DNA of 64,000 nucleotides from a virus (lineage: Duplodnaviria > Caudoviricetes). Below are positions 1 through 64,000 of the stretch, in pieces. The number at the start of each line of letters is the position of its first letter. Positions within the stretch are counted from its first letter, which is position 1. The notes beneath the pieces were generated by a model. The model was given only the letters and a program-made list of their open reading frames with translations, was not told the origin of the DNA and made no database searches. The stretch is taken from IMG/VR virus record IMGVR_UViG_3300037067_006298, positions 1-64,000 of that record, one strand, 5' to 3'. A program made the translations under genes and the position numbers.

Positions 1-109
1 TTCCAGAAGCTTTTTTATAAAACTCTTTAATTGCTTCTTCTTTATTTTCTGCCTGAACTGATATTGTTACTGTTCCGGCAAATGGCATTTGTACTGTATA
101 ATTTCTCAT
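1..109 (-). CDS. hypothetical protein, runs off the left window edge
   Basis: Manually translated MRNYTVQMPFAGTVTISVQAENKEEAIKEFYKKASG..., open to position 1; same strand as all neighbours. Confidence 0.5.
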   Translation of the reverse strand, partial: MRNYTVQMPFAGTVTISVQAENKEEAIKEFYKKASG

Positions 110-124
110 TGTGTAGTTATTTAA

Positions 125-352
125 TTACCAAATGGAATCTTCAATTTCCTTATTAGAGAATCCCATTTCTAATAATTCAGAATGTGTAATAAAATGATCT
201 TCTTCAATACAACCGCAATATTCACATTCTTTTTTAACTACCCAATTATCTCGTACATATTTCATAAAAGGATAGAAACTGATAGTTTTCCATTTGTGTT
301 CACCCCGATAATTTATACCGAGAAATTTCTTTGGATTTTTTGTACAACTCAT
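125..352 (-). CDS. hypothetical protein with CxxC
   Basis: 75 aa ORF in minus-strand gene run; CEYCGC. Confidence 0.6.
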   Translation of the reverse strand: MSCTKNPKKFLGINYRGEHKWKTISFYPFMKYVRDNWVVKKECEYCGCIEEDHFITHSELLEMGFSNKEIEDSIW

Positions 353-494
353 ATTTTTGTTATTTAATTACTGTTATTACTCAATTTTGTTCGATATAAG
401 CCGTCCACGCCTGTTAAAGCCTTTAAAAAACCACTTTTTAACCAAGTACGCAACCTAACTACGGGAATACTTAAAAAATTTACCCCCGTGCACT

Positions 495-713
495 CTAATC
501 AATTTTTATGTGTTCATTGTGGTCAGATACTTGGTCTACTAACATCTGATAGTTTTTGACAGTTGCATGAAGTCTATCGATATAATTAAATACATCAGCA
601 TAATTCTGTGATTCCTCTGCCTCACTAAACATTAGCATTAATTCTCTTGGTGTTTTTAGTTTCATGTTCATATAATGAATTAGTGTTATTCTTTCGCTTC
701 TGTAAATTTTCAA
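495..713 (-). CDS. hypothetical protein
   Basis: 72 aa ORF in gene run. Confidence 0.55.
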   Translation of the reverse strand: MKIYRSERITLIHYMNMKLKTPRELMLMFSEAEESQNYADVFNYIDRLHATVKNYQMLVDQVSDHNEHIKID

Positions 714-785
714 ATCCTACCAGTGTTCATTACATTACTCAATTTTTATAGTCGGATAAAACCGCCTGAATCTTAGTATAATTTA

Positions 786-1295
786 TTATGCCAACAGGTT
801 TTGTTTTTTGAATAAAGCATACTGTATCTTCATTTCCTCAACCCTTTGATACCACAAATCAAATTGCCATGTAGGATGATTCGCTCGGTCGATACTCGTT
901 CCCTGATCTGCAACATGATGAAATTCTGGAAATACTATATCAATGTCCTTTGGATTCAACTTAAAGTATGTGTATTTTCCTTTAGGTAATACGTGTGCGA
1001 AACATGAGATCCACATCTCAGTATTATAGAAGCGATTCAACTTTTCTCCGGTGTATTTGCAGAATACCTCTCCTTTCTCGTTCTGTGCGTCCTGCCAGAG
1101 CCAATTGAATAGGTCTATCTGAGACTCGAATCCGAAGTCATAGTGGCTTATTCGTTCTCTTTTGGAGTGTACAGCGATTTTCTTGGGCTTCTTGTCGGTT
1201 CTCTTTCCCTGATGTGACTTACAATACCCGATCTTTGTATTCCTATCGGTTCCCCATACAGGTTGAACGCAATTATCAACTGCACAAGTTCTCAT
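786..1295 (-). CDS. NinG/HNH-like nuclease-family protein
   Basis: N-terminal C-x4-C...C-x2-H zinc motif; AHVLPKGKY..FKLNPKDIDIV..EFHH resembles the NinG/HNH core. Confidence 0.45.
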   Translation of the reverse strand: MRTCAVDNCVQPVWGTDRNTKIGYCKSHQGKRTDKKPKKIAVHSKRERISHYDFGFESQIDLFNWLWQDAQNEKGEVFCKYTGEKLNRFYNTEMWISCFAHVLPKGKYTYFKLNPKDIDIVFPEFHHVADQGTSIDRANHPTWQFDLWYQRVEEMKIQYALFKKQNLLA

Positions 1296-1483
1296 TTTAC
1301 GGAATTTTTATTTCTACTCCCAAAAAATATTGAATCTGCTAACTTTCTGGAAAAATCTCTCTGATAGCGTATTTTTAATTTATCATAATCATTCCCATCA
1401 AGAAGACAATCTATGTCTCTATATAAATCTATTACCTGACTCTTAAGATGCTCAATTCTTGTTTTTATTTTTTTCTTTTTCAT
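1292..1483 (-). CDS. hypothetical protein
   Basis: 63 aa; 4-nt overlaps with both neighbours. Confidence 0.6.
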   Translation of the reverse strand: MKKKKIKTRIEHLKSQVIDLYRDIDCLLDGNDYDKLKIRYQRDFSRKLADSIFFGSRNKNSVK

Positions 1484-1821
1484 ATTTCTTTTCTTAATGC
1501 GTACACGATCTCAGCAATCAAATTACCTGCTCCAAGAGCACCAAACACACCTATAAAGACACACCAGAAAGATGGATGATAAGTTATGACATACCATAAC
1601 TCCAATAGAAAAGTTATCCAGGGAGCAATACAAAACACGCAACAAAGGAACTTACTCAAGACACTTCCCGTCTCTATTGCGATTAGTTTGCTGTTATCTC
1701 GTTTCTCCAACCACTTGCACACGAAGGAGAAAATCATCCCCGGTCTTATTATCCTGGTCCAGAAGCAACTTATTGTGCCTCCTATCATCCCGAGTAGTGC
1801 CATAAAGAGTATATCTTTCAT
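1480..1821 (-). CDS. small membrane protein, DUF1360-like
   Basis: Hydrophobic helices with FLCCVFCIAPW (C-x2-C-x3-W) motif. Confidence 0.5.
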   Translation of the reverse strand: MKDILFMALLGMIGGTISCFWTRIIRPGMIFSFVCKWLEKRDNSKLIAIETGSVLSKFLCCVFCIAPWITFLLELWYVITYHPSFWCVFIGVFGALGAGNLIAEIVYALRKEI

Positions 1822-1884
1822 TTTTCTGTATAGATTAAGTTATTACTATTGTTTCTCAAAGGTCGCACTCTTAACTGACAAAAA

Positions 1885-1892
1885 CAAATATA
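1885..1892 (-). promoter_or_regulatory. Bacteroidota -7 promoter box TATATTTG
   Basis: TAnnTTTG on minus strand in AT-rich intergenic DNA ~65 nt upstream of the 1821 start; no clear -33 box. Confidence 0.4.
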
Positions 1893-1932
1893 TTATTATA
1901 TTTTTTTAATAAATATGTTTTATTTATGGCAT

Positions 1933-2004
1933 AAAAAAAGAGACAGTCACCATCTCGGTTATGTCTCCCTTTTATTTCTAACAGTAATGCAAGAAGTGTT
2001 ACTG
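1933..2004 (-). ncRNA. candidate ~70-nt small RNA (5' hairpin + intrinsic terminator)
   Basis: Starts just after promoter 2005-2035; CAGTAA/TTACTG hairpin; GAGACA...TGTCTC stem followed by T7. Confidence 0.35.
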
Positions 2005-2035
2005 CAAAGATACAAGTTAATTTTTATTCAGCAAT
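2005..2035 (-). promoter_or_regulatory. Bacteroidota sigma70-type promoter
   Basis: TTG-N19-TATCTTTG on minus strand. Confidence 0.5.
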
Positions 2036-3678
2036 TCATTTATGATTTTTACCGTGCCAAATTTTGCTATTGCTTCACGATCTGGGAACGCAGCAAGTAA
2101 TCCCATTGGACCCGCAATTTCAAGATATCTGGGATTATTGATAGGAGGTTTCACGGATGCCAACAAATTGAAAAGTGCTTTCATTGTCGCAAATTCCCTA
2201 CTATCTCCCTTGTCAAACTCAGGGATGGTTAATCCGTACTTGTTCCCTATCTCTGCCTTCGGGGTGTCTGCGGTAAGAATATCCTGATTCTTTGCGATAG
2301 GTGTTCCTGTTGATTTTTGTTGATCAAAATCCTTATTTAGAGGTATTTCTCCCTTTGTTGTATCTACTGGAGGCTCTGTGCTTACTGATGATTTGGCTGC
2401 GTCATCTTCTTTTTCCTTTATAGCCTTCAGATATGGAGCAACATGCTTGTCAAGTTCCTTGTTCTGATGAGCAAAAATTATTTCACGTAATTTTTTATTG
2501 GTGTTCTTTCCTCCAATCGTCTCGGCAGCTTCCATCATGTCCATATCTTCCATGACCATCTTTAGAAGTACAGGGGTGTCAATCTTCTCCATCTGTTCCA
2601 AGGTTAACTGTCCGGGGATTAATGTTTCCTGTAATGCCTGTTGTTCGCTCTGTGACTCTTTTGGTTTTGCAGCATTAATCTCATCCATGTTAGTAATGGC
2701 ATTGGTCTGTGAATCTCTGATTACCTTTACTCCATACATGGCTTCACTCGATGCCCTGATGGTTGTAAAAGAGGATTCATTACCTTGCTCTGTATGTGGT
2801 TTCATTGGAATTAGTTTCATCTCAGGATGATCTTTCATTAACCTTGCTACTGCATCATTATATCGAATAATAAAAGAATCACTATCTTCATTTTCAAGTT
2901 TTACAGGAAGGGTCATGCGTAGTTTTTCTAAATCTGTTTCTGTTAACACAATTACCGCCTCTGTGATGGTTGAACTTACTGCACCAAACTTATTGTCAGG
3001 GATTTTGTCTGCAACACGATCAGTCATCTTTGCTGACTTTTGTTTTGAGCCTCCCTGAATATTTATCTTTACTCCATCCTCTTTTTCAATGGTGGTATCT
3101 CCAAGTCCGGGTATCACATCAAAGTCACCCAACTCCTCAACGGTCTTCATTCCCTTCATTATGTCACCATAATAGTCGCCTGCATGGAATCCTACGTTTC
3201 TCCACATGATCATACGTTTGCCGTAACGCTGATAGATGTCCTTCGTAAATAACCCTGCTTTCTTCGCATCGAGTACTGAAAATTCAGAACGGAACTCACC
3301 AGGTAGTCCTTTTCTCTTGCTGATGATGATATGCTTATAGTTGTCATTAGGGTATTCTCCCTCGGTGATTTCTTCCCACTTATCAAGCACTCCACTACTG
3401 AAGATCACTGCCCTTGCTGCACTTCCCATAATGCCAATTCTCCCCTTTACAGGATAGATGTCGCTCAATGACTGCATCCATGTCAGTCCGAGTTTATTCC
3501 CTGCCTCGATACACATTATTGCTCCTACCGCATCTTGGGATTGTTTGAAATGCTCTGGACAGAAACCAGACTTGATAATCACCATGCCGACTTCTTTTAC
3601 CTTTTCAAGGCCGTCAGCATTCTCAATAAGCCGTTCAATAAATGACTGTTTTTCTCTTTTTACTAATTCGTTTTCCAT
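2017..3678 (-). CDS. RecT-like single-strand annealing protein with long C-terminal extension
   Basis: N-terminal ~190 aa (AGNKLGLTWMQSLSDIYPVKGR...FSVLDAKKAGLF...RMIMWR) resembles phage RecT-like recombinases; same module as YqaJ exonuclease. Confidence 0.6.
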   Translation of the reverse strand: MENELVKREKQSFIERLIENADGLEKVKEVGMVIIKSGFCPEHFKQSQDAVGAIMCIEAGNKLGLTWMQSLSDIYPVKGRIGIMGSAARAVIFSSGVLDKWEEITEGEYPNDNYKHIIISKRKGLPGEFRSEFSVLDAKKAGLFTKDIYQRYGKRMIMWRNVGFHAGDYYGDIMKGMKTVEELGDFDVIPGLGDTTIEKEDGVKINIQGGSKQKSAKMTDRVADKIPDNKFGAVSSTITEAVIVLTETDLEKLRMTLPVKLENEDSDSFIIRYNDAVARLMKDHPEMKLIPMKPHTEQGNESSFTTIRASSEAMYGVKVIRDSQTNAITNMDEINAAKPKESQSEQQALQETLIPGQLTLEQMEKIDTPVLLKMVMEDMDMMEAAETIGGKNTNKKLREIIFAHQNKELDKHVAPYLKAIKEKEDDAAKSSVSTEPPVDTTKGEIPLNKDFDQQKSTGTPIAKNQDILTADTPKAEIGNKYGLTIPEFDKGDSREFATMKALFNLLASVKPPINNPRYLEIAGPMGLLAAFPDREAIAKFGTVKIINELLNKN

Positions 3679-3694
3679 TGTCTGTAATTTTAAA

Positions 3695-4279
3695 TTATAG
3701 TTTGTAATTGTATTGTTGACTGTTACTTACCCACGATCTCCGTTGTGGTTCAATCCACTCTTTCCCAATAAATTCAAAAAATTTTTCTTCCGTATCAAAT
3801 ACTGGAGGCAATGTCGGGGCAATCTTATATTCCGGTTTTATTCTCCATGTGTTTCCTTTGTGGTCACACTCTCTTTTAAGCCTTAATCCATCTGTGGTTC
3901 CCGCATAGCCCCTTCTATTCCATTGCATTGCTAATCCATGAGAATACGCAGATGATCCTGTGACTATGGCAAGGATACGTCCATAATCCGCAATTGTTGT
4001 TATATGCAATTCGATCTGAATACCGGATTCGGGATATTTAAAGCGTTTTAAACGACTCCCGTTCATCACCATCCCTTTATATCCTTCAGGGAATGCTTTT
4101 GTCATAGAGAACTCATCATAAGCCACACAGACAATATCTATGTCACCTACGTAATCTACTTCTCTTCTTACTGAACCTGCAATGGCAATGCGAGAACAAT
4201 AGGGGAGAAGATATTTACTAAATCTCCATGCCACGCTACGGGCTACTGCCAAAGGAATCTTGTTCTCTGTTGTGCTCAT
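3695..4279 (-). CDS. polX: minimal DNA polymerase X family nucleotidyltransferase
   Basis: IAGSVRR..VGDIDIV motif, TGS, C-terminal TEEKFFEFIGKEWIEPQRR thumb; 194 aa. Confidence 0.75.
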   Translation of the reverse strand: MSTTENKIPLAVARSVAWRFSKYLLPYCSRIAIAGSVRREVDYVGDIDIVCVAYDEFSMTKAFPEGYKGMVMNGSRLKRFKYPESGIQIELHITTIADYGRILAIVTGSSAYSHGLAMQWNRRGYAGTTDGLRLKRECDHKGNTWRIKPEYKIAPTLPPVFDTEEKFFEFIGKEWIEPQRRSWVSNSQQYNYKL

Positions 4280-4608
4280 TTCAGTTCAAAGTTTTTGATT
4301 AACCATTGTAGTCCGGGTTTGATCCACTTATTCTTACTGCGAATAAGGATTTTATTTGCTTTCGGATAGAAGTCAATTACCCCAAATTGTCCATTATTGA
4401 TTACGATTTTATCTTTTAAATCAATAATAGTTACCATTGCCTTCTTTTCAAGTAACGGAAGATATTTCTCAATGAATCGCTCCATACGTTCCTCTCTCAT
4501 TATCTTATTCGCTACACCAAGATATTTGATATCGCTATCAATGCCTCCTGCTTCTATGCGAAGTTCCTCTGACTTTTTCATTTCTGCGGATTTAATCGTG
4601 GCATCCAA
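4276..4608 (-). CDS. hypothetical protein
   Basis: 110 aa; overlaps neighbours in gene run. Confidence 0.6.
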   Translation of the reverse strand: MDATIKSAEMKKSEELRIEAGGIDSDIKYLGVANKIMREERMERFIEKYLPLLEKKAMVTIIDLKDKIVINNGQFGVIDFYPKANKILIRSKNKWIKPGLQWLIKNFELK

Positions 4609-4988
4609 TTTTTATTATACTCCCAAGTGCGATTTAAAGCACCGTAGGCTCCTTTTCTGCTTTTTGAGTACATACACTTAATCAGACGTCCTTCTTTTGT
4701 CAGATCGCTTATAGAACGTCTTACAGAGGTAAAAAGCATCATGGATTCACTTATCTGATCGAAGACTTCATAAGGCGTGTAATTGTTATTCGGGTGTCCT
4801 TTGAAGAAATTAAGAACAATCTCTTTCTGCTTTACTGCCTTTTCCCGTGCCTGTGGAAGTTGTTCATCTGGCAAAGGAACGGTATTATGAAAAACAATCT
4901 CTCTATCTATTTCTTGATTCATCCGAAATAGATTGTCCATTTGTTCCTCATCCTGATCGTGGAATACAAGTTCTAATTCTCCTGACAT
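4578..4988 (-). CDS. hypothetical protein, possible winged-helix
   Basis: YTPYEV...SVRRSISDLTKEGRLIK resembles wHTH. Confidence 0.5.
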   Translation of the reverse strand: MSGELELVFHDQDEEQMDNLFRMNQEIDREIVFHNTVPLPDEQLPQAREKAVKQKEIVLNFFKGHPNNNYTPYEVFDQISESMMLFTSVRRSISDLTKEGRLIKCMYSKSRKGAYGALNRTWEYNKNWMPRLNPQK

Positions 4989-5269
4989 AATAATTTTTCT
5001 TTAGGTACAATTGAATAAATGGTATCTATTGAGATTACTATATTATTTAATCTCACTTCTTTAATATCGGTATAAAGTTCAAAATCACGAGAATTATAGG
5101 TTTCCTTTTCTTTTTCTGCCGATGTAATTATGGCTCCAAACGAGAGTCCTGCTATTAAAATAAGATAAGTGCCAAGAAGATGCCTGCCTTTTGGTTTTTC
5201 TTTATAAAATAGAAGGATTATACCAAAAACAACCAAAACTAACGCAACCAAGATCGCTAAAGTATTCAT
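4973..5269 (-). CDS. small membrane protein
   Basis: Two N-terminal hydrophobic helices. Confidence 0.6.
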   Translation of the reverse strand: MNTLAILVALVLVVFGIILLFYKEKPKGRHLLGTYLILIAGLSFGAIITSAEKEKETYNSRDFELYTDIKEVRLNNIVISIDTIYSIVPKEKLLCQEN

Positions 5270-5281
5270 TGTTTTATCCTC

Positions 5282-5581
5282 CTACCCTTTAATACAGTTT
5301 ATTCCAATGTTCTCTGCAAACCATCTTGGTTCTCCTTCTCCTTTTCCCCTGTTTCCTCCAAGTTGATATTGCACATTAACCCAATCACCCTCTTTTATCT
5401 CTTTTAAGCAATCCATCCTTGAATTACTGAAGGTAAAGGGTGTCTCTTGCCTTCTTTCTCCCAAAAATGTTTCAATTACCAATGTTCTCTTGGTGAATTT
5501 GTCTGAAATTTGTTTCGGAGGAGTTACTGTTACTACTCGTCCGTCAATGTCGTGATTATTGTTCTGTACGTTGTGTGCCAT
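5282..5581 (-). CDS. DUF3127 family OB-fold protein (SSB-like)
   Basis: GRV..V.P.KQISDKFTKR.LVIE...F.F...D.L..I.EGD.V.V...L.G...WF pattern typical of Bacteroidota DUF3127. Confidence 0.75.
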   Translation of the reverse strand: MAHNVQNNNHDIDGRVVTVTPPKQISDKFTKRTLVIETFLGERRQETPFTFSNSRMDCLKEIKEGDWVNVQYQLGGNRGKGEGEPRWFAENIGINCIKG

Positions 5582-5598
5582 GATTTTAGTTTTAGTGA

Positions 5599-6561
5599 TT
5601 ATTTTCTTAGAATATGAATTGCTTCATTGAGTTTTTCCTGAGCCTTATTGAATATCTCCGTTGCTTCTTTCGACTTTAATCCAGGCCATTCTACTTTTTC
5701 AAGTGATGTGGCATAGTTAAATAACTTTTCTTCGTCCGATACTTCAGATTTATTCCCTTTAACAACATCGCGCATGTTTTTCCCCAGAGCATTACTATAC
5801 GCAACGGCTCCTGAAAAAGATGAAGCAATACAAAGTTCGGGGATAACTGCACTTTTAAATTCTGAACAAATCTTATCCCATTGCTCTTGTGTCATATCTG
5901 CAATCTCATCCTCTGAGTAATGAATATCTCCTTTGACAAATTCTTTTCGTCCATTAGTAGATCGCATTGATACGGCTACTGCATACAGGATATTTGTTCT
6001 TTCTGTAAGACGGTTTAGCCTTGCAGTCTTATTAGCATCATCAATATCTCTTTGCATTTTTGCGAGTTTTCTTGTCTGTGCATCAGATATTGTTAACTGC
6101 CATTGAGTATCATCATAACTCATAATAATCTCATCAGTCATGGTGTCAAAATTACAGATGAAACCATCCAAACCTTTTACCTGTTCTTTTCTTCCCGGGA
6201 GTTTCAGCAACTTCTCTGCCCTGATCTTAATTGCCTCTTTCTCCGCATCAATGGAATCCTCCTGTTTTTTAAGGTACTGCTCAATCTCGCTGATCTGTGC
6301 CACGACCTCTTTCTCCTTAGCAATCCAATCCTTTTGAATTTTAACCGCATCCTCCCTGCCTTTCTTGCATATCTTCTCCGTGAGTGTCCGGTGATCCCTA
6401 CACACGATCCTTGCATCATGTACCTTCTTGTATCCCGCCTTATCCTCAATGCCATTAATTTTAAGAGGCAAGTAATCTGTTTTTAGTTTTGCAATAACAG
6501 CCTCCGTTACATTCTGTTTTGCAAGTTCTGTCGTGATAATGTTCTCTGCTTTATCTTTCAT
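5599..6561 (-). CDS. hypothetical coiled-coil protein
   Basis: 320 aa, helical, in recombination module. Confidence 0.65.
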   Translation of the reverse strand: MKDKAENIITTELAKQNVTEAVIAKLKTDYLPLKINGIEDKAGYKKVHDARIVCRDHRTLTEKICKKGREDAVKIQKDWIAKEKEVVAQISEIEQYLKKQEDSIDAEKEAIKIRAEKLLKLPGRKEQVKGLDGFICNFDTMTDEIIMSYDDTQWQLTISDAQTRKLAKMQRDIDDANKTARLNRLTERTNILYAVAVSMRSTNGRKEFVKGDIHYSEDEIADMTQEQWDKICSEFKSAVIPELCIASSFSGAVAYSNALGKNMRDVVKGNKSEVSDEEKLFNYATSLEKVEWPGLKSKEATEIFNKAQEKLNEAIHILRK

Positions 6562-6573
6562 GTTTATATGGAT

Positions 6574-6807
6574 TTATCTAATTTTCACATACCGATATTT
6601 ACCTTTTACATTTCTCCACATATATGAGCCAATTGCAGGAGATGTTAATAATTGATCGTATATTATTTTTGGAACATCCAAGTAATAATATAGACTACCA
6701 TTAATCATTTCAACTGCAAGAATGCCATACTCGGAACTAAATCCAATTGCAGCAACGTTACTGCTTTTGACTGGCACTGTCTGTACGCTGATTTCGTCTA
6801 TTTGCAT
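6574..6807 (-). CDS. KTSC domain protein
   Basis: VKSSNVAAIGF...LAVEMINGSLYYY.DVP..Y..L..S..IGSYM..NVKGKY. Confidence 0.9.
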   Translation of the reverse strand: MQIDEISVQTVPVKSSNVAAIGFSSEYGILAVEMINGSLYYYLDVPKIIYDQLLTSPAIGSYMWRNVKGKYRYVKIR

Positions 6808-6812
6808 ATTAT

Positions 6813-7325
6813 TTAGTTTAAATCAATTTGTTTTCCTTTATTCCATGCCTTATTGTCCCCAATTTCCTTACTGATAATCTTTGACGAATCAATTTTTGGA
6901 AATTTATCTTCATCGTGTTCATGTTCAAAAACATTCCCTAAATCTCTCTTGTCAACTAAGTCACCACACTTTGCACAGATGAAAAAATGTTCTCTATTTT
7001 TATCAAAATCAACAATCCATTTGGCTGCATCAGAATTAGGATAATGTTTAACTATTGCATCACATAATTCACAAATACAATCCTCAATATCCTTGTTTGA
7101 ACCTCTTGCGATCCAATCCTTTTCTAAAGGCGCATCTTCTCTTCTTATCTTACTTTCTTCTGATTCGCAAATAATTCCAGTCGGGTCGTTTATAAAATCA
7201 TCTATCCAAATCCGAGGATAAATATTATTTTGAAGAGACCAATTGTATCCATGATCATACATCCATTCGATTCTGCATGGAATCTCGCTTTCATAAATCT
7301 TTTTGAAAATAGTTTTGAATAACAT
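6813..7325 (-). CDS. hypothetical protein
   Basis: ORF track 6813-7400; downstream ATG (MLFKTIF) at 7325 avoids overlap with rusA; C-terminal CAKC..HEH. Confidence 0.55.
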   Translation of the reverse strand: MLFKTIFKKIYESEIPCRIEWMYDHGYNWSLQNNIYPRIWIDDFINDPTGIICESEESKIRREDAPLEKDWIARGSNKDIEDCICELCDAIVKHYPNSDAAKWIVDFDKNREHFFICAKCGDLVDKRDLGNVFEHEHDEDKFPKIDSSKIISKEIGDNKAWNKGKQIDLN

Positions 7326-7330
7326 GTTAT

Positions 7331-7762
7331 TTATAGTGTTTGAATTAAAATATAAGTTCTTGGTGACTCTGAATAAAGTTTCTCTGAGAGTAACCGGCAT
7401 ATCTGACAGTCATCTTTATAAAAAACATGATTCATAGAATCGGTTGCGAATTTTACGCAGTTATCCAAATCTTTGCGGGAAGTATGAAACTCTGGCGCAT
7501 TATCTTTCAATACATCTTTCTTCTTTCCTGATCCGTAATGTCCCTGTGGTCTGCCAAAATAAAAGATGATTGTAATTCCTATTGGCCCAAGCAAAGGTTC
7601 TTTCGGTGCTTTCTCTTGTATCACGGAAAGAAAGTCATTCTTCTTGTCCTTTGAAGGATCGTAAGTACCTTTGAAAGTTCCTCTACTGAAACTCCTGTGT
7701 CTCATCTGAGCACTTGGTTCACCTAATACTTGAAATTCTATCTGCATATCTTTATTTTTCAA
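7331..7762 (-). CDS. rusA: RusA family Holliday junction resolvase
   Basis: G.P....R.R, KDLDNCVK, DS....Y.DDCQI catalytic Asp motifs. Confidence 0.85.
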   Translation of the reverse strand: MKNKDMQIEFQVLGEPSAQMRHRSFSRGTFKGTYDPSKDKKNDFLSVIQEKAPKEPLLGPIGITIIFYFGRPQGHYGSGKKKDVLKDNAPEFHTSRKDLDNCVKFATDSMNHVFYKDDCQICRLLSEKLYSESPRTYILIQTL

Positions 7763-7973
7763 TTTTGGTTCCTATGATACGTACTTGCGAAGGTTCAAAC
7801 AACTCCAACTGACCAGTCTTTACGTTTTGGCAAATACATACCGTGTAGCTCACCCCTACTTCTCCAATTATGGTGTAGCACAACCCAAAATGAAGCAAGT
7901 AGTATTTGTCCTTTACCGTTACTGGTTCTTCTCCTTCTCTATCTATCCATGTGACTTCACAAAGGTCTTTCAT
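7752..7973 (-). CDS. hypothetical protein
   Basis: 73 aa, overlapping neighbours. Confidence 0.6.
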   Translation of the reverse strand: MKDLCEVTWIDREGEEPVTVKDKYYLLHFGLCYTIIGEVGVSYTVCICQNVKTGQLELFEPSQVRIIGTKIEK

Positions 7974-8233
7974 AATATTTTTATTTCGTATTCGAGTGTC
8001 GGGTCTTCTGCAACCATCTTTAACTTCTCGTAAAGGTCATTGTCAATGAGTTCTTTCACCAACATACCATGAAGAAATTCCGTCCCGTGCATCATCCTGG
8101 TCAAACTGCCTTCTCTCTCTTTATGAGGGAAATTAAGCCATCTTGCATAACTGATGGTTCGGTCAATTACTTCGACAATAACCTCTTTAAAGTGATTCCT
8201 TATTTGTTTGTCCGTTATCTGTATTGTCTCCAT
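7970..8233 (-). CDS. hypothetical protein
   Basis: 87 aa, overlapping neighbours. Confidence 0.55.
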   Translation of the reverse strand: METIQITDKQIRNHFKEVIVEVIDRTISYARWLNFPHKEREGSLTRMMHGTEFLHGMLVKELIDNDLYEKLKMVAEDPTLEYEIKIL

Positions 8234-8561
8234 CTGTTGCGTATCTGAAGTAATGTCCGTTTCTCATCCTTTTAAACTTCCCTGATAATGTACTGTATAT
8301 TGTTTTTCTTGGTATTTCCAGTTTGTTCGCTGCTTCTTCAATAGAATCAAAATCATCCAACTTCTTATCATCCCTGTCATAGTAATCAATCTTTCTTGCC
8401 GTTCCCTGTCTGTTCTTCTTATTTTCTTCTCTCTGATATTCCCATCCTGCTGTCCATACTCCCTGTAATATAAGTTGTGTCTGGTTACTATCTTCCTCTT
8501 TTATTATGTTCTTGAACCTTAATTCACGTAATGCACTATTTACTGTTTCGTCTTGATCCAT
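8187..8561 (-). CDS. NUMOD1-like HTH DNA-binding protein
   Basis: C-terminal IDYYD.D.K.L..FDSIEEAANKL.I.R.TI...L.GK.K...G..FRY. Confidence 0.55.
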   Translation of the reverse strand: MDQDETVNSALRELRFKNIIKEEDSNQTQLILQGVWTAGWEYQREENKKNRQGTARKIDYYDRDDKKLDDFDSIEEAANKLEIPRKTIYSTLSGKFKRMRNGHYFRYATDGDNTDNGQTNKESL

Positions 8562-8562
8562 G

Positions 8563-9669
8563 TTAATAACATTCGAGATCCAGTTTTTTAAACTCTGTCA
8601 GTAATTGGTCTTCGGTTGGTTTCTCTTTGATTTTATTTGAAGGAACCCGATTCTTTGAACCTTTCCTTTCACCCCATGAAAAACTACCAAGTCTCCCGAA
8701 ATCTATTGCCTCTGCTCCATTTAAGGTTAATGCCTTGATAAGAACATTAGCAATACCTGTGCGTTCATCGTCAATGAGATTCTTAACCCCAAGGAGAACC
8801 TTGTCTTTTTTACAAAGATTATAATACTCCATTGTACCTTCGATGGTTTCCCGTTCTTGTAAGTATTTTTTATTAAGAAACTCTTGATATGATTTTGTTT
8901 TATCAGGATCGGGTTCCAATTGCTGAATAATCGCATCTTGTTTTTCCACCTCGTTTATATTCCCTTGCCTCTCTGCTTCTTGTCGTTTTGCAAATGCCTC
9001 TTTCGCCGGCAATATTTTGTTATACCAAAATGCCTCTGTGATGTCAATAATCTTTTTACATAAACCATCGTCCCTTTGAATCTTCTCTACTCGTAGTTTA
9101 TTCCCATCCTCAAGTATCGCTATCTCTGCATAATCAGACTCAATGATTGCCATATATTGATGTATCTGCATTAGGTAATACACAGGCATCCCGTCTTCCC
9201 ATTTTAGAGCAACCCATTGATTCATGGTCTTGCATTCTAAAACTCCTTCTGTCTTTAATGGTTCGCCAGTAATAAGATTACGTCCTCCCTTTATATTCAT
9301 AACTCTATCAAGTGATGCAAATAACCACGGATACTTTGGATTGACGATATATCCATTTATGTTTCTGCATTCCCGAATGATCTTATTATCTTTGTAATTC
9401 TGAATATAACCATCTTTAGTTCCGTTCCAAAAAGTCCACATCTTTGCGATATTATCTTCATGTATCCTTCCCCAAAACATGGATTCATTATCTTCCTTAC
9501 GAGGCTCAATAGTACCGATTTTTTCATGAAAAATCCATATTGCAGAATCGTAGTCAGGATTAGGTAATAATAAATTCCCAACCTCCGATCCACCTATTCC
9601 ATTCTTACGGAAATCGTACCAATCTTTCGTTCCATAAGGTATGTATGTTATTATTAAATCACTTCTCAT
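8563..9669 (-). CDS. YqaJ/lambda-exonuclease family recombinase exonuclease
   Basis: W..FRK.GIGGSEVG, WGR.HED.IA, FASLDR, LECKT, Y..QI.QY motifs. Confidence 0.9.
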   Translation of the reverse strand: MRSDLIITYIPYGTKDWYDFRKNGIGGSEVGNLLLPNPDYDSAIWIFHEKIGTIEPRKEDNESMFWGRIHEDNIAKMWTFWNGTKDGYIQNYKDNKIIRECRNINGYIVNPKYPWLFASLDRVMNIKGGRNLITGEPLKTEGVLECKTMNQWVALKWEDGMPVYYLMQIHQYMAIIESDYAEIAILEDGNKLRVEKIQRDDGLCKKIIDITEAFWYNKILPAKEAFAKRQEAERQGNINEVEKQDAIIQQLEPDPDKTKSYQEFLNKKYLQERETIEGTMEYYNLCKKDKVLLGVKNLIDDERTGIANVLIKALTLNGAEAIDFGRLGSFSWGERKGSKNRVPSNKIKEKPTEDQLLTEFKKLDLECY

Positions 9670-9824
9670 GTGGTATGTGGTATGTTGTTTTCGGTTAACA
9701 CTTCGTTGGCATAGTCCCTGATCATTCTTACAAGTTTTATTCCGTCCCTATGCTCTACTGGAACAATCCATAAAACTAATCCAAGCAATCTCTCTGCTAA
9801 GTACATTCTAATTTCAGTAATCAT
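9666..9824 (-). CDS. hypothetical protein
   Basis: ORF track 9666-9935; ATG at 9824 (MITEIR) avoids overlap with upstream gene. Confidence 0.45.
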   Translation of the reverse strand: MITEIRMYLAERLLGLVLWIVPVEHRDGIKLVRMIRDYANEVLTENNIPHTT

Positions 9825-9834
9825 TGTTTCTATT

Positions 9835-10086
9835 TTATTCGATATAATGAACAATTTTAGAATATAGGTTTGCTGACATGCTTTGTACATATAAAGAAAT
9901 ATCGCTATTTTTAATTGGAAATTCATAGGAATCAATAACTAATTTTAGGGGCAATAGAATTAAACCATGATTGCCATTCACTTCCATTACATAGAGTTCG
10001 TCAGAAAGTTTACCTTTTATTAAGTCATCAAGAATTGTTATATCTGATGCAAAAGGGGATTTTGTTTTTAATCGTATCGTATTCAT
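9835..10086 (-). CDS. hypothetical protein
   Basis: 83 aa ORF in gene run. Confidence 0.55.
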   Translation of the reverse strand: MNTIRLKTKSPFASDITILDDLIKGKLSDELYVMEVNGNHGLILLPLKLVIDSYEFPIKNSDISLYVQSMSANLYSKIVHYIE

Positions 10087-10087
10087 A

Positions 10088-10519
10088 TCATTTCATATTT
10101 AATCCCTGTGGTGGTTTCATCCCGGGAAGATTCAGTGGCAATAATTCTTTGTAAATTTCACCGAAAATTTCGTTAAGCATATCTGCTTGGATACTCATCA
10201 TTTCGGGCTCCTGCCTTCCATCGTTACTGATGTCACGATACCACGTGTCATACCACTTGCTTAACTTGTTGGTTAAATTCTCGTGCTGGGTGACAAGTTT
10301 CATTCCTTCATCATAGAACGTCTTATACCACAAAAGCCATGCCTTGTAAGCATCGTATTTTGCCTGTCCTAATTTCTTTTTATCTTCACTCTCCCATTTG
10401 TAATCAGGATCGTTCATGATCTTCTCTGCCTTGGCGACCTTCTCTATTTGCGTGTCAAGAATTTTCTGCTTGAAGGATTCGAGTTTATTTGCGAAGTTAT
10501 AATTATTGATGTTGCTCAT
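10088..10519 (-). CDS. hypothetical protein
   Basis: 143 aa ORF in gene run. Confidence 0.65.
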   Translation of the reverse strand: MSNINNYNFANKLESFKQKILDTQIEKVAKAEKIMNDPDYKWESEDKKKLGQAKYDAYKAWLLWYKTFYDEGMKLVTQHENLTNKLSKWYDTWYRDISNDGRQEPEMMSIQADMLNEIFGEIYKELLPLNLPGMKPPQGLNMK

Positions 10520-10664
10520 GTTTATCTATTTTTTCAATTATTTCATAAAGGGCATACAGAATTGATGCAAGGGCACCACATATTACGGCTTCATAACCAA
10601 CTGTTTTCCACATAATGTAAAATCCTAAACCCATAATTACTGTTGCAATAATCTGTTTTTTCAT
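10503..10664 (-). CDS. 53-aa membrane protein (absent from ORF track)
   Basis: Manually translated MKKQIIATVIMGLGFYIMWKTVGYEAVICGALASILYALYEIIEKIDKHEQHQ; fills the gap between genes. Confidence 0.55.
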   Translation of the reverse strand: MKKQIIATVIMGLGFYIMWKTVGYEAVICGALASILYALYEIIEKIDKHEQHQ

Positions 10665-10674
10665 ATCTCAATTT

Positions 10675-11040
10675 TTAAATGTAACACGATGGGCAAATAT
10701 GCGGTTTCGGAAATGGCATATTGCTCTGAAAAGGCTTACCACAACTCTCACAATTCAGAGTGTACAGCGGTTCATCTTTCTCCTTTACGTAGAACAATTT
10801 GTACTCATTCGTAATATAGTGGTCAGCCCCGTCTATCACGATGACATTCGCACTCTTTCTGGGGAAGTTAACCCTATTACCGATCTTTACCGTATCACAC
10901 TCACTACCGACATCAATTACTGTTCCCCATTCCGGCAACATCTCAGTTGAGTTCTTTGGTATTACGAGTGTCCCTGATTGTGTTCTCTCAGGTAATACAT
11001 CCGGTTTAATCAATACTGCGCTGCCTAACATCTGCATCAC
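10675..11040 (-). CDS. groES: GroES-like co-chaperonin with C-terminal zinc ribbon
   Basis: LGSAVLIKP...ERTQSGTLVIP...GTVIDVG...VKIG.RV.F; tail CESC...CPSC. Confidence 0.75.
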   Translation of the reverse strand: MMQMLGSAVLIKPDVLPERTQSGTLVIPKNSTEMLPEWGTVIDVGSECDTVKIGNRVNFPRKSANVIVIDGADHYITNEYKLFYVKEKDEPLYTLNCESCGKPFQSNMPFPKPHICPSCYI

Positions 11041-11615
11041 TTTTTCCCTTTCTTTTGTTTTTCTTCGTGTGCAGCATCAATGTACTGTTCATTTTCAGCC
11101 ATAGCATTGAACAAATCCTCTTTCTCTGTTTCCGGGATGGATCTGATGAGGCAAAGTCTTAATTGTTTGTCAATCCACGTGTAGAAATAATAATTGCTGT
11201 TGTAAGCGATCCTGAACGTGTACTTCTCATCCAAATCCATCTCAGTAAGCCCTCTCTTTACCTTCTGGGCCAGTTCTTTTGTTTTAGCTATCTCAGCACT
11301 ATAATTTTCTTCAGCTTCCTTCAGCGCCTTCTTTGCACTATTAAATGCGATCTCTGCCTCTGACCATCTTCTTTCATATACCGGGACAATATCCTCGAGT
11401 AGTTTCTGGTATTCCTCTCTCATCTCTGTTTTTTCCTTCTGATCAAGGTGTCTGTTACAGGTCAATGCTACGTTTACGACAATCAGCTTGCTTCCAATAG
11501 CTTTTACCATTTCTTCGGGTGTCTCAAAACCCCCAAATGACTCGGGCAGGTTACTGCCATCATGTGCTACCTGAAATTCAATGTGTGCCGGGCGATAAAA
11601 TTCATCATTTTTCAT
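11037..11615 (-). CDS. hypothetical protein
   Basis: 192 aa with central coiled coil. Confidence 0.65.
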   Translation of the reverse strand: MKNDEFYRPAHIEFQVAHDGSNLPESFGGFETPEEMVKAIGSKLIVVNVALTCNRHLDQKEKTEMREEYQKLLEDIVPVYERRWSEAEIAFNSAKKALKEAEENYSAEIAKTKELAQKVKRGLTEMDLDEKYTFRIAYNSNYYFYTWIDKQLRLCLIRSIPETEKEDLFNAMAENEQYIDAAHEEKQKKGKK

Positions 11616-11652
11616 GTCAAATTGTTTTTATAGTTAATACTTAAAATAATTA

Positions 11653-13611
11653 TCAAAATGGAAGGGTGTCTTTGTTTGGTTCCATCCCAAATACTTCATC
11701 ATCTTCCTCCTTTGGTTTTGGATTTAGCTTGCCGGGAATCTCTTTTATTTCTGGGCGTTTCCATAATTCAAATCTTCCTCCATTGGCTCTATTTAACTTT
11801 AATTTTACAAATCCCTGCTTCCCTTCTTCCTCAAATCTGGTCTTCTCGTTATGCAATATGAATGGAGCATCATTGTCAATCTCGTATTTCTCATCATCTG
11901 TTGCATTTTCTGGTATTTCTGATGGATGTTTCTTTTTCAACATATATCTATGTCCGATAAGGCCAACATCTGCTTTCTCTTTCCAAGCCGAACTACCTTT
12001 AGCATCATATAGATTTGGCATCCTAAAATTGATTCCTATTTTCTCAATTTTTGTAGGATGAACAATTAATGTCCCGTGTAAATCATAATACCGATTAAAA
12101 TCAGCCACGTAATCCAATTGTTTACTAATGAATGTAGTTTCACTCATGCTTCTTGGTTGTTCGTGGTCTATTTTGTTCCAAGCATCAATTACATACCCAA
12201 AGATATTCTCTGTCTTTTTTAAATAAGAAAGATAACCATAAATTGATCTTAAGGTATTTACTTTATCAGAAGAGATGTCTTTATCCCATGCCTCGAAACT
12301 TTTTGGATCAGGAGATATAAAGAAAAAATGTTTTTCAATATACCATAATACTTTTTCCCTTAATACTTCATTCATGGAATTTTTAAATCCTCTCCTGAAC
12401 CATTGTCCTGTAATTACTTCAGCTATCTTTGCTCTCTCCCTACTTATAGGACTATTCTCGGGTGTGAATACTGCAAATTTTAAATCAAGTTCTGGATTGT
12501 TTTTTATGAGTTCAGTTATATACCATCGGACATAAGTGCTTTTGCCAGATCCCGGAAGACCAACAAAATATTCATTTCGGGTTGATTTTGTTGTGTATAA
12601 ATCATCAATTTCCTTGAATCCTATTTTTAATCCCGGTACATATCCGTCACTTGCGAGTAATTCTAATGCTTCCCTGTCGTCAGCAAGACGAATGATACCT
12701 TTAACCGGAAACGAACATAGGTTCTGATAGCACTCATCAACTCCCGTTTTGCCAAGTGCTTGAAGTTTCTTGTCCTCTTTATTGACTCCCTTATAAACCT
12801 CATTGATATCCTTATAACCTACCGGATATTGTATGTATTTGCATTTTTCCTTACCGAGTATGAGTGCAATATGATTACGCAACTTAATGCCTGGTGCATC
12901 TCCATCTGTTGAAAGAATAAACAATTCAACATCCGCTAATACACTCTGTACGTATTTATTAGTCAGATAATCAAATTCATGCTCAAATTTAGTTGCCTCA
13001 ACACTTGGAGCACCGGAAGGAACACTTATGATATTTTTGTATTCGCATTGTTCCCATGTAAGGGCATCCACGTGTCCCTCGGTAATCGTTACTACCTTTT
13101 TTTCTCCTTCGACAAAATTTAGTTTATCAATTCCCCAAGGCAGACTCATTGTACCATATTCTTTTTTGAGATTCCACCACTTAGGAGAGTCCTGTCCTTT
13201 TTTCCACCGAATATCAAGATATTTAACATCAACAAGAGTTTGACTCATATATGTAGGGAATCCGAGTATCGGCTTACCTGCCATTGTAAATTCGTAAACC
13301 CGATGACTTAATGGACGTTTTATATCAATACCACGACCATCCCAATATTCACGAACCTCCTTAGAGTATGTTTCTGCAATTTGCTTTGGCATACGGGACT
13401 TTTCTTGCACCTGAGCGAATCGCTCCATGCTTCCTAAATTGCCTTGAAAATTACAGTGATGGCATTTATACCATTGATTATCAGGCTCATTGTTGTACGT
13501 TAGGCATCTGACATCTTTGTGATGTTGACGTTTATCATTACACTGAGGACAGATAGTTGTACCCCTTACCTTGGTAGGGTCAATTTTAATATTCAGTTCA
13601 TCAAATGTCAT
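11653..13611 (-). CDS. primase-helicase (T7 gp4/Twinkle-like)
   Basis: N-terminal CPQC...CHHC zinc domain; TOPRIM ITEGHVD, SVPSGA, TDGDAPG, KDINE; Walker A GLPGSGKS; Walker B YVIDAW; HPTK. Confidence 0.9.
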   Translation of the reverse strand: MTFDELNIKIDPTKVRGTTICPQCNDKRQHHKDVRCLTYNNEPDNQWYKCHHCNFQGNLGSMERFAQVQEKSRMPKQIAETYSKEVREYWDGRGIDIKRPLSHRVYEFTMAGKPILGFPTYMSQTLVDVKYLDIRWKKGQDSPKWWNLKKEYGTMSLPWGIDKLNFVEGEKKVVTITEGHVDALTWEQCEYKNIISVPSGAPSVEATKFEHEFDYLTNKYVQSVLADVELFILSTDGDAPGIKLRNHIALILGKEKCKYIQYPVGYKDINEVYKGVNKEDKKLQALGKTGVDECYQNLCSFPVKGIIRLADDREALELLASDGYVPGLKIGFKEIDDLYTTKSTRNEYFVGLPGSGKSTYVRWYITELIKNNPELDLKFAVFTPENSPISRERAKIAEVITGQWFRRGFKNSMNEVLREKVLWYIEKHFFFISPDPKSFEAWDKDISSDKVNTLRSIYGYLSYLKKTENIFGYVIDAWNKIDHEQPRSMSETTFISKQLDYVADFNRYYDLHGTLIVHPTKIEKIGINFRMPNLYDAKGSSAWKEKADVGLIGHRYMLKKKHPSEIPENATDDEKYEIDNDAPFILHNEKTRFEEEGKQGFVKLKLNRANGGRFELWKRPEIKEIPGKLNPKPKEEDDEVFGMEPNKDTLPF

Positions 13612-13943
13612 TTGGTTCTTTCGCTAAAAGCATGAAAAAGAACTACTGATTCCCCTATATGTTTAGGATCTTCTAATATAGGATTAATGGTTTGGATAAT
13701 TAAAAAAGGAACATAATCTACTTTATTGACAACTATCCATGTTTCATCTTTTATTAAAATCCCATCATTAAGAAATATACCTTCTGGTTTATCTACGCTA
13801 ATTAAAGCCTCAAAATAATATTTAATAGGAGGAATGGGTTTGCTTCTTATTATGTATGTAAACTTTTGAAATTTTGAAAGCGGTTTCGTAGCAATCTTTT
13901 GATTAGTAGTCCACCATTTTAGAATATTAATTGTTAATGTCAT
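13608..13943 (-). CDS. hypothetical protein
   Basis: 111 aa; 4-nt overlaps on both sides. Confidence 0.55.
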   Translation of the reverse strand: MTLTINILKWWTTNQKIATKPLSKFQKFTYIIRSKPIPPIKYYFEALISVDKPEGIFLNDGILIKDETWIVVNKVDYVPFLIIQTINPILEDPKHIGESVVLFHAFSERTK

Positions 13944-14266
13944 GCTTTCAGAAATTTCTCTGCTTTCTCGTTACGTACAACGAACTTGGGCCCTTCGTTC
14001 AATTCGTCCCTGAAAGGGAAGCAGAAGTCCAGTTCTGTATTGTAGTCATCACCGGACAACGAAGGTCTTGTTTTGTTTGTGATACTGGATACCGCCAGTT
14101 GCGTTAATTGTGCAAATTGATTCACGGTAAACATATTATACCGCATCATTGCTTTGATTTTTTCAACGTCAAACCCTGTCCTTTTAGACAGTGATTCAAT
14201 GAGTTCCGGTTCCGTCTTTACGAACTTGCACTCGATTCCTTTTATAAGTCCAAATTTACCTTCCAT
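13940..14266 (-). CDS. putative HTH transcriptional regulator, first gene of early operon
   Basis: FTVNQFAQLTQLAVSSIT helix-turn-helix-like segment; directly downstream of promoter 14289-14320. Confidence 0.5.
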   Translation of the reverse strand: MEGKFGLIKGIECKFVKTEPELIESLSKRTGFDVEKIKAMMRYNMFTVNQFAQLTQLAVSSITNKTRPSLSGDDYNTELDFCFPFRDELNEGPKFVVRNEKAEKFLKA

Positions 14267-14288
14267 AATTGCAATTAAATTTATTTGT

Positions 14289-14320
14289 CAAATATATTAA
14301 CAAATATTATAACACACAAA
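14289..14320 (-). promoter_or_regulatory. Bacteroidota sigma70-type promoter overlapped by repeated operator-like boxes
   Basis: TTTG-N20-TATATTTG on minus strand; TTAACAAAT repeats at 14297 and 14326; palindrome ATTTGTCAAAT at 14283-14293. Confidence 0.65.
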
Positions 14321-14350
14321 TATTTTTAACAAATTTATTCGTTTAACTGA

Positions 14351-14380
14351 AAATAAAAAGAGCCTTATTGCTAAGACTCT
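14351..14380 (-). terminator. intrinsic terminator after lysis cassette
   Basis: AGAGTCTTA-GCAA-TAAGGCTCT stem-loop followed by TTTATTT. Confidence 0.75.
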
Positions 14381-14405
14381 CATTTTACGCATGGATGATG
14401 TGTTT

Positions 14406-15104
14406 TTACAAAACAAAGACTGCGAGTATAATTACCACGCTTGTAGATACTGCCGAAGTAAATCTCCAAAAGTTTTTTCGGTGTTTCTCCTTGTCTCTCT
14501 GTTTCTCTGTATCTTTTATGATCTTATCGTTGTCCTGATTGATCTTCTGACAGTCTGCAAGGTTTTCTTTCTGTAATCCTATTACCGTCTTTAATCCTGC
14601 TTCTATACTGTCTTTTTCAGTTAGATTTAACTTACAGGTGGCAAGTGCTTCTTTATATACAGGGATGATTTTCTCTGAACTTCTTGCAACAAGATAATCT
14701 GTATGAATGTATTTTATTTGTAATTCATTAAACAAGAATTTAAGTACTCCCGGGTAGTTATAAGCCATTTTCTGCAAGAACTGGTACGAACTGTCTGCCG
14801 TTATCCCGTTTAGTTGTGAAAGTGCCTCGTTTAAGTCCTGAGAGATGCCTGAGATTATCTTGTCCTTCTTGACAACTATCTTATCCAGACTATCCGATCT
14901 TCGCTCCTGTGCCTCTAATTTGCCCTCTGTGACCTTTATTTTGTCATCTCTCATGGCGACCTGTGTCTGTAAAGAAGTTTTGTCATATTTTAAGGTGGCA
15001 ACTTCCGCTTTGAATTTTTTGACTGCCTTCCCTCCGAATAATCCAAACAACCCGATTATTACAATCAATGCAATAATCAATCCGTTTTTTATTTTATCCT
15101 CCAT
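14406..15104 (-). CDS. membrane-anchored coiled-coil protein, spanin-like
   Basis: N-terminal TM, long coiled coil, C-terminal TM; follows holin-like gene. Confidence 0.45.
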   Translation of the reverse strand: MEDKIKNGLIIALIVIIGLFGLFGGKAVKKFKAEVATLKYDKTSLQTQVAMRDDKIKVTEGKLEAQERRSDSLDKIVVKKDKIISGISQDLNEALSQLNGITADSSYQFLQKMAYNYPGVLKFLFNELQIKYIHTDYLVARSSEKIIPVYKEALATCKLNLTEKDSIEAGLKTVIGLQKENLADCQKINQDNDKIIKDTEKQRDKEKHRKNFWRFTSAVSTSVVIILAVFVL

Positions 15105-15331
15105 GGCTGCGTTGTTTCTGCGGTAAATTTAGTTCCACCTTTGAATAATGTTATTAGCAATGTAGTAATAGCCATTGACCAAATAGTAAACTCAGGAGAG
15201 ACAGGTTGAATAGCAACAAAGAAGATATTCAATGCCGGGAGTGCCGTGTATAGCAAGTAATCTGCTATCATTTTCCATTTTTTGTTTGACGGTTTTTTTA
15301 GATTTGAAATTTTTAATGCTTCCATAATCAT
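15089..15331 (-). CDS. putative holin
   Basis: 80 aa, two TM helices, basic N-terminus, next to DUF5675. Confidence 0.55.
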   Translation of the reverse strand: MIMEALKISNLKKPSNKKWKMIADYLLYTALPALNIFFVAIQPVSPEFTIWSMAITTLLITLFKGGTKFTAETTQPWRIK

Positions 15332-15343
15332 AGTTTATTAAGT

Positions 15344-15841
15344 TTACGATAATTGCGGTAAATTTACGAATCGTGCTTTGATTGTATATCCATCTGCGAT
15401 CTTTTCTTCCACGACCTTACGTAGTTCTGCTTTCAATGACCCCTGTATGGTATCCATATCAATAATATTTGCAGCAACTATCACGCATCCTGCCGTATCT
15501 TTGTGTGTTTGTCCTCCGTGTGTAAGGCAAGTAGTCCATTTAAGAGGTGGAATAATAATGGTATCCTTATCTGATTCAGTATGAAAAATGATTGTTTTGC
15601 CATAATGAGCATCTTCATACAAAGAAACAAGGCATTCTAATCCTCCCGGCAATGCTGTCTCCCCATATACTTTAATATTTCCCGGGCGACAAGTATCCTC
15701 AAGAGTGTTTCCAAAATACTGTTTTATTGGTTGTGGCGGATTTGTAACCAAGATATTATCATAGAGGAAACTCATCCTTCCAAGTGAAGTCTGTGCGGTG
15801 TAATGATACCGTTCTATTAATATCAAGAAAATCTTTTCCAT
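15344..15841 (-). CDS. DUF5675 family protein (candidate endolysin)
   Basis: T.G........GNTLED...KVYGETALP.G; H-G-G-x4-D-T-A-G-C-V-I-V motif. Confidence 0.7.
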   Translation of the reverse strand: MEKIFLILIERYHYTAQTSLGRMSFLYDNILVTNPPQPIKQYFGNTLEDTCRPGNIKVYGETALPGGLECLVSLYEDAHYGKTIIFHTESDKDTIIIPPLKWTTCLTHGGQTHKDTAGCVIVAANIIDMDTIQGSLKAELRKVVEEKIADGYTIKARFVNLPQLS

Positions 15842-18800
15842 TATTGTTTGGTTTTACGAAATTCCCTGTCTGCGAGCATCCGTGCCCTGAGTGCTGCATC
15901 GTTAGCCATGTCCTGCAATCTACTGACTTCTTTTATCCCTGATGGGGTATCTACCTTTTCCCTGCGTGAGATACGTCCTCCCATTTCATCCATACCTTCC
16001 TGATTCAAGAGATCACGACTGTCAAGTATCCTAATGTATTCAGACCAGTAAATATTAGAATATGCTTTCTTTTCTTCATCAGTCAATGCCTTTCCTTGCC
16101 AGTATTTTGGGATCTCTGGTCTTTTAATTAAGTTATTCTTTTTGAGTAAAGAATATTCTTCAGGGTAATTTTTCTGAAGATCAATCCCGTCCAATACATT
16201 AAACCTTTGATTTTTTCCTGATTCAATGTTCATGTAATTATCCTGCAGGTATTGGTCATTCGGATACCATTTCTTATACACCTCGGTCAATCTTTCTATT
16301 TCCTGATATACGGGTATCTGTTCTTCAAGAGACTTGCCAATACTCTTGTCTCTTAACTTAACTGCTGCCTTATATATGCTTTCCTGTGCTTCTGGACTCA
16401 ATTCCTTGTCCTCTGCCTCTTTGATTGTTTTGTAGAATACACTCTGAGCGTCACCCATCTTTGTTGCTAATGATGCGTATTTACTTGTCAGGTAGTTAAG
16501 GTTTCGTTCAACATAATTCTTTATTTCCGGCTTATCGAACTGCTGAATCTTTATGACATTATTTATTATAGCATCAAACCATGTTCTCTTTCTTCCATAA
16601 TAATCGAGTTGCCCTGTGGCTCCTGCAATAACATCACGAGTTCCTTTGTAAAATGGCATTTGACTCCTGAGAGCATAATTGATTACATTCCATACTTTTA
16701 TTTCTGTTGGAGTGTTCGGGTCTGTAAATGCCGTTTTTTTAGGATCTGAAATTGACATTCCTCTGAAATCCTTATCTGCAATAACAGAACCAAGCCAACC
16801 CCATGTAGCATCTGCAAATGCTGGTAATGGGAACATCTTTCCTTCTTCTTTCTGCTGGAACTGGATTGGCATGAATTTACTCAATTCAGATAACTCCATT
16901 TCGCTATCCCCTCGATTATACAGATATAACGGTGAAAGATAACGAGCAACATTCACTTCTCGTTTCCCTACCTTAAAACTCAACGGGATATCTACAAATG
17001 GGATGCGTGGGACTCCCTTTCTCTGTTCTCTTATCATCTGTTCTTCTTCCGTCTCTCCTGATAATGCACTCGATAAATTACCAAGCATCTTAATCATCAT
17101 AACAGTACCTATCGTGGTAAGAGGAGTGGTTAACATATTATTCACCAGGATTCGTTGAAGGTCTGCTTGAAATTTAACAAAAGTTGGACCAAACAATGGA
17201 ATCTTTGATGCTATATCCCATGTCTTTCCTACCGTGGCATAGTTCTGGAAAGCATCATATCCACGCCTAATCGCTTGTTCGTGAGTCAATCCCTGTCTTC
17301 TATAAATCTGATATGCAGATATTTTTGCAAGATTATCAGCACCCACGTATGCTTTAGTCGCAAACTCATCAAATTTTCCAAATGCCCCCTGTTCTGGATT
17401 TAATATATCTAACGGCTTTAACTCTCCCGTCATTGCTACTGGCCCTATGTAACCTGCCTTTAATAGACTTTCATAAAGGGCAGGATTCCTTTTGGAGATA
17501 TTACGATTATCATACATTCCTTTTATAAACATAAATGGATTAATGCCATTTATTGTTGCAAAGAACACGTTACCTGTAATATTACCTGTTTGAACAAAAG
17601 GATTGTAAACCGTTCGGTATTTTTTATAGAACTGATTAAGTTTTGTTCGGTCAAGCATTTTAACTGCATCGTAAGTGGTATTCACCAATGCGTTCTGATA
17701 AAAGAATCCAGTAAAGTCTTCTACGATATGGTTTGCTACAACCTTATTTCTGAAAGGTCCCCACGCATACGATGATCCCATTCGCCTGAATCCTTTTGGA
17801 ATTTCTGCATTTTTAGGAAGTGTCAATACATATTCAGGATGATTAGTAATTACGGCATCCATATATTGCTTTATTGCCACATTCTGAATAGTCTGCATGA
17901 TTCGCTTGGCTACAATATAAGTTGGATCTTTTATTGCATGTTCTCGTCTCCATTCATCTGATTTTACAACATCCTTGCTTTCAGTATATTGTTCGGAAGT
18001 AATTTCTCCATTATCTCGTGCCTCTTTTAATGCTTCGATACTATCGTATTCATGTCCATTAATTTCAACAACCCCATTAAGTTCCTTCCTTGCCTTGTAG
18101 ATGTCTGCTGCTATCTTGCTTGTATATGAATCATTACCTCTCTCAGCAAATTCTCTTATTGCAGGATCAGAAAGTATGTCCATCTCAAACTTATCATACA
18201 TTCTGGCAATATAGTTTGAACTGCCTGTAACGTCCTTGAATTTTAGATAGGTTTTTGTAGGGATTAATCCATTCGCATAGGTTATCTCGTGCCCCCATGT
18301 CATCCATTCTTTTAAAGCAAAATAAAGATTTTTTTCTGCTAATCCTAAATCTCCATATGTCAATGGATTTTCTGTTGGTTTCGTTGCGAGTGTTGGATCG
18401 AGTACTGACCATACTCTTACGAGTGAATCCCAATCGCCTTTTACCATTGCTCTCCAACTATCTAACAAGTTACGAGCCTTGTATTTTCCGTATTCTCTTG
18501 CACCTGACATTTCGAGTTTCCCTATTTGTCCGGGGATTCCTGATCCGTGCATGTCTTTCTGTGTTCTTAATAATCCATTATAAAGATTAGTTAGAACTTT
18601 TGTTGACCACCTGAGTTCGTCAGATTGGCTTGTCACTCCTTTTTTTAATTGTTTTGCAATAGTATTTGCAAGTGCGGTTCTTACAGGATCAAGCACCTTC
18701 CATTGAGCCGTTCCTGCTTTACTCCAAAGATCAGGGAATAGTTTCATGTGTAATTCGCTATTCTTATCATCTATGTCCTTTTTGATCTGATCTTCTATGT

Positions 18801-21800
18801 CATTGGCTCCTCTATCAATACGATTAGTAATATCCTTTACATTATTTTCAGCATTATTTCTGAGTCCTTCTTCAAATTTCCCTACATCTTCACGTAACTG
18901 CTTCGACTCTTCAAATGTGATCTCTCCCTTGTCAAGAGCATCCAATACTTGATCTATCTCAGTGTATGTCTTGTCTTTGAACTTAATGCCTTGTGGTGTT
19001 GGTTCGGCTTTCTTTTCAGCGATAGGTGCTTCTATTACAGAAGGTGTCCCTGCCTTTACCTCTTTTGCATAATAGTATTCCTTCAGAAGTTTCTCCGATG
19101 CCTTGGCAATATCACCTCTTCCATCCATTAACTTCTTGCCACTCATGTCAAAGAACTGATAGACTCCTTTTTTTTGTACTACCTTGACCACGGGTTGCCC
19201 GTTTTTATTCTGCAACCAAAAGCCTTCCGGATTCTTTACTGCACTCCATCCGTATTTTGATACTGCATCATTGAGAACATTAGCCTCGGCGACTCTCTCT
19301 GCTCTTTTTTCAGCGACTCTTTTTTTTGCTTCTTCCGATGATATGGATTGTCTTCTTTGCAACTCATCATTTATAGAGGTGTATCTGTCGTGTTCTGTCT
19401 GAGTTAACGTACCAATACCTGAATTACTCCCAGTTAGCGGAGTATTGCTATTGATGATATTTTGTTCTCGTTCCTTAATTAGTTTACTGATAGCATCGCT
19501 TTCGGTATTCAATTCCACATCAGACATTTCGGCAATTGGTTTCCCCTTGACAGGTTCTTTAAATCCCAAAGTCTGTTGTTTCAAAATTTCTCCGATCTTG
19601 GATTCTCTCTCTTTATTGAGTGCATCAATCTCTTTCGTGAGTTGTGCCTGTCTTTCTTCAAAAGGTTTCCTTACTGCCTCCAATGACACGTTAAATCCCT
19701 GTTCTTCTCTCTTTATTATCTCATCCTTTTCGATAGGTGTCATGTCGCCGAATATCCCATTGCGTTCATTAGCCTTCTTTATTGCACGGTCAATCTGATT
19801 AGGGATGCTTTCAAGTTCTTTCTGCTTATCGACAATCTTAGTGTCGTATTCCTTGTCAATAACCTCTATTTGCCTTTGTTTAACAGGGTCGGTTGTTCTG
19901 ACAGGTTTTTCTTCACCTTTTGCAATAACTGGTTTTTGTACTGCTTCTGCGCTTCCTGGTAACTGATTTTCTTCTCCCTTGCTAATTGGAGGATTTGGTT
20001 CGTTGTTGACTGGTTTTTCATTAGATATAGGTTCGTTCTTTAATTCTTGTTCTTTTCTTGCTTTTATTTCAAGTTTCTTTTTTGCAGTCCATTCAGATAT
20101 TGCACGGACTTCATCAATCCCGGGCCACGATGTTGTTTCTCTATCAAACCATCCGGTGTTGATTTCTCCTTGTTCGTTAATTGCCACCTTGTCAAGGTGG
20201 TCAAATAGTTCTTGTTTGTTCTTATAAGTAACTCCTTCTACAACTAACTCTTTCGGAGTTCCTTCATCTTTTCCACGTGCTTCTTGGCCTTCAGGTAACT
20301 TATTGCTGCTGCCTCGATTGACTGCTTGCGCACCGGCTTCTTCGTCTGCCCATGCTTGTTCTGATTTAAGTCTGTCTTTGTACTCATCTTCAAAGTGTTT
20401 TTTATAGTCCTGTAACTCTGATTTATCAATTAATCCTGATTCAACTGCTTTGTCAAGTTGTTCTAATCCGAATCCTCCATTTTCTTCAACAAAAGCATTG
20501 AATTTTTTATCATTAATCTGAGTAGTTAGTTCTTTTGCGGGTATTTCTATTTCCGGTTGCGCTTCTCCCCTGAACTTCATTGCACCTGTCTTATACATAT
20601 CTCCAAGTGCATCAACTACTCTCTGGGTGTTCTGATTAGTCTTTCCTGCAAGCAAGTCATCTACTGCCTTATCTAATGCTTCCCCATATACCGGAATGTC
20701 TAATCCGTACAGGTGTTCTTTCGCTTTCAGTAAGGTTGCGGTAAACTTCTTTTGTTCTACATCGGGTATATCATCAAGTTTCTGGTATTCTCCTTTTGTC
20801 GCAGTTCTTTTTATATTCTTGCCATTGCTATTAATAATAGTCAAGTCAGTTCCTTCCATCTTCATCTGATGTCCTGATTCTGGAAGTAATCCCTGTATTT
20901 GGCGCATCACGGCTGCACGTTTCTTATTGTATGACTTTGGAATAGAATTATATTCATCCCTGAGATCGGCAAGTCTATCATTCAATCTGGCTTTCTTTGC
21001 TTCCGGTGTTTCTTTTGGTGCTTCTGTGGGTTTCCATTTAGAAAGCATCTCGTCCCTTTTTGCTGCAACCACTTCTTTCGTGCTACCTTCTGGTACTAAC
21101 ATCTGAGTTCTTGCACCATTTGGAGTTGTTACATCATAAGCATCCCATTTTTTACCCTCACCGTAATCCTGTGTCCCTGCGGGATTAATTCCAAGTTCCT
21201 TCCCTATTTCTTCAGGAGTTTGTGCTTTTACTTCTTCTTTTGGTGTAATTTCATTTTCTTTTTCCTTTGCTACTGATTCTGGTACTTTTAATTCTCCAAT
21301 ATTTAATGAAGTTGTACCCTTGTCTTTTACTTCATATTTTTCCAAAGGTGTACTAAAAATGTCTATACGTGCTTTCTTTGCCTCCTTAATCTGGTTCTCT
21401 AATGCTTCAATCTTTGCTGCTTTAACGTCTGGTTCAATGTCGGTTTTTTCATTCCAATAACCAAGTTCATTTTCCAGACTCTTTATGTTTTCAGAGATAG
21501 GTTGAGATTCGAGTATTCTCGGATCAACCATATTTACAGTATTGTTAATCTTATTTGTCCAAATCTTCTTTTCTCTGGCAGACAATGTCTGGTCTGAATT
21601 GATATTCTCGATAAATGCTTTTGGATTTTTAAGTATTTGATTTGTCGTGAAGGCAATATCAATGGTATTATCAACTATGTTTTTTTGCCACAATAACTTA
21701 TCCTTCTGTTCTCCCTCGTATTTCTTTGATTTCTCATAGAGTTCATTCGATTCCTTTCTTAATTTGAATGGATCAATTTTCTGTGAAGCAACCATGCGGA

Positions 21801-23334
21801 TATTATTATCTGTGGCAGTCATCCAGTTTAGCATTGCCTTTTTTTGCATACCTGCCTTAATCGCTTCGGGTGCTCCAAGTGCTGAAAATGCAAGTCCTTC
21901 CAGTAATCCTTGTTTTGCACTACCCCCCTGTGCTGCGGTTATCCCTCCAAATCCGAGTGAATTTGCAAGAACTTCTGCGGATTTTGATGTCCACATACCG
22001 GCACCAATACTTTTACTGATTTCTCCAATCTCTTTGGCCCAAACACCGAGTCCATTATAAACCATACCCTGTGCTGCTGTCTCTAAGCTGGTGGGTACTA
22101 TTTCTTTTAACTTCTTCCCTTGCTTTGCTTCTTCGATATAAGTCTTTGTTCCAAGATATGCAGGAAATTTAATCATGCCCTGCAACCCATATTTAGCGAG
22201 CAATGGGGCTTTCATTTCTGGCAGCATACTCATTCCTATCAGATCTGGAATAAACGCACCGGTGCTTTCCAATGCACGTCCCCATTCATTATTTGGAGTA
22301 CGTGTCTTTACTGCACTGTCAAGCCATTTGGCTGCACCTTCATATCCTTCTTTCATTATGGAAGACTGATTGCCGTACATGCCATTATCAATAGCGGAAG
22401 CAACTTGTTCCATGTATTTCTGAGTAGTTTCAGAATCGTATCCTTTTAATTTGGCACCAACTTTAACACCTGTCATTGCTGCCTCTTTCTTCATTTGCTC
22501 CGGGACTTCATTTAGGATATAACCAATATCCCGAATCATATTAGCAGTACCCTTATAAATTCCATTTATTACTGCCCCTGTATAAGATTCTCTGTACTGC
22601 GGTGTTGGTTTATAGAGTCCTGCATCTTCCAATTTCTTATCAAAGTCAATTTTCTCATCAACGTCAATAAGTCTATCGGTATTAACATCAGGTTTTAACC
22701 CAACAACATCAGGTGTGACTCCTCTTTTTTTCAAATAATCATCAACGGTAAAAAGATATGGTTCCCTAACATCAAGTTTTGCAAGGGTTTTATCAACTGG
22801 AGTTGTGGTTTCTTCCGGTTTCTTTTCCTTTATTTCTTTTAAGGAAGGGACTTCTTTTACCTCTTTTGGTTTCCCAATAGTTTCCGGTTCTCCCATTTGA
22901 CGTGGATTAATTCCGGTTTGTTCAGAAATATCTTCTACCTCTTTGCCCAAAGGGATACCCAATGCTTTAGAAACATCAGTCCAATGAGGATATTGAAGTG
23001 TCTCGGGATTATCTATCTGTTCTGGATTTGCTTCTTTGGAAGTATTGCTTTCCAGTTTCGGAATGTCACCTGCTACTTTTGAAAAAATGTCTCCAAGAAT
23101 TTTTGAACTCGGCAAACCATATTCTGAAACGTCTTTTTTTTTTAATCCAAGATCAGAGACAAAGGTTTCGTAATCCGGCATCTCATATTTATCTGCCACC
23201 AAAGCATCATAAAAGGTTTTTGATTTTGCGGGATCTTTTAATGTCTGTTCAAATGTAGCATAGTCAGGTACTCCATAATTGGACTTTACCAGACTCTCGT
23301 GAAATGCCTCTAATTTCGGATTGTTATTTTCCAT
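15841..23334 (-). CDS. giant internal virion/DNA ejection protein (2497 aa)
   Basis: Third of three genes after tail tip; N-terminal PDY.TF..L repeats; C-terminal region resembling large-polyvalent-protein domains; no DxDGD RNAP motif seen. Confidence 0.65.
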   Translation of the reverse strand: MENNNPKLEAFHESLVKSNYGVPDYATFEQTLKDPAKSKTFYDALVADKYEMPDYETFVSDLGLKKKDVSEYGLPSSKILGDIFSKVAGDIPKLESNTSKEANPEQIDNPETLQYPHWTDVSKALGIPLGKEVEDISEQTGINPRQMGEPETIGKPKEVKEVPSLKEIKEKKPEETTTPVDKTLAKLDVREPYLFTVDDYLKKRGVTPDVVGLKPDVNTDRLIDVDEKIDFDKKLEDAGLYKPTPQYRESYTGAVINGIYKGTANMIRDIGYILNEVPEQMKKEAAMTGVKVGAKLKGYDSETTQKYMEQVASAIDNGMYGNQSSIMKEGYEGAAKWLDSAVKTRTPNNEWGRALESTGAFIPDLIGMSMLPEMKAPLLAKYGLQGMIKFPAYLGTKTYIEEAKQGKKLKEIVPTSLETAAQGMVYNGLGVWAKEIGEISKSIGAGMWTSKSAEVLANSLGFGGITAAQGGSAKQGLLEGLAFSALGAPEAIKAGMQKKAMLNWMTATDNNIRMVASQKIDPFKLRKESNELYEKSKKYEGEQKDKLLWQKNIVDNTIDIAFTTNQILKNPKAFIENINSDQTLSAREKKIWTNKINNTVNMVDPRILESQPISENIKSLENELGYWNEKTDIEPDVKAAKIEALENQIKEAKKARIDIFSTPLEKYEVKDKGTTSLNIGELKVPESVAKEKENEITPKEEVKAQTPEEIGKELGINPAGTQDYGEGKKWDAYDVTTPNGARTQMLVPEGSTKEVVAAKRDEMLSKWKPTEAPKETPEAKKARLNDRLADLRDEYNSIPKSYNKKRAAVMRQIQGLLPESGHQMKMEGTDLTIINSNGKNIKRTATKGEYQKLDDIPDVEQKKFTATLLKAKEHLYGLDIPVYGEALDKAVDDLLAGKTNQNTQRVVDALGDMYKTGAMKFRGEAQPEIEIPAKELTTQINDKKFNAFVEENGGFGLEQLDKAVESGLIDKSELQDYKKHFEDEYKDRLKSEQAWADEEAGAQAVNRGSSNKLPEGQEARGKDEGTPKELVVEGVTYKNKQELFDHLDKVAINEQGEINTGWFDRETTSWPGIDEVRAISEWTAKKKLEIKARKEQELKNEPISNEKPVNNEPNPPISKGEENQLPGSAEAVQKPVIAKGEEKPVRTTDPVKQRQIEVIDKEYDTKIVDKQKELESIPNQIDRAIKKANERNGIFGDMTPIEKDEIIKREEQGFNVSLEAVRKPFEERQAQLTKEIDALNKERESKIGEILKQQTLGFKEPVKGKPIAEMSDVELNTESDAISKLIKEREQNIINSNTPLTGSNSGIGTLTQTEHDRYTSINDELQRRQSISSEEAKKRVAEKRAERVAEANVLNDAVSKYGWSAVKNPEGFWLQNKNGQPVVKVVQKKGVYQFFDMSGKKLMDGRGDIAKASEKLLKEYYYAKEVKAGTPSVIEAPIAEKKAEPTPQGIKFKDKTYTEIDQVLDALDKGEITFEESKQLREDVGKFEEGLRNNAENNVKDITNRIDRGANDIEDQIKKDIDDKNSELHMKLFPDLWSKAGTAQWKVLDPVRTALANTIAKQLKKGVTSQSDELRWSTKVLTNLYNGLLRTQKDMHGSGIPGQIGKLEMSGAREYGKYKARNLLDSWRAMVKGDWDSLVRVWSVLDPTLATKPTENPLTYGDLGLAEKNLYFALKEWMTWGHEITYANGLIPTKTYLKFKDVTGSSNYIARMYDKFEMDILSDPAIREFAERGNDSYTSKIAADIYKARKELNGVVEINGHEYDSIEALKEARDNGEITSEQYTESKDVVKSDEWRREHAIKDPTYIVAKRIMQTIQNVAIKQYMDAVITNHPEYVLTLPKNAEIPKGFRRMGSSYAWGPFRNKVVANHIVEDFTGFFYQNALVNTTYDAVKMLDRTKLNQFYKKYRTVYNPFVQTGNITGNVFFATINGINPFMFIKGMYDNRNISKRNPALYESLLKAGYIGPVAMTGELKPLDILNPEQGAFGKFDEFATKAYVGADNLAKISAYQIYRRQGLTHEQAIRRGYDAFQNYATVGKTWDIASKIPLFGPTFVKFQADLQRILVNNMLTTPLTTIGTVMMIKMLGNLSSALSGETEEEQMIREQRKGVPRIPFVDIPLSFKVGKREVNVARYLSPLYLYNRGDSEMELSELSKFMPIQFQQKEEGKMFPLPAFADATWGWLGSVIADKDFRGMSISDPKKTAFTDPNTPTEIKVWNVINYALRSQMPFYKGTRDVIAGATGQLDYYGRKRTWFDAIINNVIKIQQFDKPEIKNYVERNLNYLTSKYASLATKMGDAQSVFYKTIKEAEDKELSPEAQESIYKAAVKLRDKSIGKSLEEQIPVYQEIERLTEVYKKWYPNDQYLQDNYMNIESGKNQRFNVLDGIDLQKNYPEEYSLLKKNNLIKRPEIPKYWQGKALTDEEKKAYSNIYWSEYIRILDSRDLLNQEGMDEMGGRISRREKVDTPSGIKEVSRLQDMANDAALRARMLADREFRKTKQ

Positions 23335-23336
23335 CT

Positions 23337-24710
23337 CTATTTAGATTTTGGAATATATGGTTTTGTTGGTTTGCTCCAAAAGTTAGTCGGCAATGGAAGT
23401 TTCTTTGGAGTTACTGTTTCTTCTTTTGGCAGAATGTCTTTCAATGTCTTCATCTTCCCATCTACCTTTATTGGAAGTTTCTCTGCATCTGGTACATTTT
23501 TACGAGGAACTGCAAAGGTGGTGTTATTCTGTACCCATGGGTTCTGTGCTGCCTGTCCTGAACGGAAAATAAGCATATCTGTCTTAGGATCATAGAACCT
23601 CAGTTCAGCTTCAACGTCATCACCTCCTTTTATTTCATGCCATCCATCATCTCCCTTTGCAGGGTTAGGGTCTGAGTCATGTTGATAACCTCCTGCTGTT
23701 GGAACTTTAAACGTTTTGGTTGCAGTAAAGTCATATCTCTCGTTGTAATTTCTGCCTCCATAGATATTATCGTTCTTATGAAGTTCTCCCGGCGTGACTT
23801 TTGCCTGAGTACCAAGAAAGTTAAAGTTCAATCCTCCACCACCACCTGTTCCTTTTACTTTATCACTAAACTTTTGTGCCTGTTCAGGAAGTGAACTATC
23901 TATAAAGTATTCTTCAGGTGTTGCCATTGCAAGTGTTGAGTTTGGATCTTCTTTTTTGATACGTTCATGGTTTAAGGTAATTGATCTTTTTACAGATTCA
24001 TCGGCTTCCTGATACATCTGTTTAGCTGTTGCTCTTGCTTCGGCTATTTTCTCTGGAGTCCATACGGTTTCCTGTTTTTGCCTTGTAACTCCTGTTTCAT
24101 CAGTATAATCAACAGTTCGTGTATCGAGTACTGGCATCCTTTGTTTATTCTTTTGTACATACTCGTACATATCGGTCAACTTTGGTTTTTCTACAAGTAT
24201 CTTATTAAGATTAAGGTTCCGTGCTATTATCTCGTTATTATTTAACTCTTTTTGAATATTGTCCATGGTAGCACCAATCTCGAACTGTTCAGGATTTTGT
24301 TTAACCATTTGAGTAATTAAATCAATTGCCTCTTTATTTCTTCCCCAAGTATCAACTTTCTGTTTTAGTTTTGCATGTGCATCAGTAATGGCTTTAGACA
24401 TCATAACTTCATCAGATGTTCTTGGATTCATAAGATTCATACCTTTTCTACTCAGGTCTGAAAAGGTATTTAAAACCTTATCCTGATCTTCCATTATCTC
24501 CTTGAATCCTTTCTGATCCTCCCATCCTTTAAGGTCAACCATTAATTTATCCAATCCCTCGGCAGTATTCTTTTGGATTTGCTCTTGACGTTGTTTTTCC
24601 TGTTGGTATTTAGCAAGATTATGCCTTCTCGTGAACTCAATGGGATCATGTGATGATTCTCCAAGAAAGGGAGCTGCCTGAAAAGCTGGATCTATTGAAC
24701 CTTTTGCCAT
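23337..24710 (-). CDS. internal virion/ejection protein
   Basis: 457 aa helical protein between small and giant ejection-type genes. Confidence 0.55.
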   Translation of the reverse strand: MAKGSIDPAFQAAPFLGESSHDPIEFTRRHNLAKYQQEKQRQEQIQKNTAEGLDKLMVDLKGWEDQKGFKEIMEDQDKVLNTFSDLSRKGMNLMNPRTSDEVMMSKAITDAHAKLKQKVDTWGRNKEAIDLITQMVKQNPEQFEIGATMDNIQKELNNNEIIARNLNLNKILVEKPKLTDMYEYVQKNKQRMPVLDTRTVDYTDETGVTRQKQETVWTPEKIAEARATAKQMYQEADESVKRSITLNHERIKKEDPNSTLAMATPEEYFIDSSLPEQAQKFSDKVKGTGGGGGLNFNFLGTQAKVTPGELHKNDNIYGGRNYNERYDFTATKTFKVPTAGGYQHDSDPNPAKGDDGWHEIKGGDDVEAELRFYDPKTDMLIFRSGQAAQNPWVQNNTTFAVPRKNVPDAEKLPIKVDGKMKTLKDILPKEETVTPKKLPLPTNFWSKPTKPYIPKSK

Positions 24711-24785
24711 GGTATCTATTATTAAAAATCAGAATATCGCCATAATTCTTTTTTGACTTCTTCTATATTTATATTGATGTTATAA

Positions 24786-25502
24786 TTAATCACCTGTATC
24801 TCCTACTCCGGTACTTTTCCCTCTTACAGAATTTAATATTTTAGTTGCTTTAGCAATTTCTTCTGGCGTATATGTCGCAGCACCAACAGTTGATCCTCCG
24901 TTTAATAAAGAGGAATTAAAATCAGGAGAGATTAATTCTGCTGTCGATCCAAATGCGTTCTTTACTCCTGCAAATATATTCTGAGTCCCGGAATTTCTTA
25001 ACTGTGATGCCATTGCTGCTGCCTGTTGATACGGTTGTGCCTTATTGTAATCCCATACCCTGTTTTCTTCACCGGCTTTTACTCCAAGTGCGTTCATGTA
25101 TTCTCCCTTTGAACTTTGGACTTGCTGTGCGGTTAGTTTTGCCAAGTCTCCAAATGAGTTTTGTTCCCTTCCGACCATTTCTCCAAGTGCACCATAAGCC
25201 TCTGCGCCTGATCCGAGTTCTGATGCCTGTCTCAATCCTGCTGCGGTGGCTCCTTTGATCTCATTACGATACATTTCACCGCCAGGGATATCCTGATTAA
25301 GGGTTTGCCCATAGGCATAATTAGTAAGTTTGTTCACACTTGGAGCAATCTCTGCAACAGGTCTCTTGTATTGTTCTTCGAGTGCATTTGCCTTCTTTAA
25401 TTGAGATGCGCCCGTAATACCTTGATATATCGAGGGCACTAAATTAAGTACCTGAGAAATAATTGCTGCTGTCCCTAACATGGCTTTAAATATTACGTTC
25501 AC
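24786..25502 (-). CDS. Gly/Ala-rich internal virion/ejection protein
   Basis: Hydrophobic Gly/Ala N-terminus, Q/A-rich core; position directly after tail tip gene as in podoviruses. Confidence 0.6.
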   Translation of the reverse strand: MNVIFKAMLGTAAIISQVLNLVPSIYQGITGASQLKKANALEEQYKRPVAEIAPSVNKLTNYAYGQTLNQDIPGGEMYRNEIKGATAAGLRQASELGSGAEAYGALGEMVGREQNSFGDLAKLTAQQVQSSKGEYMNALGVKAGEENRVWDYNKAQPYQQAAAMASQLRNSGTQNIFAGVKNAFGSTAELISPDFNSSLLNGGSTVGAATYTPEEIAKATKILNSVRGKSTGVGDTGD

Positions 25503-28128
25503 TTAATGTTGAAAATATCACAACCGAATCAACTCTTACTTTTTCTGTGTGTTCATCAGTAGTAAGTTTTACAAAACAATATCTTCCTCTCATCTCTCGT
25601 CCATTTAACTTCTTACTTATTGTAGATGCAAATACACCTTTTGAGTTCTCGTCCCGCATTATCTTTCCATAATAAATTCCTTCCCTTCGATCAAATATAG
25701 GGATATTGGTTTCCATTATCTCATTAACTGCTGATGCTTCTTCTGGAATATAGGTAGATTTAGTAACGGATTCCAATAAGTGATCTGCGATAACGGCAAT
25801 GGCATTGAACACTTTATTTTTAGATGGTTCCATATTAGAAACAACTTCAAATTCTGCTTCGGTATCCGTTCCTGCCCACGATAAGAAATCCTGTCCTTCG
25901 TCTATGTTCATAATCCACAATTTCTGATTATACAAATGTGCGAAAAAATTCCCTAAGTGAAGGTAACTTTCCGTGATTTGATCTATCTCAGAAATATAAC
26001 GTCCTTTTTTCTCACTGAAAATGATACCCTTAACAGTACTTCCGATACGGAACGTGATCCATACTTCTTCAAAATCGTTATTTGCTCCAATATTCACAAC
26101 CAGAGATGAACGGCTACCGTCTGAATGAATCCATTTAGATAAGTCCTTGAACCATCTTGACATCTTATATTCTGCTCCCGATAGTGATATTTGCCCATTT
26201 GGAGCAGATCGGATAAATGCACCCTGTGAGTTATCCCAATAATACAGATTCCTCCCATTAACCGTGACACTATCTGGGTGTTGGCACCCATAATCTGTCT
26301 CCATAGGTCTTTGTTCTGCAAGGAACTTATCTGTGAGAGTGAATTGTTCTGTGCCATCAGGATTAAAGGTCTGTATCCGGTTAATGTAAATAGATGTCTC
26401 TTTATACATCTGGATAACCTTCAATGTGAATCCTACTTCCCTTAATCCTGTTATGTCTCCATTCTTCTTGGGAAGATCCATGAAGTCATCATAGGTGAAG
26501 TGTGCGATATTATTTGTCCGGGTTCCAGTTATAAGGAATCCACCATGTCTTATCCTTTCGTCAAGTACCGTCTGTCTCTGGCTCAAATCATCCAAGAACG
26601 GGAATCCTTGTGATGTGAGTTTATTGGAGATAATCTGATCTTTCCACCAATCACTCGGGAATATACTATCTGCCCAGAAAGGATAAATAATATTTGTTGA
26701 ATGCTTATAATTTAATCTTATTAATTTATAACAATCGTGTGCTGTATTATTAACTTCAGCAGGGGTAATTACAATTCCTTCGGCAGAAAAAGTTTGATCT
26801 ATATTCCCTTTATGATAACTATTTCCATTTGCATCTGTCGCAATATCAAATACCATTCCAGTACCATAAGGTGTTGTTATCCCTAATCCTTTTCGTGGAC
26901 GATAAACTTCAACTATTATATTTGTTGCACCCTCAAATATAGTAGGATGTTCTGCTGCCTGAACTATTAACCAATCTCCGCCCACTGCTTCTTCATCATA
27001 TTGCGTCCCCGTGGCTTCAATCTCGTAGTCATAAACGAAGTCGCTTCCGATAGCCTGTCCGTAACCGGTTCCTGCATCAATAGTCCCTACGAGTCTTAAA
27101 CGATCTCCTTCTTCCCATGAGTATGCGGGTACTTTCCATCTATTATTTTTGTTTTGAGTCCATTCAAACGTATCCGTGATATTTATAGAATACCGATTAT
27201 TTCCTAGTCCGTAAATATTATCTGCTCGTATTTGCATGAAATAGTCCATTGAGATATTTCCATAATAAACTATCTCATACGTTTCCGCCCATGATGGAGG
27301 TTTGTGAGATATCTTGAATTTAATAGCAACTCTTTCTTCTAATTTAGGACCACCTGATTCTGAATAGAAAGGGATATTGATGTTCATTAAATTTGTTTTC
27401 ATAACTGAACATTGTCTCCCTGCCCTATCCTTGTAAACAATGGCATATCCATGTGTAGCACCACATTTAAGATTATTAAAAGTTAAAGTGTATCCTTTTG
27501 GATATATAGATGCTTCATACACATAACCACTCATTGCCATATCTGGAAGAAAGAATAAAAAGATAGAATAATCTTGTTCAATTATTTGCTCCCACATATA
27601 GATTTGATTAGAAGGAGAACCTGCGACTACATCTATTCCTCCTCCTGTTAATGATGATTCTAGTCCTGCTTTTACATCAGTTAATGAATCCCCGATTCCT
27701 GGCACATAAGAACCAGAATACGATTCTCCTGCTGTGTTATTAATACTGACGTAATAAGTCGCTCCTTCATATATCTGATCGGGAATAACAAGTACTAATA
27801 CAACTTTTATAGTAGCATGGACACGTCCTCCACTCATAGGCACGAGCGTTCTTTCAGTCTCATAAGCATATAAAGCTAATCGTAATTGTGGATTAGTGCT
27901 CCCAATATCAATATATGTTATCTCACTGGATACCTGAATATCATCCACAACATCATAACCCTCGGTTATTTTTCCAAATACAAGTGCATTGCCTCCTACT
28001 AACTCCATCTGTCCTGCTATGATAGGGATATAAGTGAAGGGTTCTGCAACTATACTTGCATCTATTATCTCTTTTACCCTGTCATTGTAAAAGGATAAAT
28101 TATAATCCGAGTTATGACCTATTACCAT
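25486..28128 (-). CDS. tail tip (muzzle/stabilisation) protein, C-terminal part
   Basis: SFYND...PF.YIP..A..ME...N.LVFG...EGYD; YWDNSQG, LSG..YKMSRWF; C-terminal FNAI...REGIYYG.I.RD.NS...L.GREMRG. Confidence 0.7.
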   Translation of the reverse strand: MVIGHNSDYNLSFYNDRVKEIIDASIVAEPFTYIPIIAGQMELVGGNALVFGKITEGYDVVDDIQVSSEITYIDIGSTNPQLRLALYAYETERTLVPMSGGRVHATIKVVLVLVIPDQIYEGATYYVSINNTAGESYSGSYVPGIGDSLTDVKAGLESSLTGGGIDVVAGSPSNQIYMWEQIIEQDYSIFLFFLPDMAMSGYVYEASIYPKGYTLTFNNLKCGATHGYAIVYKDRAGRQCSVMKTNLMNINIPFYSESGGPKLEERVAIKFKISHKPPSWAETYEIVYYGNISMDYFMQIRADNIYGLGNNRYSINITDTFEWTQNKNNRWKVPAYSWEEGDRLRLVGTIDAGTGYGQAIGSDFVYDYEIEATGTQYDEEAVGGDWLIVQAAEHPTIFEGATNIIVEVYRPRKGLGITTPYGTGMVFDIATDANGNSYHKGNIDQTFSAEGIVITPAEVNNTAHDCYKLIRLNYKHSTNIIYPFWADSIFPSDWWKDQIISNKLTSQGFPFLDDLSQRQTVLDERIRHGGFLITGTRTNNIAHFTYDDFMDLPKKNGDITGLREVGFTLKVIQMYKETSIYINRIQTFNPDGTEQFTLTDKFLAEQRPMETDYGCQHPDSVTVNGRNLYYWDNSQGAFIRSAPNGQISLSGAEYKMSRWFKDLSKWIHSDGSRSSLVVNIGANNDFEEVWITFRIGSTVKGIIFSEKKGRYISEIDQITESYLHLGNFFAHLYNQKLWIMNIDEGQDFLSWAGTDTEAEFEVVSNMEPSKNKVFNAIAVIADHLLESVTKSTYIPEEASAVNEIMETNIPIFDRREGIYYGKIMRDENSKGVFASTISKKLNGREMRGRYCFVKLTTDEHTEKVRVDSVVIFSTLSERNI

Positions 28129-28137
28129 CTCGATAAA

Positions 28138-28554
28138 TTAACTTATATGAATAATACCAAGTGCGTTCCATTGGATTGTACTTGTTCCATTGGAAACTAT
28201 CTGGTTGGTCAAAAAGTCAATTTGTGCCCGTATTGGAGACGTTGCCGGATTTGTTGTGTCTTTATACAAGATACCATACCGGTAATTAAGGCTTGTGTTC
28301 GGGCCAATCACTTTATCTGTGGCATCAAGATAATAATTATTACCATCAGCCGTAGATGCTTTCCCTGCTATTGCGACACCTCCTGCGGTATATGCTCCCG
28401 ATGCTGCAACTTCGTTTGCGGAGACAGATGAGACATACTGTTGTGTCCCGGCATTAGGAACATGAGTACTGGTAAGTAACATGAGTTTCCATGTTTCTGC
28501 CACCCATACGTCAATAATCTCTTTTTTTACGAATTTAGGAATTAAACTTGCCAT
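28138..28554 (-). CDS. small fibre-associated structural protein
   Basis: KLMLLTS.H.P...Y......NEV..SG.YTAGG.A; family commonly preceding fibre genes. Confidence 0.55.
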   Translation of the reverse strand: MASLIPKFVKKEIIDVWVAETWKLMLLTSTHVPNAGTQQYVSSVSANEVAASGAYTAGGVAIAGKASTADGNNYYLDATDKVIGPNTSLNYRYGILYKDTTNPATSPIRAQIDFLTNQIVSNGTSTIQWNALGIIHIS

Positions 28555-28558
28555 AATT

Positions 28559-31027
28559 TTAAATATAAATAGTTGCTAAATCAATTACTACAATATCACC
28601 TGCCAATAAAGTAACATCAAGAACAATAGTCCCATTATAATAGTCATACATAGCAGATACACTACTTCTTCCCTGTACCACTCCATTTACTTTTGCTCTC
28701 CAATATAGTGTAAATGGGTTTGATCTTCCTGTTACCGGATCAAAATAAACAGACATATAAACATTTTTACTTCCACTCGTAGATGAGGCGTGTCCTATTG
28801 ACATTACTAATCCTGCGGGTTCAGTAGAATCCACTTCTACCGTACAATCAATAGCAGTCCCAACCGGAGGAGTACCTGTTGCCTGTTCTACAAAAACAGA
28901 AACAGTGTCTCCTAATGGGCCTAATCCTGCTACTACGGTTCCAAATGTAATTGCCTCTGACGGTTTTGCGCTTCCTGTATTTTCAGCAGTTGGGAATACA
29001 TACAAAGTATCTCCTGTATTAAAATACATCCCAACTACTAATTCGTATGTGCCTCTCATTATGGTTATCCATGACGGCTTCGATACAAGATACCCGTTAT
29101 AAGGTAAACAAGTGATTATTACATCTTGTTTTGATGAAAGTCCATATTCTGCTGCCGTCCATATCATGTGTACTAATGATGCTTCTATGCTCGATAGAAT
29201 AGTAACGGGCAGTAGTGCCGAAATGACTGTATTTACATAATCAGAAGCACTTTTTGAAATATCTTCAGTAGATAAATACACGTCAACGGTTTCTCCTGCG
29301 CTAATATTCCTGCCAAGAGATATGGTTTTTGTATTATTTGTGCTATTTACAACTGTAAAACTACCATACCCATACGGGAGCACTCCAATATTTGCCCTCC
29401 AAAACATAGTAAACGATATTCCAGAACCATAGTCAGAATTATCTACCCTGAATGAAAGATTAACGACATTACTTGCGCTCATTGCATTAGCCAAGGCATT
29501 AGATATTGTCATATCAGGGTCAACTACATCGGGGTCTTTCTGGAGGGTACAGGTTATTGCGACTGGTACAGGTTCTGTTGCTCCGGTTTGTTGTACAAGG
29601 ATAGAGGTACTATCTCCATAAGTATTTGACATTACAATATATCCCGTTCGAGCAACACCTACTACGGTGTTTTCTGTTGATGGAAACGCATAAATTATTT
29701 CTCCGTCAACCATTGTCATCCCGGCAGACATTACACTTCCCTCAGAACCTCCTCCGTTTCTTTCTATTGTAAGCCACGAAGGAAAAGATGTTAAGTATAA
29801 TGTTGTTGGAGCACAATCAATTGTAATTGATGATTTATTCGCATACCCATAGGCAGTGGCTCCCCAGTTCATTGCAGGAATGGATGAGACATAAGATAAT
29901 ACTACTGTTGGGAGAAGGGGTGTAATATTCATATTAACCACTGCACTACTTGGATTATTTACTGATATAACGGTCGGTGCGGGTAACGTCAAAGACATTG
30001 TGATATTTTCAGCATTGGTAGTTACTGATATTTCCTCTGCCCTCTCTTGTTCACTGAATTTGTCAATAGTCTCAATAAGATACCATTTTGAAGGATCGTC
30101 ACTGCTTCTACCAATGACTTCTATTGCTCTGACTTCTTCCCCCCCTGAGTTGACGGTTATCTTTAACTTATTATTGAGTGATATTTGCTCATTTGCAAGT
30201 CCTGTGGCAGTTTCTTCTTCTGCCTGTGGCACCGGAACAATACTTGCCGGGGAAAATGTGCTCTTTCTCCAATCCATGTAAACATACCGATATGCAACTT
30301 GAAATAATGTCTGCCTTAAATTATTTATCTTACGATTATCGTCTGATTGATATGTTACTATCGGAGGATGAGATGGGGGGGTTGGTTCAAAATAGAAATT
30401 CTTAACATTCATTGAATAATACGCATCTTCAATCAGGCATTTTAGGTCTAACCAATTTGCACCAGAATCACTTTTTGGCTCATTGCCATAATTAGAATGA
30501 ACAAGACTCTTATAGTATTTATTCCCATTAGAGACAATCTGGTCTACCCCATAACTTACTGTGGTACTCCATTCAACTGTTGTGGGATATTGACCATAAC
30601 CAATTTTAAGTGCAAATGATTTCTTTGCCCTCTCAATATCCATCTGGTAAATCGGATTCTTATTGTCTGTCCATATTAATCTTCCGTGTACTACTCGAGG
30701 ATTGTATATTTTGAAAAGAGGATCAAATCCGATGTTATTATTCTTGTCATAATAAACAACTGTCTGGACACGAGTGTCAATATTTATTTCAATTATCCAT
30801 GATGCCTGATAAAAGGTATCAATATAGAATACATAAAGATTCCTGTTTTCTGGATCAATACATTTCCCATTTAAAAGGATATTGGTGTATTTAGAATCTT
30901 CTTTAGAATTAATTACAGTTCCGTCAGAGATAAGCCTTACTGATCTCCAATGAGATTTTAATGCAACTGTCTTAGTGGCAACTGCACTGTTATAGGATAA
31001 GGATAATATTTTGGCTGTTGTACTCAT
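28559..31027 (-). CDS. tail tip protein middle part fused to two tandem BACON-like/Ig-like units
   Basis: LNGKCIDPENRNLYVF, LIWTDNKNP, PP..PP, LFQVAYRYVY.D...S.FSP, IEVIGR...WYLIETIDK; then repeated beta-rich units. Confidence 0.7.
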   Translation of the reverse strand: MSTTAKILSLSYNSAVATKTVALKSHWRSVRLISDGTVINSKEDSKYTNILLNGKCIDPENRNLYVFYIDTFYQASWIIEINIDTRVQTVVYYDKNNNIGFDPLFKIYNPRVVHGRLIWTDNKNPIYQMDIERAKKSFALKIGYGQYPTTVEWSTTVSYGVDQIVSNGNKYYKSLVHSNYGNEPKSDSGANWLDLKCLIEDAYYSMNVKNFYFEPTPPSHPPIVTYQSDDNRKINNLRQTLFQVAYRYVYMDWRKSTFSPASIVPVPQAEEETATGLANEQISLNNKLKITVNSGGEEVRAIEVIGRSSDDPSKWYLIETIDKFSEQERAEEISVTTNAENITMSLTLPAPTVISVNNPSSAVVNMNITPLLPTVVLSYVSSIPAMNWGATAYGYANKSSITIDCAPTTLYLTSFPSWLTIERNGGGSEGSVMSAGMTMVDGEIIYAFPSTENTVVGVARTGYIVMSNTYGDSTSILVQQTGATEPVPVAITCTLQKDPDVVDPDMTISNALANAMSASNVVNLSFRVDNSDYGSGISFTMFWRANIGVLPYGYGSFTVVNSTNNTKTISLGRNISAGETVDVYLSTEDISKSASDYVNTVISALLPVTILSSIEASLVHMIWTAAEYGLSSKQDVIITCLPYNGYLVSKPSWITIMRGTYELVVGMYFNTGDTLYVFPTAENTGSAKPSEAITFGTVVAGLGPLGDTVSVFVEQATGTPPVGTAIDCTVEVDSTEPAGLVMSIGHASSTSGSKNVYMSVYFDPVTGRSNPFTLYWRAKVNGVVQGRSSVSAMYDYYNGTIVLDVTLLAGDIVVIDLATIYI

Positions 31028-31030
31028 AAT

Positions 31031-32998
31031 TTAAGGGATATCACGCATACATCTTACTGCCCATCCCCATTTTTTATTCGCAGTATTAGTATTAAAATAA
31101 ATTTGATTATAATATGCAAATTTACCTAAAGCACTTATCGAACTACTTTCTGTTGCACTCCAATAATCTCCTTCATCGTTTATCTTTTGAAACACTCCAG
31201 TAGAATTTAGTCTCTGTCCCGAACCTAATAAACTAAAATTATATTCATCAGTTGCTCCTGTATTAGGTGTTGTCCAATGGGTTGTTCCCACCTCTTTTAA
31301 TTTACCACCTGCAACTGCACTACCCCCTAAAAATGTTATAAGTGTATCAAAATCTGTTTGGCTCGGTATTCTCCATCCCGCAGGTGCAAGTCCGTGAACG
31401 TTATCTACTGCATACCAATTATACAATGCTCCATAAGGTGTTTTGTTTACTATGTCATTATTATACCAACAGTATGCGCCAGTAACTACATAAATAGTAG
31501 ACTTTAAATCATAGGTAGGATATGTAGACCATACACCAGATACACTATGCCCCATCATACCTCCTGAATATACATCCCCGGTTTGAAAAGCGAGTGATAT
31601 ACAATTGTTTTGATCATGTGTAATAACGTCTTCGTATGACACGACAAAACAATACGTTCCCGCAGCAAGATCAATATTATTAAAAAGAAATATAGCCCCC
31701 GCTGATATATCACCCGGTGTTGCGATATTTAAAGAGTCTGCTATCTTTACTGAAGGGAGGTCTCCTACTGAAGTATAAATACTAAGTCTAATATTAAAGT
31801 TAGGGGAACCACCTAAAGACCCAGATAATTCGATACCGCTTACCGTGCTATTTCCTACTGTAAAACTCTGAGATATAGGGTTCTCAACCGGGGATGCCCA
31901 TGAACTTATATTACCGTTACTTGTAGAACTAATAACGAGATTACTCCCTGCATTAGTCCACTGGGTATTATCGGTTATATTTAATATTGGTGTTCCATCG
32001 GCATATTTAGTAGTCTTTAAATTCTCAACCAACCATTGTTGATTCCCGATGGTTACATAGGTATAAGCATTCCCATCCGCATCAACAACTCCATCAAGTG
32101 TTTTTATTGTTTGTATATTAGAATTATCTCCTGTCCCTACTTCATTATATCCTCTTACACGATAGTAGTAATTAGTAAATGGACTTAACCCAATAATGCT
32201 ATAAGTTAATACATTGCCTACATCAAGGTTATTATATCCTGCAACCAACGAAGTAAACAAGGCATCAGTAGCCACATCCAAATAATATCCAGTTGCGCCT
32301 CCTGCAATACTCCAGTTTGTTACAAATGTAGTTACGGTAATTTCACTTCCATTTAATGCTACAGGTGCTTCCGGCACTCCATCGTCCTGTAACCACAAAA
32401 GACAATTATTTCCAAGTAATTCAAATAACAAATCAAATTTACCTCCCGGGACTGCCGTAAACGCTGACAAGTCATCTGCTCCTGTATTAGGTGTTGTCCA
32501 TAACTCAGTACCGACATTCTTCATCTTCCCTCCTGCGATCATCACTCCACCAAGATATGTTAATAAGGTGTCAATATCTGCCTCTGTTGGTACTCTCCAT
32601 CCTGCCGGACAAAAGGTTGATGACATTATCTGATCATGCGTATATAGTCGTCCGTAAATAGGTGCGTTATCCTCGTCATCATCATAGACTTTTGAACCAG
32701 GATAATTAACATCATAGTTCTTTTTCATCCATGTCTGAGTCCCGATAACAATTTCATCATAGCCAGAATAGACAAATTGCCCTCCAATAGATGTACCATA
32801 ATATGTAATAGTTGAATCAGGTGAAATTAATATCCCTATCTCTCCTTGCAATGTTTCAAGTATCCCTTCCCCGTGTTGTTCGGAAGACCCTCCTGTACGA
32901 ATGTTCAATGCTCCAACATAGTCACCCTCAGGTAAATTTGCGGGGTTATCGTCTGAATTTAACCCACCAAAAAATCGTTTTTCTGATTTTATTTTCAT
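31031..32998 (-). CDS. tail tip protein N-terminus fused to FISUMP-FN3-FISUMP domains
   Basis: F.GGLNSDD....LPEGDY..ALNIR (aa 1-55); IGTQTWMKKN/YGRLY and IGNQQWLVENL/YGALYNWYAV...WAVRCMRD; FN3 W...GATGYYLDVA...GL.PFTNYYYRVR. Confidence 0.75.
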   Translation of the reverse strand: MKIKSEKRFFGGLNSDDNPANLPEGDYVGALNIRTGGSSEQHGEGILETLQGEIGILISPDSTITYYGTSIGGQFVYSGYDEIVIGTQTWMKKNYDVNYPGSKVYDDDEDNAPIYGRLYTHDQIMSSTFCPAGWRVPTEADIDTLLTYLGGVMIAGGKMKNVGTELWTTPNTGADDLSAFTAVPGGKFDLLFELLGNNCLLWLQDDGVPEAPVALNGSEITVTTFVTNWSIAGGATGYYLDVATDALFTSLVAGYNNLDVGNVLTYSIIGLSPFTNYYYRVRGYNEVGTGDNSNIQTIKTLDGVVDADGNAYTYVTIGNQQWLVENLKTTKYADGTPILNITDNTQWTNAGSNLVISSTSNGNISSWASPVENPISQSFTVGNSTVSGIELSGSLGGSPNFNIRLSIYTSVGDLPSVKIADSLNIATPGDISAGAIFLFNNIDLAAGTYCFVVSYEDVITHDQNNCISLAFQTGDVYSGGMMGHSVSGVWSTYPTYDLKSTIYVVTGAYCWYNNDIVNKTPYGALYNWYAVDNVHGLAPAGWRIPSQTDFDTLITFLGGSAVAGGKLKEVGTTHWTTPNTGATDEYNFSLLGSGQRLNSTGVFQKINDEGDYWSATESSSISALGKFAYYNQIYFNTNTANKKWGWAVRCMRDIP

Positions 32999-33780
32999 CT
33001 CTTGGGGGCCTGATGTGTCGTACTATAAAACATTTGAAGATATTCACTTGCTGTAAATGAATTACTAAACGATCTTAATGCCTCGATCTGTTGATCATAC
33101 TCTCTTTTAAGTCGTTCTTTTGCGTTATTTGATATACGTGGATCATTCTCGTCTCGTTGCCATAGAACGTATGCCCTGAGTGCAGCAACACACTCACGAG
33201 GTATCATGGATGATCCGTCTGTCTTTAATCCGGTTGAGATATATTCCATCACTATCTCAGATCGAGGGGAAGAACCAGAGAACACCAGTTGTCTGTTTTC
33301 TCTATCTACCCTGAAATAACAATCGTCAATGCCTCCGGGAAGGCCATACAGCCCTCCTACGAAAACACCATTCCGGTAATGATCACTGAAGAAGATGATG
33401 CTGGAAACCAAATCCGCTCCTATTGCTGCACCATAATAATTACCAATCAATTCCCCTGTGTCATCAAATGTTCTTGGAAACAATATGTTATCATTATGAG
33501 ATATGACTCTCAGTTGACCATTATAAGGATACCCTATTTTTATGTAATCAACAAAGTCGGATGGTAATTGAACTGTCTTCGCTGCGCTCATGTGTAAATA
33601 CACCACCTCGGAACCAACATCCAAGTGATACATGGCAAGGTCTTCCGAAAATCCTTCAATAGCTATCTGTACAAGCCTCTTATACTGAACAAGAGAATAG
33701 TCATTAAGTCTGTTTAGCACGGACATTATGACATAACGAATTGTTACTAAGCCACCTGTTTTCGGAGATATATTTGACAT
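32995..33780 (-). CDS. tail ring/tubular protein (paralog of 33802-34638)
   Basis: LP.DFVDYIKIGY motif; position between head genes and tail tip. Confidence 0.6.
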   Translation of the reverse strand: MSNISPKTGGLVTIRYVIMSVLNRLNDYSLVQYKRLVQIAIEGFSEDLAMYHLDVGSEVVYLHMSAAKTVQLPSDFVDYIKIGYPYNGQLRVISHNDNILFPRTFDDTGELIGNYYGAAIGADLVSSIIFFSDHYRNGVFVGGLYGLPGGIDDCYFRVDRENRQLVFSGSSPRSEIVMEYISTGLKTDGSSMIPRECVAALRAYVLWQRDENDPRISNNAKERLKREYDQQIEALRSFSNSFTASEYLQMFYSTTHQAPKR

Positions 33781-33801
33781 CTTATGAGGATATTAGTTTT
33801 C

Positions 33802-34638
33802 CTATGAGGTTTTCTTTGCGGACTGATGGCTTGTGGTATAAAGCATTTTCTTATACTCCTCCATTGCCAGTGCATTTTTGAAACTACGAAGCGATTCAAC
33901 GGCATCCTTGTATTCTGCTTTACGTCTTGTTCTTTCACTTTCCGGCACTTTCATGTCGTGTTCTACCATCTGCCACAAGATATATGCACGAAGGGGGATA
34001 ATAGTCTCTCTTGGCACCATAGAACTACCATCTGACTTCATCCCTGTTGAGATATACTCCAATACAATTTCTGATCTCGGTGTGTTTCCTGAAAATACTA
34101 TCTGCCTATTTTCCCTGTCAATGCGATAATAAGCCTGATCAACTCCTCCGGGTAATCCAAATAACCCTCCAATAAACTGTCCGTTACGAAAATGATCGCT
34201 AAAGAAAATTTGATTTGGATCTTCGGTGTCTGCCACGAATACTCCTCCGATTACTGCGCCATAAGTTGTATTCCCAATTGCAGTTCCGGTGTCTGCAACA
34301 AATATTCCTCCGATAGTACTCCCATAAAATGTTCTTGGTAACAGGATATTATCATTGCGTGTAATAAGCCTTATTTTCCCATCAAGAGGATAACCTACTT
34401 TAACAAAATCAATAAAGTCGGCAGGCAGCGGAACCGTCTTCGCTGCGCTCATGTGTAGATATACCACTTCAAGTCCTTCTTCGGAATGAAATAAACGAAG
34501 TTCCTCGATGCCTTCAATGGCAATTTCGACTAATCGCTTGTATTGTCTCATGGAATAGTCCTGCACCCTGTTTAAGACTTGCATTACTATATGTCTGATT
34601 GTTACCAGACCGCTTGTTTTCGGGTTCTCTACACTCAT
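33802..34638 (-). CDS. tail ring/tubular protein (paralog of 32995-33780)
   Basis: LPADFIDFVKVGY; strong similarity to the adjacent gene. Confidence 0.6.
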   Translation of the reverse strand: MSVENPKTSGLVTIRHIVMQVLNRVQDYSMRQYKRLVEIAIEGIEELRLFHSEEGLEVVYLHMSAAKTVPLPADFIDFVKVGYPLDGKIRLITRNDNILLPRTFYGSTIGGIFVADTGTAIGNTTYGAVIGGVFVADTEDPNQIFFSDHFRNGQFIGGLFGLPGGVDQAYYRIDRENRQIVFSGNTPRSEIVLEYISTGMKSDGSSMVPRETIIPLRAYILWQMVEHDMKVPESERTRRKAEYKDAVESLRSFKNALAMEEYKKMLYTTSHQSAKKTS

Positions 34639-34643
34639 GGTAA

Positions 34644-35300
34644 TTACGAATTAACTACATTACTTGGAAGGTTTGGTACAGGGATGCGTTTACCCATCAA
34701 ATCAATAACCTGCCTGATTATATCATCCTCCATTGCTGAAGGCATTGCTATCTCATCAAAGTCATCCAACTGATCAAGAGGAACTACCATCATAACATCC
34801 AATGCAGTGATCAAAGATGTTATCGGAAGTTTACTGAGTCTTAAAATTGTACTTGCCTCTCCTGCGCCTACATTTACGTTACTTCTCTGTACGTTGTACG
34901 TAGGTGTACTATCCATAGTATTAACATCCAATTCTGCAAATATCACGGCAGAAGTGTTTTCTACTGGCGCAAACACGTTTCCATTGTTATTGTGATCACA
35001 CACCTGTCTCACCCCCATGTTATTCGGAAGTTGAGACGGAGCAAATGGCAGTAGTGCATATCCGGTAGTCCCCGGAGCAACCTGTCCTGTTACTGCACAC
35101 TCATATATCTTACACCACGCATCCAATTGACTATAATCGCTGGATTTTAATCCATTTTGATAAGTGTCATATACCGCCCTGTTAAATACAGAGTTAAGAT
35201 GAACCTTTATAATCTCGGGATGATAGATGCCCCTTTGATCTCCGGCGGAATCACTTGCAAAGAAGTAAGCAACCGCATCTATGATGTTAATCTTTTTCAT
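34644..35300 (-). CDS. putative tail ring/adaptor protein
   Basis: 218 aa; position within ring gene series. Confidence 0.5.
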   Translation of the reverse strand: MKKINIIDAVAYFFASDSAGDQRGIYHPEIIKVHLNSVFNRAVYDTYQNGLKSSDYSQLDAWCKIYECAVTGQVAPGTTGYALLPFAPSQLPNNMGVRQVCDHNNNGNVFAPVENTSAVIFAELDVNTMDSTPTYNVQRSNVNVGAGEASTILRLSKLPITSLITALDVMMVVPLDQLDDFDEIAMPSAMEDDIIRQVIDLMGKRIPVPNLPSNVVNS

Positions 35301-35442
35301 TTCTTTTCTTTTTTATAATACGTTCTGGCAACTTTAATCCTCTTGATGAACTGTCAAATTCCTTAACTGTCCTATGTGAAATCTTCCCTTGTTTTTCAAG
35401 TATGTGAAATTTCTTACGTTGTGATTCGCTGACATAAGGCAT
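35287..35442 (-). CDS. 51-aa basic protein (absent from ORF track)
   Basis: Manually translated MPYVSESQRKKFHILEKQGKISHRTVKEFDSSSRGLKLPERIIKKKRNEKD; resembles the small phage family MP..S..QR...LPE. Confidence 0.65.
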   Translation of the reverse strand: MPYVSESQRKKFHILEKQGKISHRTVKEFDSSSRGLKLPERIIKKKRNEKD

Positions 35443-35444
35443 TT

Positions 35445-36143
35445 CTATCCCTCCTTTAACTTTGTTTCGGCATACTGTACCAATTCTGCTTCACGCAAAT
35501 TTACACCTATTAGACTTAATATCATCTTGGTCAATGTAAAATGTTCGTCTTTAGTCCATTCAAATTCAGTAGAAGTAGTGGGTGCATAAGTTATCCCCCC
35601 ATCCCATTCTGTATAAGAGAACACCGGCTCAATAGGAAATCTGTAATATGAAAAATCAACAGCAAGTATTGTTATTGGTCTTATGTGAATCCCATCATTA
35701 CGTATTACTGCAACCGGATTCATTGTTGTCGGTTGCTTGGTGTAGTTTCCTTCTCTTGCCGTGAATGCGGATTCTCTTAGTATCTCTACTATTCTGGGAA
35801 ATGAAGTTGCAATACTATTTATAGTTTTGGAGTAATTATAAGCCAATGAGTCTGCGTGTGCATAATTAGAAGGAAAAGGCAATACTCCATTTGTAACAGA
35901 CTGTGATAATAACAGTGTTTTAAATGCCTTCATGTCATCAACATTCTTCAATGATATATCGGCATATTCACTTGGGATAGGCTTCCCTGGTTGATATTCT
36001 TCGGGTAATCCGTACTTCTGTCGAAATAGGTCAATATTCACTACTTTGATAAGTTCATTGAACCGTACAGGAGTGATTATGTTACCCGAAAAGTCCTTAT
36101 TGACTATCAGCTCTATCAGATTATATATTTCACCTAAAGTCAT
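35445..36143 (-). CDS. putative portal-proximal tail ring (gatekeeper-like) protein
   Basis: IY..I..I.NKD.SG.I.P..FN...; Y.R.P..P.F.Y; FE W..D.H..L...IL..IGVNLRE. Confidence 0.6.
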   Translation of the reverse strand: MTLGEIYNLIELIVNKDFSGNIITPVRFNELIKVVNIDLFRQKYGLPEEYQPGKPIPSEYADISLKNVDDMKAFKTLLLSQSVTNGVLPFPSNYAHADSLAYNYSKTINSIATSFPRIVEILRESAFTAREGNYTKQPTTMNPVAVIRNDGIHIRPITILAVDFSYYRFPIEPVFSYTEWDGGITYAPTTSTEFEWTKDEHFTLTKMILSLIGVNLREAELVQYAETKLKEG

Positions 36144-36146
36144 CTC

Positions 36147-36419
36147 TTATTTTATTAATTTCATTGAATCTATTTTTACAGTATCAATCTGAACGGATTT
36201 GCATCCTCCACGTGTTATCGGTGAAATACCATGTTCTCTCATTTTCTTATAAAACTTTTGATGTTCTTTATTATCCTGATATTCCTTAAATTTATCATTA
36301 GTAATGATAGTCACTACCAAAATAACCAATACACCAAGAACGTATTTAAATATCTTCATAAGATTCTTCTCATTCATATCATTGTAATTTTCCCAACAAT
36401 ATCTTAACATTCCCATCAA
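36147..36419 (-). CDS. single-TM membrane protein
   Basis: KYVLGVLVILVVTII hydrophobic helix; start uncertain. Confidence 0.5.
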   Translation of the reverse strand: MMGMLRYCWENYNDMNEKNLMKIFKYVLGVLVILVVTIITNDKFKEYQDNKEHQKFYKKMREHGISPITRGGCKSVQIDTVKIDSMKLIK

Positions 36420-36765
36420 CTGATTCTATGAGTTTAACCATTTGTTTATTTGTTTCGGCAGATTCATCAGAATGCATTTTTAGTGCTTCCATAATTTTAT
36501 CATCCTGATCATCTACATACTTATACGTAGGTCTTATATTAAACTCATGGGATATACGTTCATCTTCCATCTTCTTTTGTTTCCCTTCTTCTTTTTCCAT
36601 GATTAATTTTTGTGTTAAAAGAAATATTATTATTGATACACATACTGATATTATTACTGGTTCCTGCTCTCCAAAAATTCTTTGTGTAAGAAAAAATACA
36701 ATTATTGCTATTGCAATTGAAATGATGAGTGTACACCAGATCGAGTTTAGGAATTTTTTAGGCAT
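36379..36765 (-). CDS. two-TM membrane protein with coiled-coil tail (holin-like)
   Basis: Two hydrophobic helices then charged helical C-terminus. Confidence 0.5.
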   Translation of the reverse strand: MPKKFLNSIWCTLIISIAIAIIVFFLTQRIFGEQEPVIISVCVSIIIFLLTQKLIMEKEEGKQKKMEDERISHEFNIRPTYKYVDDQDDKIMEALKMHSDESAETNKQMVKLIESVDGNVKILLGKLQ

Positions 36766-37147
36766 GACGTTTTTTTATTAAATATAAACAATAAAATAAA
36801 CTAAATATCAAAAGAAAAACCAACACTATACTCCATAAATCAATCCATATTTCTTTTGAAAATAAATAAATAGATGAGAAACAACTAATATGATATATTA
36901 TTTTAATTCCGAGATAAACTAATAACCCTCCAAAAAACCATTTTATAAAACCAGTTGCAAAAAGAAATATAACAGTACAAAGGGTTAGCGTGAGTCCCTC
37001 TTCGGAGATTGCCCACACTACACCCCATTGTTTTTCTGTCAATCCTAAATAGCCTTCGTGAGATAAATGATATAAACTGATCGCTATTGTAAATAACAAA
37101 CAACTTGAAACGGTCAATATCTCTATCAAATCAAACTTTCGTGCCAT
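36758..37147 (-). CDS. multi-pass membrane protein
   Basis: About four hydrophobic helices in 129 aa. Confidence 0.6.
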   Translation of the reverse strand: MARKFDLIEILTVSSCLLFTIAISLYHLSHEGYLGLTEKQWGVVWAISEEGLTLTLCTVIFLFATGFIKWFFGGLLVYLGIKIIYHISCFSSIYLFSKEIWIDLWSIVLVFLLIFSLFYCLYLIKKRHA

Positions 37148-37274
37148 ATTTCTTATTCCATACTGTTAATTTATGAACATAATGAACATACCTAAATGGA
37201 TATGTAATATTAGCAACCAAAATTTTTCCAGGAGGATCAGGCGGTTTTGGAGGTGGAGGAATAACCGGACTCAT
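37131..37274 (-). CDS. 47-aa proline-rich peptide (absent from ORF track)
   Basis: Manually translated MSPVIPPPPKPPDPPGKILVANITYPFRYVHYVHKLTVWNKKYGTKV; AAAATT before ATG like other genes. Confidence 0.45.
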   Translation of the reverse strand: MSPVIPPPPKPPDPPGKILVANITYPFRYVHYVHKLTVWNKKYGTKV

Positions 37275-37349
37275 AATTTTAAGTTTTAAGTTAATATTTC
37301 AAATCGTCACAAATATCAATAGTAAAGTGTATAGTGTTTTCATAATTAA

Positions 37350-39197
37350 TTATGTTAATGCAATTGTAGGTTCTGGTTCTGCACACTGTCTCTTGATAAA
37401 ATCGTCAAGATAATATGTGGTATATTTATTTGCTGCATTGCTTTCATTTGCATAAAATAATATTTCGTCCCACGTAACAGCCGGAGCAGAATTAGTGCAT
37501 AATGCAACTCCATCAATTTTAATTGTTGTACCAGTTGACAAAAATATAATTTCAACTTCATGCCATCCTGTTGTTACTGCAATTGTTGAATTTACCCATC
37601 CCCCATTAACATAATATCTCCAACTTGGACTCGTTATTATGGTGGCAGATACAGCAAGAACCCTTGTTAAAGCAAGTCTTATTTCTTCCATCATAAGGGT
37701 AGTTCCAGAAATAGTTAAACTTGTTATATATACCCAACATTTTATAGAATGTCTATTATCGTTAAATACTTTTGACATTGACGCAATCTTGGCTGTTCCT
37801 GTTTCTCCAGAATATAATTTGACACTATTTACACCGCTTCTTTTTTCCACAGTACTTAATGCAACTGTTGCATTCCCTGTAAGTGTTGTTTTCCAATTTA
37901 CTAAAGGAGATCCTGTATTATAAGTTAAATCGCTTGTTACAACTCTTGTATCCCAGTTTGCACCATTTTTATATGAAAAATAAATATAAAGCAATCCATT
38001 AAATAAAAACATTTTTGCACAAGCCCTTCCGTCTTGCATAATCCAAACCTCATCTGTTAGTTGAAATCCTGAAATAGGATTATTACTTTTTAAAGCATTT
38101 GTTGCCCAATCAGCCCCATAAACCCAACCCTCCGAAGATTCGATTAACATCCAATATTCACCATTAATAAATTGTACCGAAGGAGCAGCAAAATATAAAT
38201 GACCAAAATCAACATTGTTAAATACTTCAATCGCTGTTGCTGCTGCCAGTCCGTCAATGGTATCCGCAACCTTAACCCATATTTCACGAGTTGTTTTTAC
38301 AGGATAATTCCCACGATTCCAATAGAGATAATATTTTCCATCATTGGGATTTTTAAAAATTGACGAACCGTTGTTGTAATATCCCGCCTGTGCAGCAACG
38401 ACAGTAACTTCATCAGAAAAATTAATGCCATCAACAGAAGTTCTTTTCACGATATAAAAATCAGCTCCTGCATCTGCATAGTCCATATCATAAAATAATG
38501 TGAAAACGCCATTTTCATAAATGCAATTAGGCCATCGAGTAGATGCCATAATAGGATTGTCAGCATACTTTATCCAACCATCTGTCAATGAATTACTTCT
38601 TGCTAATCCTATTCCTTCATTCTGCGTACCGCAATAATACATCCAATATTTATAACCATCCAAATTAGCTTCAACCACACATGCTGTGTGTGTATCACCA
38701 GTTTCCCATGCTTCGGAAGCACTTAATACCTGAACTTCTGTTCCTAATTTTAAAAATGAGTTATTAAAATCAAATGAATCAAAGAACTCAAAAGTATTTC
38801 CTCCATCAGAATAAGCAGAAGTTATTTGTGAATTTCCATACCATAGATTTATAACTTTAATTGAATTTGCAGCAATCGAAGGAATTTTAACCCATATTAT
38901 ACTATCCCCAGAAGTGTTCCATGTTTCAATCCAATAATTAAGGAAATCATTTATGCCCACTCCTCCGGTATCCATAAAACGAATATCATAACCATTTGCA
39001 TTACATCTTGAATAATCAAAATTTGCAGTAGTCAAAGTAATTTTAACCTGATAATTAGTTAATGCTCCTCCTGAAGAATTATCAATAGTAATTATTGTAT
39101 TACGTGACTTCCAGTAACTCTTCCAAGAAGAGGAAGAAGCACCGATTCTTGGCTTTTTAAATCCAAATGGTTTTATGCCTATCTGTTGAACACCCAT
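37350..39197 (-). CDS. DUF2341 + glycoside-hydrolase-like beta-propeller + lectin-like virion protein
   Basis: NYQVKITL...FDYS......DIRF...YWIE.W.....IWVKIP.I (DUF2341); KYADNPI, WPNCIYENGVFTLFY, AAPSV..INGEYWM propeller repeats; beta-sandwich C-terminus. Confidence 0.65.
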   Translation of the reverse strand: MGVQQIGIKPFGFKKPRIGASSSSWKSYWKSRNTIITIDNSSGGALTNYQVKITLTTANFDYSRCNANGYDIRFMDTGGVGINDFLNYWIETWNTSGDSIIWVKIPSIAANSIKVINLWYGNSQITSAYSDGGNTFEFFDSFDFNNSFLKLGTEVQVLSASEAWETGDTHTACVVEANLDGYKYWMYYCGTQNEGIGLARSNSLTDGWIKYADNPIMASTRWPNCIYENGVFTLFYDMDYADAGADFYIVKRTSVDGINFSDEVTVVAAQAGYYNNGSSIFKNPNDGKYYLYWNRGNYPVKTTREIWVKVADTIDGLAAATAIEVFNNVDFGHLYFAAPSVQFINGEYWMLIESSEGWVYGADWATNALKSNNPISGFQLTDEVWIMQDGRACAKMFLFNGLLYIYFSYKNGANWDTRVVTSDLTYNTGSPLVNWKTTLTGNATVALSTVEKRSGVNSVKLYSGETGTAKIASMSKVFNDNRHSIKCWVYITSLTISGTTLMMEEIRLALTRVLAVSATIITSPSWRYYVNGGWVNSTIAVTTGWHEVEIIFLSTGTTIKIDGVALCTNSAPAVTWDEILFYANESNAANKYTTYYLDDFIKRQCAEPEPTIALT

Positions 39198-39209
39198 GGT
39201 TAATGAATT

Positions 39210-39536
39210 TTATTTCAGAAACCATACTTTAAACGTACACCCGGTAGTTGGCACTAACGTGGTAAATCTCCCTTCAAACGGGATATATTGAGGATATGTG
39301 TAGGCTAATTTATTTGCTGCCACATTTGTTGATGTTCCAGTCTTGCCTGCCCTGCCCATGGTTGTTTCTTCTTGCATGGCGGTAAATGTGCCTCCATTCT
39401 CATCCATGCTCATGAAAGCTGCAACTATTTTACCGGTGAAATCATGACTGGCTAAGGTAATTATATCCCAGACATCAGGAGTTCCGGCACCACCATTTCC
39501 AAGTGCCAGATCGTTTACTGTAGCGTTATATCCCAT
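39210..39536 (-). CDS. hypothetical structural protein
   Basis: 108 aa; located between capsid and tail genes. Confidence 0.55.
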   Translation of the reverse strand: MGYNATVNDLALGNGGAGTPDVWDIITLASHDFTGKIVAAFMSMDENGGTFTAMQEETTMGRAGKTGTSTNVAANKLAYTYPQYIPFEGRFTTLVPTTGCTFKVWFLK

Positions 39537-39582
39537 GACTTTAAATATTATATTACAAACGGACTAAATACGATAATTGATT

Positions 39583-39590
39583 CAAAGTTA
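39583..39590 (-). promoter_or_regulatory. -7 promoter box TAACTTTG
   Basis: Intergenic, downstream of terminator, 47 nt before start at 39536. Confidence 0.45.
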
Positions 39591-39602
39591 CAACTATTTG
39601 AC

Positions 39603-39637
39603 AAAAGAAAGCCCGGACTTCGTTAAAAAATCCGGGC
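39603..39637 (-). terminator. intrinsic terminator
   Basis: GCCCGGA...TCCGGGC stem followed by TTTCTTTT. Confidence 0.65.
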
Positions 39638-39677
39638 GACATGAAAAGAGTAAAACTACGCAACGAAAAATGGAATA

Positions 39678-40625
39678 CTATTCGTCTTCGTCTTTATCTA
39701 GTTTAGCTTCTTTTTTCTTCCCTGCGTTGGGGTTGTTTGTCAATAACACGGCTTGTACGTCTTCCCTAAATCCTTCATTCCCCTGATAATACTCATACAA
39801 GGCTTCATTAGGACTTTTAGTTACAGGTATCTTGCATACCTCGGTAATACCTTCTTTTGTCTTCCATATCCATCTTTTTACCTTCCCGGTGTTCTCGTAC
39901 ACGAGTAATCCAAGGTCCATGGTTTTTGTAATAGACACACGTGTTTTTATTTCTTCTTCGGCATTTACCATGCGGAAAAATTCATCTGGACCTGTTTTTG
40001 TTTCATTGATCTTGGTTTCAAGTTGCCATTGTACCTGAGCAAGTGTGTATTCGTCAATGCCGGGGATGAAATATGCTTTCGCAACTTCACGTAATTTGGC
40101 TTCTGGTAATCCGAAGTCCTCTCCGTAAAGCAATCCTTCAATTTTTGTCTGAAGTCTTTTCCTTGTTGCCCTCTTTTCTGCTTCTGTCACGAGGTCTTCA
40201 AACATAAACTTAGGTGTATTTGACTGCACAAGGTTCTTGTTCTCTTTGAGTTCTTCTTCGCTTATGAGACGATATTCAGACTTTCTCAAAAGGAAATAAA
40301 TGAGTTCAATGTCATTGCGTTTCAGCCACCTTGAACCAAAAAGCAGGAATTTCTTTGGGGTGTACTTCTTAATGTTCTTCTCATCAACCGTGACATTTTC
40401 TGCATACCTCCATACCTCTGTGCCGTTTGGGGTCTTAACAAGTGCTTTCAGATCAAAAGAAATTGATCTTGGTTGGTCTGGTTTACGGTTGTGTTTCAAC
40501 CTGCTTGGTACAATCCTACTTGGAGGATATGTTACCTTAACTGGAAATTTGCCATGAAAAAAGGCTTCAACAGCCTCGATTTCTTTTGCCGATAACTTAT
40601 ACGGCTCATCATTCTTGTATAACAT
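39678..40625 (-). CDS. conserved capsid-adjacent protein (possible cargo/structural)
   Basis: ORF track 39678-40772; ATG at 40625 (MLYKND) lies downstream of MCP stop and terminator. Confidence 0.6.
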   Translation of the reverse strand: MLYKNDEPYKLSAKEIEAVEAFFHGKFPVKVTYPPSRIVPSRLKHNRKPDQPRSISFDLKALVKTPNGTEVWRYAENVTVDEKNIKKYTPKKFLLFGSRWLKRNDIELIYFLLRKSEYRLISEEELKENKNLVQSNTPKFMFEDLVTEAEKRATRKRLQTKIEGLLYGEDFGLPEAKLREVAKAYFIPGIDEYTLAQVQWQLETKINETKTGPDEFFRMVNAEEEIKTRVSITKTMDLGLLVYENTGKVKRWIWKTKEGITEVCKIPVTKSPNEALYEYYQGNEGFREDVQAVLLTNNPNAGKKKEAKLDKDEDE

Positions 40626-40639
40626 AATTATTAAGATTA

Positions 40640-40667
40640 AAGAAGATAAGGGGAAGTTCCCTTCCCC
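40640..40667 (-). terminator. hairpin/terminator after major capsid gene
   Basis: GGGGAAG-GGAA-CTTCCCC (GNRA loop) then TTATCTTCTTT. Confidence 0.6.
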
Positions 40668-40686
40668 CTCCTCTGTGGTTACAATA

Positions 40687-42060
40687 CTATTTTGCTTCCA
40701 AAAGAACCATCTGGTTGCCTCCCCTGTGATGTGCTCCAAGATGTGTTCTCTGGTATGTGTTGCGATTATCAATATCGGTCACTTTCAGACCTTCTCCTGC
40801 GCCACCTACCTGCCAAACTTCCATTCTCCGTGAATACTTGCCAAGAGCACGATAGCGAACACCAATGCTATCAATCATCTTGCCGGATTTTGGATCTTTT
40901 CTCTGGTTGAGTGGAAGGAATACTCCCATCTTAGGTGCGGTAGAACCTGCAACTCCATCAGTCTGCGGGTTATTGAATCCACCCATTCTCTTGAACATAA
41001 ATGTTCTCTCTGATTTGGTCAGATAGGTGAAGTTCACTGATGCACTAAGAGCCTCGTTGGAGTGGAACAATGCCTCGTTTGTTGCCTGTTTTGCAAAATT
41101 GATATTAGTGTTTGCAAAATAAGTTTTGAGTGCATTCTCAATATCCTGATGGAGTGATATTCCTAACAGTCCGAGGATATTATTTCCTGCAAACTCTCTG
41201 TCAAGAGTATTTGCCATTTCGTCAAACTCATCAACGGTAAATGCTCCGTCAACACAAGCCTGTTCGTTCCCTATTCGTCTGATATAAGGAATAAGTCCTT
41301 CTGTGGTTTTGATAGGACGGCCTGTTATAGGGTCTGTTATGACGTTTGTTGACCGTTTTCCCCAAAGGAGAGCACCATCAATCTTCAGTGCCATACGGTA
41401 GTCAATTTCAAGTTGTCCCTTGTAATAATATGCAGGGAGTGACTGTCCTTCGCTGGTAATTGTTACCCATGACTGATTGACCATTTCTGATCCGGTAACA
41501 CCAATGGATTCCTTGATTATCTGTGCATCATTGTCGTATTCCCATGTGCCGGATAATGCACCGGTTGGCTGTCCTGATCCTTCCGAAAATGCACTTGTCC
41601 TTATTGCAAGAGTATCTCCTGCGGAAAGTGCGGGGAATTGGTCTGTTATCTCATTAAGTCTTACCGTTACAACTGGTGCTGCCGGAACTGTGACATCAAT
41701 ATCAATAACTGATCCCATAGCCTCATTTGAGAACTTCAAAATATCCCATTTCCTGAGATAGAAATTGTTGTTTGCATCAAGGTCAACGGTATCGAGTGTG
41801 AATATGATGTTTGCGCCAACTGCGGGTTGTGCTACGTTGGCCCTAACATGAACAACTTCGTGAATATTATTATCCTCAAAGTGTCCGTAAGTGTCGAGTG
41901 CTACCGGTTGTTCAAATCCCATTGATCTGAGTAACTGGAAGTAAGATGCGCCCTGATCTCCCCGTCTGCTAAACAGGGTGTTCAAAATCTCTGGCTTGTG
42001 AAGGTCAAAGTTTGAAATGATGTCTGAGGCATATATTTGAGCAATAGCTTCTGGTCCCAT
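40687..42060 (-). CDS. major capsid protein (crAss-like HK97 fold)
   Basis: 457 aa after portal and scaffold; Y.N..QIIKES...TG, E...L.G, T.GL..YI motifs. Confidence 0.8.
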   Translation of the reverse strand: MGPEAIAQIYASDIISNFDLHKPEILNTLFSRRGDQGASYFQLLRSMGFEQPVALDTYGHFEDNNIHEVVHVRANVAQPAVGANIIFTLDTVDLDANNNFYLRKWDILKFSNEAMGSVIDIDVTVPAAPVVTVRLNEITDQFPALSAGDTLAIRTSAFSEGSGQPTGALSGTWEYDNDAQIIKESIGVTGSEMVNQSWVTITSEGQSLPAYYYKGQLEIDYRMALKIDGALLWGKRSTNVITDPITGRPIKTTEGLIPYIRRIGNEQACVDGAFTVDEFDEMANTLDREFAGNNILGLLGISLHQDIENALKTYFANTNINFAKQATNEALFHSNEALSASVNFTYLTKSERTFMFKRMGGFNNPQTDGVAGSTAPKMGVFLPLNQRKDPKSGKMIDSIGVRYRALGKYSRRMEVWQVGGAGEGLKVTDIDNRNTYQRTHLGAHHRGGNQMVLLEAK

Positions 42061-42131
42061 GATTTTAGTTTTTTAAAAAATGAATACTATTTAAGAATAC
42101 ATTGCCTCTTGTAATTACTGTTTCAAAAAAA

Positions 42132-43352
42132 TTATCTTCCTGTTTCCAATTCGTATGCCTTCTTACGTTGCTCCTCTTCTGTTGATACTTTAGGTACAGC
42201 AGGTGGATTGTCGTTGTTCTTAGGCGATGGATTGTGGTAAAATTTCAGTAAATCATTTTCGATAATAGTTCTCGCACGTTCAAATATGGCGTGGTAGATT
42301 TCTGACCGATTTGAGTTCTGAATGTCATCGAACATTGCTTGTGCTACCATCCTGACGTTTGCTTCATTAACTTCCAATTGGTTGCTAACTACATAATCAA
42401 GAGCGTTTTTTAGCACGGCCTTCTTAGACTCCTCCGGTAATACGAAGTTGACAATAGGTTCTGTTCCTCCTTTTAAGGTTATCGGAATAGTTGAAAATTC
42501 CGCACCCATTTTTTCATTTACCGTTGTCCATGCAGTTTTTTGTTTTTCTTCAACCTCTGGTGTCCATTTGGACTGAGGTGAGGCATCTTCTTTTGGAATC
42601 TCTGGCATTTTGATCTTCTCTTTCAGAGTTCTTAACCTTTCTCTGGCCTTCGCTCCATCGGAACTTACACCAATAAGATTAGTGTCGTGGTCAAAAATGA
42701 GTTTATCCAACTCCTCCTGAGTAAGTTCTCCAGACTCTACCCTTTTGGGGTCAATAAGCGAGGAATCCACATTATACTTCTTCTCGAAGTATTTGCGTAC
42801 CTGTGGTTCCTTTCCTGCGAATGCCGGGTTCTCAATGATATGTTGCATGACCAACGCATCCATGTCACTCATGTTTGCTAAATCAGTGCTGTTAATCTTA
42901 TTGAAAACGATGGCGTCTTTAATACCTGTCTCACGTGCAAACTCATTAAACTTCGCAATGTCGTCACTTGCAAAGGCGTGTTTTGGTTTTTTCGCTAATG
43001 AATCTGTAAGTTCCTGAGTCTTCTGTCTCAGAGTCGTCAGTTCCTTAAATGCTTCAGGTATTGCTTTTTTGGCATCATCAACCGTCTTAAACTGATCACC
43101 GAATATCTCATTCAGTATGCCAGTGCGGATGGCCTCGATGTCGGGTACAATATCTTTTATGGGTTCTGTTTTGGAAGTATTTACAACGGGTTCGGTTTTA
43201 ACCGGTTCAGTCTTTCCTGTATCGGGTACAACCGGTTCCTCCGTTATCCCGTTTAGTTTATTGATTTGTGTTGCTATTGATGCTGTGTCCACACCCTCAA
43301 TTGACATGAGTGCGTCCATTTCTGAATCACCGCCTGCTTGTTTCTTTGCCAT
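42132..43352 (-). CDS. putative scaffolding protein
   Basis: Acidic, helical, low-complexity N-terminus; between portal and MCP. Confidence 0.6.
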   Translation of the reverse strand: MAKKQAGGDSEMDALMSIEGVDTASIATQINKLNGITEEPVVPDTGKTEPVKTEPVVNTSKTEPIKDIVPDIEAIRTGILNEIFGDQFKTVDDAKKAIPEAFKELTTLRQKTQELTDSLAKKPKHAFASDDIAKFNEFARETGIKDAIVFNKINSTDLANMSDMDALVMQHIIENPAFAGKEPQVRKYFEKKYNVDSSLIDPKRVESGELTQEELDKLIFDHDTNLIGVSSDGAKARERLRTLKEKIKMPEIPKEDASPQSKWTPEVEEKQKTAWTTVNEKMGAEFSTIPITLKGGTEPIVNFVLPEESKKAVLKNALDYVVSNQLEVNEANVRMVAQAMFDDIQNSNRSEIYHAIFERARTIIENDLLKFYHNPSPKNNDNPPAVPKVSTEEEQRKKAYELETGR

Positions 43353-43374
43353 AGTTAGTTGTTATTTGGTTTTA

Positions 43375-43382
43375 CAAATTTA
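43375..43382 (-). promoter_or_regulatory. -7 promoter box TAAATTTG
   Basis: In the 40-nt gap between portal and scaffold. Confidence 0.45.
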
Positions 43383-43392
43383 TGAAAATTCC

Positions 43393-45684
43393 TTATGCCG
43401 ATACCGGAACTTGATTTTTTGCCGTGTCCTGAACAATACTTAAACTGGATTGAAGACCAAGTTTTTCCATATCTCTTGAATGTTGAAGTTGGGCATATTT
43501 CTCATCAATAGCTTTTTTGGCTTCATATAGTTTGATTTGTTCGTCTGTTTTGACTTTTTCCTCGTTCTCTAATAATTGATTTTTGAGTTGAATTGCTTCT
43601 TGTTCTCGTTGTTTATCTAAGTTCATATTGGCTTCTTGTAGTTTTTGTTGCTTCTCTTTGTTCTTTTTTGTTTTATAATTCAAAAATGCTTCAGCATATT
43701 TTAAACTACCAGACTCCAAAAGTCTTTCTATCATCAAAAAGTCAGCCAACTCAATTCCAATTATTCCATCCCTGTCCGGTGACATTGCCTTTGTCGCTGC
43801 ATTAAGAATACTTACTTTCCTCTCTCTCGTGGGTTTCGCTTCATATTTGATGAAGTAATTCGCATCTACGGTATCTGCACCAACGCTTATGACCTGTACC
43901 CCGATATTGCCTATTACTGGCATATATCCTGTATAGGCTTCTTTGTCGTGTTTTATAAGCAATTGCAGTCTCAGGGATATATTCTTTGCAGTTTGTTCTT
44001 TTAAGGTTATATAAGCTCCATAAATTGAGCGTAAGGCATTATTTGTTGCTGCCATTGCGATTTCCGATCCTCCTACTGACTGTTCAGGATTTGGAGTTGT
44101 TGCATCCGCTATTTGATTTATACCCGTGAGGTCACGAATAGCATTGGTATTAAATTCAAATATCGTGATGAACTCTCCAAGTTGCGCTCCGATGCCTCCC
44201 TTTAACTCTTCGATTGGATTACGTCCACTCGGGGTGTTCATTACTCCCTTATGAGTAGTTGCCTTCCAAATCAAATTACCGGTCTGTCTCTGTATTTTCA
44301 GAATTTCAAGAGGTTCCATCTTGTTCTTCCCAAGAGTCATGTTCTGTAAAGAGGTAAATTCGATAGCGATTCCGGGAGGTGATGCCATTGCAATAGCATT
44401 TTGCAACTTACAATAAGTTAGGGCTATCTGATGTAGGTGAGATTCTGAAAGACTTACAAGCGATCTGTAAGGTAGTTTATAAAGATGATACGATAATTCC
44501 ACTTCTTTCTTACCCGGACGTGGCACGTCAAACTGTAATCCAAAATCGTACACGTGATCTGTGCCTACTATCCATTTGCATTTATAAACAACTTTGATAT
44601 CAAACTTCTCAGTCTTTTTCTTATCTGTGTTATGAACTTTTCCCCATTCCTCATCATAGGTTAATTCAGTTCCGTATTGCGTTGTGCGAGTAGTACGGTA
44701 ACGACTATCTATTGAAAACCACTCACTATCCATTACATCAACAAGGAATCCATCATAAGTGCCTGAATGAGTATCCGTGCTGTATGAGTAAGTACTCAAA
44801 TCAGGATTACCGTTCATCCCTTCGTATTCCTTTGCTAATGCGAGGAGTTCTTCTTCTTTTATTTCAGGATTGAATTTACGGAGATCAGAAATAAGTACCT
44901 GAATCAACTCTCCCGCATATTCCATGTTTTTGTGATCAACCGATTTTGAGTATTGCCCGACAAAAACTGCGGGGTCAACGTATCTTACTTTTACTTTTTT
45001 GGTGTACTGATCGGTATAGTCTTTTGTTGCTGCACAATTTATCACGCAAAGGTCTCTGATTATTTGTCTCTTTATCTCTTTCCATTCAGAGATATAAAAC
45101 GTGTAATCAAGCCCCTGTTCAATCTCAATTTCCTTTGCGAGTTTAAATCCTCCGGCTCCTTCGTATAGATTTAGTTCCTCCATACTTTCAGGAACATATT
45201 CTCCTGTGCGGTCGATGCCCATAGATTGATCTATGTAATTGAGGATTTCTTTGAACTTCATCCGGTACTGCATATCCAATTTTGCAGATTCTTTTTCTTC
45301 CGTACTCGAAGGGTCAACTGCTGTTGCTACTACCTGGTGATCGGTTTGTTCCAACATCCCCTCTACTACCCTTAAAAATTTTGGCATGACAGAGAATACA
45401 TCCCAGTTGATATTCATGTAACCTGTCATCTTTGCATTGGGGTCTGCTACTTCGAGTAGTATTTTCTGATATTGACGTGGATCTTGTTTTCCGTCTGCTA
45501 ATTCTCTTAATGAAGCAAATTCACTTACGGTAGAAAATGGTATTGCGCTTTTGCCTGTCTTCCATCTTGAATACATGGCTTCGCACCACTTCTTTCCCCA
45601 TTCTTCATTTTTCTCTTTTGGATTAATGTCATCCTTTGGAAACGGATAACCTCCTTTGGTGTATTTTTCGAGCGAAACTGGCAT
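43393..45684 (-). CDS. portal protein (crAss-like)
   Basis: 763 aa after terL; ELR.LA.G.Q...Y, PKF..V..G, V.YVDP, Y...TGIN. Confidence 0.8.
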   Translation of the reverse strand: MPVSLEKYTKGGYPFPKDDINPKEKNEEWGKKWCEAMYSRWKTGKSAIPFSTVSEFASLRELADGKQDPRQYQKILLEVADPNAKMTGYMNINWDVFSVMPKFLRVVEGMLEQTDHQVVATAVDPSSTEEKESAKLDMQYRMKFKEILNYIDQSMGIDRTGEYVPESMEELNLYEGAGGFKLAKEIEIEQGLDYTFYISEWKEIKRQIIRDLCVINCAATKDYTDQYTKKVKVRYVDPAVFVGQYSKSVDHKNMEYAGELIQVLISDLRKFNPEIKEEELLALAKEYEGMNGNPDLSTYSYSTDTHSGTYDGFLVDVMDSEWFSIDSRYRTTRTTQYGTELTYDEEWGKVHNTDKKKTEKFDIKVVYKCKWIVGTDHVYDFGLQFDVPRPGKKEVELSYHLYKLPYRSLVSLSESHLHQIALTYCKLQNAIAMASPPGIAIEFTSLQNMTLGKNKMEPLEILKIQRQTGNLIWKATTHKGVMNTPSGRNPIEELKGGIGAQLGEFITIFEFNTNAIRDLTGINQIADATTPNPEQSVGGSEIAMAATNNALRSIYGAYITLKEQTAKNISLRLQLLIKHDKEAYTGYMPVIGNIGVQVISVGADTVDANYFIKYEAKPTRERKVSILNAATKAMSPDRDGIIGIELADFLMIERLLESGSLKYAEAFLNYKTKKNKEKQQKLQEANMNLDKQREQEAIQLKNQLLENEEKVKTDEQIKLYEAKKAIDEKYAQLQHSRDMEKLGLQSSLSIVQDTAKNQVPVSA

Positions 45685-45702
45685 TTATCAAAAGATTTTC
45701 AA

Positions 45703-45710
45703 CAAAGTTA
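45703..45710 (-). promoter_or_regulatory. -7 promoter box TAACTTTG
   Basis: In the 38-nt gap between terL and portal. Confidence 0.45.
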
Positions 45711-45722
45711 ATGTTTTATCTC

Positions 45723-47945
45723 TTAACTATAAGTCCTTTTCTGAAAGAAGTTGTCAAGCACATATTCCTTCTCGTTCAATTCTTCTATCTCATCATAAAC
45801 TCCACGAGTCCCAAGTAATGCATATCCCCCTGCTGTGAATAAGTCATAATTAGTCATGTCTTCAGGACCATCAATATCCCTGCACTCTTCAAGAACTTCA
45901 ATATGAGTTTCAATATCCGCCTCGTTCTCAATCCATGTCATGTACTCAGTAAAAATGTCCTGTTTTACTTTGTTTGCAGTAGTCCCGGGAGTTTTGTTTA
46001 TCTCGAAAGTTTTAGGATCAATCTTAAAAAGTAGATATTCCGAATATCCTCTTTCTACAAAATAATCCCAAAGTAACGGAACGTCTATTTCAGGGAACAT
46101 CTTTACTCCATAATACACGCACATCATAAGCATATCTTCTGCATAGATATTTTTATCAAAAGTTCTCTGTGCATAGGTGCAGACAAATTTCCGTTTCATT
46201 GAAAAATCTCCGTCTCTGATTTTTCCTTTCCTTACAACGGCTCCTCCTCCTTTTGACTTTCTATTTCCCTCTGTGATATTGAATTTGAATGGGTCTCCTC
46301 CTGCTACTCCCCAATGCGTGTTTGCGGGTTCAATTAATCCATCATCATTCCTGATCCACTTATTAGATTCACTATCATTTAATTGTTGACTGAGACGAAA
46401 TTTGCCTTGCGGATTGGCAACAAAAATAACTTTGGAATCCCTGAGATTGTCTTTCCATGCAAAATTACCTACCGCAATATCCTGTCGTGCAAAAGTCAGA
46501 TTGTCAATATAGTTTTCAACTTTGTTCATATTGAACCCTGATGACTTTGATGCGGTTCTGAAACATTCTGCAAATCGGATAGGGTATAGTCTTATGTTTT
46601 CCGATAATTTCTCTTGGTCTAACTCATACCCTTTTCGTATGTTAAGCAAATACTCGTGTGCTCCTATTTTTCTTCCGATGTATTCCGCTTGCATTTTATT
46701 TGGTGTTCCCTTTATACTCATCCCGTACGGGTCAATGAATCCCTGTAATCCATCGTCTGCCGGAATAAATAAGTTTGCAAGGCCTGACTTAGTTTGTCCG
46801 TTCGGGTTTCGTTCATAATACTTACTCATGTTGCACTGGTCTTTAAATGCCTTCCCTCCTCCTTTTTCCATCTCTCCTACGGTGGAAGTCTTAATGGTGA
46901 ATCCGATTATATCACCTCCCATTACAAGGCATTCCTTGACTACTGCGTGTCGATCCCAACAAGAAAGTCCCTTTTTAAGTTTTCCCACCTCGTCATCATG
47001 ATGAAAATATAGTTTGTCACCATCATAAGCTGACGGGTCTGCCATTTCATAATTAATACCTGATTCAAGTCCCAAGTCTGACTTTGATAATGCTCCTTTT
47101 GAAGATAGTCTGGTCGCCGGAGGTGAAAATGAAAGTTCTGTTTTCGGAGACGTTGAACCCTCGTAACTTGGTTTAAAGAAGAAAGGCAATTTCTTCCATG
47201 GCGCAACAAGGTGTCTCAGGAAGCATTTACGAGCCTGAACATCATTCATAGACTGAATCCCTCCGAAAGCTCCCATCGTTCTGCTTATAATCTCGTAGTT
47301 GATACATTCAGCCTTGTACGTTGCTCCTTCCCTACGGTGTTTTGCATAATTGAACCCAAAGAATAGTCTTCTTCCGAAGTCAACCCATTCATATTTTCCG
47401 TCTTTGTCTCTTATGGCTTTCCCTTCTGCATCTACTCTTGGTGCCTTTGTTTCGGTGTATATTTTTCTGGCGAACAAAAAGAATCTTCGATCTCTGTCTC
47501 TGTATTTTGGTAATCCTACATCAATAAACCACCATCCGCAATAGAAGTAATGCCACCCGTCAATGTATGTTGGTACTCCATTATTGTAGAACCAATATCC
47601 CTGAAGCCTTCGTCTCCATTGTAGGTCAATAAACTCTATCTCTTCAGAATAAATATCCTTGTGTTCCTCCAATTGTTCCCATATCTCATCCAAAGTCTCG
47701 TGCTTTGATTGGAGTTCCTTTAATCTCTTTGGTAATTTAGGTGGGTGCCACATCTGTTCCTTTGCCGGAAGTCCAAAATTATCAATAAGATGAGGTTCTG
47801 GAGGCACTGGTAATTCAATCTCTATCGGGAACAAATCTTTATCATCGGTATTGACAAACACACTCTTCTCTGCATCCTGATATTGTGACAATATTTGAGG
47901 ATCAACTTCTTTATAATATCTCTTTAAGAGTGCAAGGTGGTTCAT
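45723..47945 (-). CDS. terL: terminase large subunit (crAss-like)
   Basis: FYNNGVPTYIDG.HYFY, K.RREGAT Walker A region, HHDDEVGK Walker B, GGDP nuclease, E.MLM..VYYG. Confidence 0.9.
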   Translation of the reverse strand: MNHLALLKRYYKEVDPQILSQYQDAEKSVFVNTDDKDLFPIEIELPVPPEPHLIDNFGLPAKEQMWHPPKLPKRLKELQSKHETLDEIWEQLEEHKDIYSEEIEFIDLQWRRRLQGYWFYNNGVPTYIDGWHYFYCGWWFIDVGLPKYRDRDRRFFLFARKIYTETKAPRVDAEGKAIRDKDGKYEWVDFGRRLFFGFNYAKHRREGATYKAECINYEIISRTMGAFGGIQSMNDVQARKCFLRHLVAPWKKLPFFFKPSYEGSTSPKTELSFSPPATRLSSKGALSKSDLGLESGINYEMADPSAYDGDKLYFHHDDEVGKLKKGLSCWDRHAVVKECLVMGGDIIGFTIKTSTVGEMEKGGGKAFKDQCNMSKYYERNPNGQTKSGLANLFIPADDGLQGFIDPYGMSIKGTPNKMQAEYIGRKIGAHEYLLNIRKGYELDQEKLSENIRLYPIRFAECFRTASKSSGFNMNKVENYIDNLTFARQDIAVGNFAWKDNLRDSKVIFVANPQGKFRLSQQLNDSESNKWIRNDDGLIEPANTHWGVAGGDPFKFNITEGNRKSKGGGAVVRKGKIRDGDFSMKRKFVCTYAQRTFDKNIYAEDMLMMCVYYGVKMFPEIDVPLLWDYFVERGYSEYLLFKIDPKTFEINKTPGTTANKVKQDIFTEYMTWIENEADIETHIEVLEECRDIDGPEDMTNYDLFTAGGYALLGTRGVYDEIEELNEKEYVLDNFFQKRTYS

Positions 47946-48787
47946 CTTGGAAATGTATTCTTAATTACTTGTTCATAATTAATCGAGAATAAACTTTGCA
48001 TTTTATGTTCTTCTATTGATAATTTGCTGATCCACCAATAAAACGCTTCATAAGGATCGTTAAAAAACTTACTTATGCTTTTTCCCGCATTAATATTCTT
48101 TTCAATGGAATTAACTGTTGTTGTTACAAATCGTGGAAACATTTTATATTCTCTCATCCTTTGAGGTTGTTGTCCTAAAGGACACCCGATACATCCAAGA
48201 CGATGAAATCCTTTATCATAAAAATCTGAATATGCAAGATTGTTCTTATGAATGTATGCCCATATATCTTTAGTCGTCCAGTGCATAATAGGATATACGT
48301 GAATCTTATCCTTTATCCTTGTGTCGCAAACTTCCGGTTCTTTAAGTGCTAATAACCGCCTCCCTCTCTTTGATATTTTTTTTGATGTTTTCCCTCTTTT
48401 AGCCCAACTTATTTCTTCTTCCCTTGACTCATCAATTCTTAATCCTTCGTAAGTTTTTGCGCCCTTACCGACATATTCTTTTAGATGTTGACAACAAAAT
48501 CTGTTCTGCCGTGTTGGTAGTCCATATTTTTCAATCAATTCCCAAAAAGAATAACGAGGTTGAATGATTTGTACATCAGGAAAATTATTTCTGATAAACG
48601 AAATATGCCCGGGAGGATCAATAGTTGTATTTTGATAACTATATGTAAAAGCAAGTCCCGTCTTTCTGGCTAATTCTTTTAAGACAACACTATCCTTACC
48701 TCCCGAAAACTGAACAATATTTTCACGTCTTGGGTCATAAAGACCAATCAGTATTTTGATACTCTGTTTTTCTAAATCTGTATTCAT
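47942..48787 (-). CDS. PAPS reductase family protein
   Basis: FSGGKDS PP-loop; RFCC..LK; GLR..ES; PI..W....IW.YI; R.GCIGCP. Confidence 0.85.
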   Translation of the reverse strand: MNTDLEKQSIKILIGLYDPRRENIVQFSGGKDSVVLKELARKTGLAFTYSYQNTTIDPPGHISFIRNNFPDVQIIQPRYSFWELIEKYGLPTRQNRFCCQHLKEYVGKGAKTYEGLRIDESREEEISWAKRGKTSKKISKRGRRLLALKEPEVCDTRIKDKIHVYPIMHWTTKDIWAYIHKNNLAYSDFYDKGFHRLGCIGCPLGQQPQRMREYKMFPRFVTTTVNSIEKNINAGKSISKFFNDPYEAFYWWISKLSIEEHKMQSLFSINYEQVIKNTFPR

Positions 48788-50100
48788 CTTCCTCGTAATG
48801 TGTATCCTTCCTCGTCATGGTGACAAGTAAGTGTTTTAATAAAATATCCTTTTCTACCTGTCTGCTTCATTTCTTCGGTAAGTCTTATCCAAAGGTCTGC
48901 ATCTCCCGGATTCGGTGTCCCTGTGGCCTCAAATACATCCCTATAACGTAATTTAGTGTCCGAATACTTCACGCAAGAACTTGATGCTATCATTCCTCCC
49001 GGAACCGGATAAAACTCTTCTACTTCGTTATTAAGTGGCTTATATGGCAAGTGGACAGTATTGTAACTTGATGCCGTGCAGACAAAAAATGGATTTTTTT
49101 CTTCAATAACCCGATTAATGAGTTCCAAATGATTGTTTCCCCATGAGTCATCGTGGTCTAAATGGCAGATATACTCAATACCATCTTTCAAAGCATGATC
49201 TATTCCTGTAATGAAAGCCGTCAATCCTCCGCTACACCACAACTTCATGTCTCCAAATTTATACTTCTCCCTTTCTACTGAATGTGGCAAGTTGATGCAC
49301 GTTACATTTGGGTATGGTGTTATTATTGTTTTCAGTTCCATGTCGTTATCATAATGATCTCCTATAACATAGACCTGAAAGTTCTTAAATGTCTGAGAAT
49401 GGATGCTTGCGAGTGCCCGTCTGAGGTATGCAGGAGTCTTCCCGTCTGGTCTCTGATAGGTTGCGATAACAACTCCTATCTTTGCTATGTTTTTTTTAAG
49501 AATGAAGCAATTACTTTCCGTAACAGTTAATGGAAATGCACCTATCTCATTTTTCATACACCCAATAACTTCATATCTATTGCCCATACATGAGACTATG
49601 CGATCAATTGCAGGTTTTACTTCGGGACTGAACTGACTATCCATGTAATCATCAAAAACAATATATCCTCCCGGTTTCACCATCCCTGAGTACATCTCAA
49701 AGTCCTGAGTTACATCAGTAAATGAGTGTCCTCCATCAATGAATAATATATCTATGCCTCCATGAATACTATTTCTTATCCTGTTGACTATATTTACGTC
49801 ATGTGAACTCCCCTGTATGTACTCAAACTTATTTCCGGGATAATTATGTCTTAAAACATTTGCGTATGCGATATTTGGGCTTATTGGAGTTCCTGTATCA
49901 ATGGAAAATACATTAGTCTTAGGTCTTTGAGTCATAAGACATGCGCTCGCTCCCGCATAACACCCGATTTCTACATAATTTATTTCACCTTCATACATAC
50001 TGGCAATGTCATAAAGAACATGAAAGTGATGATGAAATGTTTTTACGGTCTTGCTAATCTCTGCAAGTAGATCGAGTGACTTTTGAGAATGAATTATCAT
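48784..50100 (-). CDS. class I SAM methyltransferase (Methyltransf_24-like) fused to GT2 glycosyltransferase
   Basis: VEIGCYAGAS, ILFIDGGH, LVKPGG.IVFDDY-like; VIATYQR, L.SI..QT, HLDHDDSW. Confidence 0.8.
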   Translation of the reverse strand: MIIHSQKSLDLLAEISKTVKTFHHHFHVLYDIASMYEGEINYVEIGCYAGASACLMTQRPKTNVFSIDTGTPISPNIAYANVLRHNYPGNKFEYIQGSSHDVNIVNRIRNSIHGGIDILFIDGGHSFTDVTQDFEMYSGMVKPGGYIVFDDYMDSQFSPEVKPAIDRIVSCMGNRYEVIGCMKNEIGAFPLTVTESNCFILKKNIAKIGVVIATYQRPDGKTPAYLRRALASIHSQTFKNFQVYVIGDHYDNDMELKTIITPYPNVTCINLPHSVEREKYKFGDMKLWCSGGLTAFITGIDHALKDGIEYICHLDHDDSWGNNHLELINRVIEEKNPFFVCTASSYNTVHLPYKPLNNEVEEFYPVPGGMIASSSCVKYSDTKLRYRDVFEATGTPNPGDADLWIRLTEEMKQTGRKGYFIKTLTCHHDEEGYTLRGR

Positions 50101-50825
50101 ATAAATTGTAATATTGTTTGTGATTTAAAATTAGCAAATCTCTTTTCTTCTTTATCAAAATAAGATTTATCTATCTCAAAACCAATAAAGTTAATTTCTG
50201 ATTTATATGCAGCTATTCTATTAGAACCACTTCCCAGATGAGTATCAATAACCCACATCCCACTTTCCCCAAATTCTTTATACATCAAATCATAAATTAA
50301 TACAGGTTTTTGAGTTGGATGTATTCTTTTTTCATTGAGTTTTTTGTTTCCTTGTTGTATCATTGGTTCTTTTAAACTTTTGGCTTGCATCATTCCCGCC
50401 CAAAGAAGTGGTACTGTTATTTCATAATCAATAAAACTACAATAAGCAACTTCATATCTATTAAAACTTACTCCATCGGCGACTCCTTTGTCCCATCTAA
50501 TCCTTCCGTTTCCTAACCCTGTCCAATTTACAAATTCAACTCCAAAAATTATTTGATGTCTACTGATTCTTAAAAGTTCATCAAAGTATTCCTGTCCCGG
50601 GACTTCTTTATCCCAATCTTTTAATTCATAAGGTACTTTATTTCTATTTCCATTCAATCTTGTTCCATTCTTCTGCTTTACGGTTGTGTTCATTTCTTTT
50701 AAAAATGGCATGTTTGCAACATCTTTCCCATAAGGTATGTCACAAACAGCAATATCAAATTGTTTGTCTTTAAAAGAATATATTTTATTTCTATAATCTT
50801 CATTATAGACTATACTGGTTAACAT
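50097..50825 (-). CDS. DNA N6-adenine/N4-cytosine methyltransferase
   Basis: DIPY (DPPY-like), HPTQKPV, DTHLGSGS, GFEID. Confidence 0.85.
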   Translation of the reverse strand: MLTSIVYNEDYRNKIYSFKDKQFDIAVCDIPYGKDVANMPFLKEMNTTVKQKNGTRLNGNRNKVPYELKDWDKEVPGQEYFDELLRISRHQIIFGVEFVNWTGLGNGRIRWDKGVADGVSFNRYEVAYCSFIDYEITVPLLWAGMMQAKSLKEPMIQQGNKKLNEKRIHPTQKPVLIYDLMYKEFGESGMWVIDTHLGSGSNRIAAYKSEINFIGFEIDKSYFDKEEKRFANFKSQTILQFI

Positions 50826-51523
50826 ATTATTGTTTTGTAATTACAGGTTTTTGTTTGATTGAAAATATTGGGATTGTTTTTTCTAAACTCATAATACGGA
50901 TGCCCTTTCTGGTAGTAATCCCACGTCAGATGATATGCCTTTGCACCCTTTGTTTTTACCCATCTTAATCCCTTAGATGCACATGCCATACGAAAATCAT
51001 CATCTATTGAACGGGGTGCATTAAAGAGAATGTCAAGGTCTTTATTTTGAAGTGTCATCAAATGTGCTCCACTATCACACCAGATATAATCTTTGGTTAC
51101 TTGTTTTGCTCTCGGAATCCAATCGGAAGGTTTTGCAATATGATGTGGAAAATTGCTCATATTCAAATCTACCGTGCATACCCCTACTTCCGGGTGTTGA
51201 AGTATCTGCCAAATCTCCTGAAATGTATTTGCCGTATTATTTACAAGCAAGTCTGCATCAGTAAAAGTGATATAAGGATATTGTCTTATTAATGGTTGAA
51301 AGTCTCTCAGGAATATCTTAACTGCGTTATCCGCTATATTTTCCTCGAACTGAATATATCCTTTTAGTCTTTGTTGAATTAAAAATGCCTCTATCTGTGG
51401 ACTGTTTGGACTCTTGTTTTCAACAATGAAGTAATCCTTGTTGTCCATGTACATACTCTCGAAACACTTTGCAATATGTTCGTGGTTATTATAACACCAT
51501 AATATGCAAAGATGATTATTCAT
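50819..51523 (-). CDS. GT-A fold glycosyltransferase-like protein
   Basis: YNN.E.I.KC.ES, IVENKS, FTDADL (DxD), A.HL.W. Confidence 0.55.
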   Translation of the reverse strand: MNNHLCILWCYNNHEHIAKCFESMYMDNKDYFIVENKSPNSPQIEAFLIQQRLKGYIQFEENIADNAVKIFLRDFQPLIRQYPYITFTDADLLVNNTANTFQEIWQILQHPEVGVCTVDLNMSNFPHHIAKPSDWIPRAKQVTKDYIWCDSGAHLMTLQNKDLDILFNAPRSIDDDFRMACASKGLRWVKTKGAKAYHLTWDYYQKGHPYYEFRKNNPNIFNQTKTCNYKTIIC

Positions 51524-52158
51524 TTACGATGATAATTTGGCACGATAACCCTGTCTGTGTTGTTACACGTCAGAAGTTCATTGCTTCCAATATTCACGTC
51601 AACTGTTACTCCCGCATGCACGGCACTATCGTTTCCGATATTTATGTGAGGTACCACCGATGATCTTATGCCAAAGAAGTTCCGATCTCCTATTGTGCAA
51701 TGTCCGCATACGATTGTTGCGGATAATATATTATGATTTCCTACGGTGCAGTCATGCCCGATGTCGCACCAGGGAGTAAGGTAATTGAAGTCACCAAGTT
51801 TCACATTTGCCCCGATTAGCGACCATGCTCCTACAATGTTTCCCTCTCCCTTTATCTCTGACTGAACAATACAAGATGAATGGATGACATTTGGAAATTT
51901 GGCTCCCTTTGCCTTCATTATAGCAACTACCTTTTGCCGGAAGTCAATATGTGTCATCCCAAGAACAAATACATCATCTGGCCCCGGACGATAATTGTCG
52001 ATAGTTCCAAGTATGGGATACTTCTGAAGATTGTCGTACTGCTTGTAGTATTTCCCGATGTTCTCAGGATATTCCAAGAATCCCAAGATGCCTTCAGGAA
52101 ACAAACTCATTATTTCTGATACGGCACCACCTGTGCCAATTATGATTATATTATTCAT
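51520..52158 (-). CDS. NeuD/PglD-type sugar acetyltransferase
   Basis: IIIGTGGA N-terminus, F..VIH, hexapeptide repeats with IGHDC; start at 52158 (MNNIII). Confidence 0.85.
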   Translation of the reverse strand: MNNIIIIGTGGAVSEIMSLFPEGILGFLEYPENIGKYYKQYDNLQKYPILGTIDNYRPGPDDVFVLGMTHIDFRQKVVAIMKAKGAKFPNVIHSSCIVQSEIKGEGNIVGAWSLIGANVKLGDFNYLTPWCDIGHDCTVGNHNILSATIVCGHCTIGDRNFFGIRSSVVPHINIGNDSAVHAGVTVDVNIGSNELLTCNNTDRVIVPNYHRK

Positions 52159-52795
52159 GTTGTGTATAAATTTTGTGTTTACTGAGGTCGGGGTACGGTA
52201 ACTCGATGTCCGGCATTTGTTTTTTTGTACCATTAACGTTATAAAACTTCGCCATATTGAGAAGTCCAAGAGATGCAATCATTGGATTCATGTAAAAGTT
52301 ATAACCAATCATCTTAAAAGAATCCTGAACAAGATAACCGCACTCCTCTCTTCCTGAGAAACGAGCCTTTTTAAACCACACATAAGCATCATAATTATCA
52401 GTTAAAATACACCCTCCCTTCCCCAGATTCAAGTGCTTATAAGCTCCTGTGAATGAACAACACATATAGGTATCTGGTAAGTACATATCCCCTGTGAATC
52501 TGAGTGCGGAATCCCATACTTTGCTTCCAAGTAACGGATACGCTCCTTTCAAATATCCATCTACACTTCCTGTTGGTTTATAGAACTTTACATTTCCTCC
52601 TGCATGTATGATTTCGCACGGAATTGACGGATAGGTATAGCAAGGTATAACGATATCCTTCCCTTTGATGTTATCATACATCAACGCAAGGAATATAGCA
52701 TTGCTTTGATTATCTACCGTTACACAATATGGTGCTCCGGTGTATTTGCATATTTCCTCCTCAAAAGCCCTTGTTACTTCATGCACGTTGTTCAT
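52151..52795 (-). CDS. DegT/DnrJ/EryC1/StrS PLP aminotransferase (short form)
   Basis: FEE.I..YTGA.Y...V.N.SNAI.LAL, P..TY.S, SF...YKHL..G.GG.I.TD, GYN.YM. Confidence 0.8.
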   Translation of the reverse strand: MNNVHEVTRAFEEEICKYTGAPYCVTVDNQSNAIFLALMYDNIKGKDIVIPCYTYPSIPCEIIHAGGNVKFYKPTGSVDGYLKGAYPLLGSKVWDSALRFTGDMYLPDTYMCCSFTGAYKHLNLGKGGCILTDNYDAYVWFKKARFSGREECGYLVQDSFKMIGYNFYMNPMIASLGLLNMAKFYNVNGTKKQMPDIELPYPDLSKHKIYTQHE

Positions 52796-53015
52796 AGCAT
52801 TTCTTTATTTCGTTTTCGATTAACTTAAAACTTATCAAATTTCCTACTGCCTCGTCCGGGATTATTATGTCAAACTCCCTTTCCAGAAATACAATCATCT
52901 GTACGTGATGTATGGAATCCCAATTTGAGGTATTATCCATATTGGACTGATCGGTTATTTTCTCAATAGGCATCTCGAATACCCTTGCCATAACCTTTTT
53001 TATTCTCTCATTCAT
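52779..53015 (-). CDS. acyl carrier protein
   Basis: 78 aa acidic; WDSI.HV....LE.EF.I phosphopantetheine Ser motif. Confidence 0.9.
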   Translation of the reverse strand: MNERIKKVMARVFEMPIEKITDQSNMDNTSNWDSIHHVQMIVFLEREFDIIIPDEAVGNLISFKLIENEIKKCYEQRA

Positions 53016-53982
53016 AACGGAAGTATTTTGCTGCGTGTGGTTTGTAGTCGTTACTATTTATTGTGAATATACTTTTATCATCTGTAAAGTTAAATCCAAG
53101 TTTCGGATAAAAGTCTGCCACCTGTCCATTTTTTGATGTCGGGACATAAATACCTAAAACTAATGTATCTGATTTTCGTTTCTTGTAGTCTTTCATTATC
53201 TTGTCTATAAAGGCATATTCAATGCCTCTGCCAAGTATCCGACAACTTAACAAGAATATATCTATAACTCCATGATATATTGCACATACTCCTGTCAATC
53301 CATTATCTCCAAACTTATCCTTTACCGACAAGGTATATACATATCCAGACGCCATGAATCTCTTTATATTATCCTCATTACAACGATGGGATGTCAAGTT
53401 GAATTGATTTGTCTTTTGAGTAAGTTCCACAATACGTGGGATGTGTTTCGATTCATTGACCTCTATTTTGAGCACCATGTCAAGAGATGCAAGGTATTCA
53501 TTGATGTCCGTGAATTGTTCCTTTGCTTTCGCTCTCTGGTAGTTCTCCTTGTACTGTTGGGTCTTTGTGAAATTTCCTTTGAGGTCAAAATTATCCAAAA
53601 CAACTCTCGTTAACTCTTGGGGAGTGATTGTCATTACTTCCGGCAACTGTTTCTTTACAAGTTCCCTTTCAAATTCAGAATCATCTACAAATACTATCGC
53701 ATCCAACCCGACATTAAGTTCTTCTGCAATCTCTTTCAGATTCGATGCCTTGTCGTTCCAATTAATGCGTTTTACAGAGATATATTTCTCGGTCAATAAC
53801 TGATCTTTCATTGCCTCTATCACGTCTGTTTCATTGTTCTTGCTACACAATCCAATGATTACACCATGATTTGCAAAGAATATAATATCTTGCTGCAGGT
53901 CGGTGTCGTGTTTTATTTCTTCTTCTCCAACAATCCCTTTCCATAGGGTGTTATCGCAATCAAAGATTATTGCTTTTTTCAT
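53008..53982 (-). CDS. fkbH: FkbH-like HAD-IIIC glyceryl-ACP synthase
   Basis: DCDNTLW.G, CSKN, INWNDK..N, FVDDS..E, KTNQFNL, DKFGD.G, LSCR.LGRG.E. Confidence 0.92.
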   Translation of the reverse strand: MKKAIIFDCDNTLWKGIVGEEEIKHDTDLQQDIIFFANHGVIIGLCSKNNETDVIEAMKDQLLTEKYISVKRINWNDKASNLKEIAEELNVGLDAIVFVDDSEFERELVKKQLPEVMTITPQELTRVVLDNFDLKGNFTKTQQYKENYQRAKAKEQFTDINEYLASLDMVLKIEVNESKHIPRIVELTQKTNQFNLTSHRCNEDNIKRFMASGYVYTLSVKDKFGDNGLTGVCAIYHGVIDIFLLSCRILGRGIEYAFIDKIMKDYKKRKSDTLVLGIYVPTSKNGQVADFYPKLGFNFTDDKSIFTINSNDYKPHAAKYFRYE

Positions 53983-54359
53983 TCCTTACATTTTACTAAT
54001 GAAGTACTACTTAATACCATTACTCCGTGTTGATTATGTATGTTTATTCCAAGTTTTATCTGATTAAACTTTGGCATTTTATCCATTACTTGAGCCTCTA
54101 TGGTTAACTCATCGTTCACATAGACAGGACTCAAAAAAGACATATTCTGTCTTACCCAAATTGCTCCATCTCCCGGCAAATGCATTCCTATCATTGTAGA
54201 AATAAAAGATGCCACTAACATACCGTGAACAATAGCATTTTCTCCAAAGTGTATAGAATTAGTATCGCCTGTAATTGCTACAAATGTATAGACGTCAGAG
54301 GCGTATATAGCAACTTTTTTGGACATTTTTTGTCCAATTTTAATTTCTTCGTACTTCAT
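53979..54359 (-). CDS. MaoC family (hot-dog) dehydratase
   Basis: F..ITGD.N.IH...IVHGML..S.IS, F..PVY..D.L; start 54359 overlaps fabH stop (ATGA). Confidence 0.88.
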   Translation of the reverse strand: MKYEEIKIGQKMSKKVAIYASDVYTFVAITGDTNSIHFGENAIVHGMLVASFISTMIGMHLPGDGAIWVRQNMSFLSPVYVNDELTIEAQVMDKMPKFNQIKLGINIHNQHGVMVLSSTSLVKCKE

Positions 54360-55312
54360 AGCATCCTCCATAGATTTGCTCCAAAATTGAATCCTGCTCC
54401 AACACCTACAAGCATAAGTAAATCGCCTGACTTTATGAGTTTTTTATTTACAGCCTCATCAAGTGCTATTCCAATACTTGCTGCACCGGTGTTTCCTATC
54501 TCGTCAACATTGATGTATGACTTCTCTCGAGGTATTCTCATCTTGTCAAGGATATACTCATTAAGCACCTTGTTTGCCTGATGAAAGATAAAAAAATCAA
54601 TCTCACCAATGCTAAGATTTTCCTCTTTGAGAAGTTCTTTTATTGAATATGGCATATTGGTTACTGCCATCGTCCAAGTCTTGTGTCCTTCGTGTTCAAT
54701 TAGTCCTCCTTTTTTTAATCGGGTGTCCTCGTAATAGGTTGAATCGGTACAAAAGAATGAATTGATATGCCCAATGCCGTACGGTGTCCTTCCAAGCAAT
54801 ATCCCTGATGCTCCATCACTGAAAAATGGTGCCGAATATTTATCTGTCTTGTCAGTTAGTCTCGATAGTATCTCTACTCCGATGACAATGGCATATTTTA
54901 TCTTCTGGTTTCTTCGCATGGTATCTACTGCAATATCGGATGCAGTAATGAGTCCGGTGCATACTCCGTTTACATCTATTACTTCACAATGTTTTGGACC
55001 TCCTATTGCCTGATGTATCTTTGCAGACATTGGAGGAAACACATAATCCTGACTGAAAGAGGCAATCATAATGAGTCCTATTTCTTTCGGGTCTATGTGT
55101 GGAAATCCGTCTTTGAGTAATAACTTCTTTGCCACGATAGTTGCCATAGAAGATGCCGTCTCTCCCTCTGATACATAATACCTGCGTTTTATGCCAAGTT
55201 TTGACATTATCCATTCCTCTGTCATTCCGGGAACATTCTGACATACTTCCTTATTGGTGTTGATGTTGTTGGGCAAATAACTTGCCGTTTTGATTATTCC
55301 TATTCCGTTCAT
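54356..55312 (-). CDS. fabH: 3-oxoacyl-ACP synthase III (FabH-like)
   Basis: Cys-His-Asn triad: GVCTG, HQAN, GNTGAAS; LGI..R; GAG. Confidence 0.92.
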   Translation of the reverse strand: MNGIGIIKTASYLPNNINTNKEVCQNVPGMTEEWIMSKLGIKRRYYVSEGETASSMATIVAKKLLLKDGFPHIDPKEIGLIMIASFSQDYVFPPMSAKIHQAIGGPKHCEVIDVNGVCTGLITASDIAVDTMRRNQKIKYAIVIGVEILSRLTDKTDKYSAPFFSDGASGILLGRTPYGIGHINSFFCTDSTYYEDTRLKKGGLIEHEGHKTWTMAVTNMPYSIKELLKEENLSIGEIDFFIFHQANKVLNEYILDKMRIPREKSYINVDEIGNTGAASIGIALDEAVNKKLIKSGDLLMLVGVGAGFNFGANLWRML

Positions 55313-55316
55313 ATTA

Positions 55317-55826
55317 TTATTTTAAAAGTTCAATATTCTCATAAATATTACCAATAACAAACGGAGAATAAAATTTTTGAATATCCGAATCAAAACATCT
55401 CGATAAAAGTCCCCATCTATTAAATTTATTTTTACAATAAAATGCCCCGTCCTCAAAATAAACAGTCATCGGGCCATTTTCCTTAGACATTGCGATTAAA
55501 ATATCCCCTTCGTATATTTCTTTGCCATTCTTGTCTTTCAACCCTGTAAATTCAACTACTTCGTATTCGTCTGAATAATTAAGAGACCTTGTTGCTAAAT
55601 CATCAATTGGAAGTAATCCAATTATTTGACCGTCAATAGTAAAAAATACACATTTGCCTTGAATGCGATTACATTCTTTACCGTCTTCGGAAAATTCAAA
55701 TTTGTTATCAAAAAACTGGTTAGGTTTTCCATTAGTGTAAACTCCTTTCTGCCAATCATACGGATATACTTTTAAGAAAGCTCCAGTTTCTTTATGCCAT
55801 AATTTAAACCTATGTTCTCGTTTCAT
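55317..55826 (-). CDS. YopX family protein
   Basis: FTGLKDKNGKEIYEGDIL, VIGNIYEN.ELL. Confidence 0.85.
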   Translation of the reverse strand: MKREHRFKLWHKETGAFLKVYPYDWQKGVYTNGKPNQFFDNKFEFSEDGKECNRIQGKCVFFTIDGQIIGLLPIDDLATRSLNYSDEYEVVEFTGLKDKNGKEIYEGDILIAMSKENGPMTVYFEDGAFYCKNKFNRWGLLSRCFDSDIQKFYSPFVIGNIYENIELLK

Positions 55827-56527
55827 TTATGAAGTCCTCCAAGATAAATTGTTTGCGAAGTAATATAACCTGATTTTTCTGAGCAAAAGAAGTCAATGAC
55901 ATTAGTTATGTCGTCAATGGTTGCTTTGCGTGGTATTGGGAATGTCTTAACTAACGCATCCACCGTCTCCGGCTTGTGTTGTGCAAGCATATCCGTATCA
56001 ATAGCCGATATTGCAAGGGTGTTACAAGTTATGTTCTGACGTGCATACTCTTTTGCAAGGATATTTGTCATAGTTTTCAGTCCGGCTTTGCAAGCTGCAT
56101 ACACACTGTCTCCCATTGCCTCGCACACATCCGCAATTGAACCGATGTTTATTATTCTGCCATAAGGGATGTCGTACATGAGTTTTGATGCCTCCCTGCA
56201 CACCAAAAACGGTGCGAGTAAATCCACCATTATCATTTGATATGCATCAAATCCAGGCATTTTCTGTGAGAATCTGGAAGACATAATGGCTGCATTGTTG
56301 ATACAAATATCAATTTCTGAGGTAAGTGCTTTTATCTCAGAAAATACTTTTTCTATTTCTATTGGCATTGATAAATTAACTGCATAATGACGATAATTTA
56401 TGTCATCCTGAACTTCACTTCCACTTATGCCTATTACTTTTGCATTATGGGCAAGGAAATGTTCTGCAATACTTCTTCCAACACCTCTACTTGTTCCTGT
56501 TATTAAAACTGTTTTTTCGTTGTACAT
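55823..56527 (-). CDS. SDR oxidoreductase (FabG-like)
   Basis: TGTSRGVG, NNAA, IINIGS, YAACK (YxxxK), YITSQ.I...GG. Confidence 0.9.
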   Translation of the reverse strand: MYNEKTVLITGTSRGVGRSIAEHFLAHNAKVIGISGSEVQDDINYRHYAVNLSMPIEIEKVFSEIKALTSEIDICINNAAIMSSRFSQKMPGFDAYQMIMVDLLAPFLVCREASKLMYDIPYGRIINIGSIADVCEAMGDSVYAACKAGLKTMTNILAKEYARQNITCNTLAISAIDTDMLAQHKPETVDALVKTFPIPRKATIDDITNVIDFFCSEKSGYITSQTIYLGGLHK

Positions 56528-56529
56528 AA

Positions 56530-56739
56530 TTATTGATTTAGAATATTTGGGAACACTGAAATTAATTCACCTATTCTCGGATGGTTTTCAGGATACATCC
56601 ATCCTTTCGGTAGTGGATTTTTTGCCCTGAACTCCCATTTGTTTTTTTCTTTTACAAGTTCTGTAATAACTGATAAAAAAACTTCTTCCCTTTTTGTCTT
56701 TGCTTTCATGTCATTTGTATTTAATGGGAAATATTGCAT
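56530..56739 (-). CDS. hypothetical protein
   Basis: Short ORF filling gap; start uncertain. Confidence 0.4.
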   Translation of the reverse strand: MQYFPLNTNDMKAKTKREEVFLSVITELVKEKNKWEFRAKNPLPKGWMYPENHPRIGELISVFPNILNQ

Positions 56740-57331
56740 CTCCCGGCTCCACGTGAGGTGCTGAATAAAAATTTGGTTTGCCCATATATATCCATTGTTC
56801 TGCTAAAAAACGATTAGTATGATTGAGTTCACTTATTGGAGGACATCTATTGATATACTCCCTTCGGAACCACCAGAAATTACCAGAGAAATGATTTGGG
56901 GACTTCAGATAACCAATGGAGGACACATCATAACCATTCTCTACCCTATCTCTATGTTCCTGATAGCGATTTATCAGTTGCTCATTCATCATTGATCTCC
57001 AATGATTTATAGGTACTTCAAATGGTCTGGTTACTGCTTTGGTGTGGAAATATAATCCTACATACTGTGAGTCATCTGCCTCGATTAGCCTGAGTGTAGG
57101 AAACTCGTAGTCCTCTGGTCTGTTTGAGTAATATTTGATTTTTAACTTCGGGTACACGTTAACAAAATACTTTTCAAGAAAGGCTTTCTGGTCTGGCGCA
57201 CCAATGCACCCAATGTTTATTTCCTCACATTCGTCATAAAGTCCTGACGTAAGTAATATGCGCATTTGATCTGTAATTACCGTGTACCAATGCGATACCA
57301 TCCAAATATGCCAAAACACTTTTGCTGTCAT
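56711..57331 (-). CDS. glycosyltransferase-like viral protein
   Basis: FWHI, YEFPTL, LYFHTK, W...M, HFSGNFWW....YI, R..AEQWI pattern seen in viral glycosylation islands. Confidence 0.5.
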   Translation of the reverse strand: MTAKVFWHIWMVSHWYTVITDQMRILLTSGLYDECEEINIGCIGAPDQKAFLEKYFVNVYPKLKIKYYSNRPEDYEFPTLRLIEADDSQYVGLYFHTKAVTRPFEVPINHWRSMMNEQLINRYQEHRDRVENGYDVSSIGYLKSPNHFSGNFWWFRREYINRCPPISELNHTNRFLAEQWIYMGKPNFYSAPHVEPGDAIFPIKYK

Positions 57332-57966
57332 TTGTTTTCTTCTTTAAATGCTGGTTCTCCGTTCTGTGCCCTCTTTGCAAAGTCCTCCGGTCTGAGTGCA
57401 ATTCTTTCGTCCTCCAAGCAACGAAGCATTTCGTCTTTCAGATAGGGATTTGAGTCTTGGTTGAGCATTTCCAAAAGATTCTCTTCCAAATTATCCCTTA
57501 GTTCTGCAAGTTTAGAAATGCTTTTTGTTTCTCCTGACTGTATTTCGAGCATGAGATTGCAATAGGCAGTCTCAATACTGATTTGATATGCGTACTTGTA
57601 CGACCTATGGAGCATAACATATTGGCAAATCTTCTGATTAACCACCTTATTTTTCCCCTTTAGAAAATCTTCAACTACCGGTTCAAACACTCCTCCTCCT
57701 TCTACTTTGAAATCACAATCGTGTGCTACTTCAATTTTCCTCTTTAGTACATCAGAATATTTTCTGCGATATGGAGAATGAGCATCATACATACATAACA
57801 CGTATTGCATCACCTTGGTATTGTCAAGACTTTCTCCCGGATTTGCTCTGAACTCTTTTATTTTTCCAAGGTCCTTGTAGAATTTAAGAATATCCGTACC
57901 GTCTGGTACTTTTGTCGGATCGAATCTCATTTGAGAATACTCCTTCGGATGGAACTGCCCTTTCAT
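57328..57966 (-). CDS. conserved hypothetical, possible small terminase-like protein
   Basis: Y...MYD..SPY motif; start 57966 overlaps upstream stop (ATGA); function inferred from position only. Confidence 0.4.
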   Translation of the reverse strand: MKGQFHPKEYSQMRFDPTKVPDGTDILKFYKDLGKIKEFRANPGESLDNTKVMQYVLCMYDAHSPYRRKYSDVLKRKIEVAHDCDFKVEGGGVFEPVVEDFLKGKNKVVNQKICQYVMLHRSYKYAYQISIETAYCNLMLEIQSGETKSISKLAELRDNLEENLLEMLNQDSNPYLKDEMLRCLEDERIALRPEDFAKRAQNGEPAFKEENK

Positions 57967-58550
57967 AATATCCAATTTATATACGGTTTGCCTTCGTAAT
58001 TTCTGTCCCATACAAACCATGCAAACGGAATCATACCTCCGTTCTTGTGAGTGCCTGCATGTATCCCAAAATTTACACGCTTACTGAATTGATAAACGCA
58101 TTTCAGGGGAAATTTCTTATCCTGAAACATCTCATATCTCTTTGCTCCTTCAAGGAAGGCGGTTTTCAGAAACATTGCTATTTTAATCTGAGAATATTGT
58201 TTTGCTTGAAAAACAAATTCCAATGCAAGGTCGAATGGAGGATTTGTTATTATGTTATCCACGGCAGGGAATGGTGCCGAAAATACTGAGTTATCATTTA
58301 AGAAATCTATATCCGGAACACCGTATCCATAGTTGTTAAGGTCCGAACTTTTGACATCATATCCTTGTTCAATAAGAACTTTTGATATATCTCCCATGCC
58401 ACAGGCAGGTTCCCATACACTCCCCTCAAATTTTTCATGTAGCAATAATGCTTTTGTTGCACTTGGAGGTGTCGGATAAAAATCTGCCTTGGATCTTCCA
58501 AGCCGACTATTATCGCCTGCTATCTTTCTAGCTGTATCTACTGAACTCAT
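57963..58550 (-). CDS. adenine-type DNA methyltransferase-like protein
   Basis: DFYPTP, WEPACGMG.IS, SSDL, ITNPPF, AWFVW. Confidence 0.8.
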   Translation of the reverse strand: MSSVDTARKIAGDNSRLGRSKADFYPTPPSATKALLLHEKFEGSVWEPACGMGDISKVLIEQGYDVKSSDLNNYGYGVPDIDFLNDNSVFSAPFPAVDNIITNPPFDLALEFVFQAKQYSQIKIAMFLKTAFLEGAKRYEMFQDKKFPLKCVYQFSKRVNFGIHAGTHKNGGMIPFAWFVWDRNYEGKPYINWIL

Positions 58551-59248
58551 ATTTTGGCAAGTAAATTGCGTCTCTGAACTCTGAATAACTTCACCCCGTT
58601 GTTGATCTTCTGATGCATATCGTATTGCAAAGGAATATCATGGGTCTTTCTGATGACCACTACATCACCCACCGCTACATCAACACCCCTGTCGCTCTGA
58701 AATTCATCAACATAAGCTCTATTGGGTGTTCCAAGGTATTTTATCTTGCCGTACGTCACCTGATTGCTGATCTTCCGTCCCAGAACTACTAACTCCATTC
58801 CAAGTGCCTTCATTCGTTCTCTCTCACGTGTTATTGCGGGATCTTCAACCGGCTCAATCAGGCAAAATCCATTTACAGGTATCACTTGCTCTCCACGTAC
58901 TATTGCATACACGTTGTCATAACTCACGAAGATATACTTGTCCTCACCTTCCAGAATATACCTTTTGTTCCGTGGATTAAGTGCGTTGATAACGGATAAA
59001 TAATACAAGATTACTTTGTCGTGCATCCTAAGTTCCATGTCGCATAACCACGGCATGTCAAGGTTTGGCTTACCAGAATATTTCAAGTGCGAAGGCAATC
59101 CCCATATCTCCCCTGTTACAACTGCGTTCTTCTCTGCTTCAAAAGTATTATCCAAATAAAGTTCACAACCGTTCTTCAATTTTATTGAGGTATTGTCGGG
59201 ATCAAGTTTGATAAAGACAAAATTATTTAAACAGACTTTTGGTTTCAT
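58547..59248 (-). CDS. tandem GroES-like protein
   Basis: Two repeats: NNFVFIK...G.I...P...D.V and NGFCLIEP...GKIKY.G...V.VGDVV. Confidence 0.6.
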   Translation of the reverse strand: MKPKVCLNNFVFIKLDPDNTSIKLKNGCELYLDNTFEAEKNAVVTGEIWGLPSHLKYSGKPNLDMPWLCDMELRMHDKVILYYLSVINALNPRNKRYILEGEDKYIFVSYDNVYAIVRGEQVIPVNGFCLIEPVEDPAITRERERMKALGMELVVLGRKISNQVTYGKIKYLGTPNRAYVDEFQSDRGVDVAVGDVVVIRKTHDIPLQYDMHQKINNGVKLFRVQRRNLLAKI

Positions 59249-59607
59249 TGCTTGACCTCCTTCTTTTTATCTGCCATTTCCTGATAGTTTTTATTTTTAA
59301 GGCAGATAAGTTTTCCATTAATCTCCTCAAACCGAATATATCCTTTCTTTTCCAATACACGGTATCTTTCTGCCGTTGCTCTCTTGTCGGCACGACTACT
59401 AAATTTCCATGCAGGATATTCAATGGTCTTTTCTACATTGATGCGTTGTCCATGATAATGGATTACCATGTAATTATCAAAAACCTGTTCTCCTTTTGTT
59501 CTTATGGGTTCTGCTTTCGGTGGTTTGGAAACTGGTTTCGTCCACAACCACAACTTAATCCATGCAAGGATATTCCGAATTGCCGTTAAAACTTTTTCTT
59601 TTGTCAT
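59245..59607 (-). CDS. hypothetical protein
   Basis: 120 aa; first gene of late run. Confidence 0.6.
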   Translation of the reverse strand: MTKEKVLTAIRNILAWIKLWLWTKPVSKPPKAEPIRTKGEQVFDNYMVIHYHGQRINVEKTIEYPAWKFSSRADKRATAERYRVLEKKGYIRFEEINGKLICLKNKNYQEMADKKKEVKQ

Positions 59608-59637
59608 AGTCTGTCAAAATTAATTCTTAAAATTCAA

Positions 59638-59720
59638 AATAGCAAGCCCCAGGTAACACGTGCCCGGGGCGAACTAACTATGAAAAACAAGAAAACAGTT
59701 ACCTGATCGGCGGTCAGGCG
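59638..59720 (-). ncRNA. candidate small RNA or regulatory leader
   Basis: After -7 box TACCTTTG (59724-59731): hairpin CCTGA/TCAGG, single-stranded TTTTTCATAGTTAGTT, GC hairpin GCCCCGGG/CCTGGGGC then TTGCTATTTT. Confidence 0.45.
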
Positions 59721-59761
59721 ATTCAAAGGTAATCTATTTTTGTTTCTTATTTTCACAATAT

Positions 59762-60208
59762 TCAATTTGATGAGTTTCTGTATCTGAATTTAGTAAAGTG
59801 AATAACTGCCATTGGTTCTTTGGGATAATTTTTAAACCAATCAATAAAATCTTCAATTGATAAACCATCATTCTCTGCAATTTCTTTTGTTTTCACATCA
59901 GAATCAATATCATCAATGAACCAACCAAGCGGAGTTAATTCAATTTTTTGAATACCAACTTCATCTTTTAAGCAGGCAAATATTTCTCGTTGCTTACTTC
60001 TGTATGGCTTGTCTTCCCATTCTCTTAGGGATAATTTTGCAATTCCTTTATTCACTTCATCAATCCGTTTTTCCCATAGAGCATAATTTGCTCGAATAGT
60101 ATGTTTCTTTTCATCCGTACAAAGATGTTCAATAAACTTAGTTTCTCTTCCTTTTTTGGGGTGAGTTGCCGGGAATACTTTAGAAACAATTATCACGTAT
60201 GTTTTCAT
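59762..60208 (-). CDS. conserved Bacteroidota-phage hypothetical protein
   Basis: S..FP..HP..G..T, KKHTIR.NY..W, W...PYRS.Q, A.NDGLS..DF..WF. Confidence 0.65.
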   Translation of the reverse strand: MKTYVIIVSKVFPATHPKKGRETKFIEHLCTDEKKHTIRANYALWEKRIDEVNKGIAKLSLREWEDKPYRSKQREIFACLKDEVGIQKIELTPLGWFIDDIDSDVKTKEIAENDGLSIEDFIDWFKNYPKEPMAVIHFTKFRYRNSSN

Positions 60209-60230
60209 GTTTTAAAAGTTAGGTTGGTTA

Positions 60231-60554
60231 TTATCCAAATACACTATCTTCGTTGTTTTGTTTTAATGCCAATTTATTTTTATCCATAAAATCTCTCACG
60301 TCCCATATTGCAATAGGTTGAATCTGCAACGATCTTGCCCAGTGTCTTGCCACCTCTTCTGTTACTGGATTTATTGCATATACCGCACCGTGTCCAAGCA
60401 GTCTTGTAAATGGAGGGTTTTTGTCGGTTTCAGGAACATCTACCCTTAGCATGTTTGTTCCTGCAATATTTTGTTCACTACATCTTCCGGCAATTTGACT
60501 GTGCCCAAATAATTCTACTATTGCCCATGATTCAAATTTTTCTGGTGTTTCCAT
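60231..60554 (-). CDS. conserved phage hypothetical protein
   Basis: WAIVELFGH..IAG..SE...G...LRVDVP...FT......AVY.I.P. Confidence 0.7.
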   Translation of the reverse strand: METPEKFESWAIVELFGHSQIAGRCSEQNIAGTNMLRVDVPETDKNPPFTRLLGHGAVYAINPVTEEVARHWARSLQIQPIAIWDVRDFMDKNKLALKQNNEDSVFG

Positions 60555-60569
60555 TTTATAAATTTTAGG

Positions 60570-60980
60570 TTAGTTATTATCTTCCTCTGAATATTTGTCA
60601 AGAAAACTTAAATCTTCTTCGTTCTTGGGAACGTTTGCAAAATCTATATCATGATAACCTTTTGGATTTTCTTCCTGAATTGGGATGTCAGATACTCCAT
60701 CCGGTCTCATGTATGATATAAAATCACTTATTTGAGGTGGGTATTTATTGGTATCTATGATATGATTGATCGTTTTTTCAAATTCTAAATCAGAAAACTT
60801 GTAAAACAACAATCTTTCGAGAAGTATATCATAAAAACCCTCAGATAGCATTGGATATACTATTTTTATTCTCGCAACATTAACGATAGTTCTTTCAGGT
60901 GTTAATATTGAAGTGTTTAGAGATAACTCTTGTGAGTCCTTCTTGACTAATTCCTGTTTGTTTCCTTTTTGAGTTTCCAT
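60570..60980 (-). CDS. initiator-associated protein (helicase-loader/inhibitor-like position)
   Basis: Immediately downstream of initiator; YPPQISDF C-terminal motif. Confidence 0.4.
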   Translation of the reverse strand: METQKGNKQELVKKDSQELSLNTSILTPERTIVNVARIKIVYPMLSEGFYDILLERLLFYKFSDLEFEKTINHIIDTNKYPPQISDFISYMRPDGVSDIPIQEENPKGYHDIDFANVPKNEEDLSFLDKYSEEDNN

Positions 60981-61737
60981 TTTTGAAATATGTTTTAAGT
61001 TCGTTATATTTATTTGCGATTAAAGATAGGCTCATGTTTTCTCTTTTCCACTTATCATCAATATTCACACAGGCATTAAAAATAATTCTTAGATCGTTTA
61101 TTGTTTTTTCTTCATCTGAATCAGGTGAATTTACTTTGTACTCTTTAAGAATCATTCCTGTAAATTCTCTTTCCCTTTCCCTGTTTAATATTTTATAATC
61201 TCCATATTCCTGAACAAAGGTTTCAATTATCTGATCTAAAAAATCTGAATTTTCCCCCATGGATTTAATTCTTTCTTCTTCTTCATTCTTGTTATTCTTA
61301 TCATTCTTGTTATTATCAGGGGGGGGATGGTTTTCGATTGGTTGCTCAATGGTTTCTTCTATGGTTTCTTCTGTGGTTGCTTCGTAGTTTTTTGGGTTCT
61401 GATAGTAATCATATTTACAGATAGTTATCATAACACCTCCAAGTTGCTTCACTGTGGTTATTCGTTTGGTGTCTCGTAAGAATTTCATAGCACTCTTCGT
61501 AGCATTTTCGTTGTAAGTCTCTTTTCTCCATCCTACAAACCACTTAGTTCCTTCTCTTATATCCTCATAAGATCGAAACAATTGCCCTCTTTTAATTACA
61601 TGTCCGTTATACTTATTCTCTTTTGAATTTGCCTCCCTAAGTAGGTATGCCCAAATTTCCCTTATACACGGAGAAGCAACAGATATGTCACTTTCCTGAA
61701 TGATGCGGGGTTGTAATATGTATCCTCCCTTAATCAT
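60895..61737 (-). CDS. phage replication initiator (lambda O/DnaD-like replisome organiser)
   Basis: GYI...R.I, IW.YLL..AN, IKRGQ...S...I, ITI.KYD.YQ, low-complexity linker; start 61737 (MIKGG). Confidence 0.75.
   Translation of the reverse strand: MIKGGYILQPRIIQESDISVASPCIREIWAYLLREANSKENKYNGHVIKRGQLFRSYEDIREGTKWFVGWRKETYNENATKSAMKFLRDTKRITTVKQLGGVMITICKYDYYQNPKNYEATTEETIEETIEQPIENHPPPDNNKNDKNNKNEEEERIKSMGENSDFLDQIIETFVQEYGDYKILNREREREFTGMILKEYKVNSPDSDEEKTINDLRIIFNACVNIDDKWKRENMSLSLIANKYNELKTYFKNGNSKRKQTGISQEGLTRVISKHFNINT
61270..61390. repeat. iteron-like array and AT-rich tract within initiator gene (putative ori)
   Basis: TGGTT cores at 61328, 61339, 61350, 61362, 61374 (11-12 bp period), including ATGGTTTCTTCT twice; adjacent TTCTTGTTATT repeats. 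Confidence 0.5.
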
Positions 61738-61862
61738 TGTATGTTTACAAATAAAAGCCCCTTGACAAAACAAAAAAACAGGTAGGATCTTGCGAGGGAA
61801 CCTTTCCTGTTTATCGTCTGCCAAGGGGCAGTATCTACATTAAAATATAAATTCTTATTCAT
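61734..61862 (-). CDS. 42-aa leader peptide coupled to the initiator (absent from ORF track)
   Basis: MNKNLYFNVDTAPWQTINRKGSLARSYLFFCFVKGLLFVNIQ; TGA overlaps initiator ATG (ATGA); preceded by GAGG. Confidence 0.5.
   Translation of the reverse strand: MNKNLYFNVDTAPWQTINRKGSLARSYLFFCFVKGLLFVNIQ
61750..61829 (-). terminator. large hairpin/attenuator in initiator leader
   Basis: GCCCCTTGGCAGA/TTTGTCAAGGGGC outer stem, AAACAGG/CCTGTTT inner stem, then TTTTATTT. Confidence 0.6.
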
Positions 61863-61883
61863 TTCCTCGCTTTTAATACAGAA

Positions 61884-61914
61884 CAAATGTATAACTCTTT
61901 TTGAATAAATCAAA
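61884..61914 (-). promoter_or_regulatory. consensus Bacteroidota promoter for initiator operon
   Basis: TTTG-N19-TACATTTG. Confidence 0.7.
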
Positions 61915-61927
61915 TTTTATTTTTTAA

Positions 61928-62336
61928 ATAAAAAGAAGCAGTCGATGGTTAATAATTACTTGAATCGTGCAAAAAACGTATCAATGGTCTTTCCTTCGTG
62001 CATGACGTAACAATCTGCACAGGGTAATATCCATAAAAGTTGCTTCGGCGTGTCACTTTCCCCGTAAATAAATACCCTTGACATTGAATATGTCTGTGTA
62101 CTATTTGGGGTTTCTGGCAAGTCGCTGGAACCTATTACGGCATCGTTTGGTGTTAACGCAAACTTAGATTGATGATCACTACTTTCAGTTTCTTTGTGTT
62201 GGATTCTTTCACCATAAAATAGGTGCGTTTCGTGTTGACCGTCAATATCGGTCGTGATTACTTTTAATGTTAACATGATTTCTAATTTTTAAGTTTCTAC
62301 TAATACTGTTTCTATTTTCTGACTGCTTCTTATTAT
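61928..62336. repeat. 16-bp inverted repeat flanking one gene
   Basis: ATAAAAAGAAGCAGTC (61928-61943) vs GACTGCTTCTTATTAT (62321-62336), 15/16 complementary. Confidence 0.6.
61956..62276 (-). CDS. hypothetical protein
   Basis: 106 aa ORF between the inverted repeats. Confidence 0.6.
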   Translation of the reverse strand: MLTLKVITTDIDGQHETHLFYGERIQHKETESSDHQSKFALTPNDAVIGSSDLPETPNSTQTYSMSRVFIYGESDTPKQLLWILPCADCYVMHEGKTIDTFFARFK

Positions 62337-63199
62337 ATTTTATTTTTCATACAGAACTCGTCTATCCGATTAAAAAGTTCGATATCTTCATCGTGTAGTC
62401 TCATCCGAACACGAGCCATATTGCCCCTATCCGTCTTTGTTGTGCCCCAATAATGGGTGTATTTTCGCTTGAAATTCTGTCCTGCTTTTATCGCATCACG
62501 GTTAATAACCTTGACCTCTGATCTTAGATTATGCGCCTTAATAAGTGATGCAGCGAAGTATTGTTCGTGGAATAAGTTCTGGTGTATTATGACTGACCCG
62601 TACTTCTTAAAGAACAACTTTTGGTTCTCCGGTGCGAAGATATACTCCTCACTACACCTCCTCCACTCCTGAAAGAACTCCAAGTCATGCCCTCCACAGA
62701 TGCCACAGTTATATGCGAAGTCATGTATCGGATTATCAACAATAATTTGTGGTTTTACGGGTGCTTTATCGAAGCACGGACGGAGTAGGTTGTAGTAATG
62801 ATACCCGACTTTATCCATCGGCTCCCAGCTCTGGAAGCACAACCGGGCTTTAAGTATCTTCGGAGCGAGTGCATCCCAAAGAAACACGTCATTGTCAATA
62901 TGTACAAACGGTTCTTTTTGTTCACAGTAAGCGAGTAGTTTCCCGTATGCCCAAAAGAACCGGGACACGGATTTCATCTCGTTTAGCTTATTGGAATAAC
63001 TTGTAATTGGAAGTCCAAGAGGTTTGATCACATCAACACCCCAATCAGAAGAAATAAACTGCACCTCCTTAAAGTGTCGGGAGGCGCAGAGTATTGAGAG
63101 TGCAGTGGTAAAAAGAAAATCACTGTATTTGTTGAACCCACATCTATTGCCGAAGTCTTCATCTGGGTTAAAATATGAGAGAACTGCTTTCTTTATCAT
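62333..63199 (-). CDS. DUF6734-like, putative GT-A fold transferase
   Basis: W..GKL.AY..Q.EPFVHIDNDVFLW (DxD), NCGI.GG.D, EQY, YTH..G. Confidence 0.6.
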   Translation of the reverse strand: MIKKAVLSYFNPDEDFGNRCGFNKYSDFLFTTALSILCASRHFKEVQFISSDWGVDVIKPLGLPITSYSNKLNEMKSVSRFFWAYGKLLAYCEQKEPFVHIDNDVFLWDALAPKILKARLCFQSWEPMDKVGYHYYNLLRPCFDKAPVKPQIIVDNPIHDFAYNCGICGGHDLEFFQEWRRCSEEYIFAPENQKLFFKKYGSVIIHQNLFHEQYFAASLIKAHNLRSEVKVINRDAIKAGQNFKRKYTHYWGTTKTDRGNMARVRMRLHDEDIELFNRIDEFCMKNKI

Positions 63200-63220
63200 A
63201 GTTGCGATGGATTTATTTAA

Positions 63221-63448
63221 CTAAACCCACCCATGTCCAATTGCATCCCCATAAGAGGTGTAGTCGGTTGTTCCGGTACATAATATGGACTTGGCTGCTG
63301 CAAACCTCCAATTCCATTCACTGAGACTACAAGTGGTTACGCACTCGTGAATATTGTGCCATTGGTCTCCCTCTTTCGGCCCAGATGTAGCATTTTCTAC
63401 ATTTACTCGAGCGTTGAGTTTGATCCTGGCCTTTACATTTGTTGCCAT
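63221..63448 (-). CDS. 75-aa Cys/Thr/Ser-containing peptide
   Basis: First ORF after consensus promoter; A-rich start context. Confidence 0.55.
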   Translation of the reverse strand: MATNVKARIKLNARVNVENATSGPKEGDQWHNIHECVTTCSLSEWNWRFAAAKSILCTGTTDYTSYGDAIGHGWV

Positions 63449-63489
63449 GATAAAAAATTTAAGTTAAAGAACTATGATTATTACAAAGG

Positions 63490-63521
63490 CAAAGTTATGA
63501 AATGCTTTTCGATAAAGCAAA
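63490..63521 (-). promoter_or_regulatory. consensus Bacteroidota promoter
   Basis: TTTG-N20-TAACTTTG. Confidence 0.7.
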
Positions 63522-63534
63522 AGCATAATAAATG

Positions 63535-64000
63535 TCATGTATGTAAAATATTTCCATATTGTTCTGCTAAAGCGGCAGCTATGCCTGGATATGTTTTAGA
63601 TCTTAGTTTTCGCCTATCAGGAGAGGGAGGCATTTTCCAGACACGATGTTCTCTGCCTTCAACTATATTAGTCGGTTTTAATAAAGGTAGTCCACAAAGC
63701 CAAAGCCATGTTTCTTTTGTTTCTCCGTGTCCGAATTGCCAAGGTTGAATAACCTGGGATTTTTTACCGATATATCTTTGCATTATTGTTTTTGGTTGTT
63801 CAAGACAAACCATTTCACAAACATAACAAGCCTCCTGCCAGGCATCCTTGCAAAGTTGAATACCATCTATCCTTAATTGACTATTCCAATACCAGCGATT
63901 ACCGCAAATGGCAGTATAGGTACATGGCGGATGGAGTATAATTAAGTCCCATTCTTTCAATCGTACTGCTCTGAAAAAATCCATTTTAAGATGCCATTCA
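63535..64000 (-). CDS. DNA cytosine-C5 methyltransferase-like protein, 5' end outside window
   Basis: WDLIILHPPCT (catalytic PC), QP.QFGH...K.T.LWL..LP, RS.TY.GIA.A.A.Q; frame open to the edge. Confidence 0.75.
   Translation of the reverse strand, partial: EWHLKMDFFRAVRLKEWDLIILHPPCTYTAICGNRWYWNSQLRIDGIQLCKDAWQEACYVCEMVCLEQPKTIMQRYIGKKSQVIQPWQFGHGETKETWLWLCGLPLLKPTNIVEGREHRVWKMPPSPDRRKLRSKTYPGIAAALAEQYGNILHT

Follow-up and report, generated by a model that had tools for sequence, protein, structure and literature searches.

What decides whether the replication genes of a phage are expressed, when the region in front of them looks itself like a translated and folded control element? The question is raised by a leader at positions 61734-61914 of the window, that is, the whole stretch of 64,000 nucleotides analyzed here (positions 1 to 64,000 of the IMG/VR record IMGVR_UViG_3300037067_006298); all the leader elements and their coordinates belong to the minus strand. 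The timing and limiting of DNA replication in Bacteroidota and crAss-like phages are almost unknown and, since the Bacteroidota hosts do not use Shine-Dalgarno sites, textbook leader mechanisms are not directly transferable. Judging from comparative sequence data, we give a probability of roughly 0.5 to the leader being a cis-regulatory RNA, a translation-gated and self-masking attenuator of the four-gene replication operon. The initial annotation of the region had proposed a control by leader peptide and RNA structure of the kind known from plasmids. Of that proposal, the translated leader and the pseudoknot between a loop and an upstream segment stand, while the antisense countertranscript and the plasmid Rep-type initiator found no support.

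The gene behind the leader (60895..61737, minus strand) codes for a DnaD-like replication protein of 280 aa and is the first of the four genes of the replication operon, which extends to about 59762 and ends in tandem terminators near 59.7 kb. Over 160 homologs of the protein are strongly conserved along their N-terminal ~140 aa, and the N-termini of these homologs (MIKGGYILQPR) place its start at the ATG at 61737; they also ruled out a TTG at 61824 that had been considered as the true start. Its best match was not to the RepA/RepZ family of initiators. It was to phrog_2514, a 'DnaD-like helicase loader' (E 4.8e-15), and no Pfam match was found, which argues against the plasmid-type replication initiator assumed at first. 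A PDB profile search using the initiator alignment gave no match either. Depending on the phage, the gene after the leader codes for one of two replication proteins that are unrelated to each other. It had been suggested as well that the phage has a plasmid-like or carrier state; no integrase, repressor or partition gene was recognized among the ten larger ORFs located between 63 and 76.7 kb and compared with PHROGs, and this part of the proposal found no support.

Promoters of the primary sigma factor of Bacteroidota have TTTG at -33 and TAnnTTTG at -7, with some 19-21 nt between both elements. The leader starts with this arrangement. A TTTG (61911..61914) is followed after 19 nt by the -7 element TACATTTG (TAnnTTTG, 61884..61891), so that the consensus promoter claimed before is indeed present, at 61914-61884, and is of the Bacteroidota type. 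The full motif appears only six times on the minus strand of the 76.7-kb genome, five of them intergenic. We compared it with the leaders of other loci, which are referred to by L numbers. TAnnTTTG was located 13-15 nt upstream of the sequence that we call box1 (see below) in 7/7 homologous leaders, with diverged spacers, and the complete TTTG-N19-TAnnTTTG is common to the window, L135, L166 and L173, again over diverged spacers. In the leader the promoter precedes the terminator, and in the other intergenic regions of this phage the terminator precedes the promoter. The distance from the hairpin to the initiator ATG is just 12 nt, leaving no room for a further promoter. In the crAss-like phage phi14:2 it is the virion RNA polymerase, and not the host polymerase, that transcribes the replication genes early, which makes the role of a host-type promoter here uncertain.

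The central part of the leader is a hairpin of 73 nt (61757..61829), predicted by folding, with the outer stem GCCCCUUG/CAAGGGGC. An inner, terminator-like hairpin was predicted within it by folding (61812-61776). Two U-tracts accompany these stems, the first one (U7GU4, 61767..61778) immediately 3' of the inner hairpin and the second one (UUUUAUUUG, 61748..61756) immediately 3' of the GC-rich outer stem. The long hairpin with a U-tract that had been claimed at 61750-61829 was thus recovered, that range taking in the trailing tract. The sequence features of an intrinsic terminator appear twice, as the inner stem CAGG.../...CCUG with its U7GU4 and as the outer stem with the second tract, and the hairpin looks like an intrinsic (Rho-independent) terminator, a candidate that a simple terminator scanner missed because of its loop limit of 3-8 nt. 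The predicted minimum free energy of the 166-nt leader was -45.9 kcal/mol (z -3.6), and its best 90-nt segment reached a z of -8.1, the top value in a set of 92 relatives. Tracts rich in U occupy the position of the first one also in L135, L166, L170, L173, L174 and L191, and tracts equivalent to the second come after the outer stem in relatives. The element is in no RNA-family catalog and no Rfam family matches it: a cmscan of the window region against all 4227 Rfam families gave nothing relevant at E up to 10, nor did any of 14 related loci have a relevant match with the limit set at E 1.

An upstream ORF (uORF) runs across this structure. The first AUG of the transcript, about 21 nt past the -7 box, opens a frame of 42 codons (61734..61862; ATG at 61862, TGA at 61736-61734) whose stop overlaps the initiator ATG as ATGA (61737-61734). 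This is the leader ORF described in the initial annotation, and the overlap is of the IncFII/IncI type. SD-like motifs were found upstream of 7 of the 79 genes of the phage versus a background of 14.5%, indicating no Shine-Dalgarno use, so that an unstructured start region likely determines initiation, by extension from what is established for Bacteroidota. For the same reason, and for its spacer of only 2 nt to the ATG, the GCGAGG in front of the uORF was discarded as a Shine-Dalgarno site.

An ordinary structured 5' region might suffice to explain these features. The hairpin would then be a plain terminator, or would serve to stabilize the RNA or for processing of the RNase III type, with the uORF and the loop complementarity described below as by-products. 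In T7 and lambda, long irregular hairpins by start codons do act as processing or stability elements. The uORF peptide itself is unconstrained: it is conserved only in the part that encodes the hairpin, and codons 2-10 differ radically among relatives; its Phe/Leu-rich C-terminal half merely reflects the reading of the U-tract, and the TGA of the ATGA is dictated by the gene, which begins with a conserved Met-Ile. However, a passive hairpin would not predict that the read-through frame be retained. The ORF that starts at the box-adjacent ATG extends to the start region of the initiator in 8/12 lineages versus 1.5 expected (P 1.5e-5). L172, L026, L020, L031 and L215, however, have a uORF of only 5-21 codons that stops before or inside the hairpin, so ribosome transit of the whole hairpin is not universal, a point against the attenuator. 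Nor would a passive hairpin predict the box at the first ATG or the covariation between loop and box over more than 12 lineages that we describe below, and we consider this explanation unlikely.

A group of phage genomes, of 72-78 kb where complete, contains homologous leaders. These leaders were reached by three routes, a search with the uORF peptide, a metagenome scan and the Lin1244-like gene, and the covariance model (R1) recovers the homologs L173, L191, L170 and L174. At ~130 loci of wider DnaD-like relatives the leader was not found by BLASTN or nhmmer, and it had been taken as not conserved, a conclusion overturned by the homologs found through the uORF peptide and the alternative initiator. 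BLASTN of the 2-kb region against the phage GenBank collection gave no match. The 27 matches of a 16-mer scan look like chance, as none went beyond 19 nt in BLASTN against the leader, and the matches of a 19-mer scan in L136, L164, L165, L167 and L168 were unrelated coding sequence. Conservation among the window, L135 and L166 is highest in the hairpin, where four positions vary and pairing is intact at all of them; its flanks have diverged, and the sequence 3' of it is unrelated. MAFFT/RNAalifold misaligned the diverged hairpins and predicted no structure, and a structural alignment of seven rows fitted to the covariance model was used in its place. In this alignment, whose fitting favors pairing, 171/190 cells were paired (90%) and both sides had changed in 16/28 pairs; as controls, slid partners gave 44-57% and column shuffles about 70% of paired cells. 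L007 and L008, from among the nearest homologs of the initiator, were uninformative for covariation because their leaders are identical.

The apical loop of the hairpin contains a sequence, the anti-box UUCCCUCGC (61792..61800), that is complementary to the start region of the uORF. Its 5'-proximal target, box1 (GCGAGGAAA, 61862..61870), extends from -8 to +1 relative to the start of the uORF. The loop segment CCTCGC (CCUCGC in the RNA, 61797-61792) is the exact complement of GCGAGG (61870-61865), as had been pointed out before, and the extended pairing includes 8/9 positions, up to the A of the uORF ATG. With six contiguous base pairs the match of the window is the weakest in its family, and a 6-mer alone could be chance; what argues for its reality is the covariation in relatives. 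The same AAAAGCGAGGAAATGA box is found in L135 and L166, and the differing boxes of other lineages match their own loops. Five versions of box and anti-box were found in the family, namely GCGAGGAAA / UUUCCUCGC, AAGCGUGAC / GUCACGCUU, CUGUGAC / GUCACAG, AACACGUGAC / GUCACGUGUU and AAAGCACGAC / GUCGUGCUUU, with both sides covarying. The box was located between -12 and +13 nt from the first ATG in 13/14 leaders. A first count of pseudoknot patterns with 7-nt thresholds (30 observed versus 15 in shuffles) was replaced by a test of own versus swapped loci, in which the complement within the own locus had a mean length of 7.94 nt versus 5.65 +/- 0.22 in the swapped ones (P < 5e-5); matches of at least 9 nt were found in 6/16 own pairs versus 0.4% of cross pairs. 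The anti-box is also predicted to be accessible, its unpaired probability being 0.79 versus 0.31 for the remaining leader, with a duplex to box1 of -11 kcal/mol. Across leaders the values for anti-boxes were 0.66-1.0 versus 0.25-0.46 elsewhere, and the duplexes ranged from -7 to -14 kcal/mol. A covariation analysis across homologous leaders had been suggested in the initial annotation; in it, conservation across lineages goes far beyond chance for the hairpin, for the pairing of loop and box and for the read-through uORF. The match of loop and box persists in related and unrelated phages although its letters change, and the leader is therefore very likely a real switch that restricts the yield of replication protein.

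Repeated short motifs next to an initiator gene suggest as well a role at the DNA level, the boxes and anti-box being protein binding sites (iterons or operators) and the inverted repeat part of an origin by the initiator gene. There are two to three copies of a 9-13-bp motif within 150 bp next to this gene, one copy of the element per genome, and initiator genes often adjoin origins. Against this, exactly the same box stands in front of unrelated initiators in the window and in L135 (phrog_2514 versus phrog_2562; BLASTP E 8.4), and the inverted copy always falls in the unpaired loop of the hairpin, followed by a strand-specific U-tract. Furthermore, variant copies differ by G.U-compatible transitions, the changes in the stem are of the RNA type, G.U pairs included, and the box adjoins a start codon. 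We consider such a DNA element very unlikely.

In the attenuator that we favor, the host-type promoter would start a transcript whose uORF crosses the terminator-like hairpin and ends at the ATG of the DnaD-like gene. Ribosomes loaded on the uORF during transcription would trail the polymerase and prevent the folding of the hairpin, transcription would then read on, and the initiator start, which overlaps the uORF stop, would receive the ribosome. Without a loaded ribosome, the hairpin would fold and transcription would end at the U-tracts. Once folded, in the terminated or in the full-length RNA, its loop may capture box1 and shut further ribosome loading, so that each transcript would give little initiator and the output would be set by co-transcriptional ribosome loading. 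That a translating ribosome blocks the formation of intrinsic terminator hairpins is a general principle (PMC5021804). The element is compact (~150 nt) and consists of well-defined parts that can be mutated (box, loop, start and stop codons of the uORF, U-tracts), which makes the gating of the replication module approachable by compensatory mutation. In the pyrBI and ampC attenuators of E. coli an intrinsic terminator lies within the leader ORF or right next to it, and a closely trailing ribosome suppresses termination. The likeness lies in this position of the ORF across or beside the terminator; however, no pairing of the loop to a start site is known there, and those attenuators control bacterial metabolic genes in response to known signals (UTP level for pyrBI, growth rate for ampC).

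The leader resembles most the CI RNA of P4 (seqA/B/C), the c4-icd-ant system of P1 and repY/repZ of IncI, and is a member of none of them. The resemblance to the plasmids (repY-repZ of IncI-alpha/IncB and tap-repA of IncFII) includes a leader ORF coupled to the initiator by overlapping stop and start and a hairpin loop that pairs with a distant single-stranded segment as a pseudoknot. These two features would be expected under a strict control of this type, with a plus-strand antisense countertranscript over 61760-61870. However, the countertranscript is essential in the plasmids and none is indicated here. The opposite strand had no TAnnTTTG in any of 13 leaders and, in the window, no U-tract after the hairpin, and the sole sigma70-like match on the plus strand (61818-61846, 9/12) was no better than in shuffled sequence; the antisense RNA proposed initially, a counterpart of CopA or Inc RNA, has no support in the sequence evidence. 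In addition, the initiators are unrelated, and the plasmid pseudoknot activates the ribosome site of the initiator, whereas here the loop would mask the start of the leader ORF itself, its partner in the window lying 133 nt upstream of the initiator ATG; only in relatives is there a target beside the initiator start. Control of the strict plasmid kind appears highly improbable.

This second target, box2, is a copy of the box at the initiator start that tracks the loop. It is present in L135, L166, L170, L172, L174 and L191, and the window and L173 have the upstream copy only. Box2 departs from box1 only by changes that the loop tolerates as G.U pairs (A to G in L170 and L191, C to U in L174) and is not well explained by a purely cis model with one loop. 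The leader of the replication operon of P4 contains a structured RNA of the sense strand, complementary to direct repeats located up- and downstream, and the outcome is premature transcription termination upstream of the replication genes (PMC4825925). The six leaders with box2 have exactly this layout of box1, loop and box2. The differences are that the window has no downstream copy, that no Rfam family matches, C4/CI-type RNAs included, and that here the hairpin itself looks like an intrinsic terminator and lies inside a translated uORF, while termination in P4 is Rho-dependent. In P1/P7, c4 blocks the start region of the small ORF icd, to which ant is coupled. In their immI region c4 is a sense RNA of the same operon, and matched changes in loop and target set the specificity in related phages (PMC8198154). 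There, however, the regulated gene is an antirepressor and not a replication protein, and c4 is a processed tRNA-like RNA without detected homology to the leader.

These precedents suggest that the leader might act mainly in trans, as a sense-encoded 'antisense' RNA of the P4 CI or P1 c4 kind. The hairpin RNA, terminated or processed, would accumulate with the phage copy number and its loop would pair with box1 (and box2) on nascent leaders of any genome copy, blocking translation of the leader and the initiator and forcing termination, with copy-number feedback, late shut-off of the replication genes or superinfection immunity as the outcome. Box1, structured RNA and box2 of the six leaders mirror seqA, CI (seqB) and seqC of P4 (PMC4825925), and the G.U-compatible changes of box2 amount to a three-way covariation. 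Besides, the specificity core differs in close relatives with near-identical hairpin scaffolds (L170 versus L173), as expected if cross-talk matters, and a full-consensus promoter should make the short RNA abundant. On the other hand, box2 is missing in the window and L173, neither the C4/CI RNA family nor any other Rfam model matches, and no lysogeny genes were recognized among the ten larger ORFs mentioned above. The box is absent elsewhere in two complete relative genomes, which indicates no wider regulon. Moreover, box1 in cis should out-compete targets in trans within the terminated RNA unless the 5' part were removed, for which no processing signal is evident. We regard an action in trans as possible but doubtful; were it true, RNA-based phage immunity and copy control would extend well past P1, P4 and plasmids. 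More speculatively, the hairpin might be freed as an abundant small RNA acting on the start-site boxes of all genome copies. It would then be an RNA-only, copy-number-sensing brake of replication in a lytic crAss-like Bacteroidota phage and, as close relatives do not have the same box and loop, would give each phage its own 'immunity' against superinfection by related ones, which would take P4/P1-like RNA immunity outside Proteobacteria and temperate phages. A further parallel is IsrK of Gifsy-1, in which a promoter-proximal terminator yields two transcripts, a short RNA and a longer mRNA that reads through, the former pairing with the latter and altering the translation of a small ORF coupled to the downstream gene (PMC4825925). 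IsrK differs in that it activates rather than masks, has no sequence relation and belongs to an enterobacterial host.

The same design was found without detectable similarity in at least seven other leaders (L020, L021, L026, L031, L061, L102 and L215), mostly with sigma70-type promoters. It is found at only about 10-15% of the loci encoding these initiator families, which counts against the attenuator. When the own-versus-swapped type of test was replicated on 57 more distant Lin1244-like loci, the signal was weak (P 0.016) because few of them bear any leader hairpin. The element thus recurs before two unrelated families of replication proteins and in hosts with different promoter types.

On the minus strand of the window, the stop codon of a 106-aa ORF (61956) is followed by a promoter composed of TTTG (61914-61911), a 19-nt spacer and the element TACATTTG (61891-61884). 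Thirteen nucleotides downstream of the latter is GCGAGG (61870-61865, the box), and next to it the ATG (61862) of a 42-codon leader ORF (uORF), whose TGA (61736-61734) overlaps the initiator ATG (61737) as ATGA. The uORF reads through a 73-nt hairpin (61829-61757) that has a GC-rich outer stem (GCCCCUUG/CAAGGGGC), an inner stem AAACAGG/CCUGUUU followed by U7GU4, and a second U-tract, UUUUAUUUG, directly 3' of the outer stem. The predicted fold of the 166-nt leader has an energy of -45.9 kcal/mol (z -3.6). In the apical loop, CCUCGC is fully complementary to GCGAGG; on extension, 8 of 9 positions pair and the duplex reaches the A of the AUG that starts the uORF. The overlapping leader ORF, the hairpin with its U-tract and the 6-nt loop complementarity pointed out in the initial annotation were all found in place. 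The order here is promoter, terminator-like hairpin and gene, whereas other intergenic regions of the phage show the reverse one, with the hairpin and U-tract 5' of the promoter. The distance between the hairpin and the initiator ATG is just 12 nt, and therefore the gene must be transcribed through the hairpin.

Two strains (L007 and L008, initiator protein 99% identical) had a leader identical to that of the window, relatives with 86%, 82%, 60% and 56% protein identity had different upstream sequences, and no leader similarity was detected in about 130 loci with related genes. Judged by the relatives of the DnaD-like gene alone, the leader ORF and its pairings would count as not conserved, the result that the initial annotation had named as contrary to its proposal; the true homologs of the leader, however, keep the hairpin and the loop/box pairing. 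A search with the 42-aa peptide retrieved one 48-aa protein, 74% identical, on contig L135, which has the same upstream gene as the window (DUF6734) and shares with it promoter, leader and hairpin (83% identity over 189 nt). Its downstream gene codes for a phrog_2562 'replication initiation protein' (Pfam Lin1244_N) unrelated to the window initiator (BLASTP E 8.4), and homology between the two loci ends exactly where the hairpin does on its 3' side, a mosaic junction seen on comparing window 60895-61757 with L135:3107-3628. L166 was added by a metagenome word scan, and the Lin1244-like gene used as bait provided L170/L171, L172, L173, L174 and later L191/L192, several of them on complete genomes of 72-78 kb that have terminal repeats. 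One leader is thus found with two unrelated replication proteins, DnaD-like (phrog_2514) in the window and phrog_2562/Lin1244_N in L135, L166, L170-L174 and L191. A hairpin covariance model built from the three close sequences (window, L135 and L166) matched L173 (E 1e-14), L191 (1e-12), L170 (1e-7) and L174 (4e-5), with one copy per genome. Loci with these initiators carry the design in a minority of cases, a leader hairpin of any kind being present in 16/103 and 9/57.

Four positions of the 73-nt hairpin vary when the window is compared with L135 and L166, each an exchange between Watson-Crick and G.U pairing; divergence is far greater in the promoter spacer and in the 30 nt 5' of the hairpin. 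Covariation across homologous leaders, put forward as a check in the initial annotation, was apparent both in the stems and in the lineage-specific versions of the box and its complement. In a seven-member model-fitted alignment 171 of 190 cells were paired and both sides had changed in 16 of 28 pairs, figures biased toward the structure to which the alignment was fitted, although the margin over the controls is still large: pairing fell to 44-57% when the 3' partner was shifted by 1-3 columns, and column shuffles gave 133.7 +/- 4.4 paired cells (maximum 147, n=1000).

The box adjoining the first ATG is particular to each lineage, and so is the sequence at the hairpin tip that matches it (anti-box). 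The pairs are GCGAGGAAA and UUUCCUCGC in L135 and L166, AAGCGUGAC and GUCACGCUU in L170 and L191, CUGUGAC and GUCACAG in L172, AACACGUGAC and GUCACGUGUU in L173, and AAAGCACGAC and GUCGUGCUUU in L174. From the window to the L135 loop, a single C-to-U difference extends the match from 6 to 9 bp. The same design appears in leaders without detectable sequence similarity, mostly 3' of TTGACA-type promoters, with a DnaD-like (L020, L021, L026, L031, L061, L102) or Lin1244-like (L215) gene downstream. We carried out a swap test with 16 loci that had a long hairpin and U-tract within 60 nt of the start, measuring the longest complement between the 70 nt 5' of the hairpin and the hairpin interior. The mean was 7.94 nt within the own locus versus 5.65 +/- 0.22 when swapped (P < 5e-5), and matches of at least 9 nt were found in 6/16 own pairs versus 0.4% of cross pairs; the loci were partly picked after inspection, and a purely algorithmic set gave the same picture. 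The geometry is uniform across leaders, with the box 102-145 nt and the anti-box 39-68 nt (44-68 in twelve clear cases) 5' of the initiator start, and, in 13 of 14, an ATG between -12 and +13 nt relative to the box start. Predicted box/anti-box duplex energies range from -7 to -14 kcal/mol. Because the nested fold of every leader is predicted to leave the anti-box unpaired (0.66-1.0 versus 0.25-0.46 elsewhere), the loop/box pairing is, in these models, a pseudoknot that coexists with the hairpin and does not compete with its stems. A variant design was seen 5' of another Lin1244-like gene (L194:260-400), where a loop-loop match takes the place of the box-loop one, the 5' hairpin loop GGUCGGAU being complementary to the terminator-hairpin loop AUCCGAC.

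The uORF peptide is unconserved wherever the RNA is unconserved: codons 2-10 differ radically among the window, L135 and L166, and more distant versions have unrelated sequences. In 8 of 12 lineages, versus 1.5 expected from shuffled leaders (P 1.5e-5), the ORF starting at the box-adjacent ATG extends as far as the start region of the initiator; the effective number is slightly lower, as the window and L135 are related. The uORF stop is ATGA in the window and lies 11-17 nt inside the gene in the Lin1244-type relatives. Since five lineages have a short uORF, ending 5' of or within the hairpin, the constant feature appears to be the translation start at the box, passage to the initiator start being frequent and not universal.

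At the level of sequence, these comparisons establish the leader anatomy and show that selection has acted to keep the hairpin, the loop/box pairing and, in most lineages, a uORF that reads through; all of this makes a passive hairpin unlikely. We propose, with a probability of about 0.5, that the leader is a cis self-masking attenuator. The hairpin would stop transcription unless a ribosome loaded at the uORF trails the polymerase, and this ribosome would be passed on to the overlapping initiator start. The loop of the folded hairpin would then mask the uORF start, blocking later ribosome loading. Such a mechanism fits a host whose initiation needs an open, A-rich start region.

A second copy of the box (box2) is located directly 5' of the initiator ATG in L135, L166, L170, L172, L174 and L191, and is absent from the window and L173; in two complete relatives the box is confined to the leader. 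The differences of box2 from the first copy are A to G or C to U, and since they preserve a G.U pair with the loop, they favour recognition of RNA over DNA and make a DNA-level site unlikely. Box2 and the fast change of specificity among relatives sharing the scaffold are not accounted for by the cis model; an additional action of the folded leader RNA in trans, like that of P4 CI RNA on seqA and seqC (PMC4825925) and of P1/P7 c4 RNA (PMC8198154), would explain both. That the leader is mainly a trans-acting RNA seems to us clearly less probable than the cis attenuator.

The cis attenuator can be compared with known systems. The plasmid likeness proposed in the initial annotation holds for the leader-peptide coupling of IncI repY/repZ and IncFII tap/repA, and does not extend to the rest: a countertranscript signal was not found in the leader, the initiator is outside the Rep family and the pseudoknot target is different, so that a true IncFII/IncI system with a countertranscript is unlikely. 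With pyrBI and ampC the likeness is ribosome-sensitive attenuation, and with P4 CI, P1 c4 and IsrK a sense-encoded antisense RNA in a phage leader. By analogy, the element would work like a blend of these three kinds and, for the same reasons and because Rfam gave no match, is a member of none. Our literature search found no description of it.

The virus record is complete (76,666 bp, direct terminal repeats), the window covering its first 64 kb, and all window ORFs of at least 150 aa are on the minus strand. In the whole genome, SD-like motifs are depleted before genes (7/79 versus a background of 14.5% of random 15-mers), and the full TTTG-N17-21-TAnnTTTG motif occurs six times on the coding strand, five of them intergenic. 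A host belonging to the Bacteroidota is very likely, given the TTTG/TAnnTTTG type of promoters, the lack of SD enrichment and the relatives of the downstream protein encoded by Draconibacterium and Bacteroidales genomes. In the crAss-like phage phi14:2, the virion polymerase transcribes the replication module.

The 280-aa product of the downstream gene matches phrog_2514 'DnaD-like helicase loader' (E 4.8e-15), with no match in Pfam or PDB. It has more than 160 homologs, with the N-terminal ~140 residues highly conserved, and their N-termini (MI[KR]GGY...) fix the start at ATG 61737. The gene is the first of a four-gene operon, in which another product weakly matches a helicase loader (phrog_2289); tandem terminators near 59.7 kb end the operon. 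In that region (59608-59761, minus strand) the order is a -7 box (59731), a tandem pair of hairpins with U-tracts, a second -7 box (59622) and the next gene, an arrangement that we read as a double terminator at the end of the replication operon, followed by a promoter. In L135, an HNH endonuclease gene (3693-4196; phrog_119, E 8e-16) is found 3' of the initiator, without counterpart there in the window. In L009 (1-290) and the P0004 contig, whose DnaD-like proteins are 82-86% identical, a 62-aa gene takes the place of the leader; judged solely by its sequence, it is helix-turn-helix-like. The motif ACAAATGTTAAATGGA lies in L009 5' of both this gene and the replication gene.

Upstream of the leader, the 106-aa ORF (61956-62276, minus strand), whose product had no match in Pfam or PHROG, is inside a segment of ~412 bp (61914-62347) that L007 and L008, the 99%-identical strains, do not have. 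Direct repeats of 11 bp (AAAAATAAAAT, 62347-62337 and 61924-61914) and inverted repeats of 10 bp (AGAAGCAGTC, 62330-62321; GACTGCTTCT, 61943-61934) flank the segment, and the motif at its 3' end, GACTGCTTCTTTT, recurs in L191, again 5' of the promoter. The whole resembles a small gene cassette of a swappable or mobile kind.
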